From assembly GCA_003427395.1 (NCBI GenBank), contig BFEA01000039.1, positions 1,852,779-1,916,778 of the forward strand: a stretch of 64,000 nucleotides of DNA, written 5' to 3'. The notes beneath the pieces were generated by a model that ran no database searches, was not told the origin of the DNA, and worked only from the letters and a program-made list of their open reading frames with translations. The position numbers and the translations under genes were made by a program. Of the stretch, positions 1 through 64,000 are shown one piece after another (position 1 is the first letter of the stretch; each line of letters opens with the position of its first letter). The DNA is from Chara braunii. Taxonomy: Eukaryota > Plantae > Charophyceae.

Positions 1-1772
1 ACAACGAATTCACACGTTCCCATTCACGCATGCAATTGTATAGTAGACTCGAAGGAGGCAAATCCACACAAAACCGAAGAGAAGATATGCACAGCGGAAG
101 CTCAAAGTACACAGAGAATTGAAAAACGAATTTCAATTCTGGAATCCCTCGTCCTCCTCCAATCAATCCAAACTTCCAAAGTACTTGTTCCAAGAATCTC
201 AACCACGTCATCAACATCCACGGACCAATTATTTATAAAGTTTCATTGAAGTATCAGGGAGTCTTCTTCTTCCACCCTCCTGTTTTCAGGCTCTAGCTAT
301 AGCGCCCCAGCTCCCAACCCATCCGCCTGCAAAGCGCCAGAACACCCGAGAAGACCCCAGTGCTCAGTCAGCAACCACTCACAACTCGTTCTGCCGAGGT
401 AACGCTCAGCCAGCAGGGAGCTCCAGCTCCCAAGAGGAAGAAGAAGGATGTGCACTTCAATGAAGATGAAGACCTCTGCCACTTCGAAGAAGGTAAGTCA
501 AAGCTTCTTTGATGGCAGCTATCAAACCCCCAACAACACACGATAGAGGAACCTCTCTTACAGCGCATGGGCATCAGTTACAGCGCATGGGGCCTGATGC
601 CCTGCACTGCCACCCAGGATGCTGGAAGGCCTCAGCTATGGCCGCCAGCCAACCACCATGAAGAGCTGCCCTGCTTGGAAAGTAATGCAGCTGCTGAAGA
701 GTACTTCCCGTTTTTCACTTCCCAGTGAAAAGAAAAAAATGACCAGCCAAAAGCCCACACAGCTTTGCCCTCTGGCCTTTAGCAGATTCTACACGGACCC
801 AACAGCCTTAGGAGCTACCCCCGGCTGCTGTGACCTACAAGGGACAGACCAGCAGCTAGTCTACAATGCTCCTGTACCTAGACTGAAAAATGGCCTAAGG
901 ACGGACAGCACCTAAAGGAAAATAAAAGTAACGGCTGTGCTCAGCCCTAATAAGGGACAGGGCCTGGGATCAAGTCCTGGCAAATCCAAAACAAGGAAAA
1001 AAAATGTCAAACAAAGGGCCAGGGATCGAATCCCGGCTGAACCAAAATGCAGAAAAACAAACAGACAGCAAGGCCAGGGATCGATTCCTGGCAGGAACGC
1101 AATCAAAACAAACACACCAAACTAGGAGGTTAGTCTACATCCTGCTACATGTGCAAATTCATTCTGGAGCATGCTGACTCTTTCAAGAGTGCGGAGTGGT
1201 GATGGGAAACAAGTGGATTCATGAGGCTTGTCCGTTATGTTCTTGTGAGGTTTGTGAAAAGTATGGGTTTTGCTCTTAGAGTCTGAGAAAGTGCTTATTG
1301 CTTGCGATGGTCACTCAGTCTCGGGTTTGGAGTCTTTGGACAGAATTGACTGAGCTAGAAGAGTTTTTGAAGTTGACTTTAAAAATAATGTTGTAGCATT
1401 GTTCTGCAAAAACAAAATTGCATCTGCTTATGGGATGCAGGGTTCATAGATGCCGCAAGTTACTTTTGGTTTGCGATCTTGGTTTCAAAAAACTGCAGCC
1501 AGAAATTGCATCGACTTGTATCCTACTTTTCAGAATGGACAAGAGTTGTACAAGTTGGGAAAAGTATGTAATGTTTTTTTTTGGCAGTTGCCAGTTAGTA
1601 AATACTAAATTAGTTAAAATTACTGTAAAGAGTCTAATGAGTCGGTAATGACAGAATTATGTAAAAGAAAAGAGGAGGAAAAAGAATTATGCTATCACCC
1701 TATCAGATAGTTGATGGACTTGAGAATGATGCTTGAGGATGCTCTATGAACTTGTTACTGTGGCATGAACAG

Positions 1773-1887
1773 CTGGCAGAGTCGATCCTTGATTTTGGTG
1801 AAGGAATTCGAGTCTTTGGCATGAACAAAGGGGAGACAATCTCTCTTTTCTCAGAGAATTCCCACAGATGGCTTATTGCTGATCAAG
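1773..1887 (+). CDS. AAE exon ([38 protein letters not shown])
   Basis: AG at 1771-1772, GT at 1888; conserved SENS.RW..ADQ. Confidence 0.9.
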
Positions 1888-4800
1888 GTCAGACTTTTCC
1901 ACACCCCTCTTTTTCCTTCTTGTCGTGAGATAATTCCTTATCCTCTTTTTTCCTTCTTATCTTCTTGTTTTATGTTTTGTTTGGATTCCTAAAGGCACTC
2001 CTCAGCGAAAGTCTACCAACAAGCGAAAGTCTACCAACAAAGATGCTATGGCCCTCCTGATGTCAGTCTCTCAAGTCCTTTTTTTTCCTAAAAGGGGGAC
2101 AACCGTGTGATACCATCTTTGGCTGACGGGCCCTAGATAAATTCAGATTTATTTTAACTCATCTGATTGCGCTGGAGTTCTAACTCAGGTCTGCATTTGA
2201 ACAGTTTGTGGGTGTACCAACTGAGCTAGGCCAGGTGGTCTCTAACTTGTTTTCAACTTTTCACCTATTTTAGACTCCGCTTCCTTCTCCCCACCCTCCC
2301 CCTTCCCCTAACCCCTACCACAAAACCACATGATGAAGGCTCAACCGCGCTTTAGGCGTAGCATCAAAGGTTGTGCCTCCTATTCTTTCGGCACGAAGGG
2401 GTAAAGAGGGAACATGGAGGTGGGAAGAGGAGGGATGGGATGGAGGGGGAGGAGGAGATCTATGGTGGAGAAGTGCTTAACGAAAGGTCCTGCCCTGTAT
2501 AACAAGCACACAAAAAAAAAGAATTATGCTCCTATAGAATGCTGCGGAATTCTTTTTTTTTCTTTGTGCGGGCTTTATTCGATTGATCTCAATATCTCAA
2601 ACTGTCTTTGTGCATAAAAGACAAATATGATTGGATATTTTTCATAAATTTGAATTCTAAGATTGGCATGCTAAGAAATTTGCTGGAGGAGTTATGAAAA
2701 GACAATGTTTGAATGAAAAATAAGAGCGAAATGGAGAAAACTGTTAGGAAAAAACTAATAAACTTTAAATATGGATTTTTGGAATGTTTGTAGGGGCAAT
2801 GGTTGCAGGAGTGATTGATGCTGTGCGTGGAGCGAAGGCCCCTCCACAAGAGCTCGCCCATATTTTTTGCCATTCTGACAGGTAGGTAGGCAATGATATA
2901 CCTGCCCCTCTTAATTCGATCCAATAGCCGACCAAGATTGTAATGTCGAACGCTTTTGAAATGAACTCATAAATACGATAACTTTTAAATTTCAATGTTT
3001 GTAGGGATACTTTACTACGAGCCAAAATGAACTCTGGAGCCAGGGAGAGTGATGACCTCTCCCTTTTTTCGAATCATGTTGTGAGTTTTTTTTTGGATGG
3101 TTGAACCTATGCCATTAAAAGGAATTATGAAGTTGGGTAATGGCCCCAGTTTCTCAATTTGTTCTCAGTATTTTCATAAGGGAGACTGGGCACATTTGTT
3201 GCTCCCCACAAATAGATTGGACCATGCTTTTTTGTGAAAAAAGGCCACTTTTATTGACTCCCATTGGTTCTATGTTGTACGAGTATATGAATTTTGGAGT
3301 TGGGTATGAAAATAACCTCGCTGCGTTTCAAGTCACAAACTCTGAAAGTTAGATGGCACCCCAAAATATGTTTCAGAGTGTGATATTCAATGCTTGTTGC
3401 CATGTACATTGTTTAATACTCAATACATATTGCAATGTGAAACATACAGTGTGATATCCAATATTTGTTACTTTGTGCTCAGTTTGATAGTCAATACATG
3501 CTTCTTGGTGTAATATTCTATACTTGTTGTTGTGTACATAATTGAATGCTCAACACATATTGTAGTGTGCATTGTACATACTGTGATAAAGCATACATAA
3601 TGTGATATTCCATACTCATTACTATGTACATAGTTTGATACTGAATACTTAATGCCATGTACATAGTTTGATACACAATATATATTATAGTGTGATATTC
3701 AATACTTGTATGCTTGTACATAGTTTGATGCTCACTACATGCTCACAATGTGATATTCATTTGATAGACATTACTATGTACATAGTTTGATACTTAATAC
3801 ATGCAAGTATTGAATATCACATTGTGAAGCATGCATTGAGTATCAAACTATACAAAGTAACAAGTATTGAATACCACAATATGTTTAAGAATCAACTTAT
3901 GTACATAGGAACAAGTACTGAATATCATATAGCAACAAGTATTGAATATCACACTATGTAGTATGTATGCTTTATCAAACTATGTACACTTCACAATGCA
4001 ATATATATTAAGTAGCAAACTATGCATAATAACATATAGTATTAAGTAACAAGTACTAAATATTACACTATGTATGCTTCACACTACAATATGTATTCAT
4101 TATCAAACTATGTATACAATAACAACTATTGAATATTATGTATGTTTCACACTGCAATATGTATTGAGTACATAGTATTAAGTATTGGGTGTCAAACTAT
4201 GTAGGTAGTAACTATGTATGCTTCACACTGCAATATGTATTGTTTGGTACTCAATACATATTGCAGTATGAAGCATACATAGTTCGATACTGAATACATA
4301 TTGTCGTGCGAAGAATGGGTAGTGTGATATTTAGTAGTTGTTGCTATGTACATAGTTTGATATTGAGTACTTAATACTATGTATATAGTTTGATACTCGA
4401 TACATATTGCATATAATTGCAATATGAAGCATATATAGTTCGATACTCAATATTTAATACTATGTATATAGTTTGATACTCAATACATATTGGAGTGTGA
4501 AGCATACCTATTGTGATAAAGCATACATAGTGTGATCTTCAGTACTTGTTACTATGTAGACAATTTGATACTCAATATTATTTTTATAGTTTGATACTTA
4601 ATACATATCGCAGTGTGAAGCATACATAGTGTGATATTTAGTTTGATACTTGATGTTTTATATTAGATACATAGTTTTATAGTCAATATCTGCTCCACAC
4701 TGCAAAGCGTACATATTACATACTGCATGCATAACGGGTCCATCCTTTTTTTTTTTTTTTTTAACAGGAAATGTTTGGCTCCTTCTATTATGGGGAACAT

Positions 4801-7800
4801 CAACCCGGATACTATTCCACCGACAAGCAAAATAATTCAATACAACTTGTACCCATGCTTCCCCACGTTACGGCCAAAAGGAACCCTGGCAGCATTGGTG
4901 GAAGCCTAGATATATTTAATACATATTAACGGACATTTCATTAAAACTGACATTTTTTTATGAAATCATGAAATTGAATTCATTAAGAATTGACTAGATT
5001 TTTTGTGTAAAATTGTGACTTCCTCTTTGTATAGAGTGAGGGTAGACATCACACAAAAAATCTAATTAATTTTCATTAAATTCAGTTCCGTGATTTTACA
5101 AAAAAATGTCAGTTTTAAGTTTTAACAACATGTATGTTTATTGCAGTGTGAACCTTACATAGTGTGACATTCAATACTTATTATGTACATAGTTTGATAT
5201 TCAATGCATGCAAGTATTGAATTTACTATGATATTCAATACTTGTTACTATATACGTAGTCTAATACTCAATACATGCAAGTATTGAAGTTACTATGTAC
5301 ATAGTGTGATACTCAATACATGCAACTTGATGCAAGTATTGCATGCAAGTATTGAATTTACTATGATATTCAATACTTGTTACTATATACGTAGTCTAAT
5401 ACTCAATACATGCAAGTATTGAAGTTACTATGTACATAGTGTGATACTCAATACATGCAACTTGATGCAAGTATTGCATGCAAGTATTGAATTTACTATG
5501 ATATTCAATACTTGTTACTATATACGTAGTCTAATACTCAATACATGCAAGTATTGAAGTTACTATGTACATAGTGTGATACTCAATACATGCAACTTGA
5601 TGCAAGTATTGAAGTTACTATGTACATAGTATGATACTCGATATATGCAAGTATTGAATATTAGATTGTGAAGCATGTATTGAGTATCGAACTATGTGCA
5701 AAGTCACAAGTATTGAATGTCACACTATGTATGCTTTACACTGCAATATTGTTGAGTATCAAACTATGTAGATACTAGATAGTATTGAGGATTGAGTATC
5801 AAACTGTGTACTTTTATGCTTCACACTACAATATGTATTGAGTACCTAACTATGTATTTAGTATTACGTATTAAATATCAAACTATGTACATAGTAACAA
5901 GTACTGAATATCAAACTATGCATGCTTCACACTACAAAATGTATCGAGTATCAAACTATGTAGGCTTCAAATTAGGATCTGTCATGCGTGCTGGTTAGTG
6001 ACCCTCCTATTCTTTTTGAAACGGGGTAGTCCCTCACATTTTTGCATCGGACGATGTCAGGATTCGAACTCATGATCATTGACGTGTGTTTACTGTACCA
6101 TTCAATCTTTTTCTAACCCTGACATTATTGTGTCCAACTCCATCAGGATTTGAACTCTTGGTCTTTTGATTGGCAATTACATGTGTGAACCATTCACCCA
6201 CACGAGCTGAGTCACATCACTCAATTTGTGTTTTTTAGGGTGTAAAGTTCTGTAAACCTTTCTTTCTTAACCTTCTTGCTCTTCATCTTTACCAGTTCAA
6301 ACTTACTTCAAACCTAGTTCAAACGTCACTTAAATTTGTGTCAGTAGAAGCTAAACATTTTTTTGTCTCTTCAACATTATTCTCTCTTCTCGTCCTCTGT
6401 TGTCATCCTCTCTCTTTTCCAGTTCAGCCATGGTTCTTGAAAATGAGGAGCTTCTAGAAAAACTGTTACCACATCTAGAGAGCAAGGGTTCCCCAAACGT
6501 CAAATTTGCGGTGGTACTGAAAGGTGACGACGTTCGGGAGGAAATCAGAGCCAAAACACCATTCCCAATTCATACCTATGCCGAAATTATTGCAGCTGGT
6601 CATGCAAGCAGGCAAGCATTGGCTGTTACAAACAGAGCAGGTGGGTGATATCAGGCACTCTGCAGCTGAACTTCCACCTGTCCAAAAACAAAAGAAAAAG
6701 AAAAAAAAAGAACTTGCACCTATCCACTACGGTTATGTACGTGTGGACTGCATGAATTGAGCTGTCATTCCATTTTTTTGCTTTCTTTTTTCCAAAGAAA
6801 CGGGTTCTTATGGGCCCAGCTCTAGAGTCTAGATTGATTCTGGGAAGCATTGGTCTGGTTCCTATTCCCTCAGCAAGTCAGAAAGATACATAATATAGTA
6901 CATACATTCTACTTGTACTGTCACAAGTATTACATAAGTCCCAAGTCTCCAATTAAGTGGGGCTTGAAAAGAGTGGAAAAGGCTCGCAAGCTATTCATAC
7001 TCACTGTTTAGCAGTGTTTACGCTTCTCCACGTTACTGCTTGGGGAGCCCTGACAGCATTGAGTGCTTCATTCAGTAGGACCAGCTGTCAGTCTAGCCCA
7101 TGCTTGACGCAACCCCCCTCCCCCTACAGAAAGAAACACCCATAAAACACAGCCTAAAAAATCAGTCGGAGTTGTCCCTCTCAGTCCACAAATGCAGACT
7201 GCCTGAAATCTCAGTCTATCCTTGAACGATCTGAAAAGAAAGTATGAAAAATCCGCCAAAAACAACACCACGCTTCTCCACGTTACGGCTCTCCACGTTA
7301 CGGCTCGGGGAGCCCTGACAGCATTGAGTGCTTCATTCAGTAGGACCAGCTGTCAGTCTAGCCCATCCTTGACGCAAACCCCCTCCCCGTACAGAAAGAA
7401 ACACCCATAAAACACAGCCTCAAAAATCGGTCGGAGTTGTCCCTCTCAGTCCACAAATGCAGACTGCCTGAAATCTCAGTCTATCCTTGAACTATCTGAA
7501 AAGAAAGTATGAAAAATCCGCCAAAAACAACACCCCCTTTTAACCACCTGTGTGCAGATGATGCCCCATAGCTGCTTCCTTTCTGATGGAGCTTTGACGT
7601 TTTTGGGCAACCCTTTCCAAGCTGGTACCGTCTGCTGTGGCGTTTGCTGTTCTTGTAGCTGGTCTGAGTGGTTTCTGCCGTTTCCCTTTTCCGGGTTTCA
7701 ATTCCCTGGTCTTCTTCTTTTTTTTTTTTTTAATTAGTTTTCCCTTCCCTGCTTGTGGCCTCCTCCAGGTGAAGCTTCCCAACCTACTCCGCTTGGACTT

Positions 7801-10290
7801 GTCCAGGGCTGAGGGAGCTCCTTTGTTGCTGTGGTCCTGCCCCTTCACTGCTCACCATCTTAAATATTCTTCGTGTTCAGGCTTTCCTGTGTCTCTCTGC
7901 TGCTCTATCCGACTCCAGTTTCTGAACTTTAAACCACCAGTACTAATTCCGCCATTAACGTGCTTGGAAGCGCTGGGATGAACGGAAAAGTCCGACATGA
8001 GTTTCTAGACTTTGCTCGGTGGCACGGAATACCGACGGTGAGAACAAAACAGATTGTGCGAGGATGCATGCATGCATGCAAGTATGCAGCATCTGTAACT
8101 AACCGGTAGGCCCAGCCCGCGAGTTAGTTGCAGGTACTGGGCCTGCGTACTCTTCCGGAAGGGCCCGGGCGCAGGAAACTGGGACAGGGCGCAGCCTGGG
8201 GACGGCCTCTCCAGGGTCTCCAGCGAGCACAAAAGAGCGGAGGCCGCCCAGACTTGCACATTCGAGCATTGTGCCAATGCGGCAACGCTGCTGTAGCAGT
8301 AGCTGAGCGCGGTGCCCATGGGAAGCTGATGCGGTGGCACCAAGGAAGACGAGAGAGAGCACCAGCCGTAGCCAAGCTGTGTGCTCCATTGCTGGAGGGT
8401 GGAAGTTGCGGAGGTCCTTGGTGGAAGAGGGGAGAAGGGCAGAGAAGGGAGGTGATGAGAACGAGGCTCGTACCTGGTTTTGACGAACACAGACTGTTTG
8501 ATCAGAGTCTTCAAGCGGCATTGGACGTGTGACATGTGGACAGATCGCTGACATGTAGATCGGCTAGACATATAGGAGATGGGAAGTAGATTAGGCATTC
8601 AGGATGCCGATAGGAGGTGTACATTGCTGTTGCTTCGCTTTGGTTGCTGCTTTCATTTTGGCTCAATTGTGTCTGGTCTTCTGTGAGATGTGACAATCTG
8701 GTTTATCATCGCTCTCATTGCTTACTTGCTTGCAAAAGAATGTACCTGCCTGTGGCTGTATGGTACACACCTAACTATTGACCAAACAGGTCAAGAGTTC
8801 AAATCCTAGACAATGAAATACTCCCCTTTTAAAAAAAAAAAAGTAAAAAAAAATTGGAATAACGAAGGAATGCAAAGGTGCAGAATGCTGCAGTTTGGAC
8901 TGCACTGCTGCAGCATAACAAACGTACCTCTCCCCTCCACATGTCGTTTTCCGAGCAAAAGGTTCAGCCTGCATCCTCCCTACGCTAGCTTGTCTACCTC
9001 TGCCAAGATAGATAAGTAAATAATAAGTATTGCAACTCTTATCTTAGAAGTGCCTGCAAGATTGGGGCTGTATCTCTGAAGGTGAATGATAGGCACAGAC
9101 ATCCAAGGATGCATTCCTGCTGTGCATATATTGGGCTGGCTTCCTGTGCATTACCAGAGTGCCAAGTTATCGACCCATTTTTCCGCTCCCCGTGAGCCCA
9201 GTGCGGTTATAACTTACAAGACACTTAAATCCCAGCAGGGGTTCTGACTGTCAAAATTGCTTCCAAGTTCCAAGTCTAGGTATCTTATAAAGGGCAGGGG
9301 AAAGGTAAAAGGGCCTTTACGAACTAGACCCCAATGAACGCCCCAACAGCGAGGGGTCCTGTCGGCCAGAACTTAAATTCACGAGCAGCAACCCAAAAGA
9401 CAAGTTCCCTGAGGCATATGTCGCATCCAGAATGAGATGAAAAGTCGTTTTGAAAAGTCACAAACAGGTCCTGAACGAACAGGTATTGGACACAGTCTTC
9501 AAGACTGAGTTAAGGTCATGTCTCCTCGATGAAAAGTCATGTCTGTTCGGCAATGAGTCAAAGACCGCAGTCCCAGTCCAGTCATAATCCCACGAGTCAG
9601 TCCTGATTCAGACCAGGAGTCCAAAAGACAGGCCGGATGGCCCAAAGCAGCAGCAGACCATGGGAAAAGATACTGGGACACACACTTTGCAGCAAAAGGT
9701 ACGGGGCAGGAGTCCCAGGCACACTTGAGGCTGAACGCAGGCCACGCCAGACCAGTCCAGCACTATAAAGGACTGGCCAGCCTCCCATTTGGCAGATGCT
9801 CACTTCGCATGAGAGTGTGGAAGTGCCGTGGCACTTGTGCGCTAGATGTGCGTGGGCTGCGCTAGGCTGTGAGCAGCGCTACATGAGAGGAAGAGAAGAA
9901 GGGCGCTGGCTGGAAGGAAGGCAGCCATAGCTGCACCAGTGCTAGTTAGTATATTAGTAGGGATAGCTAGTAGAAGACACCAGTGTGTGGTATTTGGAGT
10001 AGATCCTTGTGTGATAGGGAGCGTACATGCATGATGAGTGGGAGTAGACCAGGACAGTAGACATAGAGGGAGAGAGAGAAGAAAGCTGACGAGAGAGGCT
10101 AAGGTGTGAGCTATGGTGACACTTACCTGTTGAGCGCTGTTGTTGACGTTTGGCAGCTGGCGCTGATGAGCGCCAGGCCTGGAACTCATGTTGATTGAAG
10201 AAGACTTGTAACTCTGTTCGGCGCTGAATATTTTGGACTCACGAAGTCCCCTCTTTAATCTGGGTTTGATAATTTCGCCCATTGTCCAAG

Positions 10291-10355
<65 letters not shown>

Positions 10356-13300
10356 GAAAAGACCAGCTAAGCATCATCGGCTTGGTCAGCCTTTACCTAA
10401 CCAACTACCTATTACTATGCGGGCTCATCAAACAGCACTAAAAGCTTTGACTATTGAGTTGAGCTTCCTGGTTCTCATTTATTTTCTATTGGGCTTTGTG
10501 TGAGACATTGCAATCTGTGAAATCTGTGTACATGCATGTGATTTGATGCACTCCAGCAAGTGATGAACCGTCGGGTACATCCAAGGATGCATTCCTGCTG
10601 TGCATATATTGGGCTGCCTTCCTGTGGATTACCAGAGTGCCAAGTTATCGACCCATTTTTCCATTCTCCGTGAGCCCAGTGCGCTTATAACTTACAAGAC
10701 TCTTAAATCCCAGCAGGGATTCTGACTGTCAAAATTGCTTCCAAGTTCCAAGTCTAGGTATCTTATAAAGGGCAGGGGAAAGGAGAGATGGGCTGAGAGT
10801 AACTTGAGACTCTTGAGAGTGACTTGATACACTGGTAAAGCACAGGAATCCAGCCCAATAAGCACAGCAGGAATGTGTCCTCGGATGTCTGCTCCTCGTA
10901 ATTCACCTTCAGAGGTACATCCCCAATCCTGCAGGCACTTCTAAGATAGAGCTGGATTCCAAATGAATTATTTTTGTGGTTCCCGTCCGTTATTTCTGTC
11001 CTTCGAAAACACTTGGTTAGTCCAACTGGGAACAGCAGCCAGGATCAGACTCTGCCACAGCCAGACGGAATCTAACTGGTGACCTCGGCTGTATAAGCCG
11101 GATGCGTTTACCGCTGCAACTGTGACCCGGTGTTCAAAAAACTTTTTTTTTTTTTTTTTTTTATACAAACAGGGCCTTATGGTCCTGGCTCCTTCTATTC
11201 TGGGGAGCGTCAGTCCGGTTCCTATTCCACCGGCAAGTCAAAATACAATACAACCACTCACTCACGCTTCCTTCCGTTCGGCCGAAGGAACCCTGGACAG
11301 CATTGATTACTCCACCTTGGTGGAGGATTGACTGCCAGCTTGCCACCCCCCTCTCTTCCCTCTCAGACCTACTGTCCAGGTCTGCCAGATATTTCNNNNN
11401 NNNNNNNNNNNNNNNNNNNNNNNNNNNNNNNNNNNNNNNNNNNNNNNNNNNNNNNNNNNNNNNNNNNNNNNNNNNNNNNNNNNNNNNNNNNNNNNNNNNN
11501 NNNNNNNNNNNNNNNNNNNNNNNNNNNNNNNNNNNNNNNNNNNNNNNNNNNNNNNNNNNNNNNNNNNNNNNNNNNNNNNNNNNNNNNNNNNNNNNNNNNN
11601 NNNNNNNNNNNNNNNNNNNNNNNNNNNNNNNNNNNNNNNNNNNNNNNNNNNNNNNNNNNNNNNNNNNNNNNNNNNNNNNNNNNNNNNNNNNNNNNNNNNN
11701 NNNNNNNNNNNNNNNNNNNNNNNNNNNNNNNNNNNNNNNNNNNNNNNNNNNNNNNNNNNNNNNNNNNNNNNNNNNNNNNNNNNNNNNNNNNNNNNNNNNN
11801 NNNNNNNNNNNNNNNNNNNNNNNNNNNNNNNNNNNNNNNNNNNNNNNNNNNNNNNNNNNNNNNNNNNNNNNNNNNNNNNNNNNNNNNNNNNNNNNNNNNN
11901 NNNNNNNNNNNNNNNNNNNNNNNNNNNNNNNNNNNNNNNNNNNNNNNNNNNNNNNNNNNNNNNNNNTGTTTTGCTCCTTTCACTATGGAAACCAATCATC
12001 ATGACTCTACGTTGTATAAGCATGTCTCTGGACGAAGATTGGTTCCTTGGCCGTACCAGGCATCTTGCATGCATACTCGTTGCACACATTGTCGGATTTC
12101 AAACTCTGACCACTAGGACTGTTTCTTCTTTCCTGCTTCCAAAGTGGCTTGCTCGCAATTTTCACTCTTTTTTTTTTTTTTTTTTTTATAAATAAAGCAG
12201 TGCGATTCTCACTCTTTTCATCCTTTGGAACAGACAATTCTCAAGCTCCATCCGTGAGACCTGATGATGTGGCTACACTTGTTTATACCTCTGGTACAAC
12301 TGGTAACCCAAAAGGAGTCATGCTCACACATGAGAACTTGCTCCACCAGGTAGGCATTGTTCTTCTGCCTCTCCATTGCATTGTGCTACTTACGATTTAC
12401 GATTTTGCTATTTAGTACTTACGTTTTATGGATAATTTACCACTATTTGGTATTTACAGTTAACTACTATTGAGGTTTATCTTGATGCAACCCCCCTGTA
12501 GCACAATGGTTTGAAGTTTGAACCCGTCGTGTCTTCATCAGCAGTTATGGCGATTGTGTAGTACTGTGTACCATTTGCTAACTTCAACTAAGTCCCCCCG
12601 ACTCCGAAGAATCTACGTCTAGACCTACAGTGAACATGTGATGCCTTTCTCCATGAATTTTCTCCATGGTATGGACTGTACCTTCGACTTTCCTGACGGC
12701 TTACCCTACGGCGCTTGTGATGCCATTTGCACAAGCACTAAGAGGTGGCAAAAGTTGCTTCGCGTCCAGAGGGAGATCTATTGGAAACATACGATATCTG
12801 ACAGCTACATGTAGGTACAACAATTATTGGACTCAGGGTCTCGCAAGCTTAATAATGGAGATAAACAATGCTGACAGCTCACGAATGTGACTTGACTTGG
12901 CAGTGGAATAGGAACCGGAGTGACGCTCGGACCCCGAGGGAGCCAGTCGTGTTTCTTTTCCTGTATGAAATTATGAATCTGTACCAACAACAACAAAAAA
13001 AAAGGACGACAGTCTTAAGATATCATCGTGAAACTGACCAGCCCTAGGTAATTCAGGAATTTCGTTCATCTCTGGTTCCAGCGGGATTCGAACTCACGTC
13101 TGCATTTTAAGTTTTAACTTTAAGTTTTAACAGTTTATGGGTATACCAACTGAGCTAAGCCCGTTGGTAATACTATACGGAAAAATAAAAAAAGTAAAAA
13201 AAGTGTAAAAAACTAGTCTGAGCCTGGAATTTTTCCTGACTGATTTGGACCATCCCAGAGAAAGTCAATACTCAGCCTCTCGATCTGAGCGGAAATGCAA

Positions 13301-16300
13301 AGAGTCAAAAGTGTGGCAGTCCAAACAGCACCTCAGCCACCACTGACAATAGTCAGCAATAGAATTGTCATCAAAACACGCAGTAAAAGTGAGTAAACCC
13401 AACCATCCCACATTACACACTAATGGTGGATAATTGTATCTTTTCAAAGTGCTCAAAACCACTCCATAGGTAAGAAATAAGATCGTGGCATTTATAAGAA
13501 AATTTTGTGGAGCGAGGGCTCCAAAATCATTGTCAAAAAACTTGGCTATCTTCTCTTTTTCGGTCGGGTGGATTGGTGCCTCGGCGCCACCGTTCTTGTC
13601 CACCTCATACCCGTCATAGTGGCATTTATAAGAAAGTTTTCTGGGGAGATGTCTCCGAAATCATTATAAAAAAACTTGGCGATCTTCTCTTTTTCGGTCG
13701 GGTGGATTGCTGCCTTGGCGCCACCGTTCTTGTCCACCTCAGACCCGCCAATGATCAATGCACATCGCTGTTTCCAAATTGTCTACAGTGTGCACCTCCT
13801 TCGTATCAGATACCACGTCTTTCCCTGGTCCTTGTAGGCTATAGGAAATCATAGTCTATTTTGAAATCTGATGGATACATTTATTGAATATGAGTTTGAG
13901 TGAGCCCCCATTTCTTTTTTTCCTTTCCTTCTTTTCTTTTCGTTTTGCATCTTTCCTTTTTTCTGCCCCTTCCCTAGTTCCTCTCCATACCTTGGTGGGA
14001 TTTTCGAATTCTTTCATCCCCTTTTATAGTCAGTTATATTCAGGGTTGGCTGTTTCATATAGCCTTGCCTATATGTACTTCTCGAGCCATGAGCACCGAA
14101 CCTGTTGCAGGTCAAGAAGAAACTACCGTCTTCACCCAAAGAGAACGCCAAGTCATTTTTTGGTGCAACTTTCAGTCCAGATACAGCAATAATTACCAGG
14201 TGTTCTATTCGGGTGAAGACGGTAGTGAAAGTACGGATGGCCAAACAACTCAGGTGTTTGGGGGTAAGGCTTGGAGATCGTGGGGGTGGTTTAAAGTTTA
14301 GACCACCAGTACACGGCCCCGCCCTTGTGGAAAAATCTTTCATCACCTACGGTAGTTTCGGAGGCGCGGGGCTGCCGGAGCACAATGGCTGGCCACACCA
14401 GCCAAAAAAGACAAAAAGTGTGCCGCTGAGGGTTCGGCAACATTTGGCACACTGCGGAAAGCGGCCAGGCCTGGGTGTACTGGTGGTTGAAGCCTGAGTT
14501 AAATCTTATCCATTTGATGTCAATGGATGGATTACAGCTGCACACGTTTCTTACCTGCACATCAGGTTTCCAAACTCTTGTGTTGTCCCGGTCCAGACAT
14601 CCACGCAATAATCGGGATCTCCTTGGACCTGCCAGATGTCTGTCCTACCGTCTTCTCCCGAATAGAATGTTTCTCCCGAATAGAAGGTACCATCAGTATG
14701 TCTGTATTTGGCACAACTGTCAGCCCAGATGCAGGGTTGGTCCGCTCTTGCGGGCGTGTACCGGCCCTTTCGCCTTTCTTGCCGGGTATGCGTTCCTTGC
14801 CTTTATTGGCTGGGATCCAGAGCCGGCGCTGTTACTTTGAAAAAATTAGAGTGTTCAAAGCAGGCGTGTGCTCTGAACATATTAGCATGGAATAACGCGA
14901 TAGGACTCTGGTCCTATTTCGTTGGTCTTCGGGATTGGAGTAATGATTAATAGAGACGGTTGGGGGCATTCGTATTCCATTGTCAGAGGTGAAATTCTTG
15001 GATTTATGGATGACGAACTTCTGCGAAAGCATTTGCCAAGGACGCTCTCATTAATCAAGAACGAAAGTTGGGGGATCGAAGACTATCAAAAAAAAAAAAA
15101 AAAAAAAAAAAAAAAACATTGAAAAGTTCTATTTGTGTGAAGGCGGTAGTGACACACATATTTTTCGTTTGCCATTCAAGTTGAAGTAAACACACAACAA
15201 TTTCAAAATTTACACAAAATGATATTAGCACTTGTGGCCCTTATTATCTATCCACTTATAGGCTGTAACATTATAGGGAATTGGCATCTGAGGAGCAACT
15301 TAGCACTTGAGGAGCGAGGTGTGACTCACTCTTGCTTTCTGTGGGGTGTCTCATTTGACCAGGTCAAGAATCTGGTAGATGTAATTCAGCCCGAGCAGAA
15401 GAGGACTCTTCTGAGCATTCTTCCACCATGGCACATGTATGAACGGTATCCTCCCAAGTTGTTATGAAGTCAGCATCAGAGGACATTCCCTCTCCCTCTC
15501 CCTCTGCCTCTCCCTCTCCCTCTCGCTTTCCCTCTCCCTCTCCCTCTCCCTCTCCCACTCCCTCGCCCTCTCCCTCTCCCTTTTCCTCTCCCTCTCCTTC
15601 TTACCTCCCTCCCTCCTGTCTCCCTCTCCCTGAAGCCAGCACCAGAGGACATTCCCTCTCCCTTTCCCTCTCCGTCTCCCTCTCCCTTTCCCCTCTCCTT
15701 CTCTCTTTCCCTCACCCTTGCCCACTCTCTCTCCCTCTCTCTCTCCCTCCCTCTTCTTTCTTCCATCCCTCCCTCTCTTCCCTCCCTCCCTCCCTCCCTC
15801 TGCCCTCTCTCCCTCTCCTTCCTCACTCCTTCCCTCCTCTCCCCCCTTTTTACCGATCGGCTCACCTTTTCTCCGGTTCTGCTGCCTTAGCACGATTTCT
15901 TCATGAGTATCAGAACTCAGAATAACTTGACAAGTGGGGAAATGTTTTTAATCATTTTGTTTTGAAACTGTTGATTTTTTTTTTTGTAAATCTTTGTGTT
16001 GCATTTCAGGGCATATGATGTTATCTAGGCATGATCGCATGGCAGATGAGTTTAACTTAACACCAACAATTCAATCTAAACATCCGGTGCTGTTGGCAGC
16101 AACTTCTTCTTGCATTCTCTGGTTTTGGAATTGGGATAGAATTCGATGAGATGAGGAAGCAGGAGAGAACAAAACGAAAGAAAAAAAGATAAGGAAGCAG
16201 AAGGCGCCGACAATTGAGAAGAGCTGCTGAGCAGCACGGGCTGTGAGACTTGAAAGAGCATTTGCCTGACGTAATTATGTTGTCGTGTTCCCAATTTTCT

Positions 16301-16997
16301 TCCTTCCAATTCTGTCCTCCTGTCCCTATCTTACGATGCCATCCCAACGAGCATTTGAGATTTAAATTTTAAATTTTTTATTTAACGTCATTTTATCACA
16401 GCCATAAATTTTTCCTATTCCAGACCTTTAAATTAGCTCTGCAGAGTATTTTTTCATGAGTCATGGAGGGCGCCTGGTGTACAGCAATGTACAGAATTTT
16501 AAGGTTAGTGTGAAGAATTATGAAATGTGACAAGTGTCAATGTTGAAGTTGGAAGTTTGAAGTTTGAAGTTTAAATTTGGTGTTTTTTTTTCCTTCCTTT
16601 TTTTTTTTTTTCAATAAAGAAAACAGGGTCTTGTTGTCCTCAGGGACTTTTGTTAAAATTGGAACGATACAGAGAAGAGTAGCATTGCCCCTGCGCAAGG
16701 ATGACACACAAAAATCAAGAAACGTTCTGAAATTGTCCAACTTTTTGCTAAGAAAAAGAAAAAAGGGCAGTATGATCGCACAGTTTGAGGTTGTGTGTCT
16801 TTTTTTTTTTTTTTCTTTTGAGAAAGGGCGACAGCTTTGAGATATCATTCATCGAACTGACCGGCCCTAGGTAATTCAGAATTGTAATATTTTACTCATC
16901 TGCTTCCACTGGGGTTTGAACTTCGAACTCAGGTTTGTATTTCAACAGTTCAGGGGTGTACTAACTGAGCTAGGCCAGTTGCTATTTTGAGCCTGTG

Positions 16998-17057
<60 letters not shown>

Positions 17058-18899
17058 TTTTTTAAGCTAATACGGTACAACCTCGATCATTAAAGTTGAT
17101 GAAAATGATTTGAAGTTCGAACTCAAGATCTTATGTATGTTCCATTCTGGCAGATGGGAGCGGTATGTAAAACCAATTTCTCTTGGGACTCCGTAGATTG
17201 TTTGGATTTTACTACTTTGTGTACTTGCTACTTTCTATAATTATAGTACCAGCAATTCGCTTGAGCTAACTGGTTCGGAAAAAAAAAAAAAAAAATAGAA
17301 AACACAAACCTGATGATTAACGACTTGGAAGCTGAGTAAACAAAGAGAGGAAAACAGAAATCAGAACTTCTAGCCTGTGTAGCATCGTGTACGTTCGGGA
17401 CCGAACGCGAACGAGCGCCGAAACTCTCTGAACGCGAACATAAAAATATATATATATAAAACAAAACAGTTCTCCAAAAAATCTGAAAAAAATATATGTG
17501 ATGTAAAATAATAATACAAACAACTTTTGCCTTGGAGTTATGCTCAAATTCGTAACCAAACTCGAGTTAAAAATCAAAAACCAAAAAACAATTTTTTATT
17601 TTTAAGCTTCACTTTATTTAATTTGACAAAGAATTTCCGCTTCCAGGAAGCCGCCGTTAGGCGCGATCACCAAAAAACCATTGACGCCAGTCGTAATTAA
17701 TTATGATATTTTTTTGTCGACAACCAGCGAAGCTGTTTTTATTTGAGTAATTACACCTATTCCGGATGAATCAAATCATATTTGATTTGACCTTCGGAAA
17801 ATCCATATACCCTTCAAATTCACAAATCCCATTGGTTGAAAAGAATCACAGACTTAGTAGACGCAAAGTGAGTGGCTTGCCGCTTTCTTTCTTTCTTTCT
17901 TTCTTTAATCAAGATATTTAGTTGGATCGCCACTATGTGGGGAGGTTCAATACAATATGGATTGCTGCCTATAAGATGCTAGCGCCTAATCCAGGATCCC
18001 ACGAAGGATCCCACGAAGGCGCGAAGCTAGCGTCTAATCCAGGATCCCACGAAGGATCCCACGAAGGCGCGAAGCTAGCGCCTAATCCAGGATCCCACGA
18101 AGGGAACACGTTCGGGTGGCGTTCGGCCGAACACCTTCGGTGTGCTACACAGCTTCTAGCATGTATGGTGGGGTTGAATATGATTGTGTGAAAATCTTGA
18201 TGCTCAACTCTGCCTTCTCTACCAACGCTCCCCGCCAACGACGGCTGCATTCTGTTCAAGTGTACATTGAAAAATCCTCACCTCTCCTGTCTGCTTTTAG
18301 CCCTCATCTTATTTTCTGGATATTAGGGCGCCGTTAGACACTCCTCGGGGGCGTGATTCCAAATATTTCGTCTTCATTCCACCTGTGCTCGGAGATGAAA
18401 TCGGAAATGAAAATGTGAAAACACTCTGAGGACAAATCCTTGGGCTCCGAGGATTTCCCAGCCAAATCGTCCTCGGCTCCAAGGGACCTCGCGAGGTCCT
18501 TTGGGGCCCGAGATTCTGTGTTTCATGGAGAGGAGAGGGCATGCACGTAGAGAGACGTTACAACCGAGAACTCGGATCGTGGCGGCACCCTATTGGCTGA
18601 AAGCCTGAAGCACAACTTTTTTTCTTTTTTTTTTTTCCCTTTTTTTTTCTGACATTGCTCCGAGGATGAGTCTAACGAAGACGGCAAAAACCCTAAAGTT
18701 TTCCGAGGATTCATCCTCGGACGCCCTTAAACTGATCATAACAGATACTACACTTTATCTATTTTTAGCCAAAAGGCCGAGAAAGGTATTTTGTGAGTGT
18801 GTTGTCATATTCGCGTTACACAACTCCACAAAAAAAAGCACGACTGTGCCGGACTGTTTCATCAGACTTTCACGGACTCAGCAGATGTGTGTGTGTGTG

Positions 18900-18962
<63 letters not shown>

Positions 18963-20618
18963 TGAGTTAACAGAGTCTACTGTCATTGACTTTGCTTGAT
19001 TTCAAATATCTTGAGAAGGAGCATCTGTGGAGAGAGTGCTCTTTAACCACCAGTACATTTCCCAGCCATTTTTTTCGCCGATGCAGTTCCATGCACGCCG
19101 CGTCTGTTCAGATACACTGGTTGCCATTTTGCTTGGAAAACATCCAGATAAACAGGACCACAGCGTGACTCATTTCGCCTGGATGTTTTTCCAAGCAAAA
19201 TGGCATGTCGGTGAATCCCCCAGATGCGTGTGCCGCGCATGAATCCACGTCGCAGAAAAATGGCTGGGAAACCTACTGGTGGTTCAAGAAGGGATAATGA
19301 AAAAGGGGAGGGGATGTCCTGATCTGCTAAAATGGGAGTTGATCTTGGCAGTCGTCTTCGGCCATCGAGTTTACGAAACCCGTATGAAAGTATCATTTGT
19401 GTACTTGTGCGTGCTGGAGTATGCTTGAGCTTACCTCAGCAGCGATGGGGTGAGGCGATTGTTCGACTTGTGAACATCCCTGACATCCATCCATTCCGAC
19501 GCACCAAACCGTACACGAGGTCCTCGTATTGTTGTTGTCTGTTGTGCCTAGTGATGCAGCAGGGTGGGAGCTGGCAGAGGAGACATCCACGCATGACCCA
19601 TCATTCTCTTTCGATGGTCACAGTTTGCAGGTCACTTATGACAGAAGAGGACCATCCTATTCTCATTGCTCTGTCACAAGCAGAACATAGGAGCATTTCC
19701 ATCTTTCTTCACCTGCCCGCAGGTCACAGTTTACACGTTTTTTTTTTTTTTTTTTTTTTTTTTAATAAAAAATGAAGGCCACGCCCCTTCTATTCTGGGG
19801 GGCAACAGTCCTGTTGCTTATCACTGGCAAACAGAGTTCAGGTTCAAACTTCAAATGCAAGAAGAGTGAGGAAAGGCCACAGTTTGCAACTTTGCGGCGT
19901 TTGCGCGTTTTGTTGTGCCACCTTTGTTTGTCTTTGTTAAAGTTTGTTTCTTATTTATAGTATGTTTCAAAATTGAAGAATGCCGCAATGAAGAGGTAAC
20001 AAAAATCTAAGGAAGGGAAGTGAGAGGGGGTTGCATTTGTTTTCCTTTTTCTGGCAGGCTGGGTGGGTGAAGGATGTAAATAGCGTGGTGATGTATGAAC
20101 GGACAAAACTACCTTCTTCCCCTGAATACAACGTACACCGTACGATCATTATAGCTGTATTTAGACTGAAAGATATAATGACCGCACGTTATAGTCGGGG
20201 GAAGACTGTAGCCCCATCAATCTCCACCTGGCTATCTGCCTGTCAAAGTGCAGATCATGGACTTGAGGATCTGCAAACTGAAATGCATCCTGACCAGGCT
20301 GGTTTTGCCATGTCCAAACCCTGCTCGGGCTGTTTCTAGAGTTTTCCGCTCTCTCGTTTTTGAAGTTCTTTCCCCTCCAATTAAGAATGGAAACAATTTT
20401 GATCCCAAGATATTGACCGGGGGATTTGCGTGCCGTTCTTGACTCTGACCAGAGGGCAGAAGCAAAGAGTGTGAAAGCACGGAAGGCGACTGGAAGGGAA
20501 GGACGAGGTTTTGATATGCGAAATGGTTTTGGTTGCAGGATGACTTAACAAGATATCCCCCTGACTACTTCGTTGCCGTTCCCCTTGTCTTCGATGTGCT
20601 CTACAAGTAAGGATCCAG

Positions 20619-20679
<61 letters not shown>

Positions 20680-20797
20680 NNNNNNNNNNNNNNNNNNNNN
20701 NNNNNNNNNNNNNNNNNNNNNNNNNNNNTCTGTTATGCCTGTCATCAGCCAGGACATCTAGCCCTGTCTCTTATACACATCTAGATGTGTATAAGAG

Positions 20798-20856
<59 letters not shown>

Positions 20857-22386
20857 GATGCAAGCCAACCAATGAACTGCATGTCCTGCCATGCTGGTAA
20901 ATGTAAAATGTTTGTCACTTGGCGTTTTGCATTGCCTACGCAGTAGTTGTCACTTCTTTGTTCCTACTTGGTCTTGCATTTGTTCGACTACTTTGTTTTT
21001 CTTTGCCATGCATTTGTCCCACATCTTCCATTCATTCTGTTCCTTTGGTTTCTGAATGACAGACGAAAAGTCGAAAACCTCTTTTCTATGTTTCAGCCTC
21101 CTGTCACTACTTCTATTGACACCAAAAGAAGGCACATTGCCAAGCCACCGGAGCCTCTTTTTCCTGATTTTTCCTCGCACGGCACAATTGTTTTTGGTTT
21201 TGGTAGGCCAAGTCCCAAAAGATGAAGCGTGCATTGTGGTGTACATACGGCTGCATTGGAACAAAATAGCTGGGAATTGTACTGCCCATGAGTACTTCCG
21301 CTTTTCCTGATTCGAATTTCTGCTGTGCGCCATCAGTGCTGTGCATTTTATTTTATTTTTTTGCCTGTAGTGGCCGGCCATTTTGGTCTAGTAGGCCAAG
21401 CAATGAGGAACCCGGATTGTTAAAGAACAGAACAGCTGGGAAAGATAACGGTGGTTTAACCCTCTGTGCAATGTGCAATAAGCAATGAGCTTACCTTGTT
21501 CACCCGCCTTTCCTTATCTATAAAAATAGGGAAAATTGCATCTGTAGATTCTGTACCCCCCTTAAAGATGGGAATAGCGGCTATACCCAGTCCCAGCGCC
21601 AACTTGCATAAAAAAACCCAAAACAAGGCTGGTGGAAATTGTTTGCACGCCCAGGACCAAGGTGGACCCAGGTTGGCACAGCAAATTTGCGGTTATAACG
21701 AACTACCGGAATGCACAAATTACGGACATACCCAGGCAAAATTATGGGCATACTCAGGACCTGAGGAGGAGCGGCCAAATTGTTCATATACCTAGCTACT
21801 GGATGGCTGAAATTATGCTCATTCCCAACAGCCGTTGGGCCACAGCGGTCTACGTGGTGGGCATGAGCATAATTTGGTGGGCCTGCGGTATTGGGCACAC
21901 CTACAATTTTGCACAGGGGAAAAGCTGGGTACTATGCAAAGTTGAACGGCCTCCGGGACCCGGTTTAGATGCAAGTTTGTGCTGGGACTGGGTATAGCGG
22001 GTATTCCCATCTTTAAGAGGGGTACAGATGCAATTTTCCCATAAAAGTAACCTGGTGCAGAAAATAAAAAATAAAATAAAAGAAGGCAATACTCCTTGAC
22101 AGGTGGAGACTTCATGGTATACTGTTGAGGGAAACGAAAGAGCCTGAAGAGAGTCCCATTTGGCGGACATTCAAGAGGCAAAGGTTTGACTGGATGGATG
22201 GCTACGAGGCAGGGAAGTGCCCTACCTCCAAAACTTTTGACCGGGCTCAAGTAAGCCAGGTTTTTGATGTACTGGCCGGCCCATGGCCAGTTCGACAGGT
22301 TCTCCATGTGAAACTTTTCTTCAGGTGAAAATAATCTCTATTGCAATTGCACTGATGACTCAAATGGCTTGTCAAGAGAAGAACTC

Positions 22387-22417
<31 letters not shown>

Positions 22418-25400
22418 CCCTCATCCCCCCCCCCCCTTTTTTTAAAGGTTGCGCAAGGGTGTACATGGAAATGTTCTCTTTGCCGTTTGTGTCACCGAGT
22501 TCTAAATTGCTGACATTTTGTGTTTGGAAACTGTGCAGTGGAGTTCAGAAGCGGCTCGCCTCAGCCTCAGCTACTCGACAGAAGATTGCAGCTATTCTCA
22601 TGGCCATTAGCAAGAAGTATCAACAGTCTAAGAGAGTGTGGGAGGTAAGGGCGCATGCCTTGAAGGGCATGCATACTTTTCTTTTCTTTTTTGAAGAAGA
22701 AGAAGTCTTGCTGCTCGCCTTACCTTGTATCTTGTACTATTTTGAAGTTACATTCTGTACCTTGTCAATCTGCACATGGTCTTTGACTTTGTCTGCGTAC
22801 ACTGTCGTTGACTTTGTCGATGTGACTGCTCTGTTGGCGTGTTATTTGTGACACGATCTGCCATCGCCTGCGCTTGCCTGCATAAAACACTGCAGGTGTA
22901 AACTTAGGATCGTGGAGGTTGGCAAGGGTTCGCTTACGTGTACCACAGAGTTTGGAATCTGAAGCGGACAGTCTCAATCGAGTCCTCTGTTCACTGTTCT
23001 TCTCCTCTCTTTGCGGCATGTCAATGAACCCTCGGCACTAGTACCGATCCTCTTGTCTGCACTTGGAACACAGTGTTCGCAGCCAGGAAGGTGCTTTGAC
23101 CGACCACGGAATGACAGTAAGCTCGCTATAAGATGAAAACAAGGAGTAAGGGGGAAAACCAGTTTCAAAATCGCAAAGCTGAACAGCGGCTTTCGTTAGG
23201 GACACCGTTCGTACGGCATGCGGATCCCATTCACATACATCATAAATGATCATTGTAGGGAAAGGAGGACAGTGAGGGACTAGAGATGGGCGTTCCCGAG
23301 AGCAAAGTGGCAACTTCTGCACTGAGAAACTGTTGGGAGTAGGTGGTCATTCTGCCGAGTTTGCACGATCACACAGAGCATGCAAAAAGAAAGGGGTCGC
23401 TATCTCACGACATCAAGATTCTGCACACCGGGGACAGTAATCTATGGTCCGGAATGGGACCGGCTTCACGTATCAAGTCCGTTATCCTAACCTTAACCTC
23501 TGCTTCATCGAAGCCGTTCTTCGACTTTTGCGTGCTGCTTTCAGGCATGACCTATCACTAGGCATACCACGCACGTGTAGCTCACAAACCATTCATTTTG
23601 CGACAAACCATGCTCGTGCAAACACAAAGGCGAAAAGAAGCATCACAGCTTTCATGAAGTTCCATTCAAAGAGGGGAAAAGCATGTGAACCCTCCCCTCT
23701 TACACATGGCCCGAGCCGAGCCAATCACCACCTGAACACACCACCTGTCATCCGAATGCCGACAGTCTGCCGTTGGACACTCCATGAAACACCCCAGTGA
23801 TCATCTCCGTGCTGGCGTGGTCAGCACGCTGGGTTCAAACAACTCCTGCAATCCATTGCAGCGACTTACCAACCGCGCTTGCCCGCTACCGGCTTGTCAG
23901 GACACTATGACTCGCCGATCAACCAAAAAAAAGCTGCCGATCTCGCTCATTCACTGGGAAGATTAGTGAGAGCAAGGGAGACACGCTTCCAAAGTTTATA
24001 GGTGCAAGGCGGGGACAAGATTCGTGCATGCAGCATGTGTGCAAAGGGATGAGAAAGAGAGGGGAAGGAGGGAAAGGCCGGAAGGCGTTGCCAAATCGAA
24101 CCGCGGTGTGGGTGAAAGTAGCCTCTCTCTACATGATGATCCGACATGCAGAGCCATGGGGCCAATCAGGATGAAGGGGAGGAGAGCAGAAGAGGAGATT
24201 CATGGAGGAGGGGGAAGAGTTTAGCGCAAAGGAACGAGAGAAGAAGAAAGGGAAGAAAAGACAAAGTTTAGCGCGAAGAGTGGGAGACGAAAGGCTGCAG
24301 TACGGATAGAGGTGCTGTTTACAATCAAAGAGTGCTAGCAAGGAACTGTGCACGCGCAGAAATGAGAATTTGTGAAGATGCAAAAGAAAAAGGAAAAGTG
24401 ATGGAAACCAGAACATCCCGTAAAAGCAAATGTTCAGAGTCTTCTTCTCAGTAGAACAGGGATGGATTTGCAGTGTATATACCAACTACATGACAACTGC
24501 GATAACCATATAATGCATGGTCATTGTCGCTGTATCCAGACAGAAAATTGCACCTAATACAGCTATAATGACCACTTCGATTCGGGTGAAGAAGGTAGCG
24601 CGTGAAAATGTTGTGCATGATATCGTGTGCACCACCATGTCTTTCAATTTTCAAAGCTTTTAATTGAGCTGCAGAACCTACATGACTTACGAACAATGTC
24701 TCCAACTGTGTGGATTGGATACGATGCTTCCGCAGGCCATACCTGAACCAGACTTATCCAGTCTGTGAGCATGGCCATTCACCATACGTTTTATATCACG
24801 AAAAATATGAAGATAAACCACAATAAAGAATAGAGTGAAACTTTCACACCCTTGGTGATTACTCGAGTCCCCTCCGAACCATACGAGATAGTCACCTATC
24901 ATACGGCTCTCCAACTCAACTTACGATTAGGATAGATATATATTTTTGGATATAGGCCCTGGCAATGTTGAGTATAACCTTATTATCAGACTGACTACCA
25001 GTTTCACACACTCCTTTCTGTCGTTATAGCAAGGCAATGGTAAACTCATGCCTGCTTTCTGATGGGAACTTTGGGTCTTTCAAGGCAAAGCTACGCCGGA
25101 TCTTATTGGCATCAGACATCTTTCAGATTCTGACAAGTACACCTGTTCATGTATGGCTTGTCCCTAAACTTCTAGCGATCCTCCAAGGCCCCTAGAAGTC
25201 AGTGGAGGAGGTAGGTTGTCATGGCAGCGGCTGTTGGTGCCATGTGGCAGGCTTCCTCTTCATCCCTAGAGACAACGGGCCTCGCCACAGCACTCCCGGA
25301 ATGTGCAAAATGGAGCATGCATTTTCCGCAAAAACATGGGACGATTCACCTGCCATAGGTTTTGTCTTTTTCACATTCCGGGAGCCAGGGGGGGGGGGGC

Positions 25401-28400
25401 GCGGGGGACAGGAGGGGCGGAAGATTGCATGCGTTTTCCTGACCCTCTGTGTCTTGTTGTTTACTGCAAAGTGATGGTTCCTTCGGTATGGTTGTCTCAA
25501 GGGGCATAGTATAGTCGAGCTTACAATCTGAATGTCTGTTATGCCTGTCATCAGCCAGGACATCTAGCCCGTGATTGCCCCCACCGACCCCCACAACAGC
25601 GGATCGGGGTCGCGCCCATGGCTGCGGCCCCCATCGCTAACGGACCTGGACGAGTCGGAGCTTTGATGGAAGAAGTAGAGGGTGGGGGAAGTGCCCTGGC
25701 CACCACGGAAGAGGCCGCCGAGCTAATCCCGCTAGATCAGTACGTATCCGTTGGTTATCCCGGGCTTGGAATGATCGGAACAATCAGACCAGCACCAGAA
25801 CCAAAAGAGGTGGCGGAGTGGCGACCGTCTCTAGGAGAAATGGAGTCGGGAGGACCCACCTTCGTCACGGGAGAGATCGATGTATTAAACAAGTGGAATC
25901 TGGCCCCGAGCCTTGGACCATCGGATTCCACTTCCGATCGGTCATCTACTCTCGATCTCCGAGCAAGCCAATGAGCGAATGCTACAGCATTGCAAAGCAA
26001 ACCCATGTTCCTGTAGACTGTAGTTTTGCTAGGCTCGACAGGATGCAAACGATTGGTTGTGAGGGTTATGCAAGTGGAATCTGGCCTAGAGCCTAGAGGG
26101 ACCTGACATTTCTTGATTTGTACAGGTCCTACTTGTCCATCCAATGGTCATGCTAATGTTCTGTATATGCTGATGATGAGTTTGATGGGCCTAGCTCAGT
26201 GGTTAACCCATGAACTGTTGAAATACAGACCAGAGATCGAATCCAGATGAAGTTGATGAACAGAATAAAATAATTCTGAATTACCTGGGGCCGGTCAGTT
26301 CGATGATGAACCGTTGCCCTTTTTTGAGAGGAAAAAAAAAACTTGTGCGTTGCTCAGATTTTAGCGGATGTCTCCAAGGAAAGTGAGCTGATACTTCTGC
26401 CGCCATTCTTTTTTTCCTTTTTCTGTTTCTTTTTCTCTTTTCTTTTTTTTTCTTTTTTTTTCTTCTTTTTTCTTTCCTTGGAAAGACGAGTATTGAGATA
26501 TCCTAAATCTTGGTGCAGTCGGGGGAAGGCTGATGAACTCTCACAAAAGAAATGAACTGATCCTCCTCGACATCAGCATGTGTGGCCAGTCAAGAGCCCA
26601 TCCACCTTCAGGATGGCAGGTTTTCATATTTAGTGGACATTTACATAAACCAATTAAATGATTTAAATCTGATCTGACGTCAGACTTACAGTATGTAGCC
26701 TTTTGTTTGTTGTCTTCTGGTGGCTTTCTCACATGTGCAGGGCTTAGCCATAGCAGTTTCACGACAAGCTCGCAACTCTGTTCACAGCTTCGGAGAGTGG
26801 TTGGTGGCGGGTATTGTGATGATGTTATTGCGTCCTCTTAATCGATTGGCACAGGTGCTTGTATATAGAAAGATCCGATTAGCGCTGGGGATCACCACGG
26901 TAATTTCCTTTTCCTGCTCCATCAGCCTCCATGTGAAAAAATGTGATGTTGTTCGATGCTCTACACATTTGCAACTAGGTCTCTTTCTCTCTTTTCTTCT
27001 CAGCCTGCTCTGCCACTCACTCCCTATTTCTCTGTCCAGCAATTTGGCTCTGGACACATAAGAGTTTGTAGGAGGATAGTAAGGATTGACAATTTGACAT
27101 GGATTGAGATTTGAGATGTCGGGGTACCTGTATGCGCATCTTGCATACGGCTGCGTATTAGGTTCATCATCACCCCTTTTCCTTAGTCTGTAAATGATAA
27201 AAATGTACATATGAGTCTATAAATAATAAAGATGTATATATGAATAGGACAAAGAGTCCTGTTGTGTCTGCCGTGCCATAGGAGGACAAAGAGTCCTTGT
27301 GTGTCAGCCGTGCCAGAGTGGTTGGACAAAGAGTCCTTGTGTGTCAGCCGTGCCAGAGTGGTTGGACAAAGAGTCGCGTCGTTCTGGTGGAGGGGGAAGA
27401 GGAAGGATTCTGTGGAATCTCTTATGAATTTCAAGAACCTCAAGTACTTCTATCCATCATCTCACTTACAGACTTGGTTGAGATGAGAGCACACTTCGGA
27501 TTGCGACTCCACGGAAAATTGGAATTGATGGAACCCGAAAAAGGTGATCTAGAATTGAGTGCCCTGCCTCCCTGAGCAACATGCTTCACCATGCAAGCAC
27601 ACAGGAAGCGGCTGAATCAGACAGCTGGGATCTGCAACTGCTAATAAAAATCTGCTATATATGCTGATAGTGTCTGCCACCGTTGCCTGACCCATCCTGT
27701 CCTGCTGAAGTCATGCGCCCCTAGCCATGCCTTGAAGTAGCCCCCTGTTCATTCACTGGGCGCCATCTCTGCAGTTCACGCATGCGAGCAGTCAACGAGC
27801 CAGAGGTCCAGGCCCTAGAAACATGAACACGGAATCGTTGCGGATGCTTCACCATGCAAGCACACAGGAAGCGGCTGAATCGGACAGCTGGGATCTGCAA
27901 CTGCTAATAAAAGTCTGCTATATATGCTGATAGTGTCTGCCAGCATTGCCTGACCCATCCTGTCCTGCTGAAGTCATGCGCCCCGAGTCATGCCTTGAAG
28001 TAGCCCCCTGTTCATTCATCGGGCGCCATCTCTGCAGTTCCCGCATGCAAGCAGTCAACGAGCCAGAGTTCCAAGCCCTAAAAACATGAGCACGGAATCG
28101 TCGCGGATACGGTGGATTTCTTCCCTTCAAGTGTCCACAAGTGCAATAATTCGGGGTGGATCTCGCCATCAAGGCGCCCATATACATTGGGAAGGTTCTA
28201 GCTTGAGTATGCCCTCAAAAATGACTGCCTCCTTTTGCCTGTAGGTTCACAGTTAGAGTGCTTCTGGGCCCTAACGGTAGGGTCTCGTAGTTTTCTGTGG
28301 TTCGTGTCGTGGTGGTTGCTCATCGCTGAACATCGTGAGGCTTTCTGCTGATGGGGGTGCATCCTTCCTCATGGGCAAATCTCACCATAGCCGTGAAAGT

Positions 28401-30034
28401 TTCATCTCACTTACTTCTCCAGAGATGGCGGGCAAAGTTGGAGGTGGGAAGCTGCCTGGGGATCAGTCCGTGTACAGGCGCTCATTCCCTCTTCGTGCGG
28501 CCATTGACCCATCTGCAATTTCTCTCTCCGCCTCTTTCTCCTCTTGGGCGTTCTGCATCTACCTTGCCAGTCCCTTCACACACGTGAACGGGGAACAACA
28601 AGAAAATACACAGAGTTGATGTAACAGGAAGACCCTAGAGAACCTTCCAGGTGCATGGCAAGGAGGACAGGACTTGTGTTTATGCCCAAAAAGCATGAAA
28701 CTGGCTGCGATAGAGGACATGTTCATGAGCTTCCATAGAATGACCATAGCACCAGGGCCAGTCCCAAGAGGGGTTGTTATAGGGGGTTATAGGGGTGGTA
28801 TAGGGGGTATNNNNNNNNNNNNNNNNNNNNNNNNNNNNNNNNNNNNNNNNNNNNNNNNNNNNNNNNNNNNNNNNNNNNNNNNNNNNNNNNNNNNNNNNNN
28901 NNNNNNNNNNNNNNNNNNNNNNNNNNNNNNNNNNNNNNNNNNNNNNNNNNGGTTTGAGGGTGTTGGGGGGGTGTATGAGGGTATTGGGGTGTTTGTGCCG
29001 ACGATCCCTGACTGGTAGGTGCCGACCTGTCGACCAGTCGGCTAGTCGGCAGCCGACCAGTCAAGGGGCGCCGACTGTCGGGGTATGCAACACTGGTTAT
29101 ACACGTCTGGAAAATGCTGATCTGGTGCAGAGTTTGTGACTTCATGCCTCTCTACTTCCTTATCGGAGTGACATCAACGTTATTGAGCATCTCCATTGTT
29201 TTCTTTTCCCTTCATTTTAATAACAATTATAATATAATGTTTTTTAAACCTTTTTTTTTTTTTTTAAGAAACATCGACGACGGGTGTGGGGGAGGTGCTG
29301 ATAAGAGCAGACACCTCCTCCACCATTCCCGCATTTGGCCGCTTCGTTCCTCTATTATCGATTGAAGGGAGAAGAAGGTAGTTATTGGAGATGGATGATC
29401 TAATAGCAACAGACTAACTTAGGCAAGGGTGAGGGGAGGTACATCCTTCCAAGTTTGGAAGTAATCAATGCCGCCCACTCCAGTCTCCCTACCATAAAGG
29501 GGAGAAGTGTTTGCAGTGAGTTGTACCTTGTATTTTCACTTGCCGGTGCAATAGGAACCGGACTGACGCTCCACACAATGGTTATGGAGCCAGAGCTGTA
29601 CGACCCTGTTTACCGTCCTTTTTTTCTTTTTTCCTCAAGATATATATATATTTTTTTGTGGTTAATGTTTTGTTATTGACATGATCTCCGTTTTGACGTC
29701 TTATTTGGTGCTATCGTTCAGGTTGCAATCAGTGGTGGAGGAAGTCTAGCACCCCATGTGGATGAATTTTTCCAGGTAGATCTTCTTCCCACTTTGGCAA
29801 AGGGCCAAGCCCCACTGGTGGTACAAAGATATCATGACCCTGTTGGCCCATTTTTGCTATGCAGCTGGCCAAAGTTCCAGTGGACTGCTATGAGGTTACC
29901 GCTTCAGAAATCCAGTGCTCATTTCTCCTTCAATTCTCGATACTGTGTTTGAGCCTTGAGGCTTAGGGTTTAGGGTTCAGGGCATTTGGGATAAAGTTCC
30001 GTGTGCAGGTGTTGGTGGTGGAGGAAGAATGAGC

Positions 30035-30072
<38 letters not shown>

Positions 30073-32967
30073 ATAACTTTGAAAAAACGACGGAAAAAAA
30101 CGAGGAGAAGCAGTTTTTCTTTCCTATGATCCTATCTGATTTTATCATTTTAGTTTCTAAATAAGGAACTTGAAATTAACTTCACCTGACTGAGAGAGAG
30201 AGGGGAAAAAAAGATTAAAAAAAAATTGAGAGAGAGAGAGGGGGCAAAACTTCAAAAAAAAAAAAAAAAGAAAAAAAAAAAAAACTTAAGGCGGTGAGGC
30301 TGACTGGATTCAGACATCTGGTCCATATGTCAGGTCGGATATGTCAGGAAATCTGGGCAACTTGGAAAAATGATAAAAAAAAATAAAAAATCCAATTTAT
30401 GTTTCTGAAGAATCTGAACAGTTTTTCAGATCTTTTATTTGTCGATTTTGTGCATGTCAACTAGAGCACAAATATGAGCTTATTTCTGAAAAGTTGAAAA
30501 CAATGTCTTGACGGTCAAAGGGGGTTCCACTGGTTATAGACAGGGTTTAGAGGGGTTTTAAAGTTTTGAAAAAAGATTCAAAACATTTCCCTATGCCAGA
30601 TGCTGGCAGAAAATCCCCCTTCTCCTTTTGAGGGTAACCTGGGACAAAAACTTCTATGGAGCTCGGACCCGGCTTATTGTCGTTGCCATCACCCCCACTG
30701 CATGGAGACTTACAGGCCGAGGTTGCCGGTTCGATTCTCTGCGTTGTCATGGAGGGATTCAAGGTCGAAGGTACTTATCCGGATTCAGTACACAGTGTAC
30801 TCCCTGGCTACTGTACCAGGTTTCAGTTGATGTAGGCGGTCTTAGCCCCACCGTAGCGGGTTCGAGTCCTGGCTGGCTCGAATGAGTGCCCGCGATCAGA
30901 ATCTGCCATATTGGACTCCGGCGCATTTGCATCCCCGGCCGGGTACTCCATGGGGGGATGGTCGCAAGGCTGTGTAGGTGTTGTATGGGGGGTCTTGCCC
31001 GCTGAGCGTCCTGCTGGCTGTGCTTACAACATACACAGTTGTGGGGGGGAGGGTCGCTGAGGGACTGGGTACCATTGGGAGTCTCCCGCCTTGGAATGCC
31101 CCTTTACTCTGCCCTGGGTGTGTCGCGGGAGTGATTATAAAACTGGGCCCATCAGGGTAGGACCTGCCAACAGCTTAGCCTGCACGACCTTAAAAGAAGA
31201 ATAAGAAAAAGAATCAGGTGCTGGAAAGACAGAGTGTACTCTTGCTTGCCTGTAACAAGCAACGGGACTGACGGCCCCCAGAATAGGAGGGGCTTGTGTG
31301 TTGTCGGAGCGTCTGGAGACCGTGGCCTGAAGCAGTGACGTGTGTGCGAACAAGTGAGTTCCGGTTGGGTAGTGCAGCCATGCGGGGGCCGCTTGGATGT
31401 CAAAACTGGTATAGCCCCACTTTCCTACATGGCATCATATCGCCCAGTGGTAAAGATCCTCAGCTCTTAAACCACCAGTACTTGGCCCAGCTATCGATGC
31501 CGAGCCTGGAATGCCCCAATTTTCGCCGAAGCGCCGGGGTACCGTTTCGAAATGTTTTTGGCTGGCGCTTCCAGCCATTGTGGTCCGGTACCCCGAAGCC
31601 CTAAAGGCGCGGCGCGTTAACGGGAATGCGCCGCGGCTGATAGCTGGGGCAAGTACTGGTGGTTTAAACCACCACTGCATGGGAGGGCCTTTTCCTGAAA
31701 TACTGGGTGCTATAGGCCCAGATTTCCCCCTGCTGGACGGCCAGAAAGTGGTGTGGTACCTGGCCTCGTTAGGCTCAACTGGTCAGGTCTGGTGGCTTTC
31801 CCAGGCAATGTCGAGAACCGAAAATGCGCGACAATCCAGGTTCTTTGGATGAATACTGCTACTGAACAAAAATGGCTAGTGACGCCCGTCAAAAGAAAAA
31901 CAAAACGCCGCCCTGGCGGTTCTTCCTTTCGGGTGCGCAGGGGAAATCCGCCTTGGCAAAAAGAGGCTCAGATGTACTGGCGGTTTAAACCACCAGCACC
32001 TTTCCCAGCGATTTTTCAGAGATGCAGCTTTTTTTTGGGGCCGGATCGCGCCATGATGAATTTCATCGGTGGACGATGTCGCAATGAGGTGCCCGCGGCC
32101 GATGTGTGGGCGAGGTACTGGTGGTTTAAGGCTGTGGTCACTGGTTCGATCCCATGCATTGTCAGGGATGGATCTAAGCCTTCTATGGTAATGATCATTG
32201 TCCAGACTCCACAGTTTCATGGTTTTGCTGAGAAAATCTGCAAGTCACAAAGCGTGCACTCTCTGCTTACCATCTTGATTGTATCTATGGTTAGTCGCTT
32301 TTATAGTTTTATAATTTTATAATTTTTATTGGCATTTCTCTGTTACAACTTCTTTTTAAAACCACCAGTACCTCCGATCCTCTTTTTCCTGATGCAGGTT
32401 TGCACTGCGTGCCGAAGAAAAACGAACTGCGAGGGGTGTGTTTTCTTTTCTTTTTTGGCTGTCACCACCAGACATTCGGATCCGGTAGCACTGTTCATCT
32501 GAAGAATGCGTTGGTGGAATAATTTGTCACAAAAAGTTTGCCTGGGAGAGGTTCTGGTGGGTTTAATGCTTGTGGCAAGCTTTTAGGATTTTTTTTTGTT
32601 TTTTTGAGGTGATAACACTGATAACTTGTGATAAGTTGATAACGCAGTGAAGGCATACACACACTAGGACTATTTTAAAATTTAAATGTATCAGACCACA
32701 TTTACGGCTTTGACCAGTATGCATCTGGCCGCAATTCCGTCCAGAAATAAGAAAAAAAGTGCCAGTGTGAGTATAATAATGCCCTGATGCGGCATAAAAT
32801 GTCCAAAGCTGGCAACGCTCACAGCTAGGTGATGGTTTTAGGAAAGACGAAGGAAGACAAGATGGAAGGAAAATTGAGGGGGGGGGAGAGGGGGGAATTA
32901 AAAAAATAGTAAGTGTCGTTCTCACGTGAAGCACTTCCTGAAGTTCCTGTTGCTTTTTTCACTGCTG

Positions 32968-33001
<34 letters not shown>

Positions 33002-35199
33002 TTATAATCGGGCTTCCGCTCCTAAATGGCTATGGGTTGACTGAGACCTCACCAGTACTTACTGCAAGAAGAATTAATGCAAATGTAAGGACCCCCCCCC
33101 CCCCTCTCCTCTCCCCCCCACAAGTTCACATTCTCCTCTTCTTTTGTGTCACTTTTTTTTCTTTTTTTCTTTTTTTAGAAAGGTTAATTTTATTCCAAAG
33201 GCATATATGAGGCCGGGGACCTATCACTTTCTTTATTTCCCTTTCTATCCCTTTCTCAATTTCCTTTTTATCCTTTTCTTCACGAGTTTGGTCAACGTAA
33301 ACCATTTTCTGTAATAGACTAATTAGTAATTAGTAATTAGTAATTAGTAATTAGTAATTAGTAATTTGTAATTTGTAATTAGTAGTTTGTAATTCCAAAT
33401 CAAAACTTTCGTAAGGTGTCCTTCGGGACATCCGTTAAACAATTGGAAGGATACAGAGAAGAGTTGCACGGCCCCTTTGCAAGGATGACAGGATTGAAAA
33501 GAAGGAAAAAGAAAAAACTTTGACAAGGGGCATGCTAGCAGGCGGTCCTGATATACGATCTCTGTAAGGCTTCCATGGTCTGGGCTCATGCAATAACCAG
33601 GGATTGGCATTACAGCACTATTGGTTTCCTAGATGCGGAGGTTTGCATTGTTTCTACACCTTCAGCATCTTTCTCCTTTCCTGCAGCTTCTGCCCCCTCG
33701 TCCTCCATTCACACCTTTCCTCCCAAGCTTCCCTTCATCCTCCTTTCTATACTTTTTCGGAAGTTTTTCTTTTTCCTCGTCTTTCTTTGCTTATCCTTTT
33801 CCTACTTCTGCCCTTCCTTTGCCTCCTCCCCCGAGCTTTCTGCCTACCTTTTTCTCCGTTTTGCCTCCCATCCTTCCTCTATTATCCCTTCGCTTGTGCT
33901 CCTTCATCGCTTTCCCTCCTGCTTCCTCCTTTCTTTTCCTTGATCCCTCCCTCCCTCCCTGCCTCCCTCATTGTTCTCCTTTCCGTTCCCTTCCTACTTT
34001 TGCTTCCCTTTCCCTATGTTCTTCCCCTATATTCTCCCTCCCTCCACTTTCCTTCGCTCCCTTTTCTTTTTACTCTTACCTTACCTCTTTTCACTTTGCT
34101 GTCTTTCCTCCTCTCCTTCTCTCTTCCTCCTGTCTCTTATACACATCTAGATGTGTATAAGAGACAGACTTGTAACTCTGTTTGGCGCTGAACACTCATC
34201 AAACAGCACTAAAAGCTTTGACTATTGAGTTGAGCTTCCTGGTTCTCATTTATTTTCTATTGGGCTTTGTGTGAGACATTGCAATCTGTNNNNNNNNNNN
34301 NNNNNNNNNNNNNNNNNNNNNNNNNNNNNNNNNNNNNNNNNNNNNNNNNNNNNNNNNNNNNNNNNNNNNNNNNNNNNNNNNNNNNNNNNNNNNNNNNNNN
34401 NNNNNNNNNNNNNNNNNNNNNNNNNNNNNNNNNNNNNNNNNNNNNNNNNNNNNNNNNNNNNNNNNNNNNNNNNNNNNNNNNNNNNNNNNNNNNNNNNNNN
34501 NNNNNNNNNNNNNNNNNNNNNNNNNNNNNNNNNNNNNNNNNNNNNNNNNNNNNNNNNNNNNNNNNNNNNNNNNNNNNNNNNNNNNNNNNNNNNNNNNNNN
34601 NNNNNNNNNNNNNNNNNNNNNNNNNNNNNNNNNNNNNNNNNNNNNNNNNNNNNNNNNNNNNNNNNNNNNNNNNNNNNNNNNNNNNNNNNNNNNNNNNNNN
34701 NNNNNNNNNNNNNNNNNNNNNNNNNNNNNNNNNNNNNNNNNNNNNNNNNNNNNNNNNNNNNNNNNNNNNNNNNNNNNNNNNNNNNNNNNNNNNNNNNNNN
34801 NNNNNNNNNNNNNNNNNNNNNNNNNNNNNNNNNNNNNNNNNNNNNNNNNNNNNNNNNNNNNNNNNNNNNNNNNNNNNNNNNNNNNNNNNNNNNNNNNNNN
34901 NNNNNNNNNNNNNNNNNNNNNNNNNNNNNNNNNNNNNNNNNNNNNNNNNNNNNNNNNNNNNNNNNNNNNNNNNNNNNNNNNNNNNNNNNNNNNNNNNNNN
35001 NNNNNNNNNNNNNNNNNNNNNNNNNNNNNNNNNNNNNNNNNNNNNNNNNNNNNNNNNNNNNNNNNNNNNNNNNNNNNNNNNNNNNNNNNNNNNNNNNNNN
35101 NNNNNNNNNNNNNNNNNNNNNNNNNNNNNNNNNNNNNNNNNNNNNNNNNNNNNNNNNNNNNNNNNNNNNNNNNNNNNNNNNNNNNNNNNNNNNNNNNNN

Positions 35200-35285
<86 letters not shown>

Positions 35286-37005
35286 TACTCTGCCCTTTTC
35301 ATAGCGTGCAAGTGGGCTGTTATGGCAGATGGGAATGTGGGCAGCTCGTGCTCAACTACAACATCGACATGGCGGGCCGTGTGCATGAGGCGGACAGTAA
35401 ACACACATGCACACACAGACAACACACAACACAAAACACACACGCACACTGCCCCTTAACTCTGCCTCCTTTTCATAGCATGCAAGCGGGCTGTTATGGC
35501 ACATGGAGATGTGGGCAGCTAGTGGTCAACAACTACATCGACATGGCAGGCCTTGTACATGAGAGGGACAGTAAAGGGGGAGCTAAAAGGAGAAGAAGAA
35601 AAGAGAAACCGGAGAAACCGCGAAAAAAGATGAAGTAAGGAAGGAGAAGAAAGAACTGCACAGAAAAAGGCAAGCAACAGTTTTAGTGTGCTTCACATTG
35701 TTTGCTTTTTTTTTTTTTCTTCGTTTGACTCCTTTAGTGGATAGCCATGTGAGGTAAAGCTGTTTCAATTTTGGATCTACCTATCTGGGTGGAAAAGGGG
35801 TTGTTCTAGCAACAGTCTTCAACACACGCACACACAGCTTGTAGCTCTGTGACTATAAATGCAGCGACCAAAGGTACCACCCAGTGGCTAACAGCAACCT
35901 GCAGCTGAACCCCTCGAACGCATTTTCGCAGGTACGTAGTGCCATGCGCTGACAAAAGGAACCTCGGTATTCCGAGCGGCCCAGGGGCTTTACAACAAGT
36001 CCATCCGAAGTTTACTGTTCATCCGTTTTTGAATACGAGTACCGCGGGCCCGTTCGGCTCCAGGGCCGGTAGAGAGATGGATGAGCAGGCCGGTAGAGAG
36101 ATGGATGAACAGGCCGGTAGAGCAATGGATGAACAGTTCCTTCAGGCCCCAAAATGTCTGTGGGAACTGCAGACTTTTCAATAATAAAGAGGCCGGTACT
36201 GGTACCTTGTTGATTCTCCCACTGCCGATACTGGTCGCTTTTAGGCTCGGCAAAATGCATTTTTTGGTTCGTTATTTTGGCTTCGGATGGACTGGTGGTT
36301 TAAGGCTCTCACATGCATCCTCCGTAAATTGATCCGTTGATGGGTTGCTTGTGCGTCACCTTCTGCAGGCTTTGGGCTCGGTTGGGCCGCCAGTGCCGTT
36401 CACAGAAGTTAAGGTTGTCGACCCTGTTACTGGTGAGAGCATGCCAGATGGTGTGAAAGGTCTTGTGAAAGTCAAGGGACCTCAAGTCATGAAGGGCTAT
36501 TACAAGGTGGGCCCCAGCTTCTGCCCTGTGTTTTCCGCGTCAAATTTTAACAAGTAGATGTCCGTCCACTCCGGTAGCCGAAAACCCATGTGCAACTGCT
36601 TTTTTCTTGATGGTGCGTGTGTGTGCTATTTTTTGTCATCCTCGTCGTCATGCGCCTTTGAAAACTTGTGTCTCCACTGACCAAGTGCTCTGATTTCCTC
36701 TCCATGACTTTCCAGTTTGGATTTGTGTCCAATGATCTCACAATAACAGCAGACAGCTTGTTTCACGATAGTGGAAATGCATAGTAAAGTTAAATAAACA
36801 ATGGCCAAAAAAAAAAAGAACGTTGGCTATGATTGTATCGTCGGGTACAGCTCTCAGTTTCTGCAGTGTTTGGTGGTCGAGGGAAAAAAAAAAAAAAAAA
36901 AAAAAAAACAGTTTCTGCAGTGTTTGGTGGTTGAAACCCAAGGTGCTTGCCAGCCTTGCCTCCTGCCATGCCAGGTTCTTCCAATTTGCTTGGGCAAAAG
37001 AAAAG

Positions 37006-37078
<73 letters not shown>

Positions 37079-37079
37079 N

Positions 37080-37139
<60 letters not shown>

Positions 37140-40100
37140 GTTGTGGGGGGGGGAAGGCAAGCCACACATGCGCACACACACACAAGTTACGACTGTGACA
37201 AATTTGCTTCTCTTACTTACTGCCACTGTTGTCAGGGGTCGTTTAGATCGACAGTTTCCCAGGATCGCAGGGTTGGTGTGAGTGGTGATTCCTTATCCAT
37301 TCATTTTACTGAAATGTTCCCTGGACAGAGGTTCAACCTCCTAATGAGTCAGTGAAAGTCTGACGAAATAGTCTGTTCGGCACAGGCACACTTTTTCTGT
37401 GAAGTTAGTTGTGTATAGCAAACATGAGAACACACACAAGTTTCTTCATTCCCATTAGCTCTGTGAATGTTTCAGCCTTTCAGGTCGGTGTACCATGACA
37501 TGATAGGGACCCGGGGTTATACAGCTCGAACTCGGAGTCCCTGGAATTCTGGTTCGTGGAGACTGGGAGTGCCTGGGAATCCCTGAGCTGTATAATTTTG
37601 AGTGCCAATGGCGTGGATGGTTCTTCTTTTCAAAGGCTAATTCTTTTAAGCCCAACCAAAAATTCAATCACCTGTCAAATCTGGACAGGAAAGCCTTCCA
37701 GGCCTTTTTTATTAACATTATAGAAGTACGAAACCCGGTAGCAGCCCCGACCGTGTTCAACCAGGGAACATGCGGGAGCTGCACCCACCAGTAGGTGCGA
37801 TACCTGCTTCAGCAGGTGGGCGATACCGGCCTGGGGTCAGCCGGTAGCATCAGAGACCGAGCTAATTCGATGGGCCAGTCACTCTGCCTCCCCCCTCTAG
37901 TCCCCTCTCCCTACGAACATCGGCAGTCAATGCCGCTCGGGGGAACCAATGGCCTATCTCTAGGTGGCGGGCACCAAGCTTGCCCCAGGAAGGTACGTGA
38001 GGCCAATTGGGACTGAACTCAAGAACTCCGGAATGCCGCTTGCGTGCCTTGCCAACTGAGCTAGGCCACTGGTTTAGCGTGGATGGTTCAAATATCCTCA
38101 AGTCTTCCTTTTTTTTTCTTTAATTTGGATCATTTCTCGATTTGTGTGTGTCATCATTACACAAGGGAGATGCTAATCTATCTTCTCTCTATCACTCCAA
38201 TTTTAAGGGATATTCCCAAGGACTACCTGCCAGATTTCGGAAAGCCTGTTAGATGAGAAATAGGGTGTGCACCAATGAGCATAGCTGGTACACCAATGAA
38301 CTGTTGGAATACAGACCCAAGCTCGGATCCAGAAGCAATCCAATGACCGGAATAAAATATTTTCTGAATTGCATGGGGCTGCTCTCAAGGCCAGATATGG
38401 TGTCAACGTAAAGTCAACAAGTGAGTGATAGAACAAACAAGGGAGTGTGTTTCTATATATATGGCCCTTGGGTGGGGGGTCTCTTTTTTTAATGTTGTGC
38501 GGACTCATTTTCAGAATCAATCAGCGGGGGTTTGTAACACATGCCAGTCGGGTGTGGTTTCTTTTTGGACGCAATGCGCAGAATCCAGCTGGGACGATTG
38601 CAATTATAGATGAGGATGGCTGGTTTGACACAGGGGATCTTGGCTGGATAAGCCCCAAGAGCAAGAACCTAGCTTCGAGAAACTGCGGAGGAATGCTTGT
38701 ACTGGAAGGAAGGGCCAAGGACACTATTGTCCTTTCCAGTGGTAATGTTACCTGTTCTATTCTTGTCGGTGGGGGGGTCATGAAACCGAAGTAATTGCAA
38801 TGTCACTTGGAGAATTACATCTCGCAGCATAAACCACATTGTAGCAGTGCAGCGATAACGCATGCATCATCAGACCGTCTCGCTCTGCTGCTCAGTATCC
38901 TGCTATGTCGTAATTAGTCACTGGTAACTTGGTAACTTAGTAAGTTACGGCCATATCATATAGAGTAATTAGCATACATGCAGCGCATGACGTGCGTGCA
39001 AGTTGCGCATGTGCACCGCCGCATTGCGCGCATACGTGATGCGGCGCAATTACGAATTACAAAAACAAAAAAAATCAAAAGGGCGCTGGCTGTGGTAACT
39101 AAATGTGTGCCTCCCTTTTGAAAATTGTAAGTGCACAGAAAGAAAAAAACAATTTGGGGCCACACCGTACTATATGCAGGGGGACCTTCTCATGGTACTT
39201 GGATTGTCTCGAGCTGTTGATTGATACTCCAGCAAGGTCTTTGTTTTTCTCCATCTTTTTTGGTGCCAATGGAATTGCTGTTTCGATCCTTTGAACTCCT
39301 CTTGGTTCTTTGGCTCGTTGATGGTGGTTGTGGTTTCAATCAGGCGGTCGCAGTATCAGAAATTTTGCGGGCGTTTTCTGCGATCAGTGCACCGCACTGC
39401 GCAGCGCACCTCACGTAAGCGCTGCAAGTATGGTAATTAGATATGTTACCAGAGTCACCCTGCCCGGGCTGTCTGGCCGGGCGACCCGGGCGAACTTGAA
39501 TTGGGGGGTGACCCGCCCGGGGTACCCGGGTGATAACAAAAAGGGGGTCAATTTTTTTCTTTTTCTTTTTGGCAGTGGGGCAATTTTGTCCCCACTGAGA
39601 GGTGCCCAAATCCAGCCTTATCTTTGAGTTTGGTGATATCTCACCGAAGGGTGTCTATGGGGTATAAGCGGGGTTCGAAAGGGCTCGGAGGGGCTTAATT
39701 CCATAGCGAATTTTGTGGCCACCCTCAGGCAAAAGATGTTTGGTTTGACCTGAACTTTGCCCGGACCTGTGCCGGCCCGGCCACTTGGGCCAATCTGGGG
39801 CAACCCGGGCCGCCCGATGGTAACACAGGTAATTAGTAGCTATTCACTTATTAGTAGTTGTTACTAAGTTATTAGCAGTTAGAAGTTCTAAGCTTTGGGC
39901 CAAGTGGTCCTCTTTTTTTTTCCGACCCGTCTCTTTCTTGGGCTCGTTGCGGGCTTGCTATGTTTGTGCCGATTTAGTGTGTGGTGTGCGCATTCTGCAG
40001 GGCGGGTGCACTTTGCTTGTAGAGGGTGAGGGTCCCCGCACTTTGTAGGTTTATCAGAAATGCTCCCTGCAGCAGCTGTTTAATGTTGTTCTTTTAAAAA

Positions 40101-43100
40101 ATATCAAATTCCACAGAGTTGGGTGTGGGTCATCCATGTAAGGGGCACTGGACCCGGGGCCATGTCCCACTTGCACCGTTGAGCTAGCTCAACGTTGAGT
40201 ATTCTATTACGTGTGACCTGGGGCGACTCACACGATCACACCAGGAGCGGGGCATCGGGCGGTTGAATTTATTTGTGAAACGATAAACGACTTTCGTTTT
40301 TTTTTTTTGGTCTAAACGAAGGGGAAAATGTGGCCGCCCCCGATTAGAACGCCCCCTACCCTGGCCCACTTCCGTTGAACTAGCTGCCTTTTCAAAAACG
40401 GGGTAGGTAGTTCAACGGTGGCTGCTCGGATAGATTTCCCCCGAAANCGAAAAATTATCGGACACAGGTTCATGATTGCCGTCGTGCCAGGCGCCGTGAT
40501 CGGCGCGTAGTGTCAGACTACACTCCGTAAGCACAGCGCATGAGGTTCTTCACAGATTCAGGCACAGGGAGTAATGATAACGATTTCGCCTTTACTTCTT
40601 TTATTTTTCAATATATTCACAGAATACAAAAAATGGACGGGAGCGGAAACGCTGGGCGGGTAGCGTAGCGCTCCGGTGTTTTCGTCGCCGCACGCGCTTA
40701 GCGCGGGCGGCGCTGCCCTTTCGCCAACTTCGCCACCGAGACGGAGCGCGAGAGCCGCCTTGCACACTCACGCATAATGAGTAGGGCTATGCCCGGGTGC
40801 ACAGGTAGGCATCAGGGTAGTCTGTAGGTGGAGGTGGAGGTATGAGGAAGTAGCAGTTGGTTTTCGAGCACCATAGCTGTGAAAGTATCTCCAGACTTGG
40901 CGGAATCTATCGTGCCGCCTTCTTGGCAAAAGGGCTTGTTTTTCTTGAGGCACGAACTTCTCGGAGAGTGACTCAGTGCGGAGACCTCCGGTGTAGGAGC
41001 AATGCCCGTATTGAGTGGTCACGGTGGTACTGCAAGGCAGGGTTCTAAGTGAGATCATGCCATCAGTTGGGTGTGCGAAAAGTAGGTGTGTGTGGTAGAT
41101 CTGAGTATAACAATCTGCGTACTTCGGCCTCGGGGGTAGTGATATCGAGGGAGGCCATAGTATGGTAAAGGCCGGATTAGGTTTTACTGAAGGGAAGAGG
41201 AAGGTGCGATTCGGTTAATTCCGACAGTAGTGTAATTACCTCAGCACAGTGAACTATATTTCCGTTTCAAATCGGTAATCTCTCGGTTAATTTCTACAAT
41301 CATGAGACGAGGCCAGAGATCCCAGGTGAAGTACCCTCCACCAGGTGCCCCACGGGCGGAAATGTTACGCAAGCTCTATCGAAGTCACACTGTGATAGAT
41401 CTTTCGGAGTAAAGGCGCCATATCCCATGTTTTCACCATTTGGTCTAGGTATTCACCGGAAGAGTTACCCCGCTGTTTCGCTACGCCTGGGAGGTAAAAA
41501 AAGGATCAACGAGGCCGTAGCATGCCGCTGTGCTGCCCGGGCGGATCCTCAGCTCTGTCGTGGTCGATCCGAACGAGCGAGAGTTTTTGCGGGGTAGTTA
41601 TAGGATGCACCTGGTCAAAGGGCAGAGTTAGATCCATGCTCTGGTGATGCACATGGCAAGAGCCACAGCAGAATTCGGGGTCCGCGCCTACTAGATTGGG
41701 AGATTGGCAGTGCTCGCTACTACGGAACTGGTTCCTTTGGCCACCTGGCTCGTTCCGTTCGAGTGGATGAGTGCGGGACGGATGGGTGACGAACCTGGTC
41801 GAGGGGAGGGGTTAGTCCTTCTCAATCTCCGGCAGTGCACAGGGCGAGCGTCACAGTGGTCTCTCGAAACCCGAGCCCATTAAAGGGAGAGGATGGCAGC
41901 GTTTACATCTCCAGAACGGAGTAGAGATTTCCGGGGTAGACCTTCGGGGTTGTTCCTGGCGGTAATTCGCGTGTTGATGCATAGAGCGGTAGGGGTGTAA
42001 CTCTGCTGATGGTAAAGACATTGAGAGAGTCAGAAGTCGCCAGGAAGGAAGGGTGGGATGCTGAGTCACGTACCTGAAGTGGTTGCAGTAGTACGGTCGC
42101 CTTTCGAAGAAGGATAGTAGCGAAGGTGCCAGACACATGGTTCCGGTCATCGTGACAATTCGGAGTGGGCAGGGCTGCCAGGAAAGAGGGAAGGGAGCAT
42201 AAGGAATACGAAGTTCCAGTCAAGGTGTCCCTCCTCAGAGAAAACGCTCAGTATGGAGGGATCTAACGGGAAGCTGTCCCAAAAAAGGTGTATGGGTGGC
42301 AAGTAACCAGGGGAAAGCAGGAACTGTGAGACATCCTTTGCTGTAAAAATACAAAAGAACGAGCTCGAAAAGGTGAGGGATTCAGTGGGGCGGTGTTACG
42401 ACGAGGAAATTTGCCCGGAGGGATTGAACCTGGGCAAAGTAGTCGAAGACGGTGAAGGAAAGAGATTTGTGGTGAACGAGTCAATAAACGAAGTTAAAGA
42501 TCAGTGGCTGAAGGAGAGATCTGTGATAGTGCTTTTTCAAGGGGAGGCAAGAAATTTGGCACGCTCAGTAAAGGAAGATTTGATCCGGGCTTTCGAAGAT
42601 GGCTGGACTGTAAAAAGGTTGTTCCAACCGGAAGCAAGAAGGGGCAGGGTGAAATTCGAAGGCCCGAACGTGGCCTCATATGTGGCTAAGGCGAAGGAGA
42701 TTGCAGAGTGGCTCATCCAGCAAAAAGAGTTACGCATCAAACTGGAGAACAAAGAGTATCTAGTTTCCTTCAAGCCATGACTGTCACAACAGGAGTTGAA
42801 GGAAGTTAAAATTTTAGAGGCAGAAACCAAGTTTTGGATTATGGCCCTACGGGTACCCCTAGATGCATACTACTTCCTACACAGTGCGGTAGTTGGTATC
42901 TTTGGGGAGGTTTTAGCCATGCACAATCCAGAGTACGACCGCGACCGGCCCAAGCTAATGAATGTTAAGTTTGATATGGCTCCAGAGGCACGGTTCATAA
43001 TAGATGATGATCTAATCATCCAGTTCCCGAAGGGGGAACGCTGGAAGGTTGAAATCGTTACACCATACACAGACTGGTGTCGCCGGTGCCGCTGGTACTT

Positions 43101-46100
43101 TCACACAGAGACAAACTGCCCGCGGGCCAGACAGAACGAGGAGAATAGAAGGGTGAACGGGGAAAGGCAAGGAGGTCACAGAGTGAGATTCAGAGAGTTT
43201 CTCAGAGGACAAGAACAGGTGGGGAGAGCTAATCATGCACTCAGAAGGGGAATTCACGAGGTCAATACCTCTCAAGCCCACCAACAACAGCCAGCGGCAA
43301 GGACGTCAGCTCAAGTTCTCTTCCCAACGCATCAGCGAGATGGCTAAACACAACGGCATCATGAAAAAAGAGAACAAGGTCAGCAGACCTGGAGGCCAAA
43401 AGCCTCGGCACAGCTTGACACCCAAGGAGTGGGACCGCATATGCGTACAGGGCGTTGGGGAGACGATCAAGTGGGGGATCCGGGTACTCTTCTTAGATGG
43501 GGAGAGGCTCAGTCTGCTGGAGCTCTCAGGGGGGAATTGGAAGTCAAGGCCAGGCCTGTAACCTACGGGCGGATTTCGGTACGGGTCAACCGGATAGAGA
43601 ATACGGAGGTGGTTACCTGCAAACCAACGGGAGAAGGGGTGAGGATAACTACGTCGGAACAGGACCCGGTCCTTCACACCAATGGTTCCCAGGGAACAAC
43701 CGCCCAAATGTGGGCATAGAGTTGGGACAGTTCAGAGAACAAACGCAAGACCAAGGGGCCCCGTACTCATCGACAACTTCAATCTGGCAACAGCAACAGC
43801 AAAGTCTTTACCCTCCTGCAGGGGAAAGCATGCCGTTCCAGTGGCAGGACAACTTGGGGCATGCCAGGCATCAAGGGTACATTGATCACCCGCAGCCTAG
43901 GTATCCGTCAGCAGAGTATGACTGGCGGCGCCTAGCGACAATGCCTCCGGAGAGACATCCAGAGGCAGTGGATTATCCTAGGTGGGAGGAGAGGAGTGTG
44001 ATGACCAGGAGACGTCACCGCAACAATGGATCAAGATGGGACACGGAGAAGGACGACAAAAGATGGAACAGAGGGGAGAGTTCCCAGTTGTGGAGGCAAA
44101 ACGAGTCGGTGCGTTTCCAACCCATTAGGGAAGAGGAAGCAGCAACTAGGGGACCAGTGGGGGGTCAGAGAGAAAACGTGACAGAGGTACATGAGAAACT
44201 ATCAAAGACTTCAATCACTTCTCATTCAAAGGTAAGGTGGGGGAGCGAGGTTGGAGAGTATGGAATGGAGCAGGAATTTTCCCAGAGGCCGGCGTCCTCT
44301 TCCTCTTCCTCGGTAGAAAGCTCTGCAGCATCGAGATTGAAACAGGGGTTAGAGAGGAAACAGACAGTGGACAAGAGTAGAAGAACAGCGACCCTGGACA
44401 GGCGGTACAATGTTGCGTGGTACCTATCTTGTGTTTACGGATAGAGGATATCACTCTGTTCCTGTCCTTGGTCGGGGAAGATGGATCTCCAGTGATCCCC
44501 TCAGCTGTGGTAGACTGCTGTCCGACGCCGGCAAAAATACTGGAAGTGACGAAGCAGCTCTACAGCGAGCACGTTCCGGTGCGGCTAATTACGCATTCCA
44601 CAATGGAGAGCATGATCTTGGAGACGGTACAGGGCTATGTCAAAATGTACTTTCCCTTGCTGGATGCCAGGATCCCACCGGAAGTAGCAGGTTCGCTGGC
44701 CCAATCAGGGGTCAGATGTTTCATAATGGATCTAATCAGGGAGAGGAATATGGCGGAGTTGGACTGCATCAAAGTATGGCCAGGAATTTCAGCGCAGGTC
44801 TTACTCAAAGTTAATGAGAAGCCATTGGAGGAGGAGAACCTACTCTCTATGTTTTTAGTGAATCGCCTCTCCGAAGAATGGCGGGCGCAGTCTTCCAGAT
44901 CGGGCTCATCGAGGGGCAGCTCAAGCCACAGGTCAAGACAGAGGGCGTCCCGGTCTGAAACAGCAGCGGCACAGGTCGAAGTTCAGCAGAGCATCTCCCG
45001 CATCCAAGATCAGGCAGGCACAACAGCAGACAATTGGACAAGCTTAGAATTGTAACATGGAATGTGAGGGGGCTTGGGGACACAAATGGCAGATCGAAGA
45101 GGAGCAGATTGAGGGGGTGGATTCACGAATGGAAGGCTAATGTGATTCTAGTGCAAGAAACTAAACTCAACGACGGGAAAATTCACGATCTTGCAGCCTG
45201 GTGGAGGGCCCCTCAGGTGTGGGCCCCGGCACGAGGTACTCGGGGAGGAGTAGGGATCCTCCTACATCGGGATCTGCAGGCCCAGGTGATTGATGCAGAA
45301 ACTGATGTTTGGGGGAGATGGGCATGGATGAAGGCGGCGATAGGGAACGAGGAATGGGTATTTATGACAGTCTATGCTCCGACGGATGCGGGGGAAAGGG
45401 CAAGATTCTTCAAAAGGCTGATGCATCACATACCAATGGCTGAGAAACTGGTGCTAGCCGGGGATTGGAATGTGTCCCTCGACGAGGCCCTTAGGCCCAG
45501 GTCTCCAACAGCAGATAGGCAAGATGTGCGTGCTCTGCTGGAATTCTGCTCGGAACTGGAACTCGCAGACCCGTTCCCGGTGCTGAATCCGAATGACCCG
45601 GGATATACCTGGGTCTCACATCTCTATAGGGACAGACAGGCGGTTACTAGAAGGAGGCTGGACTTCTTTCTGCTGGGCGAAGAACTGCAGAACAGGGTGA
45701 CAGCGGTCAGGCAAGTGTGTGACCCGTTGTCGGACCACAAACCGGTAGTGACAGATCTGCGAATGCAGATTGGAGTGGAGAGAGGGAAAGGCTTCTTTCG
45801 GTTGAACAGCCAAGTACTGGAGACCCCAGGGGTAAGAGAATGGGTGACATACCATATGAGGAAGTGGGAGGAAGCAAGAAGGTACTTTGAGAACGCTGCA
45901 CAGTGGTTAGATGGAGGGTTAGCAATTGCTACAGGGGTACTAGATGTGATATCTAGAACCTTGGCGAGGGAAAGAAACAAAAAAGAGGCGGACTGCAAGA
46001 GAAGAGTCGAGGAGGCAGAGTTGAGAATGGAGGGACACCCAATCTCGGCTATGGTTTGGGCTGCAGAACGGGAGAGGCGTTTGTCGGAGTGGGATAATTT

Positions 46101-49100
46101 GCAAGCAGAGAAGGAGAAACGGTGGACAGAGCTACTCAAAGTGAAAGGGATCGAAACCAATGACAAGATGTCAAAGGAGACGTTCCAAAGACTCCAGCCT
46201 AGCGGAACACATCATCAGACGATCGAGCTCAGACACCTGTTTGACGCCGCGGTTCCACCGGCGTGCTCAGCGCCGGGCATGCTGCAGTATGCAAGTCTTT
46301 ACTACGCGGATATCCTCACCACCAGGCGACCGCAAGATGACGTTAACTCTGACCTCTCTGTGGACTCGGACATGTGGGACGACACTTCGGTCAGACTCCA
46401 AACCACAACAAGACTGGACCTGGACAGGCCAATCACGATGGAAGAAACAAGGCAAACGCTGAAGTCCATGGCGAAGGGGAAGTCGCCAAGTGTGGACGGG
46501 CTGACGGTGGAGTTTTACTCAGCAAACTGGGAGGCACTCGGACGTCAGCTGGTAGAAGTCTACAATGAAGTCTTGACAGGAGGCCGGTTGGGGAAGGGTA
46601 TGACGCACGGCATCATCTCGGTCCTGTTTAAGAAGGGTGACAAGGCGGAAGTTAGGAACTGGCGACCATCTCCCTCCTTAATGTCTCGTATAAGATTCTG
46701 GCAAAAACGCTGGCCCGGAGATTAGCCAGATACTTACCGGACCTAATAGAGAAGGACCAGGGGGCATTTGTGCAGGGCCGTTCAATATTCAATAATATTG
46801 TAATGGCCATCGAAACACTGGAAATAGTGCAGAGGGAAGAACTGGACACGGTGGGGTGGGCGTTCACACTCACCACACTGAGGAGAATGGGCTTCGGGCG
46901 GGGTTTCTGCGCATGGGTGATCGCTATGTATACGCTGTCAACTTCGGCAGTCATGATCAATGGGCATGTGTCAGAGGCCTTCCCTCTGTCGAGGTCACTT
47001 AGACAAGGGTGCCCGCTGGCGCCACTGGTCTTCGTATTGCAGTTGGAGGTCCTGCTGAACAAGATTCGGAGGCATCCCAACATTAGAGGCTTGGAACTGC
47101 ACAGGGGTGAAGAGTGCCGGGTGAAGGCCCTAGCGGACGATTTGTCTGCGGTAAGCTCCAACACCGAAACCTCGTTGAAGGCTCTCAAAGAATGCATTGG
47201 AGAGTATGCAAGGCTATCAGAGGCAACCATGAACTGGAATAAGTCCACGTACCTGCTGCCCACACAGTTTACACTGAAGGCAGAATGGGGCATGAAGAGA
47301 GTGGAGGATGGGGAGGAGGAGCGCTTCCTGGGGGTTCTGGTCAGCATGCAGANCGAGTCGTCTACTCAAGGTCTGTTATTGCAACAACGTGTGTCAGCTA
47401 GACTCAGACTATGGGGAATTGCGTTTCATTTGTCCCTAATCGGGAGGGCACTGGTCACCAACGTGGCTCTTTTCTCAATCCTATGGTTCGTGACCACGGT
47501 CAGGGAGTTAGCAGAGGGTGTGATCAAAGCAATTAGACGCCTGGCTTCCAGATTTACCTGGAAACCAAGAGCGCAGGCAAATGAAGGTTACATCTCCAAG
47601 GTAGCCTTTGATACTCTGTCCTTCCCCAGATCGGAAGGTGGCCTGGGTCTTATGGACCCGGCCCGTAGGAACCAGTCCCAGCTTCGTTGCTGGGTTGCCA
47701 GGGTTGCAACACAGAACACAAATGAGCAGTGGGTGATTTTGGCCGAAAGAATTTTGATGGATGAATGGGAACTGTGCAGGCCGGAGGATGTGTGGGTATG
47801 TTGGTTCTTACCTTCTTTCAGGAAGAGGAGATTGAAGTCAGTGTTCTGGGAAGCTATCCGGAAAGCCTGGAAGAAGGTCCCCCCGGATGTGAGGTCTCCG
47901 CCGTCTACCAAGGAAGAAGTGTTGGCTCAAGTCTTGTTCGAAAACCCCGCCATTTTGGACCAATCCGGGGAAAGTTTTGCTGCAAATGGAGCCACAGGGT
48001 TGTTCGGGCTCAGCTGGATCAAGCGTGGGGTAGTGCGGATCGCGGACATCTGGTCCACGCTGTTAGGGACCTGGGCACCTGTCTCAGAGATTAAAGCTTC
48101 ACTCAGAGGCCTGCACAGAGTAGAAGAGCACAGGGACCAAGTTATTAATGCCATCCCTCAGTCTTGGTTAGATCTGCTGGGACCGGAGGGATTGGATCCT
48201 CCAGGCACATGGTACACTTCGACACAGGAGGAGGAGGCGAATGTGGTTTGGAAAGTAACATAAATCACCGAGAGCGGGTTCAGAAAGGTGGAGAGGTGGA
48301 AATGCGAGGGCCCAAGGAACAAACTGTCATTTGTGGAAGAAGAAGTGATTCGCGTCTGGGACAACCCTGCTCAGATCAGGGTGGTGGAGGACCGGAGCAG
48401 ACGACCGGCAGCAGAAGTTGTCACGTGGATAGGAAAGGTTCCTCTGAGAAAACTGTGCATTGATCCTACGGCATGGGGCTGGTCCGCTAACGGGAGTTCA
48501 AATCAAGTCTTGTACTTGAGAGACTATACAGTCTCCAACGGATATCGTCTAGCGGCAGGTAACCTCAAAACACCGGCCAAAATTGCCATCCCCCGCTGGC
48601 AAGCAATCTGTTCGGAAGACTTATCTGACTCGGAGTCGGAGTTTACAAGATTATGGGAGGCCCTGGCCAATTTACCGAATGGCAAACAAGTTAGCATACT
48701 GTGGATGCTGTCGTTGTTAGTCACACCTTCGGCTGTTTGGTGTTTGAGCAAAGGAATGGAGGTAAATGTAGGTTGCTCGAGGTGCCGATGGCCGTTCGAG
48801 TCCACACGTCACCTGTGGNGGGACTGTCCCGCCTCCAAACGAGTCTGGGATTNGTGGGCATACCACTGGAAGGAACTTGGGGGCCAAGAGGTGCAGTGGG
48901 GAGAGAGATGGGTTCTCCTGGGATTTCTTCCCCCAGGGGTATCCGGGAAAAGAGGATGGGGATACATTGCGCACGTGATGAGAGGAGTGATCTGCGAAGT
49001 CATTTGGATGGAAAGAAACAGGTCGAGATTTCAGGGGAGACCTTTCTCCGACCTGGAAACCAAGAGCCACATAAAGCGAAGCCTGAAACTGGCGATCAGA

Positions 49101-50734
49101 GTGGACTGGAGGAGGAAAGCGAAATGCGGCAAGGGTGACAGGAAACATCTCAGGTGGTTTCTACGCACTTGGGCGAGAACGCACAGGCTGGCGGAAGTGC
49201 ACAACAGGAAGGGGCTGATTCTGTCCAACTGGGTCCTGGATGTTAGCAACAACACGTAGTGGCCTGAGAGAGTAGGGTGGGAGCGAGGAAAGCAATTCCG
49301 GAGGGAGGGGAGCTCAGAGTCCGGGGGGGCTCCCTCGAACGGAGGGGCCCCGAGTACCAGGGCACTCGGTCTTCTAGGGCCGCAGTGGGCCTTTAGGTGA
49401 GTGCCAGTAGGGCAGGGACGCAGTCCGCTGGGCCGACTTAGTCCCAGTTCGAATCCCTGTTCCTGTTAAAGGAACAAGCCTCCTGCGACATTGGGAGGGA
49501 AGAAGTCTGGCTTAACTCTAGTAAACTATGCTTTATTCAGTCTTTGCTGTAATGCTTGATGTTTGATTGAGTATCCCTCAGTAGGAAAGGTCATTTTAGT
49601 TGGCCAGACTCTCGGTATAGTTAACATAGCTTCGAAGAAGGTGGGAGCTGAGTGTAGAAGAAGGGGTAACAGTTTGGTTGTACTGCAAGGCTCGGATATG
49701 TTAGTGAAACTGTATAGGACTTTGGAAAGTTGGCAGATTCAACTTTTCGCAGGTGCCAGCCTGTAAGCTAAGCTGGCTGATGCTGTCAGTACCTCCGGGT
49801 AGAATTGTGAGGTCCCCGGCCTCTGTTGTTGGATATAAGGAAAGGAAAGAGATGGGGTTCAGATGTCCAAAAAAAAAAAAAAAAAAAAATCAACAAATTG
49901 AGTGCAGATGACACCCACTCTGTCCGCTTTCTGGCCGGCCGTCTGAGCAACAACCCGGGTTCCCCTGGTTGACCCCTGGTACGTATAGCTAGTCTTCCCC
50001 CGAACAAAACGTACGGTGATTCTGCCTGTATGTGTGACTCAACTTTCACTCCAGATGGAGTGAGAACAACAGGACGTTCTCATTGGGAGAAGGCGGGTAG
50101 AGGCTGCATCCGACCACATCCATCATGGTTGGAAAGCCCTTGGGCACTAGATTAGGTAATGTTCTGAATCCACAGCGTGGGAGGATTTCACACAGAATGA
50201 GCAGATGCGAGATACAACACGCTTTCTATTCTAAGCGTGAGCGTGAATACAGCCACGTGTCGCGCCGAGAGTCGTCCATCTGCCCGCATACCCGTTCCTT
50301 CTCCCGGGATCTCGTATTGGGGAGATACAGCCACGTGTCCATCTTGCCTGGTTCTGTGAACTCGCATCACGTCTAACTGCAAGGCACATTGAGATGCAGA
50401 CATCTACCTTGAATGAGCATTTCAGTCGAAGTTACTGAAATGAGCATTCCAGTCGAAGTTAATGAAATCTTCGGGGGGCTTTGGTTGAGAGTTGCTTACT
50501 GATCATAATTTGTTAATGATGATGATTCTAGTGTAGATCTTCTTTTCAAGTGTCTTTTGACGCTTTTCCTATAGCAGTCTTTAACTGTGAACTTCCACAG
50601 TCGTAGCGGTTTTCACGCTTCCCATTCGCATTCTGGTGGGGATTGGACAGGGAGCGAGCAGATCGAGGTTGCCAATCTATACTTCCAGAGGGCAGTTGTT
50701 GTTTTTTTGTTTTGTTTTGTTTGTTTGTTTGTTT

Positions 50735-50775
<41 letters not shown>

Positions 50776-51424
50776 CTATTTTTTAAGCCCAAGCAATTCA
50801 ATTGCCTAGCTCAGTTGGCAAGGCACGCAAGTGGCAGGTCTTGGGTTCAATCCCCATTGGCCTCATGATCCTTCCTGGGCAAGATTGGCGCCCGCCACCT
50901 AAAGATATGTCGTTGGTCCCCCCCCCCCCAAGTGGCATTGAGCAGAGACTGCTGATGTTCATAGGGGGAGGGAGGGGACCTGAGGGGAGGCACAGCGACT
51001 GGCCCATCGAAGAAGCTCTTTCGGTCCTGATACTACCGGCTGACCCCTGGCCGGTATCACCCACCTGCTGTAGCATGTATGGCACCTGCTGGTGGGTGCA
51101 GCTCCTGCATGTTCCCTCATTGGAGGCTTGAGCACGGATGTGGCTGCTATGGGGTTCTCTCTAATACTGTAATGACAATAAATCTAATACTATACTGACA
51201 ATAATAAAGGCCTGAGAGGGCAGTTTTTTCCCTTCCTTGATACTCTTGCCTTGATAAGTGCTGTCATGATTATTCTGTCTTTGTTTCTAGCTAACCTGAA
51301 TAGTCCAGGTCTGGCCACTTTAGGTTTAGAGGTTAGGGGTTCTTAGGGGTTTGCGAGAGAAATTTCACCTTTCCATGGACATCTGCTGCAGGCTGTGGGG
51401 TCCTGTCCTGGAAACAGTTTTTTG

Positions 51425-51485
<61 letters not shown>

Positions 51486-54400
51486 GAAAAGGTCTTTATG
51501 GAATTGACAAAAAATGCGAGAAAATAGTTTATTAATCACGAAAACCGTGTCGCACCGTTGAGCTAGCTCAACTCAACGGTGCAAGTGGGACATGGCCCCC
51601 GGTTTCAGCTTATGTAATAAAGTTTGATTTCCCAGGAAAAAAAAAAAAAAAATCCACAAACTTCAATGGATGATGGTAGCAGTAGGCATGTGTCACACAA
51701 TGGGTCGTGTCATCATTTTTGACATGTGATGCTGCATCGATTGCCGCATTGCTGACAGCTTACACCTCAGAGCGCGGTCCGAAATAGGCAGTGGTGATCA
51801 TCCTGGAAAACGATGTCCTTCCTTATTATTATTATTATAAATTTATAATATTACAATAATAACTAGGGTTTCACACAAGGACTTTTCGGACTGAATCTGG
51901 CCACAAGTGTGGAGATGTCCCTAGTGTGAATATATGCCCAAAGTTGCAATGCAATTGACTGTATTGTACCTTTGGCAGGAACTTGTCTGATTACTGGACG
52001 AGTTCTAGTGTGAGTTCTAGTGTGAGTCCTAATGTGCGTTCTAGCGTGAGTTCTACTATAGTGAGGTCTAGTGTCAACTCTAGGGTGAGTTCGAGTGTGC
52101 GTACCAGACTAGTGAACTTATCTCATGACTACCCTCTTCCCCCGGATACAACGTACGGTAATTATAGCTGTATTTGGAGTATCTTTCAGTCTAAATACAG
52201 TTATAATGACCGTACGTTGTATTCGGGGGAAGAGGGTAGACGAGTTCTTAATATTTGCTTTCTGTGACTGTCTTCTCCATGGTGGAGGGGTTTCTTGCAG
52301 GTGAGAACGTCGAACCTGGTCCTCTGGAAGAAGCGATACTGAAGAGCAATCTGATATCGCAGGTTATGTTGGTTGGGCAGGTCGGTTGGAAATTCTGACG
52401 ATTCCACTCTCCTCCTCCTCCTCCTCCAACCTCGTCCCCTCCTTCTCCCCCTCTCCCTCTCCCTCTCCCCCTCTCCCTCTCCCAGAAGAGAGGCATACTC
52501 CTATTATGGCTATGGATTCATTCGAGTTTTGGTTTAGCGTTCACCTTCGTTCTGTCAGAAGCCTGCTCAACTATGGATGCCCAAGCTTATGACTTTGAAG
52601 ACTCCAACAAGTATAACTGGGACTGTGGCATGCATAGTCAGATATTCCGCCTTTTGCTTATTCGAAAAGAAAAAGGAAAAAACTGCAAGGAACCTTCCCC
52701 TGTGGAGAAACACAGACCAGTCCTTCGGGACATCCATTAAAATTGGAACGATACAGAGAAGATTAGTATGGCCCCTGCGCAAAGTGGGGGGGGGGAGAGG
52801 GGAACTCAGACCACACGCATCATGAACTCTCACTTGACCAACAAACACACGGCGGCAAGGCAGTTAGCAGAATTGACAAGGAGATGATCACATGAGCACA
52901 AGAATGAAAACTATCTGACTCTCTTGGTGATGAAAGGCCCCGTTTTGGCATCCAGCGAATTACAACAACAACGATAGGTCATCTCTGCTCTCGCTGGTCT
53001 TTGTACCCGCCCTACGGTCGTTACTCTAACAGAACGTCCGGTCATTATAGCTGCATTTGAGGGCAACTTTCAGTCTAGATACTGCTATAATGACTGGACA
53101 TTTCTGTTCACGTGAAGACGGTAATGGTCACCTGCTCTATCATCTACTCTATCCTTATACTGCACCGTCCCTAAGAGTCCCATGCCTCAGAGTCCCATTC
53201 CGCTTCCACTTCTGCTGCTGAGCACTTGAAGAGTCTGACCCTACAGGAGCTCTCCCTGCCGACCACCAGGTAAGTACCCTCCAACTCTCCTTTTCTCCGT
53301 GGTTTCCTCTTTCCCAAGGATCTGCCCGTTCAGCGCCTTATTCCCTTTTTTTTTTTTTTTTCACCTTATTCCATCTCAGCGCCGCACGTCTGTGGGGCCA
53401 ACCTGTTTTTCCGGTGCCCGAACTGCTCTGGCGGTGGCCTTCTTCCCAGCGCCCAAACTGCCATGGCGCCATCCTTGGTGATCTCTCTAAGCCCGGCTGT
53501 TGCTGGCGCTGCCTGTTGGCAGAAGCCACTCCTTCCTCCAATTAGCTCGGCTCACTATGAGCGCCCGCCGCCCAGCAGTATATTTGGCGAACTCCGTCCG
53601 ATCAAGACATCCTTTTTTTTTTTTTTTGAAAAGGTGTGATGGCCTCGATATATCATTGTCAAACTGACCGGCTTTACGTAAATTCAGAGTTCTTTTACTC
53701 TTCTGAGTTCACGAGGACTCGAATTGAGGTCTGTCTTTCAACAGCTGACAGATGCACCAACTGAGCCAGGCCTGTCGGTACCAAGACGTCTTTGACTTAC
53801 TCGGGCCCTTCCTGAATGCTTCGGCCAGGCTTCTCTTGAGCCGAGAGGGGCTGCCTTCCCAAGACTTCCGGTTTCACCCGTGCCCTACTAGCTCCCAGAT
53901 GGCCTGGTCGGGCCGAACCTGACCGGGTTTTATGATTTTATCCCTTTGGCCTGAGCCCAGGGCCTACCGGAACCCAGGGCCTACCAGAACCCAGGGTTGT
54001 CACAAAAAAAAAACAAGATTTTTTTTTTTGTTTTTTTGTTTTTTTTGTTTTGTTTTGTTTTGTTTTGTTTTAATGCCACTTGTTTTCATGTTTTACCAAT
54101 ACTCTGAGACATTTGACATCCTCTCTTTTTTTTTTTATGTTTTTTTTTGCGTTACCTTCACCGACACCTGGCTGTCTCTGGCTGGCTCGATGTCCAGCCG
54201 GACAAGGTGCCACCGAAGGTCCCAGTAGCCACAGTGCAAAATAGGAAAAAAGAGACGCATCGCAAAACAACTGTTGGCTGACGGTCCCCACAGTATTCCT
54301 TATCGAATGAAGATTAAGAAACTGTAGTATTTGTTCTCCTGAGCTTAATCTTCTCCTTTAGGAAGAAACCGGACCAAGGGAGGGGTTTCTACAAACTAAA

Positions 54401-56467
54401 CACGTCCTTACTTACCTCTGAAAAATTCCAGTGATATATCAAGGATGCTTGGACCTACTGGCAATCATAACGGGACACTAACCAAGACGACGTCCTTTGG
54501 TTTAATAATGGCTTGGCCTTTGTGGCCTGGAAATGTAACGAGTATTCAAAAACTTTTAGCAGATCAGCGCCATTTAGAAGAGATGAACCTTCAACATTGC
54601 CTGCAGTGCCCTGCACCAGTTATGACAACAAGAGGATTACCCAATTGAGGTGACACGCGTGGAGGAGCTTGCAATTAAAAAAATCCAGAGAATGGAGGAC
54701 CAGCTGTTATCCTTTCTTTTCTTTTTTTTTTTTTCTTTTTTTTTTTTTGAAAGAGCCCTTGTGTAAGCCCTCAATCCCAGCGGTGGTAAGAGAACCGTCA
54801 GATTTGAGGGCTTATCTGCCAGGCTGGAATACCAATGGTTGGGCGCTCGCATTAAGGGGGAAATCCAAATCCATTGACACAAGCTCGTTTCTTTCCCATG
54901 GCAAGGGTCTGGACTGGAAAATCCATCATCGAGGCGTTGGTAGACCCGAAATAGAACCAAGCCCCACTAGCGACCACCACACCTCAATGTGTCCGAATTG
55001 CCTGTGACTTCTTCCAAAGATTTCCTCACATCCAGATGTGGCCACCACCCTTAGGACCAGCGAGTAATGGAGATTGATTAATTCCTTACTCCCATGAACA
55101 AAAGAAATGCTACCGAAACCTCTCTCCAAGGAAGAAGTATGGTCTGCCCTATTACTCACGGAAGAAGAGAAGACCCTAGGGATCGATGGCCTCCCCAAGG
55201 AGTTATGGGAATTCCAGTGGGGTAGTATCTCGCAGGATGTATGGGATTATTACCAAGCTGCCTGCATCTCAGATTCTCAGGGCAAATGGGAGAATTCGTC
55301 GGACAGGAGGTTCTGAAGTTTTTTATACAAAAAAGGAGATAAAAACAACATCCGTGACTGTCAGTCGACCTATTGGTGGCTAAAGCACTAGCAAACAGGA
55401 TGAACCGGATGATGGAGAATATTATACATCCCGCTCAAACTGATTTCGTAAAAGGAAGAAAATTACAGGATAACATCCTCCTCATCAATGAAATCGCCGT
55501 GCTCATTCTACAGTCAAAGCACCATCCAGCGCTATACCTTCTTCCCCCGAATACAATGCACGGTCATTATAGCTGTATTTACTATTTCTTATTTAGACTG
55601 AAACATACCCCAAATACAGCTATAATGACCGTCTGTTGTATTCGGGGGAAGAAGGTAGTCCCCTGCAAGAGGGTCTCGACTCTCGATGGATGGATGCTGT
55701 GTGCAGAGAGTGCGTGTGTGTCACTGCAACCGTGCAGCGGTGGGGTGGATACGAGGACCAGTATCGTTCACCTGTTGAACACCGGGTCACAGTTGCAGTG
55801 GTTAAGGCGTCTGGCTGTTTAGCTTGAGATTGGCAGTGCGATTCCTTGAAGGGTCAACAGTAAGGTTAGATACCCATTTCACTTTGCGTGGTAACTGGCT
55901 GGGAAATAATACTTAGGCCTACTAGCGACGAGCCATTTTGGGAATTTTTGGCCGATTATGCCATGACAATTACAACCCATAGTCTGAGAAAATACTGCCA
56001 TTTTGTTGAACTTTTTTTTTTTTTTTTTTTTTTGTACTCTTGCCGCCAGCTCCTTGTCTGTTGCGTTTAGACTTGTCCCAGCTGCCTTGACTGAATGGAT
56101 GTCTGTCTTCGTGTACAAATGATTGATTGAGCTGATCGGTTTATGCGCTCGTCACAGCACTAACCTGTTTGCAGTGTTATTGCTGCGGGAGGGGGACTTA
56201 TCTGTAATGCCAGGGAAGCAGAGTGAGGCAGAACTGAAATTGAGCAATTAGATACCTTTCTCGGCCTTTTGGCTAGGATCAAGTGCAGTATCTGTTCTGG
56301 TCAGTTTCATATCTGATCCGTGGTCCATCGGACCACAAAAAAAAAAAGAAAAAAAAAAAGAGCAACTAGAGGGATGAGGGACAGACAAAGCAGGACGGAT
56401 AGCGACAGCATATGGGTAAAATGTTGGGAGGGGAGGCAGAGAGGTGGCTATAACCTTCACAATGTGC

Positions 56468-56506
<39 letters not shown>

Positions 56507-56891
56507 CTTCATTCCAGAGCAAAATGTATTGATTCAGCGATCGAATCGATGTGCAGGATCAGCGGAAGATAGGCGCTCTTATTGTGTCCAACAAGGAAGA
56601 GCTGCATGCTGCTGCTGTAGCCCACAAGCTATCCCAGGGTGACAATTCTCCCCCAGCTGAAAATGACTACAGGGAGCTAATCAGACAAGAGTTGAGGAAA
56701 TGGTAACATTTCCAAGTCCCAGTTTGAATAAGTTCCAGTTTGAAAAAGTTCCAGTTTGAAAAAGTTCCAGCTTGCAAAGTCCATTTGAAAAAGTCCCAGT
56801 TTGCTAGTTCCATGTTGCCCAAATTTCCCAATTGTTCTGTACTCTTTCTCCTATATGCTATTTGGAACTATTGCTAATTGATTATTAATCT

Positions 56892-56930
<39 letters not shown>

Positions 56931-58138
56931 AGAACCTCTCGATTCTGGCTCCTGCCATTCTGGGGAGCAACAGTCCGATTCCTATTCACTATTGCTAACT
57001 AATCTCCTATTCTATCTATTGCTAACTATTCGCAACTAATCTCCTATGCTGTTCCTGATGGTTCCCAGACCCTCTCCCATACTATTCCAACTGTTCCCAA
57101 CTACTCTCCTCTTATGCTTTTCCTTACTCTTCCCAATAATACTGTAAATAATAAATATGCTATATATTATATTCCCAGCTACTCCCAACTTATCCCAACT
57201 ATTCCCAACTAGTGCTATTCCCAACTATTCCCAACTTATCTTCTTTGCAATTCCTGCCTGTTCCTTACTAATCTCCTATGCTATTCCTAACGGCTCCCAA
57301 CTACTCTCGTATGCTATTCTCAACTGCTCCCTAGTACTATCCTATGCTATTCCCAACTGTTCCCAACTACTCTCCGATGCCATTCCCAATCGTTTCCCTA
57401 TTCCTAACTGCACTACAGCACTCTCCTTTGATATTCCTTACTGTTCCCAACTAATCTCCTATGTCATTCCTCGCTATTCCCAACGAATCTCCTATGCTAT
57501 TCCCGACTATTCCTGACTAATCTCCTATGCTATCCTGACTGTTCCCAACTAATCTCCAACGCTATTCCCGACTATTACCGAGCACTCCCGTATGCTATTT
57601 CTGACTGTCGAACTATTCGTAACTACTTTCCTATGCTATTGCTAATTGTTCTCGAGAATCTCGACTACTCTCCTATGCTATTCCTTAATAGTTAAACTAC
57701 TCTCCTATCGTACATTTGCTATCTTAGTATCTTCTCATAATCCCCCCCCTCCTCACCTCCAGGACAGATGTTCATTCAGTCCTCTCATTGCAACCGTCTG
57801 CCCTCTCCCGCCTCCCACCTCCCTGTCTTCTCCTCAACCTCTTTGTTGGTCAAGGCTGGAACAACACTGAACGCAGCCTCATGGGCTTTCACGTTGTCCT
57901 CCTTGTCCTTCTCCTTCTCCTTCTCTCCCTCCTCCGTCTTCAACGCTTTTCCATAGAAGAACGGGTACTGCGCTTTTTCTGCCTCAGGGGCAGCGTCCAA
58001 CTGCAGCTTCCATTCTGCTGCAGTCGTCATGATGGAGGATGATGGTGTCAGCAAGTCTCTCAAGAGGGGTCCGAAACTCCTCCCATTTCTGGGACGAACA
58101 CTCCTCACTCCCTCAAGAGCAACACTCAAACGCTTCTC

Positions 58139-58211
<73 letters not shown>

Positions 58212-59187
58212 CCCACATGCTGCACACAACTCACCCTCATCATGAAATATTGAACCGAAAAACTACCTTGTATAGAGGGTGTGCTGTATTCTGGGGAAGA
58301 CTGTAGGAAGGGGTTCAGCCAAAAATGTAGTGGTTAAGAGGCTTGACTCTTGTGGTCGAGGGTGCCGGTTCGATTCCGTCGAAGGTCTGAGGAAGTATCT
58401 TCGTTGTCGTTGTTGTTGTTGTTGTTGCTGTTGCTGTTTTGTTTTCTGGAGGGGGGTTCGTCTTAACGTTGTCATGTACACAACTGGATTTGAACGATGT
58501 TTATCTATTGGGCCTCGCTCCACTACTCACCACATGCACAAAAGACAAAAACTATGGCACTGTATCTTCACATGTTCTAGTGGAAAAATCATTCTCATTC
58601 TGCGCATTTGGTGAGTAGTTGAGCAAGGGCCATGGTTATGTGCTTTCGTTGAACTTTGTTTTATTTACTGCCTATCATGTATGGAACAGTTGGGCTCTAC
58701 AGTCTTCCCCCCTGAACACAGCCACACACCCTCCGTCACGACTGTATCATACCAGAAAGATAGCTTGTATGTAATTCAGGCGCACTCTGCAGGGGCATGT
58801 CCCGACTCACAAATTGACTGAAGCTGTTTGTTGTCTTCTGCCGTTTTCGTCAACTTTGTGACCGTTTGCGACCGTTTGTGACCGTTTGGGATTATTGTGT
58901 CTGCTTCGACAGTGTAAATTCATCAAAAGGTTTCCGAACACAGGACTCTGTCGGACCATTTGTACTTATTGATGAACCATTCTCGGTGAGTTCAGGCTAC
59001 TTGTGTTAATCAGTGTATGTCGTGCCCATCCCTTCTTCTTTTTTGTTTTTTTGAAAAAGAGATGTACTGTATTGCTGGGAACAGGGCTCAGCATCCCTCA
59101 CATCATATTCAGGTGACCCTATTGAAATGAGCTAGGCTCATTGGCCTAGGCAGAAATGAGGTCCAACAGATTGTGATTTTGAGTAAA

Positions 59188-59274
<87 letters not shown>

Positions 59275-60405
59275 AGGGACCTTCCGTGGTCCTTGCCCCA
59301 CCAGGCGGCCTGTTTTATAACACAACAGTAGACTGAGGGTTGCCTCTTGGAATATCCGGGGGGGGGCTGGTCGAGTCATGTGGCCAACCACCACAAAGAA
59401 ATCCGGGAACTGAGTTTGACAATTGCAAGTGCGCTTGTCCACGCAGAACTTGTTGTTGTTGTTTTTTCCTTTCAGAAAGTGTGTAGGAACAGGCAAAAAC
59501 CAGGGACTGCTCAACTCCTTCCACTACTACGTAAATCGCTAATTTGGTACTTAGGGCATCCCCGCACGGGACACGAAACGAAAAACGAAATGAGTGCATC
59601 TTCCTGCAGAAAATGGCCAGGTTCATGGGTTTGCTATAAATCGTAACGAGTGTATTTTGCCACCTTTCCTAGGCAGATGCACTCGTTTCGTTTTCGTTTC
59701 GTGTGCCGTGCGGCGAGACCCTTACTCATACTAGCCTTATGCATATGTTTTGTTTCATTTCTCTCCAAGTTTTGATCAATTTTCCAGTTGGAAGTAAATC
59801 GCAACTTTGATTCTCGCCTTTTTCTAGTGTACTGCACTTCATCTTTCTTGTTTTTTTCAATTTTTTGTTCATTTTTCCAGTACTATGTAATTTCTCGATT
59901 TACGTGTTGTCATCCTTACGTGTTGTCATCCTTGCGCAAGGGCCATGCTAATCTATCTTTTTCTGTATCGTTCCAGTTTTAACGGATATTTCCAGTGATG
60001 GATTTTCATTTCAAATTGTTGTCTAGACTTCTTACCAATGTGAGACGATCGTAACACTGTATATAACGTGCGTGTTTTTGGTAATCTAAGAGCTCGCGTC
60101 TTTCTCTGAATTTCAAAAGCTTTGATAACGATCACTATTTTTGCAGTTTAATTCTAGAAGTCAACTTCTTCAGATCTTCTTGTAATTTAATGCAAATGAG
60201 ACTGCTATGGTGCTACCGGCCACACTCTTGACACACTCTTTTTTTCACAAGTTCATCGCGTTGATGTTGTTATCGTTGTTGTTTGTTTTGTTTTGCGCGT
60301 TCGGCTTTCCGACAGATCGAGAATGGGATGCTGACTGCCACCATGAAGATGAAGAGAGATGTTATTTCGGATAAATATGCGGACAAGATAAAAGCTCTTT
60401 TTTGA
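1773..60405 (+). CDS. Multi-exon gene (5'-partial): long-chain acyl-activating enzyme, AAE15/AAE16-like (AMP-binding; acyl-ACP/acyl-CoA synthetase)
   Basis: 17 exons with AG/GT borders and matching phases sum to 1845 nt. Motifs: [103 protein letters not shown]15 vs AAE16 cannot be resolved. Confidence 0.93.
2078..2233 (-). mobile_element. tRNA-derived SINE family A (tRNA-Phe-like head); other copies ~12995-13162(-), 16800-16976(-), 26187-26341(+), 38265-38390(+), 53613-53772(-)
   Basis: Shared GGCCTAGCTCAGTTGGTACACC A-box, CTGTTGAAATACAG anticodon-like arm, GTTCGAATCC-like B-box, TCTGAATTACCTAGGGCCGGTCAGTT body and A-tail. Confidence 0.8.
2794..2881 (+). CDS. AAE exon ([29 protein letters not shown])
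   Basis: TAG acceptor, GTAGGT donor; phase-compatible; matches the VRG...EL..I..HS segment. Confidence 0.88.
3370..5960. repeat. AT-rich degenerate satellite/foldback array, including a ~135-bp near-exact triplication (5206-5610)
   Basis: Recurrent TATGTACATAGTTTGATACTCAATACAT in alternating orientations. Confidence 0.85.
4746..4905 (-). mobile_element. Poly(A)-tailed non-LTR 3'-end/SINE family B; related copies ~6830-6900, 11143-11326, 12895-12945, 19737-19835, 29450-29592, 31230-31295, 56894-56990
   Basis: Shared GGCTCCTTCTATTCTGGGGAGCGTCAGTCCGGTTCCTATTCCACCGGCAAGTC core, mostly next to T-runs. Confidence 0.7.
6423..6640 (+). CDS. AAE exon ([16 protein letters not shown]...AVTNRA)
   Basis: Pyrimidine tract plus AG, GT at 6641; phase-compatible. 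Confidence 0.85.
7020..7533. repeat. Tandem duplication of a ~265-bp unit
   Basis: 7020-7268 is nearly identical to 7290-7533. Confidence 0.9.
8099..8389 (-). CDS. Putative 96-aa signal-peptide-bearing ORF, antisense within an intron
   Basis: [22 protein letters not shown] hydrophobic leader ending A-x-A, GC-rich, three Cys; no recognised homolog. Confidence 0.3.
   Translation of the reverse strand: MEHTAWLRLVLSLVFLGATASASHGHRAQLLLQQRCRIGTMLECASLGGLRSFVLAGDPGEAVPRLRPVPVSCARALPEEYAGPVPATNSRAGPTG
9036..10951. mobile_element. Non-autonomous element with ~125-bp terminal inverted repeats, an internal ~205-bp direct repeat and captured sequence
   Basis: 9036-9160 is inverted vs 10830-10951; 9099-9304 is a direct repeat of 10577-10783; no clear TSD. 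Confidence 0.7.
10274..10448 (-). pseudogene. rrn18: Mitochondrial SSU rRNA (rrn18) fragment, NUMT
   Basis: GCTGCCTCCCGTAGGAGT plus plant-mitochondrial-type GATCATCCGAAAAGACCAGCTAAGCATC and CTCATCAAACAGC. Confidence 0.85.
12234..12349 (+). CDS. AAE exon with AMP-binding P-loop ([29 protein letters not shown])
   Basis: CAG acceptor, GTAGGC donor; signature motif. Confidence 0.95.
13485..13740. repeat. Tandem duplication of a ~133-bp unit
   Basis: GTGGCATTTATAAGAAA...CCACCGTTCTTGTCCACCTC occurs twice. Confidence 0.85.
14126..14222. mobile_element. Tc1/mariner-type palindromic MITE (TA TSD); copies 20112-20208, ~24500-24595, ~49990-50097, 52132-52236, 53015-53121, 55537-55655
   Basis: TIR CC(G/T)TCTTCCCCCGAATACAAC...GTTGTATTCGGGGGAAGAAGG flanked by TA. 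Confidence 0.85.
14302..14487. mobile_element. TTAA-type (piggyBac-like) MITE, TIR ACCACCAGTAC
   Basis: ACCACCAGTAC...GTACTGGTGGT termini with degenerate TTAA flanks. Confidence 0.7.
14735..15116 (+). pseudogene. Nuclear 18S rRNA fragment (V4-V5 region) with poly(A) tail, retroposed
   Basis: TTACTTTGAAAAAATTAGAGTGTTCAAAGCAGGC, GTCAGAGGTGAAATTCTTGGATTT and ATTAATCAAGAACGAAAGT, then an A-run at 15088-15116. Confidence 0.92.
15363..15445 (+). CDS. AAE exon ([27 protein letters not shown])
   Basis: CAG acceptor; donor GTATCCTC. Confidence 0.9.
15473..15850. repeat. CT-rich low-complexity tract with duplicated CAGAGGACATTCCCTCTCCC
   Basis: Directly visible. Confidence 0.85.
16437..16503 (+). 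CDS. AAE exon ([23 protein letters not shown])
   Basis: TAG acceptor, GTTAGT donor; completes ERSAEY. Confidence 0.88.
16636..16746 (+). pseudogene. U6 snRNA-derived copy 1 (near full length)
   Basis: AAAATTGGAACGATACAGAGAAGAGTAGCATTGCCCCTGCGCAAGGATGACAC. Confidence 0.92.
17977..18102. repeat. 48-bp tandem repeat (~2.6 copies)
   Basis: GCTAGCGCCTAATCCAGGATCCCACGAAGGATCCCACGAAGGCGCGAA. Confidence 0.9.
18326..18726. mobile_element. PIF/Harbinger-type MITE (TTA TSD)
   Basis: TTA-GGGCG...CGCCC-TTA, with internal TCCTCGG/CCGAGGA subterminal motifs. Confidence 0.7.
19046..19283. mobile_element. TTAA-type MITE, long palindrome
   Basis: ACCACCAGTACATTTCCCAGCCATTTTT pairs with AAAAATGGCTGGGAAACCTACTGGTGGT. 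Confidence 0.8.
20539..20606 (+). CDS. AAE exon ([22 protein letters not shown])
   Basis: GCAG acceptor, GTAAGG donor. Confidence 0.9.
20764..20801. other. Nextera mate-pair junction adapter (assembly artefact)
   Basis: Exact CTGTCTCTTATACACATCT-AGATGTGTATAAGAGACAG beside a gap. Confidence 0.97.
21529..22040. mobile_element. Mutator-like (MULE) MITE
   Basis: ~75-bp TIRs starting GGGAAAATTGCATCTGTA; 9-bp TSD ATAAAAATA/ATAAAAGTA. Confidence 0.85.
22539..22644 (+). CDS. AAE exon ([35 protein letters not shown])
   Basis: GCAG acceptor, GTAAGG donor. Confidence 0.88.
24649..24690 (-). pseudogene. atp1: Short mitochondrial atp1 fragment ([14 protein letters not shown])
   Basis: Matches the F1-alpha motif [15 protein letters not shown]. 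Confidence 0.7.
24797..25190 (-). pseudogene. cob: NUMT: 3' part of a group II intron plus the adjacent cob exon ([11 protein letters not shown])
   Basis: Domain V GAGCCGTATGATAGGTGACTATCTCGTATGGTTC, intron end CTCTAT, then the cytochrome b motif; the 25190 boundary is approximate. Confidence 0.85.
25537..25974 (+). mobile_element. Probable LTR-retrotransposon-derived fragment
   Basis: Starts TGTTATGCC (TG LTR-like end); abrupt GC-rich block with a coding-like frame; no partner LTR seen. Confidence 0.35.
26741..26899 (+). CDS. AAE exon (GLAIAVSRQ...[18 protein letters not shown])
   Basis: GCAG acceptor, GTAATT donor; LVY.KIR motif. Confidence 0.88.
27247..27375. repeat. 39-bp tandem repeat
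   Basis: GGACAAAGAGTCCTTGTGTGTCAGCCGTGCCAGAGTGGTT. Confidence 0.85.
27581..28107. repeat. Tandem duplication of a ~263-bp unit
   Basis: ATGCTTCACCATGCAAGCACACAGGAAGCGG...CACGGAATCG occurs twice. Confidence 0.9.
29722..29775 (+). CDS. AAE exon ([18 protein letters not shown])
   Basis: CAG acceptor, GTAGAT donor. Confidence 0.92.
31471..32125. mobile_element. Three adjacent TTAA-type MITEs (31471-31663, 31668-31984, 31989-32125) inside a tRNA-derived SINE head; a fourth copy at 32361-32562
   Basis: TTAA at 31467, 31664, 31985 and 32126 separates units bounded by ACCACCA...TGG(T/C)GGT. Confidence 0.85.
33001..33084 (+). CDS. AAE exon ([28 protein letters not shown])
   Basis: Poly-T tract plus AG, GTAAGG donor; GYGLTE motif. 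Confidence 0.92.
33418..33490 (+). pseudogene. U6 snRNA-derived copy 2 (3'-truncated, A-rich tail)
   Basis: GTCCTTCGGGACATCCGTTAAACAATTGGAAGGATACAGAGAAGAG...GCAAGGATGACA. Confidence 0.88.
34130..34167. other. Nextera mate-pair junction adapter (assembly artefact)
   Basis: Exact back-to-back Tn5 mosaic ends near a gap. Confidence 0.97.
36369..36506 (+). CDS. AAE exon ([19 protein letters not shown]...[11 protein letters not shown])
   Basis: GCAG acceptor, GT at 36507. Confidence 0.93.
37693..38067 (-). mobile_element. tRNA-derived SINE family C (~370 bp); second copy 50804-51222 (+)
   Basis: GCCTAGCTCAGTTGGCAAGGCACGCAAG head, GTTCAATCCC-like B-box and a colinear structured body. Confidence 0.85.
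38122..38223 (-). pseudogene. U6 snRNA-derived copy 3 (full length, A-tail)
   Basis: Reverse complement runs GTCCTTGGGAATATCC...GAGAAATGATCCAAATT. Confidence 0.85.
38582..38741 (+). CDS. AAE exon ([22 protein letters not shown]...[12 protein letters not shown])
   Basis: CAG acceptor, GTAATG donor; TGD motif. Confidence 0.94.
39441..39828. mobile_element. hAT-type MITE
   Basis: TGTTACCA...TGGTAACA termini; exact 8-bp TSD GTAATTAG; related left end at ~63565. Confidence 0.85.
42373..45055 (+). pseudogene. LINE ORF1 remnants (zinc knuckle [14 protein letters not shown], low-complexity linker, 212-aa C-terminal block)
   Basis: Consecutive frames 42373-42780, 42796-43347, 43497-44444 and 44417-45055, broken by stops and frameshifts. 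Confidence 0.75.
45034..49259 (+). pseudogene. LINE ORF2: AP endonuclease, reverse transcriptase, C-terminal zinc finger; disrupted
   Basis: TWNVRG, QETK, VYAP, GDWN, LDFF, SDHK; [13 protein letters not shown]; CSRC...H...C. Frameshift near 46668 and stop at 48261-48263. Confidence 0.95.
52301..52380 (+). CDS. AAE exon ([27 protein letters not shown])
   Basis: GCAG acceptor, GTCGGT donor. Confidence 0.92.
52720..52784 (+). pseudogene. U6 snRNA-derived copy 4 (3'-truncated, least diverged)
   Basis: GTCCTTCGGGACATCCATTAAAATTGGAACGATACAGAGAAGATTAGTATGGCCCCTGCGCAA. Confidence 0.92.
54160..55520 (+). pseudogene. Highly degenerate LINE ORF2 relic
   Basis: [37 protein letters not shown]...[17 protein letters not shown]. 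Confidence 0.8.
55775..55848 (+). mobile_element. tRNA-like SINE head family D; second copy ~11060-11137 (-)
   Basis: Shared TTGAACACCGGGTCACAGTTGCAG(T/C)GGT with degenerate anticodon arm and B-box. Confidence 0.6.
56252..56359 (+). pseudogene. U2 snRNA retropseudogene (5' 85 nt plus poly(A))
   Basis: ATACCTTTCTCGGCCTTTTGGCTAGGATCAAGTG; TSD GAGCAATTAG (56242-56251) / GAGCAACTAG (56360-56369). Confidence 0.93.
56557..56702 (+). CDS. AAE exon ([16 protein letters not shown]...LIRQELRK)
   Basis: GCAG acceptor, GTAACA donor. Confidence 0.9.
56985..57710. repeat. Degenerate ~33-bp satellite (CTAATCTCCTATGCTATTCCCAACTGTTCCCAA)
   Basis: Directly visible periodicity. Confidence 0.85.
58913..58985 (+). 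CDS. AAE exon ([24 protein letters not shown])
   Basis: CAG acceptor, GTGAGT donor. Confidence 0.9.
59554..59721. mobile_element. PIF/Harbinger-type palindromic MITE (TTA TSD)
   Basis: TTA-GGG...CCC-TTA; arms CCGCACGG..CACGAAACGAAAAACGAAATGAGTGCATC and its complement. Confidence 0.8.
59890..59993 (-). pseudogene. U6 snRNA-derived copy 5 (internal ~16-bp duplication, A-rich tail)
   Basis: GTCATCCTTGCGCAAGGGCCATGCTAATCTATCTTTTTCTGTATCGTTCCAGTTTT on the + strand. Confidence 0.9.
60316..60405 (+). CDS. AAE terminal exon ([29 protein letters not shown])
   Basis: CAG acceptor, TGA at 60403-60405. Confidence 0.93.
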   Translation: MENGMLTATMKMKRDVISDKYADKIKALF

Positions 60406-62169
60406 GTGACAAAAAGTGACATACTTGGGACACTGGTCACTGGTGGAACTCGGGAACTCCAGTCTCGCTGGAACTTGGAACTTGGGACCACCATACTTGT
60501 TGTGAAAGGTGGCACTCTCTCAGCTGCTACCCCCTGCCCCCCTGCTATGAGTCTCTGCCCATCCATTGGCTTTTCCAGGTTTTTTTTCCCCTTTTTCTTT
60601 TGTTAAATAGCCCGGACAATTCACTGTGTAATATTGTGTATGTGCTTTTGGATCGTTTGCTCTCTCTGTGCTGTGATGGGACCAGAAGCTCATCTGACAC
60701 AGTCTGACGGTTTCTGGTCAGGCGATCACAGCCAGCTTGATTTCCTTGTATTGATTTTGTATGATTATTAGTTTATGCGTAAATAACTTATCTTCCAAAC
60801 AAGCCGTTGGGAACGCCTGTTCCCGCTGATTCTGTCTATAGACATGTTGGGGAGTTGTTTGTGCGCCCATCGGTGCCTTCCTACCACTTTACAACCTAGG
60901 TTTCGCTGGTCCTAGCTGGGTTGGGTGGGGCCCACCAGCTGGGACAAGTCATGTTGCCCTGCTCCCCTGCCAAACTGTGTCACTCTAGTGAAACCAACTT
61001 CATGTGTCCCAGCTGGTGGGGCCCACCAGCTGGGACAAGTCGTAACACACGGATTTTCATGTACGCTAACGTTAGCTAGCCTCCATGACTATTCCTTGGA
61101 TTGACTATTAGTCTCTTCTGCTATTTGGCTTTGACTGCCTACCTGCGTCGCTCCTTGCGCGCTGTATGCTGATGAGACTGCTTGTGCATACTGGCAAAGA
61201 ATTCAAAAAATCCATGACCTTATTTCCCCTCGACTGCGGGAAAGACCTAATTATACCCCTTGTGCACGCCTCATGCAGTGCTCGTCAATCGTTGCACATC
61301 TCCGGGCAAAGGCAAACAACTCTGGCGAGGTCCGTCTGCACGCTCCACATCAGCGTCTTCGAGTCCTTAACTCCAGCGATGAAGAAGCTATATGTGTGCC
61401 TTTTTTGCTTAGTACCTTCTGCTCGAGGACAGTCAATGACCTTCTCTTTCTCTCTGCGGAAAGTCGGCCCCACATCCGAGTCTAGTTGAGCCCGCCTCAG
61501 GGAGGCCAATTACCTTCACTGCTAGGTCCAGTGAAGAAGAGAAGGAAGCTATCGGGTCTCCTTCCGCACCTCATGTCCACAAGCGCATTTCATGCAGCTC
61601 AGCTCCGCGCGCGACAATGCTGTGCACCCTCTTCTCCCCGGTACTCTGCTTGCACTGTACGCGCCTATACAAGCCTCTTTTTTTTTTCTTTTTTTTTCAG
61701 TTCCTCTGGGCAACCGCAGGCGAAATTCCGAAAAATGACTTTTTTGGCTTAGGCAATGAAGAGAAGGGTTGCAGGAAAGAGTTTCCGGAAAAAGGGTTTC
61801 TCCATTTCGCTCCCTGGCAATTCCTGCAAATTTTTGAAAGACTCCCTGGCAATTCCTGCAAATTTTTGAAAGACTAAGTTCTCTTGAGTTGGGCCGTACT
61901 GGTTGACATGGAAAAGCGGACGCAAAGAGTGCTTGCTAGGGGAACGGCAGCTTATATAGCTGTCGTCTCCAGTGCTACTAAGATTAATTGAGGGAGTGCA
62001 GAGGAGGGAGAAGAGTGGACCTCGTCGTCCTCCTCGTGATGAGGAGGCCATCAAATGTTCAGCACATGGCGGTGCATTTGGGGCTGTTGTGCGCATCAAC
62101 AAGTACAGGTCCCAAGATGCTCGCTGCGGAAAGTTGGGCCCACATGTTAGCTGAGTGGTGCCGACAATG

Positions 62170-62575
62170 TAGTCGGGGGGAACTTGGGATTGGGTCCACT
62201 TGGGCGCACAATGTGGTTGGGCGGAACTTCGGCTCAGGGGCGCAATTTATTTGGGCAGAACTTGCGCTTGGGCTCACAGTCTAGTCGGGCGGAGCCTGGG
62301 CTTGGGCATACAATTTCGTCGGGCGGAAATTGGGCTTGGGTGCATAGTTTCATCGGGCGGAACTTGAGTTGGGACTCGGGAACATAATTTCCTCGGGCGG
62401 ACTTGGGCTTCGGGGCACAGATCCATTGGCCGGAATTTTTGTTTGGGTGCGTCGATCAGTTGGGCGCGACTTGGGCTTGGGTGCACAGTTTAACTGCAGT
62501 GCAGTGGTGGGAGGAACTTGGGATTGGACGCACAATTCAGATGGGCCCACAATTCAGTTGTGGCTACACAATTGA
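62170..62575. repeat. Degenerate ~38-bp GC-rich tandem array (GGGCGGAACTTGGGCTTGGGCGCACAATT)
   Basis: About ten diverged units. Confidence 0.8.
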
Positions 62576-63633
62576 CTGCCGTACAAACATCTGCTGCAGC
62601 GCCATTCAGGTACCTTATGTTGGTGGCCAAGAACTTGCAACGAGGTCCTGGTGAGAATTACAAAACCGGCGCTTCTCTCACGCTCAATCGTGCATCAACG
62701 GACTGAACACATTGAAAACTGGAAGAAAGATCGGCGGCGGAGCCTGTGAGCCTGTGAGGAGAGTGTGAAACCATAAGATCTTGAGTGGACGTCAGCTCGT
62801 CACAGCAGTTAGAAAGTAGCGGTAGAGAAATTGCACAATGCTGTCTCCATTAGCACGGACTCAGAACACTCGGACTGAGCACAATCTTAAATCTTACTTG
62901 CTGCAGGCGGGCTTCCAGGGCTTGCGACAAGTTCATGGGTTGGTTTCATGTCCTTATTTTTGCATGGTTTGCAGGTTCAGCATGGCAGTTTTTTGCACTT
63001 CTTTTAAGTTCTTTTTCTTTTTTTTTGCACTTTTTGTATCATACTCGCCAAGAATAGCGCACTCTCTGTAACCATGGAATGGATCGTTTTCTGGTGAGTC
63101 GTGGTGGGACTCTGTTCTGCAAATACTTTGACTTTTGCGCGAACATTGTATTTCAATTGTTATGTAATATATATGCAGTATGTACATCACGTCACTTTTA
63201 TTTTCATTTTTGGTTTTTGCAATTTTTGTTCTGCTTTTGTTTCCCCTTTTTTTCTGTTTTTTCGAATGCATCCATTTTCATTTTCTTAGTGCAGATATGT
63301 GTCCTAGTGTTGGTAGAGTTCTTTCAAACTGGATATCCTCCATGGCTGAGAGGGAGAGAGACTAAAAAGAGGGTCGGGAGGGGGGGGAGGGACGGCTGTG
63401 TTGAACTCTCCACCTTTCTTTTTGGCGGGGGGGGGGGGGGGGGTCAAGAAAAGGTGTTGCTCACGGGTTGTTTGTTTTCAACTTTTCAGTCCATTGGCTG
63501 TGAACTACTAACCAAATTTGGAAAAAATTGAAAATTAGGATTATGGTGTGGCAAAGTTGCAAACTATGTTACCAGAGTGGCCCGCAAGGCCGGGACCACT
63601 TGCCCGGGCAGGCCAAAAAAAAATGAAATATTC

Positions 63634-63947
63634 AGCCTCCTGATGAGTCGGTGAAACTCCGACGAAACAGTTTGTCACAGCCCCTTGTTGTCCTCTTCTC
63701 CCTCTCTGCCTACAGTTTACCGGGCAGTTCTATTTGACGATATATACTACGACTTCGCTAGCTTCCTGCTACGGTTTTCTCCGGTCAGGTCGAGTGGCAG
63801 TGGTCGGGGCCGTCACTACGCAGCCATGCTGTGCCTCTAGTGCCAGCGGCGTGTCTGGAGTGTTTTTTGGCTGTGACAGACCTTTCTTTGTTTCGTGGGT
63901 GTTTTGCTGGCTTGTGATGGGGTGTGAACCGACAGTCTGTAGAGTTT
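63634..63947 (+). ncRNA. Hammerhead ribozyme motif (type I-like)
   Basis: CTGATGA (63640-63646), stem II GTCGG/CCGAC, GAAA; stem III ACAGTTTGTC pairs with GACAGTCTGT (63931-63940), then A-GAG pairing with CTC. Confidence 0.65.
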
Positions 63948-64000
63948 TCCATCTGGTGTGGGTGAGTGATAGTCTACTTTGATTTTGGTTAAGGTGGATT

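Follow-up and report, generated by a model that had tools for sequence, protein, structure and literature searches.

The end of the window (by which we mean the whole 64,000-nt stretch of Chara braunii DNA that was analysed, from contig BFEA01000039.1) very probably holds two head-to-tail copies of an abundant, non-coding C. braunii retroelement of ~230-460 nt, Penelope-like and non-autonomous in its behaviour (Table 1). A sequence-only reading of this DNA had proposed a hammerhead-bearing mobile RNA element with a split ribozyme, whose core is closed by a stem III spanning about 250 nt. The mobile element is borne out by family copies in the window and in C. braunii scaffolds. The split ribozyme has to be given up, as the relatives close their hammerheads locally and the distal strand belongs to the arm of the next copy. 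For the locus itself the result is mainly corrective: there is no split hammerhead, and what lies there is a dead relic beside the antisense arm of its neighbour.

Table 1 Features of the two element copies at the end of the window
Feature	Positions	Strand	Content or basis
Copy 1 (= copy A), 5'-truncated fam2 element	63631..63746	+	3' two-thirds of ribozyme and tail
Stem I loop (UUCA) and stem I 3' strand (GCCUC); pairing 5' strand gone	63631..63639	+	Alignment with copies D, F, G and H
Core CUGAUGA, 5-bp stem II, 7-nt loop, then GAAA; intact	63640..63667	+	Rfam Hammerhead_3, 23.0 bits
Stem III 3' strand and conserved GUCACAG motif downstream; contains the local GUC	63668..63676	+	Family conservation
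Copy 1 tail, last bases gacgatatata = common 3' end of the family	63677..63746	+	
Copy 2 5' region (extension), head-to-tail onto copy 1	63747..63868	+	Junction recurs elsewhere
Copy 2 antisense arm against the whole hammerhead	63869..63944	+	Complementarity, duplex energies, inverted repeats I1 and I2
Copy 2 head hairpin, start only, cut by the window end	63945..64000	+	Match to L112

An intact core without a cleavage site

The core, stem II, the GAAA, the local GUC and the distal segment that had been described from the letters are all present where they had been placed. CUGAUGA occupies 63640-63646 and GAAA 63664-63667, and stem II (63647-63651 with 63659-63663) consists of five Watson-Crick pairs, closed by G10.1-C11.1. 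This 29-nt core with stem II (63640-63668) is unique in the window, where no match is expected by chance, and it is the best preserved in our sample of copies; the existence of these copies rules out a chance motif. Against the Rfam model RF00008 (Hammerhead_3) copy 1 scores 23.0 bits, well under the gathering score of 48.5 bits, and only the core and stem II are recognised. Exact matches to the 29-nt core/stem II/GAAAC pattern were also found in 107 metagenome contigs, which were left out of the family evidence; stem II of copy 1 and its loop appear to be widespread among environmental hammerheads.

The homology of copy 1 to complete copies begins at 63631, inside the stem I loop, which places the breakpoint at 63630/63631. 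Where copies D, F, G and H carry GAGG(G)-UUCA-(G/C)CCUC, copy 1 retains only the 3' strand GCCUC, and the distal GAG that had been offered as its partner gives 3 bp, short of a stem I of 4-6 bp. A stem III with A15.1-U16.1 and an NUH triplet at the family position are likewise absent. Having lost the cleavage triplet and the 5' strands of both stem I and stem III, copy 1 should be incapable of cutting itself; as its sequence reads, it is a dead hammerhead relic, in line with the earlier suspicion that this copy may be inactive. The local GUC (63674-63676) had been noted to give no stem I, and none was found; a minimal type I hammerhead on this triplet was rejected on that ground and because the GUC lies inside a conserved motif downstream of stem III, the family copies keeping CAGU(C/U)UGUCACAG at the stem III 3' strand and the motif that follows.

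On its 5' side, copy 1 is flanked by A-rich sequence that is unrelated to the family and is not (TA)n. The motif had been thought to interrupt a hAT-like end, for which no terminal inverted repeat partner was found, and the segment 63200-63640 did not recur in the 341 kb of Chara sequence compared. Scaffold comparison shows copy 1 to be 88-91% identical to L112:1597-1718, L116:2310-2188 and L115:32931-32818, and its gacgatatata end is the one that adjoins (TA)n at L112:1716 and L116:2190. Here the tail is joined to the extension of copy 2 instead, and the same junction (63746/63747) occurs at four other loci (L112:5038-5124, L116:2810-2631, L115:33326-33240 and L115:33353-33600). Positions 63943-64000 are 98% identical to L112:1491-1548, where a hammerhead follows 49 nt after the match. 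Copy 2 therefore runs past the window end, and judging from this relative its own hammerhead is predicted shortly beyond 64000. The microsatellite context of the locus is accordingly visible on one side only, as the A-rich 5' flank, the 3' end of the pair lying beyond the window.

The element family in Chara braunii

The family was surveyed in ten C. braunii scaffold pieces (L108-L117, 277 kb), reached via LINE proteins; the LINE ORF of the window had 27 reverse transcriptase relatives, all 27 of them C. braunii proteins. More than 20 further family pieces lie in these scaffolds, and the window itself contains two further ribozyme copies, B (37332-37376) and C (18884-18844, minus strand). Two subfamilies can be told apart. 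The first, fam1 (copies B, C, E and U1, the last at L108:1308-1716, 409 nt), ends in (CA)n, and the second, fam2 (copies A, D, F, G, H and I), has the gacgatatata end beside (TA)n. Copy H (L115:33283-32823, 461 nt) is a full-length fam2 element in which extension, antisense arm, head hairpin, hammerhead and tail follow one another; in front of it stands a 5'-truncated tail, and behind it a truncated copy that is inverted and near-perfect. On this pattern, a full-length element comprises a 5' extension, the arm, a head hairpin, a compact type III hammerhead and a tail of about 80 nt ending in gacgatatata; the family inserts into (TA)n, its sister family into (CA)n.

The search for family copies had been suggested as a check on the split ribozyme, with covariation expected in its stems. 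Copies were found, and stem II shows compensatory double changes in two of them, with A-U for G-C in copy B and C-G for U-A in U1b, but stem III proved to be local rather than distal. In six of the eight core-bearing copies, the sequence immediately 5' of the core supplies a stem III 5' strand (for a stem of 4-7 bp), a GUH triplet (GUA, GUC or GUU) and a hairpin of 4-5 bp for stem I, GAGG(G)-UUCA(A)-(C)CCUC. The CUC for which the distal GAG had been proposed as partner belongs to the 3' strand of this local stem I. The Hammerhead_3 alignment of the copy H hammerhead (L115:32944-32889) spans it end to end and scores 45.5 bits (E 4.8e-8), itself below the gathering score. Judged by these pairings, the family ribozyme is a compact type III hammerhead.

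Several further observations concern the surroundings of individual copies. Copy C (window 18884-18665, minus strand) begins exactly at the core, after (CA)n, and its tail is fused to a retrocopy of U2 snRNA (18789-18665, 43.9 bits), after which comes an A-rich tract; the fusion looks like a template-switch chimera. In copy D (L110:520-129, minus strand) the tail is followed directly by a fragment of bacterial-type (organellar) LSU rRNA (L110:301-129, 57.4 bits); here too, in a second chimera, the element is joined to an abundant RNA of another kind. Between 10260 and 60004 the window also holds five copies of U6 and one of U2, two SSU rRNA fragments (one eukaryotic, the other bacterial-type) and a group II intron domain, which suggests heavy retrocopying of small RNAs and of organellar RNA or DNA. 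Downstream of copy B, a short segment at 37505-37600 has inverted ends (ggttatacagctc ... gagctgtataa) and looks like a small MITE insertion. On scaffold L115, a nest of at least ten fam2 pieces occupies 32300-35500. The hammerhead of copy H and the perfect inverted copy adjacent to it form a hairpin that scores with two models of plant miRNA precursors, MIR839 (47 bits) and mir-1460 (42.5 bits), both below threshold, and it is a possible source of small RNA. Runs of N that mark assembly gaps start inside the long fam2 extension at L112:5125 onward and at L116:2630-2311; at these two places the assembly may have been interrupted by the element or by its hairpin.

The distal strand is one end of an antisense arm

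The long-range pairing itself is as it had been described. Positions 63667-63676 pair with 63931-63940 at nine of ten positions, with one G.U pair and one U.U mismatch, a GUA stands at 63939-63941, and the GAG at 63942-63944 can pair with the CUC at 63637-63639. If these pairs made a ribozyme, the core at 63640 would be completed in cis by a strand about 255 nt away, giving a split or discontinuous hammerhead cut at the GUA, after 63941. The pairs follow hammerhead rules in having A15.1-U16.1, an NUH triplet and the 9/10 stem III, an equally good distal site arose in only 309 of 20,000 dinucleotide shuffles of the downstream sequence (p about 0.015), and the string ACRGUCUGUARAG at the arm end is also present in two other long copies, H and I. 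We nevertheless regard such a ribozyme as extremely improbable. Its stem I is limited to the 3 bp given above, the family hammerhead is closed locally, and the equivalent segment of the sister family (CUGCUAGG) has no NUH in register. The predicted folds also speak against it: the minimum-energy fold of 63626-63965 (-128.8 kcal/mol, z -3.7) is a long rod in which 63632-63686 pair with 63868-63926, and the forced split-hammerhead fold (-97.5 kcal/mol) lies 31 kcal/mol above it, with an ensemble probability of 0.0 for each proposed pair.

Moreover, the distal segment is accounted for in another way. The stretch at 63869-63944 is complementary to the whole hammerhead, including the 5' half that is missing from copy 1, and two segments that had been noticed separately are its opposite ends: the supposed stem III partner (63931-63940), and the complement GGCUGUGAC at 63869, which had been thought to act as a switch and does compete with the ribozyme fold through the rod just described. 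The long-range complementarity is seen because the arm of copy 2 can pair with any family hammerhead, copy 1 included. The end of the arm, GACAGUCUGUA-GAG, is antisense to the hammerhead flank and the stem III 5' strand (CUCUGCAGACUGU...). Since this flank is quasi-palindromic, its antisense resembles the sense cleavage site and pairs imperfectly with the stem III 3' strand, and the GUA at the arm end can be derived from an antisense GCA via a single C-to-U change. An arm end that is antisense to a quasi-palindromic flank thus explains a distal site beyond chance that is not a stem III. Two other assignments within the arm were considered and set aside. Positions 63871-63892 resemble the start of a second sense tail (E 0.006), a likeness that comes from the palindromic CUGUGACAG, the segment being the start of the arm. 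Positions 63929-63944 share the 8-mer CUGUAGAG with copy D and could be taken for the relic 5' half of a hammerhead; antisense to the quasi-palindromic flank is the preferred reading.

Duplex energies describe the extent of the complementarity. With the complete hammerheads of copies F and D the arm forms duplexes of -84.5 and -86.2 kcal/mol (z about -9), and with the truncated hammerhead of copy A one of -66.3 kcal/mol. The manner in which the arm has diverged points to RNA. Compared with the reverse complement of the copy H hammerhead, the copy 2 arm has 52 Watson-Crick positions, 16 transitions that keep the pair as a wobble, no transition that breaks it, and 4 transversions. The corresponding counts of wobble-keeping and pair-breaking transitions are 15 and 0 for the copy 2 arm against the copy F hammerhead, 15 and 2 for the copy H arm against its own hammerhead, and 13 and 3 for the fam1 U1 arm against its own, all drawn from few, related copies. 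The recent inverted copy beside H, unlike the arms, is a near-perfect complement. Purifying selection on pairing in the plus-strand RNA would be the simplest reading of this wobble bias; the alternative is strand-specific deamination as the cause of the arm's wobble-only divergence. The 16:0 ratio of wobble-keeping to pair-breaking changes is a clean, quantifiable sign, at the level of the family, that complementarity of the arm is maintained in RNA. Read as its reverse complement, the arm shows a ruined core and so is not a minus-polarity ribozyme.

Proposed masking of the ribozyme and possible origin of copy 1

When element H is folded in full, a single rod of about 320 nt (-186.4 kcal/mol, z -4.8) is predicted to take up its arm, its head and its own ribozyme. 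For U1 of the sister family, the minimum-energy fold takes local hairpins rather than an arm-ribozyme rod. We propose a model in which the element RNA folds arm, head and hammerhead together into a long imperfect rod that masks the ribozyme. Cleavage would then be confined to moments when no arm is available, for example when the hammerhead of an upstream tandem copy has been transcribed before the arm. Masking would keep the 3' tail, which would be required for reverse transcription, attached to the full-length transcript. At the present locus, copy 1 is truncated at a point 5 nt beyond the cut site predicted for the family, and copy 2 is a longer copy whose arm is able to pair with any family hammerhead.

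A stronger version of this model takes the arm to be a selected, built-in switch, with the type III hammerhead held in a viroid-like rod so that only the upstream ribozyme of a tandem cuts. We put this forward tentatively, as possible rather than probable. If it is true, this streptophyte alga would harbour a structural intermediate that stands between the ribozymes of Penelope elements and the rod-shaped RNAs of land-plant retrozymes and viroids.

The position of the breakpoint raises a second question, namely whether copy 1 is a DNA copy of the 3' self-cleavage product minus a few 5' nucleotides, in which case the locus would record ribozyme activity in vivo. The breakpoint corresponds to position 353 of copy H and so lies 5 nt beyond 347/348, where the cut is predicted; the starts of two other copies fall at H positions 354 and 355 (L115:33357 and L115:46480). 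However, G1.1 itself is the first base of none of the three, there are further clusters of 5' ends at H positions 377, 384-391 and 410-415, and reverse transcriptase stalling at a stable structure, or microhomology, explains clustering in this small sample of 5' ends equally well. We therefore consider this origin unlikely.

Comparison with known systems

Insertion anatomy suggests how the family moves. At least 16 copies share the tail and differ in 5' truncation, their 5' ends ranging from H position 353 to about 415. The partial tandem (pLTR) arrangement is found in copy A, at L112:5038 and L116:2810, and in copies H and I on L115. Relatives also have adjacent inverted 5'-truncated copies (L115:32822-32774 beside H, and L112:21526-21772), of which none was seen at the copy A locus, and they sit in (TA)n or (CA)n microsatellite targets. 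According to Craig et al. 2021 (PMC8557442), 5' truncation, partial tandems, inverted truncated neighbours and microsatellite insertion are hallmarks of Penelope-like elements, including the Chlamys elements, which in C. braunii carry canonical hammerheads. On this evidence, we infer Penelope-type mobilisation of the family. Compared by description, Chlamys-2_cBra and the endonuclease-less PLE-X of that study share with our elements the host, the placing of a canonical hammerhead close to the 3' end, a high frequency of 5' truncation, pLTR, inverted truncated neighbours and (CA)n-type targets. They differ in that the published elements encode a reverse transcriptase, with or without a gag-like ORF, whereas the copies described here are 0.2-0.5 kb long and have no ORF. 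This analysis linked neither a reverse transcriptase nor a GIY-YIG gene to the family; look-ups of ORFs around the locus by exact protein sequence gave no records, and a 111-aa open frame across the locus had no matches in a word search. The main text of PMC8557442 makes no mention of an antisense arm or of a (TA)n-targeting subfamily, and we found no published description of a short non-coding family of this kind or of its arm.

Plant retrozymes and the hammerhead viroids and satellites (Cervera et al. 2016, PMC4918200; de la Pena and Cervera 2017, PMC5680766) are also small non-coding RNAs with a type III hammerhead, and they too are predicted to form a highly paired rod whose most stable fold sequesters the ribozyme. 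The locus could on this comparison be a retrozyme-like unit, in which two hammerhead-bearing direct repeats on either side of an internal region release a circular RNA of ~420 nt. The order of hammerhead and tail, internal region, and again hammerhead and tail does resemble retrozyme LTRs, rod-like RNA is predicted for the copy A region as well as for element H, and algal tandem hammerheads resembling retrozymes have been mentioned (PMC5680766). We judge such a unit improbable, given that the upstream repeat is truncated differently at each locus and often has no ribozyme, as in a Penelope-type partial tandem and not as in an LTR, and that the upstream ribozyme at the copy A locus has no cleavage site. 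The masking strand differs as well, being a dedicated arm without a ribozyme of opposite polarity.

The metazoan Penelope-like hammerheads (Cervera and de la Pena 2014, PMC4209133) offer the remaining comparison. They are minimal type I ribozymes with a helix III of 1-2 bp and act as dimers. In both systems the ribozyme lies in Penelope-type terminal repeats and its activity may depend on the tandem arrangement, whereas the Chara ribozyme is of type III, its stem I being closed as a hairpin and its stem III measuring 4-7 bp. Copy 1 is an ordinary dead member of its family, and the family a variant of known ribozyme-bearing retroelements. With the asymmetry of its arm, this retroelement of a streptophyte alga offers a case in which ribozyme masking can be tested, a case that bears on the kinship of ribozyme-bearing retroelements with retrozymes and viroid-like RNAs. 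What is unusual is that a non-coding derivative combines a ribozyme of type III with a dedicated antisense arm, given that the published hammerheads of Penelope elements are described as type I (PMC4209133).
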